Shown: positions 1 to 63,582, numbered from the whole stretch's first letter. The stretch: 63,582 nucleotides of DNA, filler included, from Collodictyon triciliatum (GCA_043381765.1; 5 parts of 5 records of this genome joined end to end with filler, not necessarily neighbours in it), one strand, 5' to 3'. Notes: generated by a model from the sequence alone, not told the origin. Program-made: numbers and translations.

Positions 1-95
<95 letters not shown>

Positions 96-96
96 G
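1..96. repeat. (TTA)n microsatellite, probably intronic in the MAPK15 gene
   Basis: Perfect TTA run from position 1. Confidence 0.95.
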
Positions 97-220
97 TGGG
101 TATTATTTGGTTTTTTGAAACCTGTTGATAGAGTGAAGGAATGTTGAATGAGCAGATGAACGGATCGATATTACGCCTGAATATCATCATCTCTAGATTA
201 AATCCTTACATTTGATGCAG

Positions 221-849
221 ATATACAGAAGGTGTCGATATGTGGTCTGTTGGATGCATCATCGGTGAGCTTATCGCAGGGAAGCCCATCTTTCCAGGTA
301 TATTTGCTGCAGTGTCCTTTAAAAACAGCAACGTGTTTGTTTCTTTTTACACTTTACTTTCCCATGGTTTTATGTATTATTTTTCTTTTGTTTTTTTTTA
401 TCGTTTCATCTGACTAAATATCCTAGGCACATCTACGACAAACCAATTGGAAAGAATCATCGAAGTGACTGGATATCCTACACATGTAATCAGTTATATC
501 CATATTTCACATTCTACTTATCAATAATTACATTTATTCTATAAAATTCTAGATGAGGCATATGTTATCCATACAATAAGCATCATATTACGGGAGAAAG
601 AATCCATTTTTCCTCCTTCTTACATTAACAATAAAAAAAATCAAGAGAGAAAAAATGATTCTAAATTAATAGCAATTATACTTTACTTATTAGGAAGATA
701 TTAAAGCAATAGACTCGAAGTATACCGAGAAGATATTAGCCGAAGTTATTGTCGGCAAAGTCAAGTACAGAGTCTTTCAGCTGATAAATTATCGAAATGA
801 ATCTTTATATTTTCATATCAGATTTGCTCGAGTACGAATAACACTATTT

Positions 850-913
<64 letters not shown>

Positions 914-2055
914 TTTTGAGGCGAGGAACAAAGACCCAAATCCTTTCTGAAAACAGAAATTACATCGATAGGTCATTGTCATCAATCTTCCCACAAGCAT
1001 CTCCAGAAGCATGTGACCTTATGAGACAGCTTTTGCACTTTAACCCAAATAAGAGACCATCTGCCGAGGTGGTTATTTCATCGATAGCTTTTGTTTATTT
1101 TAATTAGTCTTTGATGGCTGGATGGAATAGATCACAAGTGTTGTTTTTCGTTTCTTTTTTCTTTTTCTTTTTCTTTTTCTTTTTTTTCTTTTTCTTTTTC
1201 TTTTTCTTTTTTTTCTTTTTCTTTTTTTTTCTTTTTCTTTTTCTTTTTCTTTTTCTTTTTCTTTTTCTTTTTCTTTTTCTTTTACTCATACACGATTCTC
1301 CGCTATTTATTTGTTCTTTTATTTCAAAATTGTGCATTTGTTTGTTGATGCCAACAATAGTAGTACTAATCATATACCAGCAAGCTATGAAACATCCGTA
1401 TGTCCTCCAATTCCATAATCCTGCCGATGAACCATCATTTCCTCGGACAATCCAGATTCCAATCGACGATAATCACAAGTGAGCAAACTTTAGATATTAT
1501 ATACATATATATCTCTTTTATATCTACTCAGCATCCTTCTTTTCTTTTATTTTTATTTTTATTTCTTTTTCTTTTTCTTTCTTTTTCTTTCTTTTTCTTT
1601 CTTTTTCTTTCTTTTTCTTTCTTTTTCTTTTCCTTTTTCTTTTTCTTTTCTTTTTCTTTTTCTTTTTCTTTTTCTTTTTCTTTTTCTTTTTCTTTTTCTT
1701 TTTCTTTTTCTTTTTCTTTTTCTTTCTTATTCTTTTTGACACTTTGACACTTTGACATATTTTTTAATTAAAAATTTTACTGTACGCCCAGATTTCACAC
1801 GTCTGAATACCGAGAACATCTGTACAAGGAAATCATTCGGAAAAAGAAGGAAATACGCCGAAGGTCACTGGCACAGCTTGCCGCGCAATCGTCAGGAAGT
1901 GCCTCTGCAAGTGTGAGTGACTCCTGAAAACACAAAAACTTTGCACGACTAAATTCACTTTATTGAAGTTGGCATATGATGTGTTTGTCCTGAACTCACA
2001 AAGCACATCTCCTGGATGATGCACAGACATACCGAGGAGGAAAAACAATAATAAC

Positions 2056-2098
<43 letters not shown>

Positions 2099-2157
2099 CA
2101 TGGTGCGATTATTCACTCATTTCCATTGAACATAACGTATAGGCAAGTACGAAGTAA
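221..2157 (+). CDS. MAPK15: Atypical MAP kinase ERK7/ERK8 (MAPK15), 3' part; 5' exons lie upstream of the window
   Basis: GT-AG exons 221-297, 427-485, 694-764, 972-1068, 1381-1478, 1792-1912 and 2143-2157 splice to [43 protein letters not shown]...[36 protein letters not shown]...[31 protein letters not shown]. The FHNPxDEP...IPIDDN...YRxxLY tail is typical of ERK7. The stop could instead be the TGA at 1924-1926. Confidence 0.9.
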
Positions 2158-2440
2158 AGTGACCAATGTACTGTAAAGGAGAGAGGACTCGTCCCAGCTT
2201 CTGTCTTTCTTCTAAACAGAACTGTCCATCATCGATTGCATCGGTATAAACCCACAGACACACTGCAGACGCCAAAGCTCTTCAGACCTAGCTTCTGGTG
2301 GCTCGTTCACGTGCTGTTGTCTCCGACGTGGCGTGCTAGCATCGCCATGAGACTCTCTTGACTATTATCCTAGTAATACGGAGCGAAACGGAGAAGGGAG
2401 AGAAGCAAAGAGAGCATTCGGGCGAATAATGCTGCTTGAT

Positions 2441-3530
2441 TTATGAGCGGAACAACTGCATGAAAGAGGATGCAACCGGGAAGGTGTGGCTTTCTGGAAG
2501 ACGGGCGTTTCCGGGCCGGTCCATACAAACGCAGTTCCAGCCGTCTTTGCGCGCCGCCTCTGCCTCGAGGATGTTGTCTGTTGCAAACAGGATATCGCCC
2601 GCTGGAAGGCCCAATGCCCTACTCACAACACAAAGAGCAAGGAGAGAAACTGTCAGAAAAATCACGCATTCTAGCAACATGCGAGTGCCTCCTGCCCCGT
2701 CTGCTATCGATTCACGCGCGCAGAGACGCGCTGGTCGGGACTCAAAAAGACTGGTGATTGGAAGGGGAAAGATGTGTATGTATGTATGTATGTATGTATG
2801 TATGTATGTATGTATGTATGTATGTATGTATGTATGTATGTATGTATGTATGTATGTATGTATGTATGTATGTATGTATGTATGTATGTACATGGATGAA
2901 CTGGTGAATCTACATATATGTGTGAGAGCGTTTGTTGGCTGTCAAACCCGCGTATATCTGCGTAGCTGGACTGGTGTATCTTGAGGCCGATGGTCGTGTC
3001 AAAGTGGCCGGCCAGCTGTGGCGTCAGGTCGCCCGCCTCGCTGAATGCAAACAGCAGCTTCTGGGCCGCCACAGAGCCGCTAGAGTATATGTGAATGGGG
3101 ACGCCAAGTCGCGTCCACCTGGCAAAGGCAAGCGGTGTGTCTGGATAGAGATGGCCGCGTATCTGGCCGCTCGCGTAGCCGTCCTTCCAGATGGCGCCCT
3201 GCAGAGCCTTCAGGCCAGTGGCCTTGACGTCGTGGTCCATCAGCAGATGCACCGCGTGGCCGAGTCGCTCCAGGAGATTCGGTGCGTCGGGAAGCGCTGT
3301 AGCAGGGTTTGCCGCGTGGAAGGAGGCGGCTTCCTGAATGACAGACTCGGCAAGCGTGTGGAAGGCCGCATCGTTGCTGTGCGCAGCCGCATAAGCTGCG
3401 AGATGTCTGCGAGCGTAGGGGAAGAGCACGTCCTTGACGAAGGAGATGGACGTGGTTGTGCCTTCGATGTCGAGGACAACGGCGCGGTAAGGGAAACGGA
3501 GGGTGAAGCGCGGTGCTGCATGATGATGAC

Positions 3531-3604
<74 letters not shown>

Positions 3605-4602
3605 GGTTATCCGCTATGCGTAATTCGCTGTGGTTGTTCTATGCAATAGTTATGACACTTGATGAAATGGCCGGTCAAATGGATGTGGACGGATTAAACC
3701 TTCGATATTGGCGAGTGGTAGAGTTTGGATCATGTAGGCCACCGGTTNNNNNNNNNNNNNNNNNNNNNNNNNNNNNNNNNNNNNNNNNNNNNNNNNNNNN
3801 NNNNNNNNNNNNNNNNNNNNNNNNNNNNNNNNNNNNNNNNNNNNNNNNNNNNNNNNNNNNNNNNNNNNNNNNNNNNNNNNNNNNNNNNNNNNNNNNNNNN
3901 NNNNNNNNNNNNNNNNNNNNNNNNNNNNNNNNNNNNNNNNNNNNNNNNNNNNNNNNNNNNNNNNNNNNNNNNNNNNNNNNNNNNNNNNNNNNNNNNNNNN
4001 NNNNNNNNNNNNNNNNNNNNNNNNNNNNNNNNNNNNNNNNNNNNNNNNNNNNNNNNNNNNNNNNNNNNNNNNNNNNNNNNNNNNNNNNNNNNNNNNNNNN
4101 NNNNNNNNNNNNNNNNNNNNNNNNNNNNNNNNNNNNNNNNNNNNNNNNNNNNNNNNNNNNNNNNNNNNNNNNNNNNNNNNNNNNNNNNNNNNNNNNNNNN
4201 NNNNNAGTGACTGTACTTTGTGTGTAGGTGAAGGAGCTCGTGACTGTTGTGGCTTCCTTGCCAGCACCAAGATTCTTCAGCTGCTGGAACTCCACCAGGG
4301 CCGCCTCTATTGTACGGAAGTTTTGCCATGAGCATACCAAGTTGCTTGTGGCAAAATAAAAGCCTTTTGGAAGCGAGCTTATTGAGGTTATTGAGCTTCA
4401 GGTAGAAAAAGTCGAGCCCATCAAATGCAGAATACCTTGAGTTGGTTGTGGGAGCGAAACCGCAAGCGCAACGCAGGCAGAGCCTGAAATGAAGCAATAT
4501 TAGAGACTGGGTCGGGGTTATAACAAGATATCGAGCAGATGAATGGCCAAGGAAGATCTTCTTACAAAGGTTGTCAAAAAGAGTCTTTGCTTGCGTCGCC
4601 AT
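2441..4602 (-). CDS. ENOPH1: Enolase-phosphatase E1 (HAD family, methionine salvage MtnC) with an N-terminal extension, probably spanning the N gap
   Basis: Exon 3515-2948 has VVLDIEGTTTSISFVKDVLFPYA, KATGLKALQGAIWKDGY, IYSSGSVAAQKLLF and HFDTTIGLK. Exon 2618-2441 has ILFATDNILEAEAARKDG...DRPGN. A phase-1 intron 3699-3516 links the upstream exon PVAYMIQTLPLANIE. The core (2441-3515) is secure; the start at 4602 is inferred across the gap. Confidence 0.85.
2773..2891. repeat. (TATG)n microsatellite in an ENOPH1 intron
   Basis: Perfect tetranucleotide run. Confidence 0.95.
3519..3604. repeat. (GAT)n microsatellite at the 3' end of an ENOPH1 intron
   Basis: Trinucleotide run just before the minus-strand acceptor CAG (3518-3516). 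Confidence 0.9.
3748..4206. other. Scaffold gap (N run without the spacer motif)
   Basis: 459 N with no TTAATTAATTAA, unlike the contig spacers. Confidence 0.95.
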
Positions 4603-5119
4603 GGCTCCGAATCTACGCAGGAAGTTTGGTTTGGGCTCTGTGGTTGATGTGTGATCCCAGCCACACACAAAAAACATCAACCATAAGTACCGTATCATCA
4701 AATCTGGAAAATAATATTAAATTATATCTAGTTGATTTTCAGTCCTACTATTAGATAATATTTATGTAAATATAATTTAAAATTATATCATTTAATACAA
4801 TTTATACAAATTAGGGAATCCTACCATGAACGAAACCAAATGAATATTGTCTCGCACAAACGGACGTTTCTGTATGAGTGAGAACATTTGGTAAATGTTT
4901 TGCACAATCTCGCTTTATCACAAGAAATTCAGATTTTCTTCCGCCGCGACGACAGTGTATTTTTGTTTCTATTTAGCGGAAGACAATCAAAGGCGCATCA
5001 ACAATCTCTGAAAGGCGATCCGAGAGAGACTTCCCCAAAATCTAAAGTTGCGTTGCATTCCCACCCACCCACCCCTCCGCATTCCCTTTTGTTGGTGTGG
5101 ATCAAAGCCTCTGAACTAG

Positions 5120-5126
5120 AAAGAAA

Positions 5127-5202
<76 letters not shown>

Positions 5203-5203
5203 A
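5120..5203. repeat. (AAAG)n microsatellite upstream of the LRR gene
   Basis: Tetranucleotide run about 130 nt before ATG 5335. Confidence 0.9.
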
Positions 5204-5334
5204 GAGTGAAAACGAAAAAAAAAAAACAACTACAAGCTGTTCAGTGTCGTGCCTTGTGTTGTGCGCGGCGATCATTCCAGAACCTCGACACTAAGACACA
5301 CCCGCAAATCCGAGGCTAAGAAACCCGCACCAGA

Positions 5335-8300
5335 ATGTCGCTGTCCAAGTTCCAAAATGCCTTCCAGCCCGAGGGCGACCCTCACAACGCAACTGTCTTC
5401 GGCCTTACGTTTGAGGAAGAGCCCGTCTCTGAAATCCCGGAGGAAATCGGCAACTACACTAATCTCCGCGAGATGTACTTGTCTGGACACATCGTATGCC
5501 TTAACTCCCTCACTTTCCTACGATTTTATATTATATTATATTTCTATTTCTATTTCTATTTCTATTTCTATTTCTATTTCTATTTCTATTTCTATTTCTA
5601 TTTCTATTTCTATTTCTATTTCTATTTCTATTTCTATTTCTATTCATTTCTATTCATTTCTATTCCCTTCATTTACCCATGGTTGTTATTATATATCTTA
5701 TCTTGTGGTGTGTTTGATCACAAAAACTTTACCTTCGCTCAGTTCCAAAGGCTGCCTGCCTCGTTTACTGCCCTTACTGGAGTGACAAAGCTCGACATCA
5801 GCTCCAACAGCGTTAGTCTTTGATCTGAGTGCTTGTCTTTCACACTAACTTGGTTAACATGCAGTCCAGCTTCGATTCATATATTTACTATTAACAATCT
5901 TGGTGTGCGCTTTATAGGTCATTGGAGAACTGCCTCGACAGATTTCGGCCCTTCTCAGCCTCAAGTTTCTTGCCATACACGGATGTCCCGTAAATTTTTT
6001 TTTAATAATAGATAATCATCGACAATTACGTCAGAATCTATGACTATGGCACTACCCCCCTAGTGGTCTTCTTTTTCTTATATTTTTTGTAATTCTTTTT
6101 CTTGCCTGTCTATCCGCCCTACAGAAAATCCAGGACCTACCTGTGTGGTTCACACATCTGAAAAATCTTGAAGAACTTCAACTTGTTGTGAGATTTACTC
6201 AACTTCTGATAGCTAAACGAAGCCTTCGCAAACAAAGAAACGATCTTCCACTGCAATATTTGCTTGCAATCATAACACTAACTCAAATGAAAATTTTAAC
6301 ATTATAGGGGGTATGGTTGTCCTTTTTTTCTTCAACTTTATCTTCTTTTTTTTTTTTATACTTCTTATTCGATTGGAAGCAATACCATCCACATCTTATT
6401 ATCAATTTATTATACTTAGGATGTGAGTTGACCTAATTAGCAAGATCTTTTCTTCGTCTTTTTGTATTTTGACATAGCCCTAAATATAATTAATGATATT
6501 GATCATGTTGATTAGGGAGTAAGTTTGATGCTTTTGCAAATCTAATAATGTCAACAATAATTCAAGAAATAATTGAAATGTGTATGAATTCTTTCTAATT
6601 TCTTTATAGCATGTGAGTTTCTTGTTTGTAAAATATTACTTATTTTGGTTCATCCATTCGCTTTAATATTAATTAAATTTTCCTCTAAATTAGAACGTAA
6701 GATTTTACATTTCACATAATTTTACAATTGTGATACGCCTGAATTATCTAGTCAATTTGATTTGTTTTGCTAACCTTTTTCTTTCTTCTTTTGTTTTGGT
6801 CACAACACACGTCCACTTGTCCCACAGGATGTATGTACCCATTCTTATAAATCAACAATCACATCATTTTTTTTATTAAAAATGCATTTTTTTACTTGCT
6901 AAAATAATGTAGGTTGTAAGTAACTGGATTGGTGTATTAAAAAAAAACCCCCCTCATGAAATTTTATAACACCGATTACACCGCTTATGGGTTATAAATG
7001 GGCTCGCTCTAACCAAATTCTTTATATTGGGGACATACTAACAATTATTTTATATATATTCTCTGCCCATCCCAATCCTCACCAAAATGAAAATCTAGAC
7101 CGTGAGTTTTCCCCTTGTGTATACAAATAATCCAACACACATGTAGACCTACCAATATTTCTTTACATCTGAGTTTACAGGCACTAAAACTGAAAATATA
7201 ATACATACCCCCTGGTGTGAACGATCTGTTGTGATTTCCAGATTCGCAGTGTTCCTGAAGGCATCCAACAGCTTCCGTGTTGGGCCAAGATTCAGAACAT
7301 TCCATTCGAAATTTACCGGCCGTCCACCCCTGCCCCGGTTTTCCCTAATGCATCCTCTTCAGCAGCTGCAGCCTCAGCCTCAGCCTCAGCCTCCTCCGTA
7401 AGTTCAGTTTACTTTCTATTTGCTCCCATTCCGATTCCCATGCCGATTGCTAATCAGTTCGCTAAATTGTTTCCATTTCCTTTGGATTGAATTTTATGCA
7501 CTGCCAAGTCTTCTGGGAAACCAGTATGTGTTGAAATAGCATTTACTTTGATGCTTTTTTTTCCCACAACATCATGGCATTTTACCCCTATCGGTTCGAA
7601 TTTGTTATACGCTTATTCCAGAAGAAATGTGCCAAAGCTTATTAGTTGCTTGTTCTTTTTGTTAGAATCTCGGTGCTTTGACGAACTTAAGAGAGTTGAA
7701 AATCTACGGCAACCCAGTAAATAATTTAATCACGGTTCTATCATCCTCAAAACCATGTCCGTATTTCGATTGTTTTCCTTATCGATTCTTTCCCCATCCA
7801 TCTATTTCTAGCTCTCGGAGCTTCCCGAATCCATCACGAATCTGTCGAAGCTCACATGCCTAGCTATCGTACGCCAATTTTTTCTTTCTATAAACATTTG
7901 CCTATGTAATTTGTGCAGCATTGTCGTATGCTCTGCAGCGTTACATATTTATGGATATTTACTGTACCTTAAACTGAATAGTCGAAGCCCAGGCCTGCTA
8001 GCGTTAGTCACTTTTATTTCTATTTCAAAATTAAACCCTTTGTCGTTTAGTCTCTGCACTTTATATAAAACTGTAAAGAAAAAAATAAAAATACAATAAT
8101 TTCGAAGAGTTCCACAACACTGAACTCTAATGTTTTGTTCCAAGTAAATCATTTATGACATTGTTTTCAACAACTACATTCTCACGGTATTTCTCTTTCC
8201 CTTGCAAACCTTACAACTGCAGCAAGCCCGTAGCGGCACCCAAAATGTTAGTTTTTATTTATAAATCCATAAGTAAATAATACAGTAACCAAATGATACT

Positions 8301-9769
8301 AATTGATTTTTTTTTCCTTACCAAGGATGTAACGCATTCCCTCTTTCGGACTGCTTTTAATTTATGGAATAAGTGACCATGAGACATACTACTTTGAACA
8401 TTTATGCGCCAACCTTTTCTAAAATAGAACATTAACGTATGCTACGATAGATTGTAAGAATTTGCCTTAGCCATACTCCAAATCAGAATATTCGATCGAG
8501 TTGTTTACTTTATGTCGCAAATCTGTTCTAATCAATTTTTATTATGCTATTTAATCTTGAATTTTTGGAATTAGGATGTAAGTTCTAACATTTTTCGAAA
8601 TACGTTACCAGGCCTTTTTATTTTTAAAAAAAATAAAAAAAAATATGGCACTTGAACCCAGATATACTTGCACTTTAATTTGAAACTAACTTTTGTTTTT
8701 CTATTTGGGGAACATGAACATGTGCACAGAACGTAAGCGTAAATTATATTCAATTCATCTAAATGAACATTACATTCTAATATAATGTGGACTCATATTA
8801 TTCTCGTTGATTTTTATGTGATCATTCTTAGAGCCTCAATTTTTTTAAAATAATAAAACCACTTCGCAGGACGTGGGTTCTTCAACAACACAAACCAGTT
8901 CAAACAAAACATCCATTTTCAACCTAATTATGTCATACATTTTTTGAATTCCTAATAAAGATTTTTCTTTTTCTTTTTCTTTTTCTTTTTCTTTTTCTTT
9001 TTCTTTTTCTTTTTCTTTTTCTTTTTCTTTTTCTTTTTCTTTTTCTTTTTCTTTTTCTTTTTCTTTTTCTTTCTCCATTATTTCGGCACGGCACTGGAAC
9101 GCTTAATCAAACCACAGAAAGTACGACCTTACTTTTTTCTTTGAAAAATTCACCATCGCTATTTTTCTTTAAAATCAGTGATGATGCTTTGATTACTAAA
9201 CTAACCTCACCTGTTTTACACTTTTCTACCGACTTAGCGCGTAAGCTTTTCCTCTCTTCTTTTTCTCTATCATATTAGCTGTGCATCTTTTTCATGTCGC
9301 TTCAATTCTAAACTATGCCCAACCCTTGCGAATTATCACCCACCTACGTACCGTCCTGGCGTTGTTCAACCCGCCCATTTTCCCAAAATCAATGCTGCAG
9401 CCGGTAAGACCAACAGTACTCCTCATGATATATACTCCTATACTACTCTGTCGCAATACATCACTAAATCAAATCGTTTGATTTAAAAAAAAAACCTCAT
9501 CATCCTATCCCTGCAAACTCATTGCGCCAACGGACATTCTCCACCACCACGCTATCGTGAAGAACGTAAGCAATAGTTTCCTTACTCTCCCATCCACCCA
9601 TCACAACTGCATCTGCCCAAGCAAAACACCAGACCCTGCCTCACGCGCGCTCACTCTCTCCCTCTCTTCCGCGTAGCTCTACTTCGCCCCAAAGGGCATC
9701 AGCAACCTGCCGTGCTTCAACCAGGACGCCAACCAGTTTGGAAACCTCAAGGACCTCGAGTTCTACTAA
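5335..9769 (+). CDS. Leucine-rich-repeat protein (about 288 aa if all exons are used; 29 predicted exons, 17 of them 3 nt)
   Basis: Exons 5335-5493 (..EIPEEIGNYTNLREMYLSGHI), 5743-5811 (FQRLPASFTALTGVTKLDISSNS), 5918-5989 (VIGELPRQISALLSLKFLAIHGCP), 6125-6187 (KIQDLPVWFTHLKNLEELQLV), 8 micro-exons, 7242-7397 (IRSVPEGIQQLPCW...), 7509-7523, 7666-7716 (NLGALTNLRELKIYGNP), 7812-7868 (LSELPESITNLSKLTCLAI), 7982-8002, 8108-8143, 8223-8246, 9 micro-exons, 9677-9769 (LYFAPKGISNLPCF...EFY*). LxxLxLxxNxLxxLP consensus. No signal peptide or TM segment is evident. The 15-36 nt linker exons are the least certain. Confidence 0.85.
6308..7101 (+). other. Micro-exon array 1: eight 3-nt exons (G-D-G-H-N-D-V-T)
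   Basis: tag|GGG|gtatgg 6308-6310; tag|GAT|gtgagt 6420-6422; tag|GGA|gtaagt 6516-6518; tag|CAT|gtgagt 6610-6612; tag|AAC|gtaaga 6694-6696; cag|GAT|gtatgt 6828-6830; tag|GTT|gtaagt 6913-6915; tag|ACC|gtgagt 7099-7101. Confidence 0.85.
8326..9565 (+). other. Micro-exon array 2: nine 3-nt exons (D-I-D-N-D-K-R-P-N)
   Basis: aag|GAT|gtaacg 8326-8328; tag|ATT|gtaaga 8451-8453; tag|GAT|gtaagt 8575-8577; cag|AAC|gtaagc 8730-8732; cag|GAC|gtgggt 8870-8872; cag|AAA|gtacga 9118-9120; tag|CGC|gtaagc 9238-9240; cag|CCG|gtaaga 9401-9403; aag|AAC|gtaagc 9563-9565. Confidence 0.8.
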
Positions 9770-9978
9770 GAGGCTGCCTCTCCAGTCCGGCCGCCCGGCC
9801 CTTTCGCCTGCTCCAAACCACCACACACAAAATAAACGGAGTGCGGATTCATGCCACAAGCAGCACGAGAGAGTCCTGCTTCAAAGCCCACGTTGACTCC
9901 TATCCTGTGCGGCGCTGGGTGTGCGAATCCGTGTGTTTGACGGTCCAAGATGCAGAGGCTGGGCTGCTTTCAGCTGCT

Positions 9979-10080
9979 TGTTTGTTTGTTTGTTTGTTTG
10001 TTTGTTTGTTTGTTTGTTTGTTTGTTTGTTTGTTTGTTTGTTTGTTTGTTTGTTTGTTTGTTTGTTTGTTTGTTTGTTTG
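9979..10080. repeat. (GTTT)n microsatellite upstream of CCDC57
   Basis: Perfect tetranucleotide run about 75 nt before ATG 10157. Confidence 0.95.
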
Positions 10081-10156
10081 CTTGTATGGAGGAGTGGAGG
10101 AGTGGAGAAGTGGATGGCCGCAGGCAGGAAGAGACTTGTTCTGAAACTCGTTCTCT

Positions 10157-13100
10157 ATGAAAGGTTTGTCGGCCTCGCTTGCGTTGGTTGAGGGCGCTGA
10201 GTCGATGGAGGATCGTAAGCAGAGAAACACTGCACCGCGGGCAGGTGCAGAGTCGCCATCGGACTCTGAGCCCCGTGTTGCAGGCAGCGATGTTGGCAGC
10301 TTTGTGAACCCAACGTCCCAGCAACTGCGGCTGATGATGCAGCAAAAGGAGAAGGAGCTGCAGCAGATCAACGAGATGCGCTTCAGATCTGTGGAGGACG
10401 AGCTCAAGACCAAAGAGCAGCAGGCAAGTGCTCATGGCCTCGTCTTCCTCGATTACTTTTTTTCACATCCTCTTTCTTTCCTTTCTTTTCTTTTCCTTTC
10501 CTTTCCTTTCTTTTCTTTTCTTTTCTTTCTTTTTCTTTTCTTTCTTTTTCTTTTCTTTCTTTTTCTTTCTTTTTCTTTCCTTTCCTTTCCTTTCCTTTCC
10601 TTTCCTTTCTTTTCTTTTCTTTCTTTTCTTTCTTTTCTTTCTTATCTTTCTTTTCATTTCCTTTCCTTTCATTTCATTTCCTTTCCTTTCCTTTCTTTCC
10701 TTTCCTTTCTTTCTTTTCTTTTCTTTCCTTTCTTATCTTTCTTTTCTTTCCTTTCCTTTCCTTTCATTTCTTTTCTTTTCTTTTTCTTTTCTTTTTCTTT
10801 TCTTTTTCTTTTCTTTTTCTTTTCTTTTTCTTTCTTTTTCTTTCTTTTTTCTTTCTTTTTCTTTCTTTTTCTTTCTTTTTTCTTTTTTCTTTCTTTATTA
10901 TTTATTTACTAATTAATTAATTAATTAATTAATTAATGGATTTCTTAATTTTTTTAATCGCGAGGATGTGGCTTTTAACATGAAGAGTAAATATATAAGT
11001 AGATCGCGCACGAGAGATCAAAGTTTCAGAAGCTTAGACAGGACTTTGAATATAACCTTAAATTACTGGAGGAGCGCGATGAAGAATTGGAGAGATACGA
11101 TAAAACTTTTTCAGATTTACGCCAGCTTCTACAAGAGAAGTACCAATACTAAAATGAAACGTTTTGTATATGCTTTCTTTTCCTTATCTATTATTTTATC
11201 TTATTATATTTCATAATTTTCTTTATTTCTTATTTCTCAATATCTTAATACACCACCAAGTTAGTGACGTTTATATATTATCCTTTTCTTTCTTCTTAAT
11301 TTACATTAAACCCATCAGAGAATCTGCGTTGAGCGATAGCAAGATTATGTTGGCTGATGCGCAATCTAAAATCAAACATGAGCAATCAAGGATAGTAGAA
11401 ATTGAATCTTACTACCAGACGAAGTTAATGGAGTCAAAAGATTTGATACTCGTTTGATTTCATTACTGAATATTGTGATATTATTTTATTTTATTTTGAA
11501 AAAGATTATCTCATACCAGCACTCAAAGTTGCCACGTTCCTTTTTTTTTTTTTTGAAAAAAAATGCATACGTAACATAAGCAGATGTCTAATTTTCGGCC
11601 TTATCTCTTCATCTCAATAGCAAGCAAGGTGGCAATCAGAACAAGAAGTAGCCCAACAAAGGTCTTTCTCTGTTTTTTTTTTTTTCCATTTTTTTTCATA
11701 TTATCATTCAATTCAATGTTTGGAATTTTGACCACCTTTAACAATCGTTGCTAGAGAGGACATCGAAAGTCAACGGAGAAAATTAGTTGTCCAGTTAAGA
11801 GAAAAGGAAGCTGAAATTGATGCCATCAGGTTTGCCTTATAATCATGACTACCTTCATATGAACTAAAGTATAATCGGATGAATAAAATACATGTTTTTT
11901 AAAACGAGAAAATATTGTTAATGTCAATATCAATTCGCTGAAGGAGGGAGTCATCGCTCAACTATGAACAATCCCTTAAGCAACTGCAGGAAAGACATCA
12001 AAAAACAGCTGATGAGCTTTTGACACTAGTTCAATGTAATTGTTGATACAAATGGCAACAGTAGAAACAAAATTGATAAATATCGATTTTTTTTTTGTTC
12101 CGCTAAAAGACCTTTGTTAATATCATTTCAAACCATATTTAAACGCAATTACTTTAAAATCATGAACAAGTGCATGAAAGCCAAATCAAGAACCAATCAA
12201 AAACTATCGAGATCATCACCATCGAAAAGAATGGGTTAACCACAAACGTACATGAGCTGCAACTAGCTCTAAAGTACATCCCATCGTTATTAAATACTAT
12301 CCTTTTTGTTTTCATCAATTCGTTGTTGTTGTTTTTTGAGATATACAACAAAGATATTATGCCTTTCTTTATATATTTTATTCAAATCATCCATTATCAA
12401 TTCTGATAAAATTATGGACAGGGATGTAGAAAAAAGGCTCAAATCGACATCCTGGGAACTGGAAGACACAACGCGCTCGAAGGATATACAAATAAAAGAA
12501 CTGGAAATGAATCTTAAAAAAGTATCAAAAATATACAAATTAATATTTGACCAAATTTATTCAGAGAGCAGTTGATTTATGTGATTTTTTTAAAATAAAA
12601 TAACATTTTCTGAACAACAGGCACAGGAATCAAAGAGTTTGATGATAGCTGAATTTGAAGAGAAGATGAACGAACTCATGTCAAATCTTCAGACCGTAGA
12701 ACAAGTATCAAGACTCAACTCGTTAAATCTATTATTATGAATAATGACATTATATACACTTGTTGGGAATAATTTAATGAAATAGGAATATTCGGCTGAT
12801 AATGAAGAGAAACAGAGGCAGTTTCATCAAGCTGCAGCCGAAAAAGATACTCATATACGAGAAATAACCATGAGCTTGCAAGTATGTCTCCAATATCTAC
12901 AATTTTAAATAAAAAGATGCATTAAAAGTTGAAGAAAAACCAGGAGCTGACATTCAAGAGTACCTTTTATGATAAAAGAGTCGGATTGAGTCTATCAACG
13001 AAACATGTGAAAGACTTAAGCGTGAACTGGAGGATGAAAAGGCATCACATAAAAGAACTAAATGGGAGGTAGATGAATCTTGCTATACATAAGCCTTGTA

Positions 13101-16100
13101 AAACACTTGAATTATATATTGATATATTTGCTAATATAATCATATCCATGCCACTGGATTCATTCAAAATAGTTTGAAGATAAACTAAGAAGAAAAGATA
13201 CCGAACATCTACAAGAGATTTCATTACAGAAAATATCTGCCGAAAAACTACAGAATGAACTCTCTGCTGCTGAATTGGAGATAAAAAATAGGGAAAAGGA
13301 TATATCATCTCTAAAGGAGAAGTTCACTAATACAAAAAGAGCTCTCGACGAAAAGCGTGACGAGTTGGAATCAACAAAGGTTTGTTGATGATTGTTGGAC
13401 TGTATATTTTGTCCCCATATGATAATGAAATAAAAACGTACGATGATAGAAAGAGTAAAATAAAATAAAAATGAATACCAAACTGTATAGTGTAATTAAA
13501 ATTGAATTAGAATCCTCTTTTATACACATCACATATATTGTAGAAATGAAGGCAATTATTTCTCATAATTGATTTGATTTCTAGACTCATCTTCAAAAGC
13601 AAATCGAAAAGGAACAGGAATCAAACCAAAAGTTGGTTGATGGTGAGATATTTCTATGTTATCATCAAAAAGATTTGTAGATAATCTTTGCAGTATACTA
13701 ATCGTTCGTGATATGCAAACTTAGAGAGCAGAATTTTGAAAAAAGACGTTGAAAAGAAAGAGCGGTAAGTCTTGTAGATTACTGAATAATCGTACCACAC
13801 TGATTATATTGCATCGATGATAAAGTAAATCCTCCATCATGTGCGAATTGAAAAGAAGAGATAGAGAGAGAAAAACAATAAACAAAGTGCCCGGAAGCTA
13901 GCAGAGTTTTTCATTTTTGCTATAAAAAATGTGGCAGAGAGGTAGCTTCTCTTCAAGATAGCCTGAAAGCATTGGATTTACAAGCAGCTGCAACAGAAAA
14001 ACTTTTACGAGAAACGAAGCAGCAGAATGAAGAACTATCCATTCTCATTGAGGTAGGTTTTATGCATTCCCAAAATACGTTAATTAAGACTACTTTTGAT
14101 TTTCGCAACAGTTTTAGTAAACATATTCACATAACATGATGTTCTTAAAAGAACTGTATGACCTCCAGTATTCCTATCTTACCATTTTTCAACACCACGA
14201 TAATCAAACCCAATACATACTGTTATCAGAAATCAGAAGAGCAGTGTAATCAACTTGAACGGGAGTTGCAAAGAGCCGATTCAGAGCTTGCGCAATGGAG
14301 GCAACAAATTGAACGGCCCCTTTCCGCTCAAATTACTCGGTACTTTGTTGCTGTTATAATATGATTGCGTGTGCTTGATGATAATCCTTTTGTTATTTTC
14401 CAAAATAGTTTACAGAAAGCTGCTTTGAATCATGGTTTACCTTCTGTCAGATTGGATTCACCAAACACTCCCTTTAGTGTTGCTCTTCCAGAAAGTATGT
14501 AAATAATATATGTTTTGTGTGTTGTTGATTTTTTTTTTTTTATTCTTCCTTTCAATTGTGTGCAGGATGGTGAAGATACTGGCTGCTGTTGATTTTATTA
14601 TTTATTATTTATTATTTATTTATTATTTATTTATTATTTATTTATTATTTATTTATTATTTATTTATTATTTATTTATTGTTTATTTATTGTTTATTTAT
14701 TGTTTATTTATTGTTTATTTATTATTTATTTTTATAGAATCTATTGTGGATTTGCAATATATCCTTATGACATTCTTAAACCAGTGTCTCCTCTGCCTTC
14801 GCCGTCGATTTTACTTCCACCAACACCCGTATTTTCACAGGGATCAAAGCCCACTACTCCCCTAGAAGCTATTCATTCAAATTTTGACGCTATAACGTAA
14901 TTAATTCACACTAATATTAATATAGGTATCGTATGATAAACGTGTATTATTTCGAATCTTTGTTGTGCAGTCATAATATTACGACATGAACCGCAACGCT
15001 AGAAATTAACAGGCAGATATAATATTTCTAAAGTTCCTTACAAACTCACAGAAATTCGGCACATATGAATATACTGAAGAAGGAAAACGAAGATTTGAAG
15101 AACTACTGTCTGAAATTGCAAGATGAGGTTTTTTTAAAAAATATATATGTAATTTTGCTTCATGATTTTTAGAAATAAAATAATATTTTGTTCGTGGTAT
15201 TATTATCTACTATCCCACTGTATTCATTTTTTTTTTTCTGAATAAAAATTGCCTTGAAAAATAGAACCAAAAGGTTCGGTCTGTGATTGTAGAAATGAGA
15301 TTAGAGATGGAAAATCTACAGAAGACAACTAATCCCGAACAAGACAAGGTGAAATCCATAGCATGCTAATCATGAGATGTACATCACGGTTGATAACAAA
15401 ATGTAGTTATCAAATGTTCTATTAACATCCATAACATCTATGTAGCGGTTGCAAATGGAAATAGAAACTCTAAAGAGAGATGGGTAGCTCTTCATAATTA
15501 GTCGTGAATATGAATGACTCTATCTATTTATGTAAAGTTGTAATATATTTTCGGAGCAATCAGCCTGAAATAGCTTTAAATGCCATATTTAAATCATCGA
15601 TTTTTTGAAGAGATTCCAAACTACGGGAGATATTCCAACTCAAGACCGAGCTTCGTAATATGCAAGAACAGACACAACTTTCAAATGTTAGGCCATTATA
15701 AATTGATTCCTTTTTATTTAATCTAAATATAAAAAACATTCCTGCTGTAAATTAGAAATCGACGGACGAGCTCGTTCGTGAAAGGATGCTTCTTATTGAA
15801 AGGTTTACACACTAATTTAGACAAACTAAAGACTTTTAATCGTCTGCTTTTAATTATATATCTTTATTGAATACATCCGATGCATTTGCGCTATTAACTG
15901 AAACCTCTTAACATCTCATGGGGCTTTTCTTCGGCATTCTTTTTGATACCGTATGATGCCTTCTTGAAATTTTCACATCGTCACAAGAATTAAGACATTC
16001 GAAGCGCAATATGACTTGGTCATTAAAGAAAACAGAATTCTCCGGTCAAAGGTGACTTTCATTTGTGGTTATGTAGCTCATTTAAGACGAAATCAAATAG

Positions 16101-17643
16101 AACTCATTTCGAAATTCACTATGTAACTTGTAAAAAATTAGATACACGAAGCTGCAAAAGATCTCGTTCGGCTGACTTCAGAAAAGGAAGCCCTGATAGG
16201 TTTCAATTAATCACACCGACAAACGACGGAAACTCCCCTCATACTATGAAATAACTATCTGGGATACATTTGCTATTTTTAACTGTAATTTTCCTGAACA
16301 CTCTATTAGATATAAGTAACTCGCTCAGAGCCGATTTAAGAGCCTTGAACTCCATCAAAGATGAAGAAGCAACTGAAAGTATTGTCACTTATATCGGTGT
16401 TTCTCTACCTCTGAAGTAGTGAAGTGGCTTGTAGTCATTAAAATGTATTTGATTGAGATTGTTGTGTTCTGGGTAGAATATAACGACTTCTTTCTTTTCT
16501 TTCTTTTTTTATTTTGTTGGGTGAAATTACATGTGCCCTAAATTATGTATGTACCAAACTAGATCAGGAATATCACAAGTTCAACTCTCGTTTGCAAGGT
16601 GTAGAGTACTCACTTAGAGAAACACAGAAACGAAACGCAAAATTGAAAAGCGAACTTGAATCGCGTGATGTGTGTTCTTGAATATTTTCAAAAAAAAAAA
16701 TTATTTTTTTTTACAATGTCTTCGTTTCTTGATTCCCAAGGATTCGTGAACATTTCACCTTCGCATGTCGTATTGATTACAAATGTTTTTCATTTCATAT
16801 GCCACATATATTTGTGTAGGATTATCGAAGTTCGGACCACTTTCCAACGAAACAGGTTCTTGTAAATTTTAATGAATTTGTTGAAGCCAGGTTTCAGATA
16901 TCATGAAAGCCTTTGCAATTACCTAACCAATGATTATTATAATTATAATCATAACTGGAAACAAATTTAGGACTCTGGAGTATCTCGATCATCGTCTGTA
17001 TACCACCTAAATATTTTTATTTTATATCTATTTATTTAGAAAGAAAAAAAAAGTAATGTATCTATCAATATCAACTGTTTAATCGCTAATTTTATCGTAC
17101 TTTAACACAGTCGCTTATTACTACGAAATATACTTTTAGATTTTCTCAGCACTTACCAAAATAATTATACTAATTGTAACAATTAACTACCTCGTGGGAA
17201 ATTATATCCGGTTTATGCAGATATGGTTGGAATCTTATACTTGGCGTTCGAAAATAGGGAGAATACATTTGTCCCTCAATTATACCCACTATCTCGCGTA
17301 TGGTGACATCTTCTATCGCCCATCAGATACCAGCCCGAGTGGAAAACTCGCCCAGTCGAATCCGCTACGCACACGACCCACCTCATCCACATCCAGGGAA
17401 ACACCGAGCCAAGTAATTGCAGCCATTCCACACTCAAGCATCTCACAAACAAATATACGATTATTTTCTCTTGGTACACATACCTTCCCATCTGTCCGCC
17501 ATCTCGCAAAAACCAAATACATTGAGCAGCATGACATGCAGACCAAGGCGCGACAAAAGCTCACCCCTGCGAAGCGCGTTGAGACCCCGACCGAGCCTCC
17601 GAGGCCTGTGCGCAACTACAACGTCCGCGATGATACGATGTAG
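10157..17643 (+). CDS. CCDC57: Coiled-coil domain-containing protein 57-like (centriolar), multi-exon
   Basis: Exon 1 ends QQKEKELQQINEMRFRSVEDELKTKEQQ. Exon 2 (from 11003) reads KFQKLRQDFEYNLKLLEERDEELERYD, the CCDC57 N-terminal signature. Many E/K/Q-rich coiled-coil exons follow, and the C-terminus PVRNYNVRDDTM* has the conserved RNYN motif. Confidence 0.85.
10470..10937. repeat. Pyrimidine-rich low-complexity tract followed by (TAAT)n, CCDC57 intron 1
   Basis: TTTC/TTTTC mosaic 10470-10895 and a TAAT run 10910-10937. Confidence 0.9.
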
Positions 17644-18359
17644 ATTGCAGTGCGCATATTGTATCCGTCGTCCTCCTCTTCTTTGCCGTCTTCAATGTTC
17701 TCAACTGATATCCACCGCGCTAGAATTCAGTCATGCCGCTTCGTGGCCGGCTGCATTTGTAAAGTAACCCCCACAATAACCGACCGCCGACGATTCAAAT
17801 GAAAATGTGTTTATTTATATCAATCGCAGGAAGAAAGGATGAAATAGGATAAGAACTGTGAGCCAGAATGTGGTGAGGGCATGACGCTCTCCTTTTGACA
17901 AGCAAATAATCGCACTGGCGTCAGTTTTGTATCCCACGCGATGAAAGATTAGAGGGTTGCATGTGTTTTCTTTCGTGTCTTTAGTATCAAAGGCAGAGCG
18001 CCCTTGATGGGAAATGAAGCTTTGATTTGGGGAATAGGAGCGGATGAAAGGAAGAGAGTGATACCATCAGGATTACTATCACACTGGAATCGTTCGTCAG
18101 AAACTCAACCGATAACCACATAGATGCACATAATTAGCACTCTTGCAAGGACAGGCAGAGCAGAACAGAGCAACGCAGATCAAAACAGATCACACAAGCA
18201 GCACAACAGACGCCGACATGAATCGTCAGCCCGTCTTCGGCTTCTGCGAGCCCCTCAAGGGCGGGAGGGCTTTCCCATTGACACCATCCAGAGTCAGCGA
18301 TGTTTGCGACCTGCCATATATCACGCAGCGACATGAGTCATTTGCCACGATGGATTTAG

Positions 18360-21300
18360 CTAAGCAAATAAAGAAGCAGATAATACTGACTTTCGGCCTC
18401 CATCGGTCCTGCGAGGCATCAGGCCGCCTGTCTGGTGAGGGGGGTTGTCGATGGCAAAAAGCTGCTCGGACTCGGAGACTGCGTACGTTGCGGACGGGCT
18501 TTGAAGCCGGCCTTTCGCTCGCGTGGCGCCCGAGATTGACAGCGCAGCCGACGATGCTGACGATGAGGCTGAGGACGACGGTGCAATTATCCCCCCACCC
18601 GCGGCGTTTGTGGAATGCGCGCTGTCTGGTCGGCCTCGTGTGTTGTGGTGGTTTGTGCCGTTGCCGATGATGACGCCGTCGAAGCCCATTAGAGTGGCCG
18701 AGGACGTGGAAGAGGAGGATAAAGAGCCTGCTGCTCCGCCTGGAAAGCCGCCGCGGGATGGTGGCTTGGTGCCGGCGGTGGTCGGATTGATGCTTGTGCG
18801 CTTCACAAGCGGTCTGTGATTGTTTACAACATTGTGTTGTTATGGGTGGTTTTGATGAAAGCTTCATGCGTGGTTTTAAATGAAAAAAAATAAGTTATTT
18901 GGTATGTCTTTATTTGTAATCCTACTTGATTGTGGCGGTGTTAGAAACGCGTAATCCGGGCTCCAGCATAGTCTTCGATTGGATTTGCTTCTTTGTCAAA
19001 AAAAAAAAAAGGATAACAAAAAGGATGATAATCAGTATTATTAGAAAATGAGAGAAAAAAAAAAACATTTTACTACTGTGAACTCAGATATTGTTCCCTC
19101 TGAGTTATGATGGATATTTGACTGCCGCAGGTGCCAAACCGGATTAACTGTGTTGATTGGGCTGTTCCCATTGAGAGATGGGTTTGCTCCGTTGATGGTG
19201 CTTCCAGGGGTGCGCATTCCAACGGAGCCTGCGTGGCTGTATTTTCATGGATGGGTGAACCAGGAATCCTCACACAGGGGGAACATCTATTTTTTTTAAA
19301 ATACATGTAGAGTGTAGATGATTCTGCTTGGCATTTGTGTGTGTATCTACCCTGACACCGAGGATGCGTGGCTGATGAGTTCCTCTCGAGAGAGCCGCAT
19401 GTCGCTTTCGCTTGGTTTCTTCTGTATGTGCATTTATTATTCATCTCGTTTCGGGTTTGCATATATATGTACTGGTTATTAAATCATATCAAAAGTGGCT
19501 ATGTCTTTACAATAGAAATTTTGTCGATTTTATCAGAGTGCATGCGCCAGAAGATGGAGTAGATAATGTTAAGGTAAACCCTGAGTGTATGAATGAACAA
19601 GGAGGGAAAAAAAAAAAACAAGGGCTCGGGCTTCTTTCCATTACAAACTGATGGGTTTGACTCTTTGAACCTGGGGTGGTGTGATGGGCTCACCGTCCTT
19701 CGTGTCTATTCGATTTCCGTGACGTCCAACTTGAAATGCGTTCGGTCCACTAGCATCGTGGTTTTAAATATAAATGAAATAGCAATAAAGGCGGGAAACA
19801 TATCAATTAAATAAAGTAGGTTCATATTCCCAACCAATCAAGAAGAAAAACTATCATCTTTGTTGTGTGAAAACACGATTTCATCGACTTCCGAGGTCAG
19901 ATAAGAGAAAGTTTGTATGTTTCATTACAGTTGGTTTATCTGCGCCACAGCAGGAATTGGCTCGTTTGCAATCTAATGCAAGACGATAAAAGTAAAAATT
20001 GCTATTGATTTTTGGCCCATCTGTCCATATAAACTGGTGAGGTAAAGATGAGAAAACCTGTTTCGCCTTTAATGCTTCCATCTTTGGAGAAGTTCCTCTG
20101 CTCAGAAAAAAAAAAAAGAGGCTCAATCAGTATGTATGTGACAGCAGATAAGCTTGGAGAATAATCTTGTGAAATCATTTTTTTCCTTGGTGTGTCCCAA
20201 CTCCATATCGAGTGCAACAAAAGAAGTGGAAAAAAGTCATGCTCCTTTGTATCCAAAAATAAGTAATGAATCAAGAATCAAGAATAAGTATAATAATCAT
20301 ATCGATGATAACAATGATAGTAATGAAAAATGAAAATGAAAATTGATTATAATAATCATAACAATCAGTAGATTCCTTGCCCACAAAAAAAAATAATCAA
20401 TTTTAAAAATATCATCGACCTTGATAGCAAATACAACATGTAAATTATACATACTTTTTTGCTACGATGTGGGGTGGTGACGAGGCGGATAGAGGGTGTG
20501 AAGAGACTGGAGAAGCTGCTCTACCAGGATTTTGTTCAATCTTTGGTGCAATGGATAAAAGTTGCTCATCCTTGTTCTCATTCACAGTCGGCAGAGCCTC
20601 GTGGTTATTGTGAGGGAGATTCAGCCAGCTTGTGGGTAGAAGTCGGTTCTCACTTGACTTGCTTCCACCCCGTCGACGGGCGTTTTCATCAACCTTTTTG
20701 TGCATTTGGCGAAGTGGGTAAGAATGAGCTGAGGCTATTTTTTCATATGTTTATTGATTTTAAAATAATAATAGATAGTTGATATGTGCTGCGATTTACT
20801 TGGCTGAGCGTCTGGAAAACCATCACGCTTCGACGACGATAGGCCATTTTATCAAACTCTGTCGATCGCAATCATACATCAAGAGGATTTGAGAATGAAA
20901 TAAAAATATAACAGCTCCTTTTCTTTTCTTTTTTTCAGCTCATGTAACCTCTTTCTCATTTAATTCCATCCAAGAATTTTATATGTACTTTCTCTTACTT
21001 ATCTTTAATTGTACGATTTGAAAAATATGGGTATAACCAAAGAAATGGTATTGAAATGATGCCTCTGTTGTCCTTCTTGATGGTATCCGGTTGTAGTAAC
21101 GCGGGACTTTGAGCAGGAGCCGAAATCGTCGGAATGTTTGTGGCATCCGAGGCGATAAGTGGGGCGTTGCTGGAAGCAATCTGAGGAGCAGCAACTGGCT
21201 CTGAGAGCTGTTGCTCAAGAATGTCCTGCCACTTTTGTCGGTTCTCAGCTAGTTGTGTACAAGTTAACTCCAGCCCACGGAGGAGAATGCTAACTGATGT

Positions 21301-24300
21301 GAAAAGGGGCGCAGCCACAAAGTCGATGAAGTTAAGTGTTGTTCGAGCCTATGTTTGCACGTTGTTTAGTTTTAAATGTCAATTCATTTCAAATATCACT
21401 AAAATTGATTACATGGACTTTGTTAATAATGACTAATGAAAAAAATTATTCTAAATATTAAGGAACCTGGTTAGAATCTTCACGGTCCATATAGGGAGAT
21501 ACAGGCAGACCGTAGAGCTTTTCGGTATCACCCTAAACAATTAATAAAGAAAGAATTCAAATCCTAATACCATCGTAGTAATACCGAAATTTTTTTGATT
21601 GAAAGAGAATGCATTACTTCCGCTCGTATCATGTAAAAATATTGTGATGTCATATATTTTCTATCATAAGACAAATTTGAGGCAAAACTTCGTAATGGTG
21701 ATACATAGAATGAATATTTACATATGTGTTGAAGTGAGAGGTTTCGTCTTTTCTGGTAAAAAAAAAAAAAGCACATATATTGGTTTGTGTATTACCTGTT
21801 GGTAAAATTCATCGCGGACTCGATCAGCCCATTTCTTCCCGATTGAAAAAGGCTTTGTTACATTCGATATATCCGCACAATGTAACAAGAGTGCGCATAG
21901 AAATTCTCTGTTACAAAGTACATAATTTCATGAATTACTAGAGTAAGCATCAATGCTAAAAACACTTGTGATTAAAAACAAAGCATCGTAAAAGGATTTA
22001 CAAATGTGTGCATATGATTCCTTTAAAGGCGAACTCAATTGCATACCTATCATCGCGATTTTCTGAAGAGAGGACAGGGTCCTCACTATCTTCAGACTAG
22101 ATCATCGGAAAATCAAATTTTCATATGCAGAGCATTCTTTAAAGCCACGTCGTATATAAAATATATAAAAATATATGTTTAATATTTAATTAAGAAGATT
22201 ACCTTCTTTGCGAGAGTCGACATTTTTGCTGTCATTTCAAAGTGCTTCGCCATGTCGGTCATCAGTATCATATTAATGATATTTTTTCTTGCCTGCAAAT
22301 AGATGATATGCCAAATTAAATAAATATCTATACCGTAATTAGGAATAGAAAAATAGAGCTCTAATCATAAAGTAGAAAATCAATAAACCTCTTTAAATTG
22401 ATTATTGCTAAGTGATGACAATATGTTTAAGGTAGTCTCCGTCTCCATGAATTCGCCGTTCTTCTTTTTGACGAAATACTCTGATATTGTTTCTGTGAAA
22501 GAGGAGAACATTGAGAATGGGTGAAAGCCCCTTCAAAGTTCAGTATATACTCATGTCTCATGAAGACATAGTTATATATCTTTGCTTTTTATCAATGTGC
22601 TATATTGGCATGTTTTATTTTAAAATACGTAATGATGTATCTATACGTGTATCATTATATAAGCTCCCATTTGGATATTCGAATCGTCTTAAGATTTCAA
22701 ATGTTTTGGCGGCGTGGTGGCTCTCAAGAACTGATGAATCGTTATAAATTCTTGCAAATTCCGATTGAGAATTGATTTGGAATGCATTATTCTGTATTGA
22801 ATGTTAATTAGTTTATTTTTTAATATGCGACAAACGAAAGTTTCCATAGACATTACATGGCAAATAAGTTTGTCTAGCGCTGGATATAAACCCGAAATGT
22901 ATTAACTCTTTTTTAATATAATTCAAAATACCTGTCCAGGGTGCCCTACATCATGACAAAGAGCAGAAGTAACCAGACACAGAATATCCAAAGGAGATAA
23001 GATATCTCTTGAATAAGCATATTGACCAAAAAATGAAAATAAACATCATTTTAATACGCGACTAGCAAGACATTAGCATTCACATTTAATTGATTTCAGA
23101 TTAAGGGTATCATTTCACCTTGAATTTGATCTGAGAATATAGTAATACAGTGTCTGGGTGACATCCACGGAGTGGTAAAAATTATGATACGGATTTGGCC
23201 GATACCTATATTACCGTCAGATCGATTTTCCTTAGATTGATGGCAGAACTGAATTACACTGCCTTGCTCGTTCATGTTTCAAAATAATTGCATAGAAAGG
23301 CTCGGGTATATCGCACAGAAACAATCAAGCGGATTGAAAAAAAAAATGGTAAACGGGCTTGTGTCGACATACTCTTCAGAAACAGCCCTGATGAATCGCG
23401 CAAGAGTCGATGGTTTTATCATAAAAAGATCATTCAAATGCAAATCCTATCAGAATCAGAATCATATGAATATAAACTCGAAAGGGATATATAAAGTATG
23501 ACGCCTGTATATGATAAAAAAAAGTATTTGAAATATAAGCAACACCAACTAAATGTCTACCTGATAGATGTAAACGACAAATCGAATAAGGTCGTCATTC
23601 GATTTTGAAAATGCATCAAATTCGTAGTTTCGAAGTTCTTCCAATGCATCAGCAGGTATGCTTAGTATAGGGTCGCTCATAATTGGAGTCCCCATCATAT
23701 TTTTACGACCTTTCCATGTGCTTTTAATAGGTCAATGAAATTACTTTATTAAATGTTAATGCTGCTTTTTTTTTAAGTTCATTGAAGTTAAATATCTGAC
23801 AAATTGTTTTCCCCAATACGTCCCAAACCTGATTGATTTCATCTTCCGAATGCTGGAACCAAAATGGTCGGCTGATAGCTTCCCAGCTATGTTTTTCCCA
23901 TAGAATCGGGATGGAATTGCTTTTTAGTTTTGCATTACAACTAGGCATGTTTTAATCAAATACAAAAAAAAAAAAAAATAATACATATTTGATTTTTTAC
24001 GAGGATTGATTCTAAGACAAACATTTTCCTGTGCTTGCTTCATTAATGTGTGGGGTGCTTTCAGTATTTGTGTTCGTTCGCAGGGTATGTTGACTTTCTA
24101 AAGTTGTAGTAGCACTAATACAATGTATTTTGTTGTTGCTCTATTTGGTTTATGTTAAAAAAAAACCGAAAAGAAATCGCCTTCAAGTTTTCCGAAGAAG
24201 AAAAAGACACAGCTTTCAGAATAAAAAGTACCCCTCAACATCTATTTGCACTGCGACTATCGTAGGATGTTCTTCACTAGAATTTGAAATTTGTGGCGTA

Positions 24301-24873
24301 TTCTCCTCCTGTTATATCCAAATGCACAAAAAAAAAAAATTCATATCTCTATCTTTTGATTTCATGGAATAAAATGAACTCATTGAAAATGGGATAATAT
24401 TTATTGACACAGGAAAAGTTATGTTTCTCTTAATTACATTACCAGGGTCACTTCCAGGACAGGAATTTTGTTGGCAGATTCAGAGGCGGGAACAGGAAGA
24501 GATATTTCCTAGTGATGAAACAGGGAAGAGTTTCTAACATGACAACACAACCATATGATTCACATGGCAATTGCAATAGTAAGATTGAATAGAGTTTATC
24601 ATATTTTCTTCGATGGGATAACCCAGTTGTCATGAGATGAAATAGACGTACTGATCCTTGCAACATCACGGATAGTTTGGATGAAATGGAATCTGTCTGT
24701 GCTGGGCCAAACATCGAGTCAGCAACACTTGAGTTTGTTTGCTCTTCATTTGTAGCAGACGAACAGCTGCTCTCTTGGTCATCATCTTCGTCTTCCTCGT
24801 GGTCTTTCAGCAAGCCTGGGTTCGCCAATTCAGAGGCCAGCCAAGATTGGGTCATATCGTCAAGGTCTCCATC
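18360..24873 (-). CDS. Class I 3',5'-cyclic nucleotide phosphodiesterase (PDEase_I), 5' truncated by the contig end; 3' end approximate
   Basis: Spliced minus-strand motifs YRPNPYHNFYHSVDVTQTLY (~23200-23140), LLVTSALCHDVGHPG (~22980-22932), NNAFQINSQSEFARIYNDSSVLESHHAAKTFEIL, ILMTDMAKHFEM, ALLLHCADISNVTKPFSIGKKWADRVRDEFYQQ/GDTEKLYGLPVSPYMDR, FIDFVAAPLF. A long S/P/G-rich tail follows. Confidence 0.92.
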
Positions 24874-25001
24874 CTGCGCAGCCGTGAGTTTAGAGGTGTT
24901 GTTGTTTGTTTTTTGTTTGTTTTTTGTTTGTTTTTTGTTTGTTTTTTGTTTGTTTTTTGTTTGTTTTTTGTTTGTTTTTTGTTTGTTTTTTGTTTGTTTT
25001 T

Positions 25002-25101
25002 NNNNNNNNNNNNNNNNNNNNNNNNNNNNNNNNNNNNNNNNNNNNTTAATTAATTAANNNNNNNNNNNNNNNNNNNNNNNNNNNNNNNNNNNNNNNNNNN
25101 N
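25002..25101. other. Artificial contig spacer
   Basis: 44 N + TTAATTAATTAA (stops in all six frames) + 44 N; the same 100-nt construct occurs four times. Confidence 0.97.
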
Positions 25102-25292
25102 ATGAGAATAATGAGAATAATGAGAATAATGAGAATAATGAGAATAATGAGAATAATGAGAATAATGAGAATAATGAGAATAATGAGAATAATGAGAATA
25201 GTGAGAATAATGAGAATAATGAGAATAGTGAGAATAGTGAGAATAATGAGAATAGTGAGAATAATAAGAATAATGAGAATAATGAGAATAAT
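25102..25292. repeat. 9-bp minisatellite (ATGAGAATA)n with GTGAGAATA variants
   Basis: About 21 tandem copies at the contig start. Confidence 0.95.
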
Positions 25293-26101
25293 GAGCTCAC
25301 AAGTCAAAAAAAAAATAACAGCACTACCACACGAAGATATGTAAAAATTATTTGCTGCTTTGATCACAAGCGCCAGCTGCAATTGAATTGGGGCATAATG
25401 AGAGTTTTGGGATTATTGTGAGTATATGAGAATCACTGAAAAATTTACACTTCTTGAATCTAAATGTTTAATAGATGAGTTTAGTTTATAAAATTAAGAT
25501 TTTTGAATTAATAATTTAAATTCCATTTTTAATTAATTAAGAAACAAATTACAATATATAATAATTATCAAATATTAATTTACATATTATACACTATAAC
25601 AGGTATTATCAAGATATAAATAAATCAATATATAAATTCCATAAATGAGTCTTAACGGAATACTGACGCCCGATCAACAACACTTCGTTACATCATCGAT
25701 TTGCGCCCGCAACAAATCACATCAAAACTGGCCTTGCAAACTCGGGGCTGCCCGAGAACGATCAACAAGTGGATGGGCCCGGTTGCTATGGTTGCGAGCC
25801 ATCGTCATCGATAAAACGTCTCAATGCCCAATAATACGAAAGAAAGACGCGCGTCGAGTCTAGTTCCACAGGCGTTTTCTTTTTTTTCTTTTTTTCTTTT
25901 TTTCTTTTTTTCTTTTTTTCTTTTTTTCTTTTTCTTTTTTTCCTTTTCATGTCCATTTTTTGTGACTTGTATGCCTCAAACTTTCGCCCTTGAGCGACTT
26001 TATTTATTTCCTCACACTGCCAAGGTTTCTTCTTTTTTTTTTTTTAGTTCTTGTAAATGATGTAGGAAAAGATAGCGAGATAAGCACTCTTCCGTGTGCC
26101 G

Positions 26102-29100
26102 ATGCAAGGACAGACTTCCAGCAATGTCTCGATGAATCTTCCGTCTTCGCGCTCAAAGAAAGGAACAACACGAGAGCCGCATTCGCTCGAAGGTTCGGCC
26201 GACCATTCGCTCCCAACCAAGGTGTTTTTTTTTTTTTTTGGTTTTGAAATCATTTCATGTCTAATTATAATCTTGAAAACTTTATCCATTCCTTTTGTCT
26301 CTATTTTTGGAATCGATGCAGAAGTTTCGCTCGATATTTGTGCCCCTGTTTTTCTCAAACTCTTGAAGCAAGAGAAAACTGCCTGGGAGCATTCTGTCTT
26401 CTTCTTTAGTTATTTTCCTTATTTCTCCTTTTCTCACACAACATATGCACAATTCGTTTCTATAAAGTCAACAAATTATTCAGTCACCCTGGAAACGATT
26501 GAAGAAAACTTATCTCCCCTAATTTACCTTTGAATGATTAAGATGAATAATAAAATAATTTTCACGCTGGAGAGCCAGCAATCAACACACATTGGCAATA
26601 TGTTTCACTAACTACTGCTATCCAGCCAACCGCTTTTCAAGACACAGAGGAAAGAACCAAGGAGAAAGAGCGAAAGAAGAAAGCTTATCTTGTTCGCAGG
26701 CCCAATCCAAACGGAGAAACCCTTGAGGCAGTAAATATATCCGATTCAACCACAGCATTCAACCAAAAATCTGCTATCGAAGGAAACAAGGAAAGTCCGC
26801 AGGCAGATGAGTATCAAGACACCATGGGGACTTCTTTGGATGCGTCTCATCGCAAGAAAAAGATAATGCTCATCAGAAAGGTAATAAGCCTCCTGCATAG
26901 ATCAATTATTGAATTACTGTTTTCATTTATATAGATCGACAAACATATTAGAGAGGAATATTTGCTCTAAGTTTATGATGAGATGAAAACTTGCTTGGAA
27001 AAATGCTCGAGTATTAAACTGATCGTTGAATTCAGGCTAAGCCTGGCGAAGATATGATGAACCCAAACATCCGTGTGATAGACCCGCATACTTTGAATAT
27101 GTCAAAGCTTCCCTTCAGAGACCCTAATGAAGATGATATTCTGAATGCACGTTAGTCCCCCGAACATATCTATGCAAGATAAAAAAAAATATTTTTTTTT
27201 GAAAAGAACTGCCCGGTTATTAGAATGTTGAATTTATGTTACGGAGGATTATAAAATACTCCAACAAATATATATATATATATTCTACTTACTCGTTTCA
27301 TTAGCTGTATCCCTGGGCGTGACTGATCAAACAAGTGAATTATCGATTTTGGGTAATCCGGCTGACTTTGAAAAAATTCTGCTTCAGCGGTCTGGTTTAC
27401 AAAAGACACAATCATTAACAGAAACGAGCCAGGCTGTCAGGACGAAACCAGAGAGAAAGGCTAACATGGATGAGGTTGCCTCTAGATGAAAAAATAACAA
27501 CTTTATCTGATATTTGTGCGTCGTTTTTCTTTCTCCCATGTTTTCTTTCTCTTTATTTTGTGGAGGCATTTATATTCCCTTTATATTTCTGTATTACTCC
27601 CTGGCACATATTTTAAAATTATCCATATTTATGTAGAATGGATTTGCGATTACCAAAAGTCTCGCTTCGGTCGGCCGAATTACCCCATCTCAACAAGATG
27701 ACTTGACAAGGTAAGTGTCATTCGGTTAATATTATCATAAGCTAAAACGTCAGTATTTAACATCGTGGTAAAAAAAAAATACATGCCAAATCATCCATTT
27801 TACAAAAAAAATTGTATATTAAAATAAATAAAAGGTCATTGACGTCTCTCCGTGCTGCTCGGTTAGAAGAAACATTGAAAGAGAAAGAATCCCTGAGGAA
27901 AATGAAGATATTCGAGCGCATTGAGTAAAAGAGACAAAATGAAAAACATATGCACATAATCTATCAAGGAAAAAAAATACTGTTTCGATTTACTTAAACT
28001 CATGCGATGCATTAATTCATTAAAGCAAGATGAAGGAGGAAAATTCTCTCGAAAGGTTCAAAAAGGCAGAAACGGTAAGTATTTAAATGTACATCTCTTT
28101 CATCCTGCTATAATGCTTGTCAATAAGTTATAGACTATCAATCCCCGACAAAGTCCAGATATATCAGTCATTTGATTTAGAGCGAATTAAATACTTCGAA
28201 ATTGAGAGAAGGGAGAAAAAAAAACTAAGCACAGTTCTAAAATAGGAATGGAATCGGATAAAAACTAGGCTTATGAGAGTTACTGGAAAGGTTGGGATGC
28301 CATTAGTTTATTCTATAAACTCAGTTATATTTAAATCATTCTTGAAAAATCAAGGCTTTGTCAAACATAGACCGAAGACCAGTTAGTTTTATCATCTACT
28401 GCTGAATTCCGCGCCAAGAAGGAAGAAGCAGAGCTTATTGAGCGATCGCTTCCTTTGTACTACGACCGAGGTAGGTCCATAGAGCTCTATCCGAGTGTGC
28501 CCCTCTTTCAATCTTGTCGTTTGCAAACAATTTAATCGAACAGTCTTCACAGTTTTCCTATTCGCCACACCTCAAATTTAGCATGCTGACTAATAAAAAT
28601 CTTTATCACGCATAGGAATAGACAGTGCGCTGCACCCGTCCGAATTCAAACCGTATGCATTGAACAACGAACTCTTTTCTCGCCACCTAATATATCGCTG
28701 ACATGTTTTGAATGCAGAATTGAGCGGATAGGAAACCCAAAAGCTGAGAAAAACAGCTCGCTGAAATCATGGGAAAATTCAGAATACCTCAAGTAATATT
28801 CATGAAAGGGAAAAAAAAAGGCTTTTTTTTTTTTTGGAAAAACACTGGATGAACGTTGCTCATATGCTTGTCCTAATTGAATATAAATTTCAATATCAAT
28901 TACTACAATTATAGAATGAGAAAGAAGCAATTAGAAAAATACATGAGAAACTTTGCAGCCCCTGAACAAGTTTGTTTCTATATGAAGCAGTTTATATGTA
29001 AAGGGCAATATTCAAGGTCAAATATATTCAAATTATGTTATTTTATCGACCATCGGATTTCCATGCTCACACGTAACATATCCACGGTCGTAGGATGTTC

Positions 29101-32100
29101 GTGGCTTGATTGTGGAAGGAGAAAGCTTGATTCCAGTGAAGGCTTTAGAGGAACTCAGTAAGTCTCAAAATGCAGGCGAGACCTTTGAGCTTTCTCATGA
29201 CTTGGTATGTATCTGTCGTTCATTCTATCGTCTGGACCTAGCTAGTCCTTGATTTTCGATGTCATTATTTGCGGTTTATGCTCATATGATTCATTTTTGT
29301 ATATATATGCATTTAAAACGAAAGGAAGAAAAAAGGATGAGGCAATCATATTTAATCCACTTTGAATTTAATTCGACGAATAAAGCTATTAATTACGAGC
29401 AATTTTACCAAAGCAAGCAAGCTGATAATCGTCCATTGACACATGAATAGGGAAACATATCTGAGATTGTGACGGCAGAGACAAACGTTGAAGAAGAAAA
29501 CATGTGAGCAAAAATATAATTCCAGTCAATTGTGATCCATTAATGTGCCGATGAGATAATTTTACGATAATTTTTGAGTTAATAATTTAAATTATTAAAT
29601 TATGGTTGGGTTTATCCTGCAGAAAGAAAGAGGAATTGAAGCCCATTCAACTACCTTCAAATCGACTCTGTGGTATCTCGATGTTACAAAATTACCCCAT
29701 AATCCCCGTATCTCAACCAAAAGTGACACCTTTAAGTTAAATACATCACAGTTCTGCTAAATCTACCATTATGCCAAATTTTAGTCGAGTCTATAATGGG
29801 TACATTAGAATCGGCGTCATTTTCCATCACCAATAATCGTAATTATGTGGTTTACTATGCGTGGGAGAAGATGACTAATAAAAGCGTTTGGAAGGTTTCC
29901 TACCAAATCATATCCTAATAAGTGAATCACCCAGATAACTCGACCTTTTTTTGAAATTTTTTTCCCATACTTCAATTCATCACCCAGAAACCCGTTGATA
30001 ATAAGCAACGTTTTTTCTTCGCTGATACTGTGGGGTGTATTTTGCCGGGTGAAAAGCATGAATTCACATTCAGTTTTCGGTCTGAGCGACCGGGTGTAAG
30101 TGCTTTTACATGTACACATAGTTTCCCCTCCATCTCGCGTGTTAAGTTAGAAGAGATATACCTCTTATTGTTTTATCTCATTCCCTATTATCACACAAAT
30201 TATAATACTGTATTCTGGTCTAAAAAAAAACATATTCTGATAACTAATCATGGTACTTTTTTCCCTCTATACTTGTTTCTAGATATTTTTTGAATACTGG
30301 AGATTCCACACAACACCAAAAATCGAGGCCACAGGAACAACTCTTATTGTCAAGTAAGTTATTCAGTTTTCTTATCGGTATGAATTTCTATTATCATTAT
30401 TATGCACAAGTTTCATGCTGATTTATGATGGTGAATTAAGAAAAAAATATAAATTTATTTAGCCCATATTTTTGCAAAGCCATTTGTTTGTGAATGTGTC
30501 TTTCACATTTTGTTAAGACCAGCTAAAATTGATATTGTATTCCACGATTCGAAAAGGGGTGTCTCATTGGATCCAGAAGACCGTGAGCCAATTCGAAAAG
30601 CTCTGGACGCTGAAATATCTTCTCGAGTGTAATCTTGCCATCCTTTCTTGTATTTTGCGCAGAGAATATCAATTGTCCCCTTCCCTCTATCACGTGATTC
30701 GTGAAGAAGTATGACATGTTAATTTATTGGTTGGCTTTGTTCATGTTTCTAGTAACAAACGCGATTTATTTATTAATTTATTTTTGTCCTCCAAATAATA
30801 TTAATAATTAGCGTCCTGAGGAGCATGAATGTAATCGTATATGACATTTTGGATTTGGTTAAGATTCCCGAAGTGTCTCACCAATTTGAGGGTTAGTCTC
30901 TCAATTTGATAATTTACTATTTTAATTTCAAATAAATTAAAAAAACAATTAAGTTTGAAAGTTTTTAAAAATCAATTCAATTAAAGTCTTACATTATCTT
31001 GGTTCTTCCGAGACAGAAAATATATACATCAATTGAATTATCTAACATGCAGTGACCGTGGATGATTTACCTGAGAGATTTACCCACTTGAATGAGTCCT
31101 TTAATGTAAGGCCCCAATTTATTAACCTTACTTTTAAAATAATGAGACTATTTAAACTAAATGGATTATTTGATGCTTCTTCAACTCTCTGTCTCTCTAT
31201 TTATAGATTGAGTATACCCCCGAGATTCATCGTACTTACGAGCGCCTTGCGAATCGAGTCTCACATTACAACAATGTTTGTTCTATTTATTATATTTTTA
31301 TATAAAAAAATTTATGAACTTGTTAATGAGCCGAGGATATAGTAATGAAAATAAATCCGTTTTACAGCCACTAAGCTCGGAGGAGTGGAACAACTCTGTG
31401 GCCACCATTATCGACGTTAGTTCCCTGTTCATTTTCATTCATAATTGATTCTAATGCATACTCTATAATCATCTTTATCTCTGGTATGGAAGAGTCATTG
31501 GTTTGTTACTTCATACGGTTTCATAGTCGATTGATGCTGTTGGAGATAGCTCTACCAAACTCAAATATGTGCAAGAAATGGAGGATATTTTGCGACAGAG
31601 ACCGCAGCAGGAGCATCAAGAGTCACCACGTCCATCCCATTATACATCGATGTGAGCGTTCATTCATGTCTTTTTGTCTTTTTGTCTTTTTGTCTTTTTG
31701 TCTTTTTGTCTTTTTGTCTTTTTGTCTTCAAAAAATAATTATGTACCACCATTATTCGTTTGGTAACCTTAGGTATGCATTACTCGCTTCCTTACTCGAC
31801 GATATTCACGAATCAGCCTCAAACATTCGCAAAAAGCATAATTTGCCTCCAAAACCATTCTCTTTTTCTGTGGAGGTAAGACATACATATTTGATAATTA
31901 TATTAATCATATTTCTCACAACATGAATTTTGTTACGAAAGATATTGTGTAGACGAAAAGGAAAAAAAAAAACATCCCAAATAGCCGATAATCATTCAAT
32001 TACAAGCATTAAGCATATATCACTGACAGGATGATGAAGAGGACGAAACAGCACGTAATGCAAACAAAACTAATGAGCTAGCAACAGAGGACGAAGACCC

Positions 32101-33440
32101 TACCAAGAAAAAGACAAAGTCAGGAAAAGCAGCTCCTGTAAAGAAGGAAACACCTGCAAAAATGCCTGCTCTTCCAATCGGCAAGGAAAAGGAAAAAGAA
32201 AAAGAAAAAGGAAAAACTAAAGACGGAGATAAGAGAGAAAGCAGAAGCCCAGGTTAGCCGAATAATATGTTGCCTTTCATGTATTCTTTTCTATCTCGAT
32301 GCATTTTCCGTTTTTGTGTGTCTTTTATATATATATATATATATATATTTTATTGCTGATTATTCAATTGAAGGGCTCTTCTTCATTCATCATATTTAAT
32401 TCACAAATAATTAAGAGTAAAAATAAATGTACTATAGATTCCGGCTCAGCTAGGAAGCCCACGGTAAGATGTTTTAAGTTAATCTGGTCAGATGCAAACC
32501 CTCCACTGTTATCATTTAGCTCCGAAATCATTCACATAAACAATCAAAAAGGAACATTTTTCTTCTTGGATACATATTTCAATAATAAAATAGAGTTTTA
32601 TTTGTTAAGCTGGTGTAATATGCTCTTGTTTCTCTACTTTGATTATTTTGTTTATTTGTTTATTTGTTTATTTGTTTATTTGTTTATTTGTTTATTTGTT
32701 TATTTGTTTATTTGTTTATTTGTTTATTTGTTTATTTGTTTATTTGTTTATTTGTTTATTTGTTTATATAATCCTAGAGTAAAGTGGCAAAGTCCTCGAC
32801 AGCGGAAGAGCTGCCCGATGAGCAAAGCATGGCTGAGCAGCTATACCTTCACGAACTTCAAACGAAGGTATACATATTGGATTTGCGATATCTATGAGAG
32901 ACCAAAAGGATATTGCAACGGTTTGGCCAATGAATAAGATGCGTTATAAAATATACATTAATATGCAGGTGCGACAACTCATCGTCCGAGTTCTGGATAA
33001 GGCCGATGACGCTCTATTGCCACAAAGTGATATTGAAGCGCAACAGGAAATCCCTGAAGATGTGCTTTTGTTTGAAAAGGTTGTTACACAAGAACCATAT
33101 AAATATGTATCATATTCATCAGACATTTGAATGGAATAATTATTCAAAGGGAGGCGATGCATTCACAAAAGTATCTCTGAATAAAAGGATATAATTTCAA
33201 AACTGCGATTGTATTCTATAGGGAGAGCTCCCTAGGGAGGCTGCTGTGTTCATCGACCCAGCTGGTGCAGAAAAAGACCAGGTTCGAATTGTTTTTTTTT
33301 TTTTTTGACTCTTTTATTTACACTGTCAAAACTGATTTCATATGGAGCGAATGTGCAAGCGTATTCACATGATAACCCGCCTGGGATTGAAATATCTGCA
33401 GAAAAACGCTCACAAGCGCGGGAATCGCCGGAAGAAGTAA
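26102..33440 (+). CDS. MYCBPAP: MYCBP-associated protein-like (ciliary), multi-exon; start and end approximate
   Basis: Spliced motifs ELSILGNPADFEK, EWNRIKTRLMRVTGK, TEDQLVLSSTAEFRAKKEEAELIERSLP, IERIGNPK...SWENSEYLKMRKKQLEKYM, DVRGLIVEGE and GCILPGEKHEFTFSFRSERPG-IFFEYWRFHTTP match the MYCBPAP family. The last exons 33222-33281 and 33402-33440 are tentative. Confidence 0.75.
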
Positions 33441-33821
33441 TCAAAGACTGCGCTGAGTGCAACCCTTTCAAGTGGGCGACGACTGCGTTCCACAAAGTTC
33501 TCACTTCCCTGTCACTTTCACTATAAACTCTCACCAAATCTCTGCCTGCCATAAAAAAAACTAAGAGAATAACATATTATCATCCTTTTGCATCAATCCT
33601 CTCTGAAGCTTTGGTTGTTTGCTTTTAAGTATTTTTTTTTTATTATTATTATTCATCCTATATCTCTGTAGTATTGTCTCTTTTTTTTTTAAAAAAAATA
33701 ATAATTCTTTTGATGTTTGACTCTTTTTTAACAGCAATGGACATGTTTGCTTGGAACAGACAGTCACACTCGCATTAAGCGTTGCATGTATTAAGATGGA
33801 TGGTGGGCTGGCACTAGTTGA

Positions 33822-48927
<15,106 letters not shown>

Positions 48928-49054
48928 TCGTGTTGCTTTCGGTCTTGAGTGGCGTGTGAAGAAGGCAGCTGTGCTTCGCTCTTGCTTGTGCGTGATAGGC
49001 GTCTGGGGAGCCGTTTACTCGACTGGTTCTGATGGGTGGTGAGGCCGGCTTCTT

Positions 49055-49158
49055 CAAACAAACAAACAAACAAACAAACAAACAAACAAACAAACAAACA
49101 AACAAACAAACAAACAAACAAACAAACAAACAAACAAACAAACAAACAAACAAACAAA
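49055..49158. repeat. (AAAC)n microsatellite upstream of the receptor gene (GTTT on its sense strand)
   Basis: Perfect run about 130 nt before ATG 48927. Confidence 0.95.
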
Positions 49159-49760
49159 ACTTGCACGCAGATATAGAAAACTCTACGCACGGGTCGACAG
49201 GTGAGAATGGGCTGCTTTTGCAATGTGCTGTGGTGTTCTTTGAATCGAACTCCTGTCTCACACGCACGTTCGGCCGACGGGAAAATGACTTTTTAGTTCG
49301 CCCTGCTCGTCAAGCCGAAGCCATTAAATATGCGCTTCCTCACCCTTTATAGACCGACTGCAACGAATACTCTTCAGCGCATTTGATTACAAAATCACTT
49401 GCAAAAAAATTGGTGGGGTGGCTGCGTGAATTCATTGAAATAGTGCATATATGGAAAAATAGAGGAAACATTCATTCGCACTGGACTAAACTGGCAGTTT
49501 GGTTTTATTGCGGAAATAACGGTCGCTATTTTCGGCTTAGTAGAATAATAATTCGATGAAAATATACAAATATGGATTATTCTTTGTAACGGCTTTGTAC
49601 TACGTCACCGTGGTGTATTTTTTTATTCCCAAAGAGACAAAGCGCCTGTTGCCTATGAGACCCTCTCTTTCATTGAATTCGCCCGCATTAGAAAGTACGG
49701 AAAATCTTCCGGTATATTGTATGGCATAATATATATGGTATATATTCTACGGATGATAAT

Positions 49761-50052
49761 ATGCGGTGGGTTTTGTTGCTCCTTGCAAAGCTGTTGTTGG
49801 GAAAACGAGGAAGACCGAAGAGACAAAGCAAAGCCGCTTATGACATCGAGGCGACTCATCTTGTGCTTGATCAGTGGAAAGTATGCAAAAAAGAAAGACA
49901 GGAAAAGCAAAAGAAGGAGAGAGAAAAAAAGCGGCCAAGTATGTTACTGTGGGAATAGGCTCTGTGATCAATAAAACACCCCGTCTTTGTACTCTTGGCA
50001 GGTTTTCCCGGTTGTGCCGATGAGCAAACAGTTTACCGACTCTGTTTTCAAG
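49761..50052 (+). CDS. Possible 5' fragment of an unknown gene cut by the contig end
   Basis: Exon 49761-49880 (MRWVLLLLAKLLLGKRGRP...VLDQWK|gtatgc) and exon 50002-50052 (cag|VFPVVPMSKQFTDSVFK|gtgaga) join in phase 0. No homology recognised. Confidence 0.35.
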
Positions 50053-50077
50053 GTGAGATCAAGAGAACCGCTAAAAT

Positions 50078-50177
50078 NNNNNNNNNNNNNNNNNNNNNNN
50101 NNNNNNNNNNNNNNNNNNNNNTTAATTAATTAANNNNNNNNNNNNNNNNNNNNNNNNNNNNNNNNNNNNNNNNNNNN
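50078..50177. other. Artificial contig spacer
   Basis: 44 N + TTAATTAATTAA + 44 N. Confidence 0.97.
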
Positions 50178-50215
50178 AAAAAAAAGCTTCTATATATTGC
50201 TATTATTAAATTGAT

Positions 50216-50415
50216 GCAAAAACAAAGACAAAAACAAAAACAAGAACAAAAACAAAGACAAAAACAAAGACAAAAACAAAAACAAAAACAAAGACAAAGA
50301 CAAAAACAAAGACAAAAACAAAGACAAAAACAAAGACAAAAACAAAGACAAAAACAAAGACAAAAACAAAAACAAAAACAAAAACAAAAACAAAAAACAA
50401 AACAAAACAAAAAAA
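50216..50415. repeat. (CAAAAA/CAAAGA)n hexanucleotide repeat upstream of rotatin
   Basis: Direct reading. Confidence 0.9.
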
Positions 50416-50513
50416 GAAAAGATATGTAAGCATCCCAAGCGAGACGAGAAAATAACAAAATGCAGCCTTGTATATCCCTTTCTTGTCGTAATTGTTCTAG
50501 GAAAAAACCTTTG

Positions 50514-53500
50514 ATGTCTGCGATCAGCCAGATCGTCGAAAAGCTCCGTAAGCACGCTTTTTTTTGTTTCAACTTTTCTCTTTCCATTTTCTCCTTTATG
50601 ACATCAGAAAGACAACGAATAGAGTAATGCAAACAAAAACAACGAGAAAGGATAGAGAAAAGAAAAAGAAAAAGAAAATAGTACATATATAAGAATCTGG
50701 TGCTTATGCTCACACGCTTTGCCTGCATTCTATCACCAGGGTCGCCAGCAACGGAGGTACAGATTCGTGCTTTCAAGTCTCTGCAGATGAAGGTCAAGTG
50801 CAAAATAATATCTTTGAAGGAAGTTGAAATTAATCTTCCTTTGCATGTTGCTCTGCTGGAATGGTTGAATTCGCCAGAGTGTATGAAACGCGAAGTGCTG
50901 GAACTTCTTATCGATCTATCACAGGTTTTCATTCTATAAATAATACTCAGGCAGTATCCAAAACAAAAAAAAGTGATATCTCGTGATGTTTTGTGATTTC
51001 TCGTGATTTCTCGTAACTCAATTTTTAGTTTTCTTTCTTTCATCCATTTTTTCTTTGGAGGATTAACCTTTTAAAAAAAAAGTCACAGGATAGCCTCAAA
51101 ATTCTCTTGAAAATTGGAGGTGTATCTTTCTTCACAGCATTTCAAGGCGACCGCGACAATGAGCCTCTGTATTACCTAGTCGAGCAGCTGCTACGGTTAC
51201 TCTTGTCCATTCCTTACAACCCAGACACATTAGAGCAACCATTCTATTCCTTCGAATCGTTTGATGCAACTTCTTCAATTCGCATTCGCAAAGAATTGGT
51301 TCCTGAGCCCAACATACATCTTTATGAAGCCACGCACCCCTATGAAAATACTTTTCATTCATCCACAAGAGCAACTCTTGTATCAACCACGACCTCAACA
51401 GGACCGGTTGGGTGGTTTTTCCCTCTTCCTCTCCTATCCCCTGAGGACCAACGAATCCTTTTACAGACATGCGCGTGGCTCAAGTCTTCAGATATCGGTG
51501 AAATTCAGCTGGGGATATATAATCTTCTCCAAATTCTCCTGGACTTCCCATTTGAGTCTCTCCTGTCTCCCCGTTGTAGTTTGGTTGAGGTGTGTAAATA
51601 ACAACAAACTGTATCAATATAGTTCCTTCAGTTTTAAGAAAATAATTGAAAAATTTGAGCTTACACTTTCTTTGTGACGATTTATCTTGACAAACCCAGT
51701 TATGAAAGTTGGTGCATGTTCATCATGGAATGTTGATTCATTACTTTTTCATCTGTAATAGTATCCTATTTGAAGCTTATTCTTTTGTGTAGGCTATGTC
51801 ACACTTACTCTCCAACTTGTCAGAATTACCATCATCAATCGTCAACTCTGTCGGCACTGTTGTCGCATCCATCGTTCAGTCTTTTCAAACAACCATTGAG
51901 CTTTATTCAGATCCTAAATTCTTTCAGCCAAATCCTGGAGATGATCTATGGATGTATCCTACCTACTTGAAACCAGAACTGTCAGACAGGCCACTTGGAG
52001 AGGGATATAGTTCCATTTCATCAACTACGTTATGCATTCGCTGGTCTCTTTGTTTGCTGTCTAATCCGCCATCCAAGATTACAAACCATTTGTATAATGC
52101 ATCTAAAAGGATGCTCGAGTTCATTCCGCCAAACATAACATGGTACCTTTTTATTCAATTTATTTACACCATCACTGCAAACTTTTCAGGACATAAGAGG
52201 AAATATGTTTATGTGAAATTGATGGATTTTTGAGAAAAACAATAATCAAATATAAATTGTAGGACACATGATTTTGAAAAACTATTCAAAGAATTCACTC
52301 GCCATTCGAGCCACATGGGAGCAGAACAAAAGTATACGCTTGACAATTATGGCTTTATACATCTTGGAGTTCAACTCTGCGCCAAAGTATTGGAAATGGT
52401 ACGTTGAATAATTAATTATAATTTACAACATATTGCATCTGAATTTTTCAATAATCCTTAAATTTTTGATGTAGAGTCCACCCCGAGAGATGATAGATTA
52501 CGTGACCAAATTTATAGAGCCCATTTATATATCATTTGAGTTTGAGAGTTTTTCACCAGCTGATCACAAAGCCGCGGGAGATATAATGAAAGAAAAGTGT
52601 CCAACTCTATACAATGTAAATGAAGTATTTTTCTTGATATAAACGGTGCTCTGTGGGTGAAAAATCGCTGCTGATTTGTTTCTGTCTTATAGGAGTTCAA
52701 GATGGTGAAATCTTGCATCCAATCGTTTGCTTCGTATCAAAAAATTATCCCTGTGATCCCCAATCTTGATGATGTATATATTTTTCTAACAATTGTAAAA
52801 TAAAAAAAACGCATGAAATTTGGCGTATTCTATATCATTTTTTTACCTCTGCAGAGTTTTAAATATCCTTTTTATAATAAAATAATGCCCTAAAAATAGG
52901 AAGAGCTGCTCAATCTTGTATGGAAATCAGTTGATACACTCCTTTTTGAGGCTCAACCTTTTCAGCCTTTGATTGACACTTTCTTTGCCATCATGTCTTC
53001 AGCTGCATCCTCAGGAAAGAATATTGATACGGCCTGTGAAGTGCTCTGTGCACTTTTATGCAATTCATCATCTTTTATTCGTGAACATACTATCGTCTCT
53101 TTGAGAAAAGCTTCAATAACAAAATTACACAAACTAACAAAGGCAGCATGTTTTGACTGTCGTGTTTTATCGGCAATCTTTGGAACGAGCATTCACACTG
53201 TAATTTTAGTAGTATTTTTGCTGTTGTTGGAAAAAAACTGAAATTATACTAAGCATTAATTTTATATTGCAGGAACGGAATTTGATCATGGATTTACTCA
53301 TCACTATCAGCGAGCATGACCCATCATTCAGTGTCTTTCTAGGAAAATATGTTTTTACACTTCAGCCTTACATTCTGGACTCAGTAATTGGACCAAAAGT
53401 TTTTTCATTGACAGATAATTTATTTACGAAGCAGTCAGCGGACTACCTGATCCTATGCTTGCGGTATCTATTTCACAAGGAACAAAGGTGACTTTCTGAG

Positions 53501-55750
53501 ACTATGCATTTACATTTCCATATAATGAAAGTCTCAAAGCGTATCTTTTATTGAAAGGGTTTGTTTTATTAGTTACAAATCCATATTGAAATATATTTCA
53601 CATAGAATAGTACTAATTTAATCGATAGAGTCCGTTTATATGGAATAAAGTTGTTGAATCAATATAATGGAAGCGGCAAGTCAAGGTTTTATTGTTAAAC
53701 GTTTTTTTTTCCGATTATTTCGATAGCCTTTTTCCTCTATTTAATCAGCTCATTTCATGATTCTCTCAAAATTCGTACGATGTAAGCTAGATTGCTGCCT
53801 TGTTTGTTGAAAACCAATATTGTTCGTGCACTCACAAAGGATACACCTCCATCTATGGTCATCTTAACCCACCCACCAACCAAACTGAAACAGGTTTATT
53901 AAATACTATTATTTTGCTCAATCTATTATTTGCAGTAAATATATTCAACATTTTTTGCTGACAATCAAGAAGCTACTGCGTGTATTATAATGTTATATCA
54001 ATTCAAATACATGCGAATATAGCAATGGGACTTTATTCGGACCAAGGATTTACTAATTGCATCGGGTATCGATAACTCAATGAAGCTTCCACTTTTGAAC
54101 AATCTTTTATTTTTGCTCAGAGGTTTGTATCTCGCTACTACCGCGTCACCAAGCATCGTGAAGCGAATCTTATTTTTATTTTTATTAAAAAAAAAAACCT
54201 TAATAAACTGTTTGCTAAAATATATACAGGAAAAAGTACCACTCCGACTGAATTTTTCGATGAGGCCTTACTAAGCGCTATTATCCAGGGATTCATATCT
54301 GAAAATCAGTCTGGTGATGGGCAAAATGAAAAGTTTGTATTTGCATCACTAGAGGTCTTGCTTTGGTGGTCTCTTGTTTTTCCGAAGCATATTCCTATGA
54401 TATTTGAAGAAAAACACTTTATGGAATTCTGCACAGGTATTTATCTTCTAGGTTATCTTTTTTTTTTCATGCTGAAGTATTCATTTTCTATTTATATAGT
54501 GTTGAGGATGAGTTTTTGTTTCCATTTTTTTTATTCTTTATTTTTGAAAAATCATACTTTGTCGACATCAGGGACTTTTCACTGTGAACCACATATCAGA
54601 AGCATTTCATTACAGCTTCTTTCGAGGATGTTATTCGATTTCGCAAAAGTTTTTGTCCTGAAGTCATCATCCAATTGTGGTGATTCATTTTCGGAATCAG
54701 ATACATATGAAGGAAGACTTTACAAGATGAAAGTTACGCAACAAGTGGTGGAGCATTTTCACATTCCCACGCCATTTTTGATTATCGGATACGAGGGTAA
54801 AGTTTATCAGATATGTATATGTATCACTTCATTTTAAACCAAATGAAAGTAAAAACATGTCACTCACCATCCGAGCATGACCTGATATTGTTTAATATTC
54901 CCTTTCTCTCCCAGAAATCGCTCACACTGATAGGTTGGCGACTACTTTGTCCCAAAAATCACAACTCTACATCCATTACGTAATTGACAACATTATCGGA
55001 GACCACATAGGTATGAAAAAAAATTCCTATTCTACTATTCATGTTCAGTATTTGATGTACATATGGGACTCTTTGTAGCTGACGGAAACCCCTTTTTTGT
55101 GTCTATTGCGGCGGATTATAAAAAAGGTGGTTCACTGTTCGAGGATTTTTCTACTCAAATAAGTTTTCTTTACAAGGAATATGAATAATTAATATACAAT
55201 AGTTGCGATTGTTCTTTTTACCGAAATGATTTATTTCTTAATTTGTGCCTGTTTCTTAGATTTGGAATCCCCCAACAATGTGCCAGGGGAGTTGTATGAG
55301 AAGTTGGGATATGAGATGCTCCACTCACCATCATTGGGAAAGGTTCTAAATACCAGTGGATTTATGCATATATTAAAGAGGTACGGTGAAATTAAAAAAA
55401 TAAAAATGTATAAAAAAAATTACTAGAGTAATGTTGGCCTTTGAACTATAGAAAGCTAGAGACTCCAGCGCAGACTTTTCCTTTTCATAACTTTTTTGTC
55501 CCATTTATGCGGTTTGTTGGAGCTTGGGTAAAAAGTGAAAAGAACCATCCTGTTGACACCTATTTATTATCGTCTGTGATTACCCAAATATTAAGCACCG
55601 TGCTTAACACAACCTTCAAGACACACAGGTACTCATTATTTCGATATCATTTAGAAAAATAACTTATCTAGAATCATCTTTATTTTTCTTTTATTTATTC
55701 ATTTAAATATTGCTACAGAAAACATCGCCAAATTTTCTAATATTTAAATG

Positions 55751-55782
<32 letters not shown>

Positions 55783-63582: not shown

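Follow-up and report, generated by a model that had tools for sequence, protein, structure and literature searches.

Tandem runs of very short exons have been described in the Schistosoma MEGs, which, in the available text of the source, contain 10-20 exons of 6-81 bp (3-81 in the abstract), mostly 15 bp, separated by introns of 0.1-5 kb, and have a mostly micro-exonic coding sequence; this schistosome-specific family encodes secreted products that are diversified by alternative splicing (10.1101/2023.06.21.545858). Isolated exons of 3 nt or shorter are documented, in the accessible portions of the respective reports, in human MAP4K5 (PMC8632122) and Drosophila homothorax (PMC7392893). Two 3-nt exons are present in fungal lipS (PMC5639578), and plants harbor 1-nt exons and one adjacent 5+12-nt pair (PMC8831610), again from the accessible parts of the sources. 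Recursive splicing sites are described, in the excerpted text, as zero-nucleotide AG/GT sites within very long introns that leave nothing in the mRNA (PMC13149111).

The LRR gene of a freshwater microbe described here spans positions 5335-9769, on the + strand, of the window, the whole 63.6-kb stretch of DNA that was analysed. The gene model comprises 27 exons and encodes a product of 271 residues (Table 1). All 26 introns are in phase 0. Seventeen exons are 3 nt long according to both the gene model and the RNA contigs, and lie head to tail in two runs of 8 (array 1) and 9 (array 2); each triplet is preceded by AG and followed by GT in the gene model. Micro-exons and isolated 3-nt exons were thus already known, and pure 3-nt runs of eight and nine are without earlier description in the literature as searched. 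No published tandem array of 3-nt exons was found in that search, which was made without most subscription journals, and supplementary tables may list more 3-nt exons. By eye, the translated N-terminus is devoid of a hydrophobic stretch. The best matches of the neighbouring enolase-phosphatase gene are at only 53-56% identity.

Table 1. Exons of the LRR gene in window coordinates, with the evidence for each.
Feature	Position	Strand	Size and content	Evidence
Exon 1	5335..5493	+	159 nt; ATG, N-terminal part and first repeat; ends ...LSGHI, phase-0 intron next	gene model; last 30 nt are the loose end before 5743 in X1, X2 RNA contigs, with one C>T difference
Exon 2	5743..5811	+	69 nt; one LRR unit, FQRLP...DISSNS	gene model; GT..AG joint 5811->5918 in X1, X2
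Exon 3	5918..5989	+	72 nt; one LRR unit, VIGELP...AIHGCP	RNA joints 5811->5918, 5989->6125; gene model
Exon 4	6125..6187	+	63 nt; KIQDLP...LKNLEELQLV; flank upstream of array 1; donor GTGAGA	joint 5989->6125; piece 6125-6188 in X1, X2, X5; gene model
Array 1 no. 1	6308..6310	+	GGG (Gly)	pattern site, gene model; letters in mRNA contigs X1, X2, X5
Array 1 no. 2	6420..6422	+	GAT (Asp)	pattern site, gene model; mRNA contig letters
Array 1 no. 3	6516..6518	+	GGA (Gly)	pattern site, gene model; mRNA contig letters
Array 1 no. 4	6610..6612	+	CAT (His)	pattern site, gene model; mRNA contig letters
Array 1 no. 5	6694..6696	+	AAC (Asn)	pattern site, gene model; mRNA contig letters
Array 1 no. 6	6828..6830	+	GAT (Asp)	pattern site, gene model; mRNA contig letters
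Array 1 no. 7	6913..6915	+	GTT (Val)	pattern site, gene model; mRNA contig letters
Array 1 no. 8	7099..7101	+	ACC (Thr)	pattern site, gene model; mRNA contig letters
Exon 13	7242..7397	+	156 nt; IRSVPEGIQQLPCW...FEIY cap-like segment of module 1, then Pro/Ser/Ala linker	pieces 7242-7355 in X1, X2, X5; 3' end, inside a masked Ser/Ala repeat, set by GT and reading frame
Exon 14	7666..7716	+	51 nt; NLGALTNLRELKIYGNP	joint 7716->7812; pieces 7666-7716 in X2, X5; gene model
Exon 15	7812..7868	+	57 nt; LSELPESITNLSKLTCLAI; flank upstream of module 2 loop; donor GTACGC	joints 7716->7812, 7868->7982; gene model
Short exon	7982..8002	+	21 nt (7 codons)	joints 7868->7982, 8002->8223 in X1, X2, X5
Short exon	8223..8246	+	24 nt (8 codons)	joint 8002->8223; RNA piece extends to 8247, as a G follows in the mRNA too
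Array 2 no. 1	8326..8328	+	GAT (Asp)	site; loose end behind 8247 in X1, X2, X5 and loose end before 8452 in X1
Array 2 no. 2	8451..8453	+	ATT (Ile)	site, RNA contigs; ATT in X5, GTT (Val) in X1, X2
Array 2 no. 3	8575..8577	+	GAT (Asp)	site, RNA contig letters
Array 2 no. 4	8730..8732	+	AAC (Asn)	site, RNA contig letters
Array 2 no. 5	8870..8872	+	GAC (Asp)	site, RNA contig letters
Array 2 no. 6	9118..9120	+	AAA (Lys)	site; inclusion from loose-end RNA letters only
Array 2 no. 7	9238..9240	+	CGC (Arg)	site; inclusion from loose-end RNA letters only
Array 2 no. 8	9401..9403	+	CCG (Pro)	site; inclusion from loose-end RNA letters only
Array 2 no. 9	9563..9565	+	AAC (Asn)	site; inclusion from loose-end RNA letters only
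Last exon	9677..9769	+	93 nt including stop TAA; LYFAPKGISNLPCF...LEFY cap-like segment of module 2	gene model; loose-end RNA letters end in CTCT, the exon start

Like the MEGs, as far as the available text describes them, the LRR gene has long tandem runs of very short exons that are multiples of three, skippable in frame and hard to annotate. It differs in that its runs are purely 3-nt, its micro-exons are flanked by introns of 79-245 nt and encode 17 of the 271 residues, and only full inclusion was seen. Even with the two short exons, tandem symmetric micro-exons account for 32 of 271 residues, whereas they make up most of the MEG coding sequence, and the variation by micro-exon skipping of the MEGs has no counterpart in the three RNA runs, whose contigs, which drop rare variants, hold the all-inclusive form only. 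As in the isolated ultra-short exons of the accessible reports, canonical GT-AG introns flank an exon below the size needed for exon definition, and several of those cases are constitutively included, as in our contigs; those exons are single or at most two per gene, compared with 8 + 9 head to tail, 17 in one gene, here. The arrays resemble the recursive sites, again in the excerpted text, by an acceptor almost directly before a donor, by the probable stepwise removal of a long non-coding span and by a donor regenerated after each step at the end of the growing upstream exon. Unlike those sites, where nothing is retained and introns are unusually long, three coding bases are kept at 17 of 17 positions and each intron is short.

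Four sequencing runs were compared, three of which (X1, X2 and X5, from two studies) contain spliced transcripts; X4 and X6-X9, with small shares, were left out, and parts of the compared stretch that no contig covered were not counted as evidence. Array 2 nos. 6-9 (9118-9565) lie outside the stretch compared with these runs. At the joint 6188->7242, the contigs of X1, X2 and X5 (depths of 104, 111 and 11) carry the same 23 extra letters, which together with the G at 6188 make up the 8 triplets of array 1 in order. In the same three runs, the letters behind 8247 run through the 9 array 2 triplets and on into the last exon. The 17 triplets are confirmed as real 3-nt exons that are included in the mRNA in their genomic order, and 17 of 17 sites consist of an exon of at most 3 nt between canonical GT-AG introns that is present in mature RNA. 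In X3, a DNA run, one clean genomic piece (7168-7431) was recovered, the remaining pieces being 18-31-letter matches.

The reading of these AG-NNN-GT units as chance motifs or an assembly artefact is highly implausible, and is refuted for the 17 triplets by the RNA contigs. In prokaryotic and viral control loci, chosen with the same three-anchor array pattern as the metagenome stretches, the loose unit pattern does yield chains that are stop-free and non-repetitive and reach 7 and 8 units, and chain length alone is therefore weak evidence. Against chance, however, the RNA contigs of three runs hold the exact 24 + 27 letters in genomic order between the flanking exons, and the clustering is extreme: the strict pattern AG-NNN-GTxxG occurs 34 times on the + strand of the window and 15 times on the - strand, and 17 of the 34 fall in 6308-9563, where 0.85 are expected (Poisson P ~8e-17). 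With YAG-N{L}-GTRAG, enrichment was observed at L=3 only and in the LRR gene only (11 in the gene, 1 elsewhere on the + strand, 1 on the - strand). These plain patterns replaced a position-weight scan for micro-exons, the thresholds of which were too strict because the acceptors of the LRR gene are weak. The first base is a purine in 14 of the 17 micro-exons. The 17 units were located correctly in the initial annotation, with these corrections: in the nine-residue run VGDGHNDVT that it assigned to array 1, V is the last codon of exon 4 and eight residues derive from micro-exons, and the RNA contigs show two short exons in module 2 where three were proposed.

The all-triplet form is the only form in the contigs of X1, X2 and X5, which drop rare variants, and no skipping joint is listed there at the 10% threshold. 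To extend the reading of the initial annotation, the array architecture could itself be under selection, either because single-codon exons act as cassettes that are skipped in a regulated or stochastic manner, which would vary the length and charge of the loop beside the cap, or because closely spaced introns control expression (timing, intron-dependent enhancement, surveillance). We consider these two forms, even taken together, unlikely. The 19 of 27 exons that are 24 nt or shorter (32 of 271 residues) are all symmetric and in phase 0, so that any subset could be skipped in frame, and a subset of the residues could give a canonical loop of 4-5 residues; however, phase 0 is common to all introns of the gene and the symmetry is not specific to the arrays. 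Intron-containing contigs inside array 1, at about one tenth of the depth of the spliced contig in X1 and X2, may be slowly spliced precursors, as this reading would have it, but could also be DNA carried in the libraries. Introns touching micro-exons have a median length of 121 nt (79-245), the other introns of the gene one of 135 nt (95-268), with a donor match of 4.9 versus 4.8 of 6. The array introns thus look ordinary for this gene, with no distinctive length or splice-site strength. The selection on architecture deduced in the initial annotation does not follow, since introns stay by default where they are rarely lost, and those of the arrays are like the others of the gene.

In LRR genes with one repeat per exon, introns of the same phase lie at the same place of the repeat, and units or blocks can be duplicated together with their introns. 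The present gene conforms to this organization. Its translation reads as a tandem series of 20-30-residue units in which the core LxxLxLxx(N/C)xL is followed by xxLPxx(I/L), and comprises six LRR units of 23-24 residues each, including the two that bear arrays. Unit boundaries lie at LREMYLSGHI/FQRLP, KLDISSNS/VIGELP, FLAIHGCP/KIQDLP and ELKIYGNP/LSELP, where the slashes also mark the phase-0 introns that separate the repeats, at the same place or within one codon. The last intron of each array occupies this standard position as well (T/IRSVP and N/LYFAP). In a Pfam search with six single exons, a weak match to LRR_8 was obtained with exon 4 (14.5 bits, cut-off 27, E=0.031) and the other five had no LRR match, exon 13 giving a weak DUF4283 match only. 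We know of no report of a repeat loop split codon by codon.

The protein consists of two blocks, each closing with a cap-like PxGIxxLPC[WF]...[FL]E[IF]Y segment, the first part of which had already been recognized at the end of both modules. Both arrays are located in the last repeat before this motif, in the loop that joins the LxL strand to the hxxhP segment, and both end exactly four residues before the conserved Pro. Among 7 repeat units, the segments IRSVPEGIQQLPC and LYFAPKGISNLPC match each other best (6 of 13 positions identical, BLOSUM sum of 36 versus 17 for the next best). The cap segments align with a score of 34 versus 9.3+-4.5 after shuffling (0 of 2000 reach 34), and the two protein halves with a score of 77 versus 29.7+-5.5 (0 of 1000 reach 77). 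These alignments support the two modules as specific paralogues. The loop after the LxL strand has 4-5 residues in the other four repeats, 9 in block 1, with 8 consecutive 3-nt exons, and 24 in block 2, where the 21-nt and 24-nt exons precede 9 consecutive 3-nt exons. The proposal of a duplicated module with arrays at equivalent positions is partly supported, by the reciprocal match, the cap alignment, the Pro spacing and the Asp/Asn content, but not as a copying of the arrays; the accompanying claim of two nine-residue loops holds only when 15 residues are ignored, the actual loops having 9 and 24.

The two arrays have in common their position, their number (8 and 9) and their richness in Asp/Asn, which make up 8 of 17 array residues versus 22 of 254 in the rest of the protein (P=1e-4; array 1, 3 of 8, P=0.03; array 2, 5 of 9, P=7.5e-4). 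Loop chemistry or a splice-context bias may account for this richness. The best register of codon order matches 11 of 21 nt (P=0.45 versus permuted order, P=0.10 versus random codons of the gene), and intron-to-intron comparison gave a mean local score of 17.6 versus 17.2 for shuffled introns, with no similarity inside either array or from one to the other. A single pair, I1/I22, scored strongly, and it is microsatellite. Copying of the arrays themselves is not supported by these comparisons, because neither codon order nor introns are similar between them.

On balance, we regard it as moderately probable that the cap modules were duplicated internally together with their introns when the array, or a smaller forerunner, was already present, with splicing by intron definition and retention without selection. 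Splice sites would be paired across each short intron, in which case exon length would be irrelevant. Neighbouring array introns are probably removed one after another, upstream first, because in a 3-nt exon the donor overlaps the preceding acceptor. This order agrees with a single low-depth X1 contig (record 5, depth 3.5) that lacks the two introns ahead of array 2 no. 2, retains the next intron and continues into the one after it. An internal DNA-level duplication would have produced the two cap modules with their introns carried along, the array or forerunner most likely being in the module before copying, and codons and introns of the arrays would later have diverged past recognition. Rare intron loss and a change-tolerant loop would suffice for retention, and selection on the architecture would not be required. 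The paralogy of the modules, the shared intron place, the restriction of arrays to two of six loops, their similar number and the Asp/Asn excess would all speak for a shared origin.

Alternatively, each loop may have gained its single-codon exons after the duplication, growing from the resident phase-0 intron by, for example, local duplication of codon-plus-intron units or new introns beside old ones, an insertion-tolerant loop before the cap leading both copies to grow arrays. We rate such independent, convergent growth as possible but doubtful. It is feasible because every repeat carries a phase-0 intron at the array spot or one codon away from it at most, and this conserved, standard intron position would by itself direct independent growth to the same place. 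The dissimilar codon order and introns, the unequal loops and the 21-nt and 24-nt exons present in block 2 only count for it and against a shared origin. On the other hand, two origins are needed where one suffices, similar-sized arrays occur exactly in the reciprocal-best paralogous modules, the pattern scan revealed no other array in the remaining loops or the rest of the window, and no trace of recent unit duplication was found among the introns of the gene.

A candidate array elsewhere also bears on this choice. The three-anchor array pattern matched at least 103 metagenome stretches, at least 119 prokaryotic stretches and 21 viral stretches. Among the matches listed, 89 metagenome loci were discarded as satellite-like, and short chains in L015, L023, L085, L093 and similar loci were rejected as evidence, since chance chains in the controls reach 7-8 units. 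Metagenome contig L065 was the only locus that stood out among the matches listed: its ~48 candidate single-codon exons, spaced by a median of 70 nt, encode a Pro/Thr/Ser-rich, non-LRR stretch; the inter-unit segments are mutually unrelated, and AGNNNGTR occurs 57 times versus 11.7+-3.3 in shuffles, 48 of the 57 on one strand. If real, this array would indicate that arrays form in other gene types, in favour of convergent growth and against an origin tied to the cap module; however, it is a candidate from DNA alone, and no sequence match was found between L065 and the window. L065 thus hints at an array-forming process independent of gene type. For the LRR gene itself, protein, metagenome and representative searches found no orthologue outside near-identical strains. 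Comparison of exon 1 with longer proteins gave 3 candidates, none of which scored, and 0 of 596 pattern matches of exon 13 peptides in metagenome contigs were confirmed by tblastn. The sole match of exon 13 among 1.84 billion representatives, P0121, was dismissed on reading as a tandem-repeat junk protein.

Splicing models are stretched by a gene in which 17 3-nt exons, 8 + 9 back to back, are all spliced in. Exon definition cannot operate on 3-nt exons. Through the overlap of donor and acceptor, the gene becomes a natural substrate for direct tests of the sequence and rates of intron excision. Such exons will escape gene finders and most RNA aligners, and proteins predicted from genomes of this kind will be broken or have these loops missing. 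With two arrays in paralogous modules, it can be asked whether introns spaced by single codons are inherited, repeatedly gained or kept by selection, and the L065 candidate suggests that such arrays may extend past one gene. We tentatively propose that single-codon exon arrays could be a recurrent and heritable way in which some microbial eukaryotes build loops and low-complexity segments. A mutational process would add codon-plus-intron units singly; these would be tolerated by a purely intron-defined spliceosome without a lower exon limit, be inherited through duplications and also arise in unrelated gene types such as that of the ~48-unit candidate, and they may yield combinatorial loop variants.

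The product of the leucine-rich-repeat (LRR) gene in this eukaryotic window reads as a small LRR protein organized in two blocks. Block 1 comprises four repeats and has the C-terminal end IRSVPEGIQQLPCW...FEIY. A Pro/Ser/Ala linker leads to block 2, which comprises two repeats followed by LYFAPKGISNLPCF...LEFY and the stop codon. The terminal motif PxGIxxLPC[WF] of the initial annotation is correct and extends to [FL]E[IF]Y further on, common to both modules. All 26 introns of the gene are in phase 0. The loop behind the LxL strand has 4-5 residues in four of the repeats and is followed by a phase-0 intron (slash) located at the same place to within one codon, as in SGHI/FQRLP, SSNS/VIGELP, HGCP/KIQDLP and YGNP/LSELP. 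The final repeat of either block departs from this, with a loop that includes a run of 3-nt exons. None of the 17 array triplets is a stop codon, and the array borders are canonical GT-AG with short introns.

Features of the window and of metagenome contig L065
Feature	Position	Strand	Content
LRR gene	5335-9769	+	27 exons, CDS 816 nt, 271 residues
Array 1	6308-7101, after ...LQLV	+	8 exons of 3 nt: GGG, GAT, GGA, CAT, AAC, GAT, GTT, ACC
Array 2	8326-9565, after ...LAI and 21-nt and 24-nt exons	+	9 exons of 3 nt: GAT, ATT, GAT, AAC, GAC, AAA, CGC, CCG, AAC
Enolase-phosphatase E1-like exon (HAD hydrolase)	2704-3606	-	Pfam E=5e-7
IS66 transposase fragment	within 57654-62000		
Intron-free ORF, 736 residues	within 57654-62000	-	eight FG-GAP repeats, RTX-like tail
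DDE_Tnp_4 transposase ORF	within 57654-62000		
Gly/Asp-repeat ORF	within 57654-62000		
Candidate array, L065	1-3672 of the contig	+ (of locus)	about 48 AG-NNN-GT units on one strand, median spacing 70 nt, range 50-111

We compared the contigs of four public sequencing runs, picked by run search, with window positions 5650-8970, the Ser/Ala repeat of the linker being masked. Runs X1 and X2 belong to one study whose library type is not on record; X5 comes from a second study and is a metatranscriptome labelled freshwater. In contigs of X1, X2 and X5, position 6188 is joined to 7242 with an identical stretch of 23 letters between the two sides; together with the G at 6188, these letters are exactly the eight triplets of array 1 in genomic order. 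The same contigs carry the joints 7868 to 7982 and 8002 to 8223. Past 8247 their letters run through all nine array 2 triplets into CTCT, with which the last exon begins; the last four of these micro-exons lie beyond the compared stretch, and their use is read from these loose-end letters alone. The 3-nt exons of both arrays are thus used in mRNA. The micro-exon arrays proposed initially are therefore confirmed, on firmer ground than the sequence alone offered, with all triplets present in RNA contigs. Among the joints listed for the contigs of the runs compared over 5650-8970, none leaves out a triplet; because contigs lose rare variants, minor isoforms may exist.

The strains behind these runs differ slightly. 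At the second micro-exon of array 2 (8451-8453), the window and X5 share ATT (Ile), and X1 and X2 have GTT (Val), a replacement change within a 3-nt exon between near-identical strains. In an X2 contig, 51 letters separate the pieces that end at 7355 and start at 7666, where the window has 42 (7356-7397); the strain of X2 probably carries three more codons in the linker's Ser/Ala repeat.

The arrays stand out from the background of the window. A strict scan for AG-NNN-GTxxG found 34 sites on the plus strand and 15 on the minus strand; 17 of the 34 fall in 6308-9563, a span with an expectation of 0.85 (Poisson P about 8e-17). When the spacer of YAG-N{L}-GTRAG was varied from 0 to 30, L=3 alone stood out, and in this gene only, with 11 sites in the gene, 1 elsewhere on the plus strand and 1 on the minus strand, against 0-2 in the gene and 0-6 elsewhere for other lengths.

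Splice sites would be paired across each intron, which would leave exon length without influence. The donor of a 3-nt exon would overlap the acceptor three bases upstream, so that both flanking introns could not be engaged at once and would be removed in turn. With the upstream intron removed, a long exon would end in the triplet, whose donor would then be ordinary. In one X1 contig (record 5; 8452-8604), GAT is already joined to the 24-nt exon's end on one side and to the triplet that follows on the other, the two upstream introns having been removed; the next intron is retained, and the contig runs on into the following one. This single low-depth contig fits upstream-first intron removal. 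Unspliced contigs also occur in array 1 (6371-7033), running through five micro-exons in X1 (record 2) and four in X2 (record 7). Their depth is about one tenth of that of the spliced contig, their introns differ from the window by about 1.5%, and they could represent precursors or DNA.

The initial annotation placed the two arrays at the homologous position of a duplicated module, which both sequence register and module alignments support. Both arrays start 0-1 residue past the LxL/LxI strand, and the intron that closes each lies exactly four residues ahead of the conserved Pro. Among the seven repeat units, each of the two post-loop segments finds its best match in the other (6 of 13 residues identical, BLOSUM sum 36; next-best sum for either, 17). 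For the cap segments the alignment score is 34, against 9.3±4.5 in shuffles (0 of 2000 reach 34), and local alignment of the protein halves scores 77, against 29.7±5.5 (0 of 1000 reach 77). These alignments indicate that the modules are paralogous and that their introns were carried along in the duplication. Some details of the initial description needed revision. The V of VGDGHNDVT belongs to exon 4, whose last codon encodes it, and array 1 accordingly has eight single-codon exons to the nine of array 2. Two short exons, instead of three, precede array 2. The loops, thought to be of equal length, have 9 and 24 residues, and their apparent equality was an artefact of what had been left out.

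Whether the arrays themselves were duplicated with the module is a separate question. From the sequences, we lean slightly towards an array or proto-array copied with the module, because arrays occupy only two of the six loops (none is found elsewhere in the window), their exon numbers are close, and both are rich in Asp/Asn. These residues make up 3 of 8 positions in array 1 (P=0.03) and 5 of 9 in array 2 (P=7.5e-4; P=1e-4 together), compared with 22 of 254 in the rest of the protein. Independent growth of each array from a standard phase-0 intron is a less probable course. What speaks against copying is that the array site is the standard intron position of the gene, where growth in each copy would look the same. 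The best codon register between the arrays matches 11 of 21 bases, permuted order does no worse (P=0.45), and random codons of the same gene give P=0.10. Intron similarity within or between arrays is absent (mean local score 17.6 versus 17.2±3.6 shuffled), the sole high-scoring pair being a microsatellite.

The further claim that retention implies selection on the architecture does not follow. Array introns resemble the other introns of the gene in length (median 121 vs 135 nt) and donor strength (4.9 vs 4.8 of 6 matches to GTAAGT), with slightly weaker pyrimidine tracts (0.56 vs 0.68, P=0.08). All introns of the gene being in phase 0, symmetry is not special to the arrays, and introns stay in place by default wherever they are seldom lost. 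Joint inheritance of the arrays with upkeep by selection, an argument from parsimony, is plausible but unproven.

Long microsatellites lie within introns (5494-5742, 8873-9117, and many further introns and spacers), several adjoining runs of N. Intron 1 of the LRR gene holds a 6-nt unit repeated over about 100 nt, and intron 22 a CTTTTT-type run of about 100 nt. His- and GTAT-type repeats border the E1-like exon, whose closest database matches share only 53-56% identity, so the lineage of the organism seems poorly sampled. The segment 57654-62000, between runs of N, looks bacterial in a window that is otherwise eukaryotic and rich in introns, and a chimera from scaffolding or contamination is probable; positions 57,698-62,235 are a separate record of the assembly, and the Ns on either side are filler.

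We searched public contigs with a three-anchor pattern that matches array 1 once in the window and nothing in 100 shuffles. At least 103 stretches of metagenome contigs match, and among the matches listed 89 loci are satellites, from which contig L065 (3672 nt, GC 0.38) differs. Its inter-unit segments are mutually unrelated and its units lack stop codons; the triplets, mainly CCG, ACG, TCG, ACT, AAA and GCG, would code for a Pro/Thr/Ser/Lys-rich stretch. The contig has 57 occurrences of AGNNNGTR, split 48 to 9 between the strands, against 11.7±3.3 in 200 shuffles (none reach 57). A possible 9-nt exon and a GC donor lie near 2990-3070. No sequence match was found between L065 and the window. 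With this three-anchor pattern, control collections gave at least 119 prokaryotic stretches and 21 viral ones, whose longest non-repetitive stop-free chains, among the matches listed, have 7 and 8 units. Short chains in contigs other than L065 thus carry no meaning. Counted as in the controls, L065 has 38 units, far beyond this range, and over its entire length the contig has the look of a single array of about 48 candidate single-codon exons.

In the accessible text of the sources cited here, single 3-nt exons are on record for MAP4K5 (PMC8632122) and Drosophila hth (PMC7392893), and two for one fungal gene (PMC5639578). In plants, exons of 1 nt and two neighbouring exons of 5 and 12 nt are known (PMC8831610); the micro-exon genes of schistosomes string together 10-20 exons of 6-81 bp, separated by long introns (10.1101/2023.06.21.545858), and recursive splicing uses AG/GT sites of zero nucleotides (PMC13149111). 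The literature searched, of incomplete coverage and with supplements outside it, holds no description of a tandem array of 3-nt exons. The eight- and nine-long runs of single-codon exons, seen only fully included in RNA contigs, are thus, as far as we found, a new and extreme micro-exon variant. As guesses, the lengthened acidic loops beside the caps might serve metal binding or partner contact.
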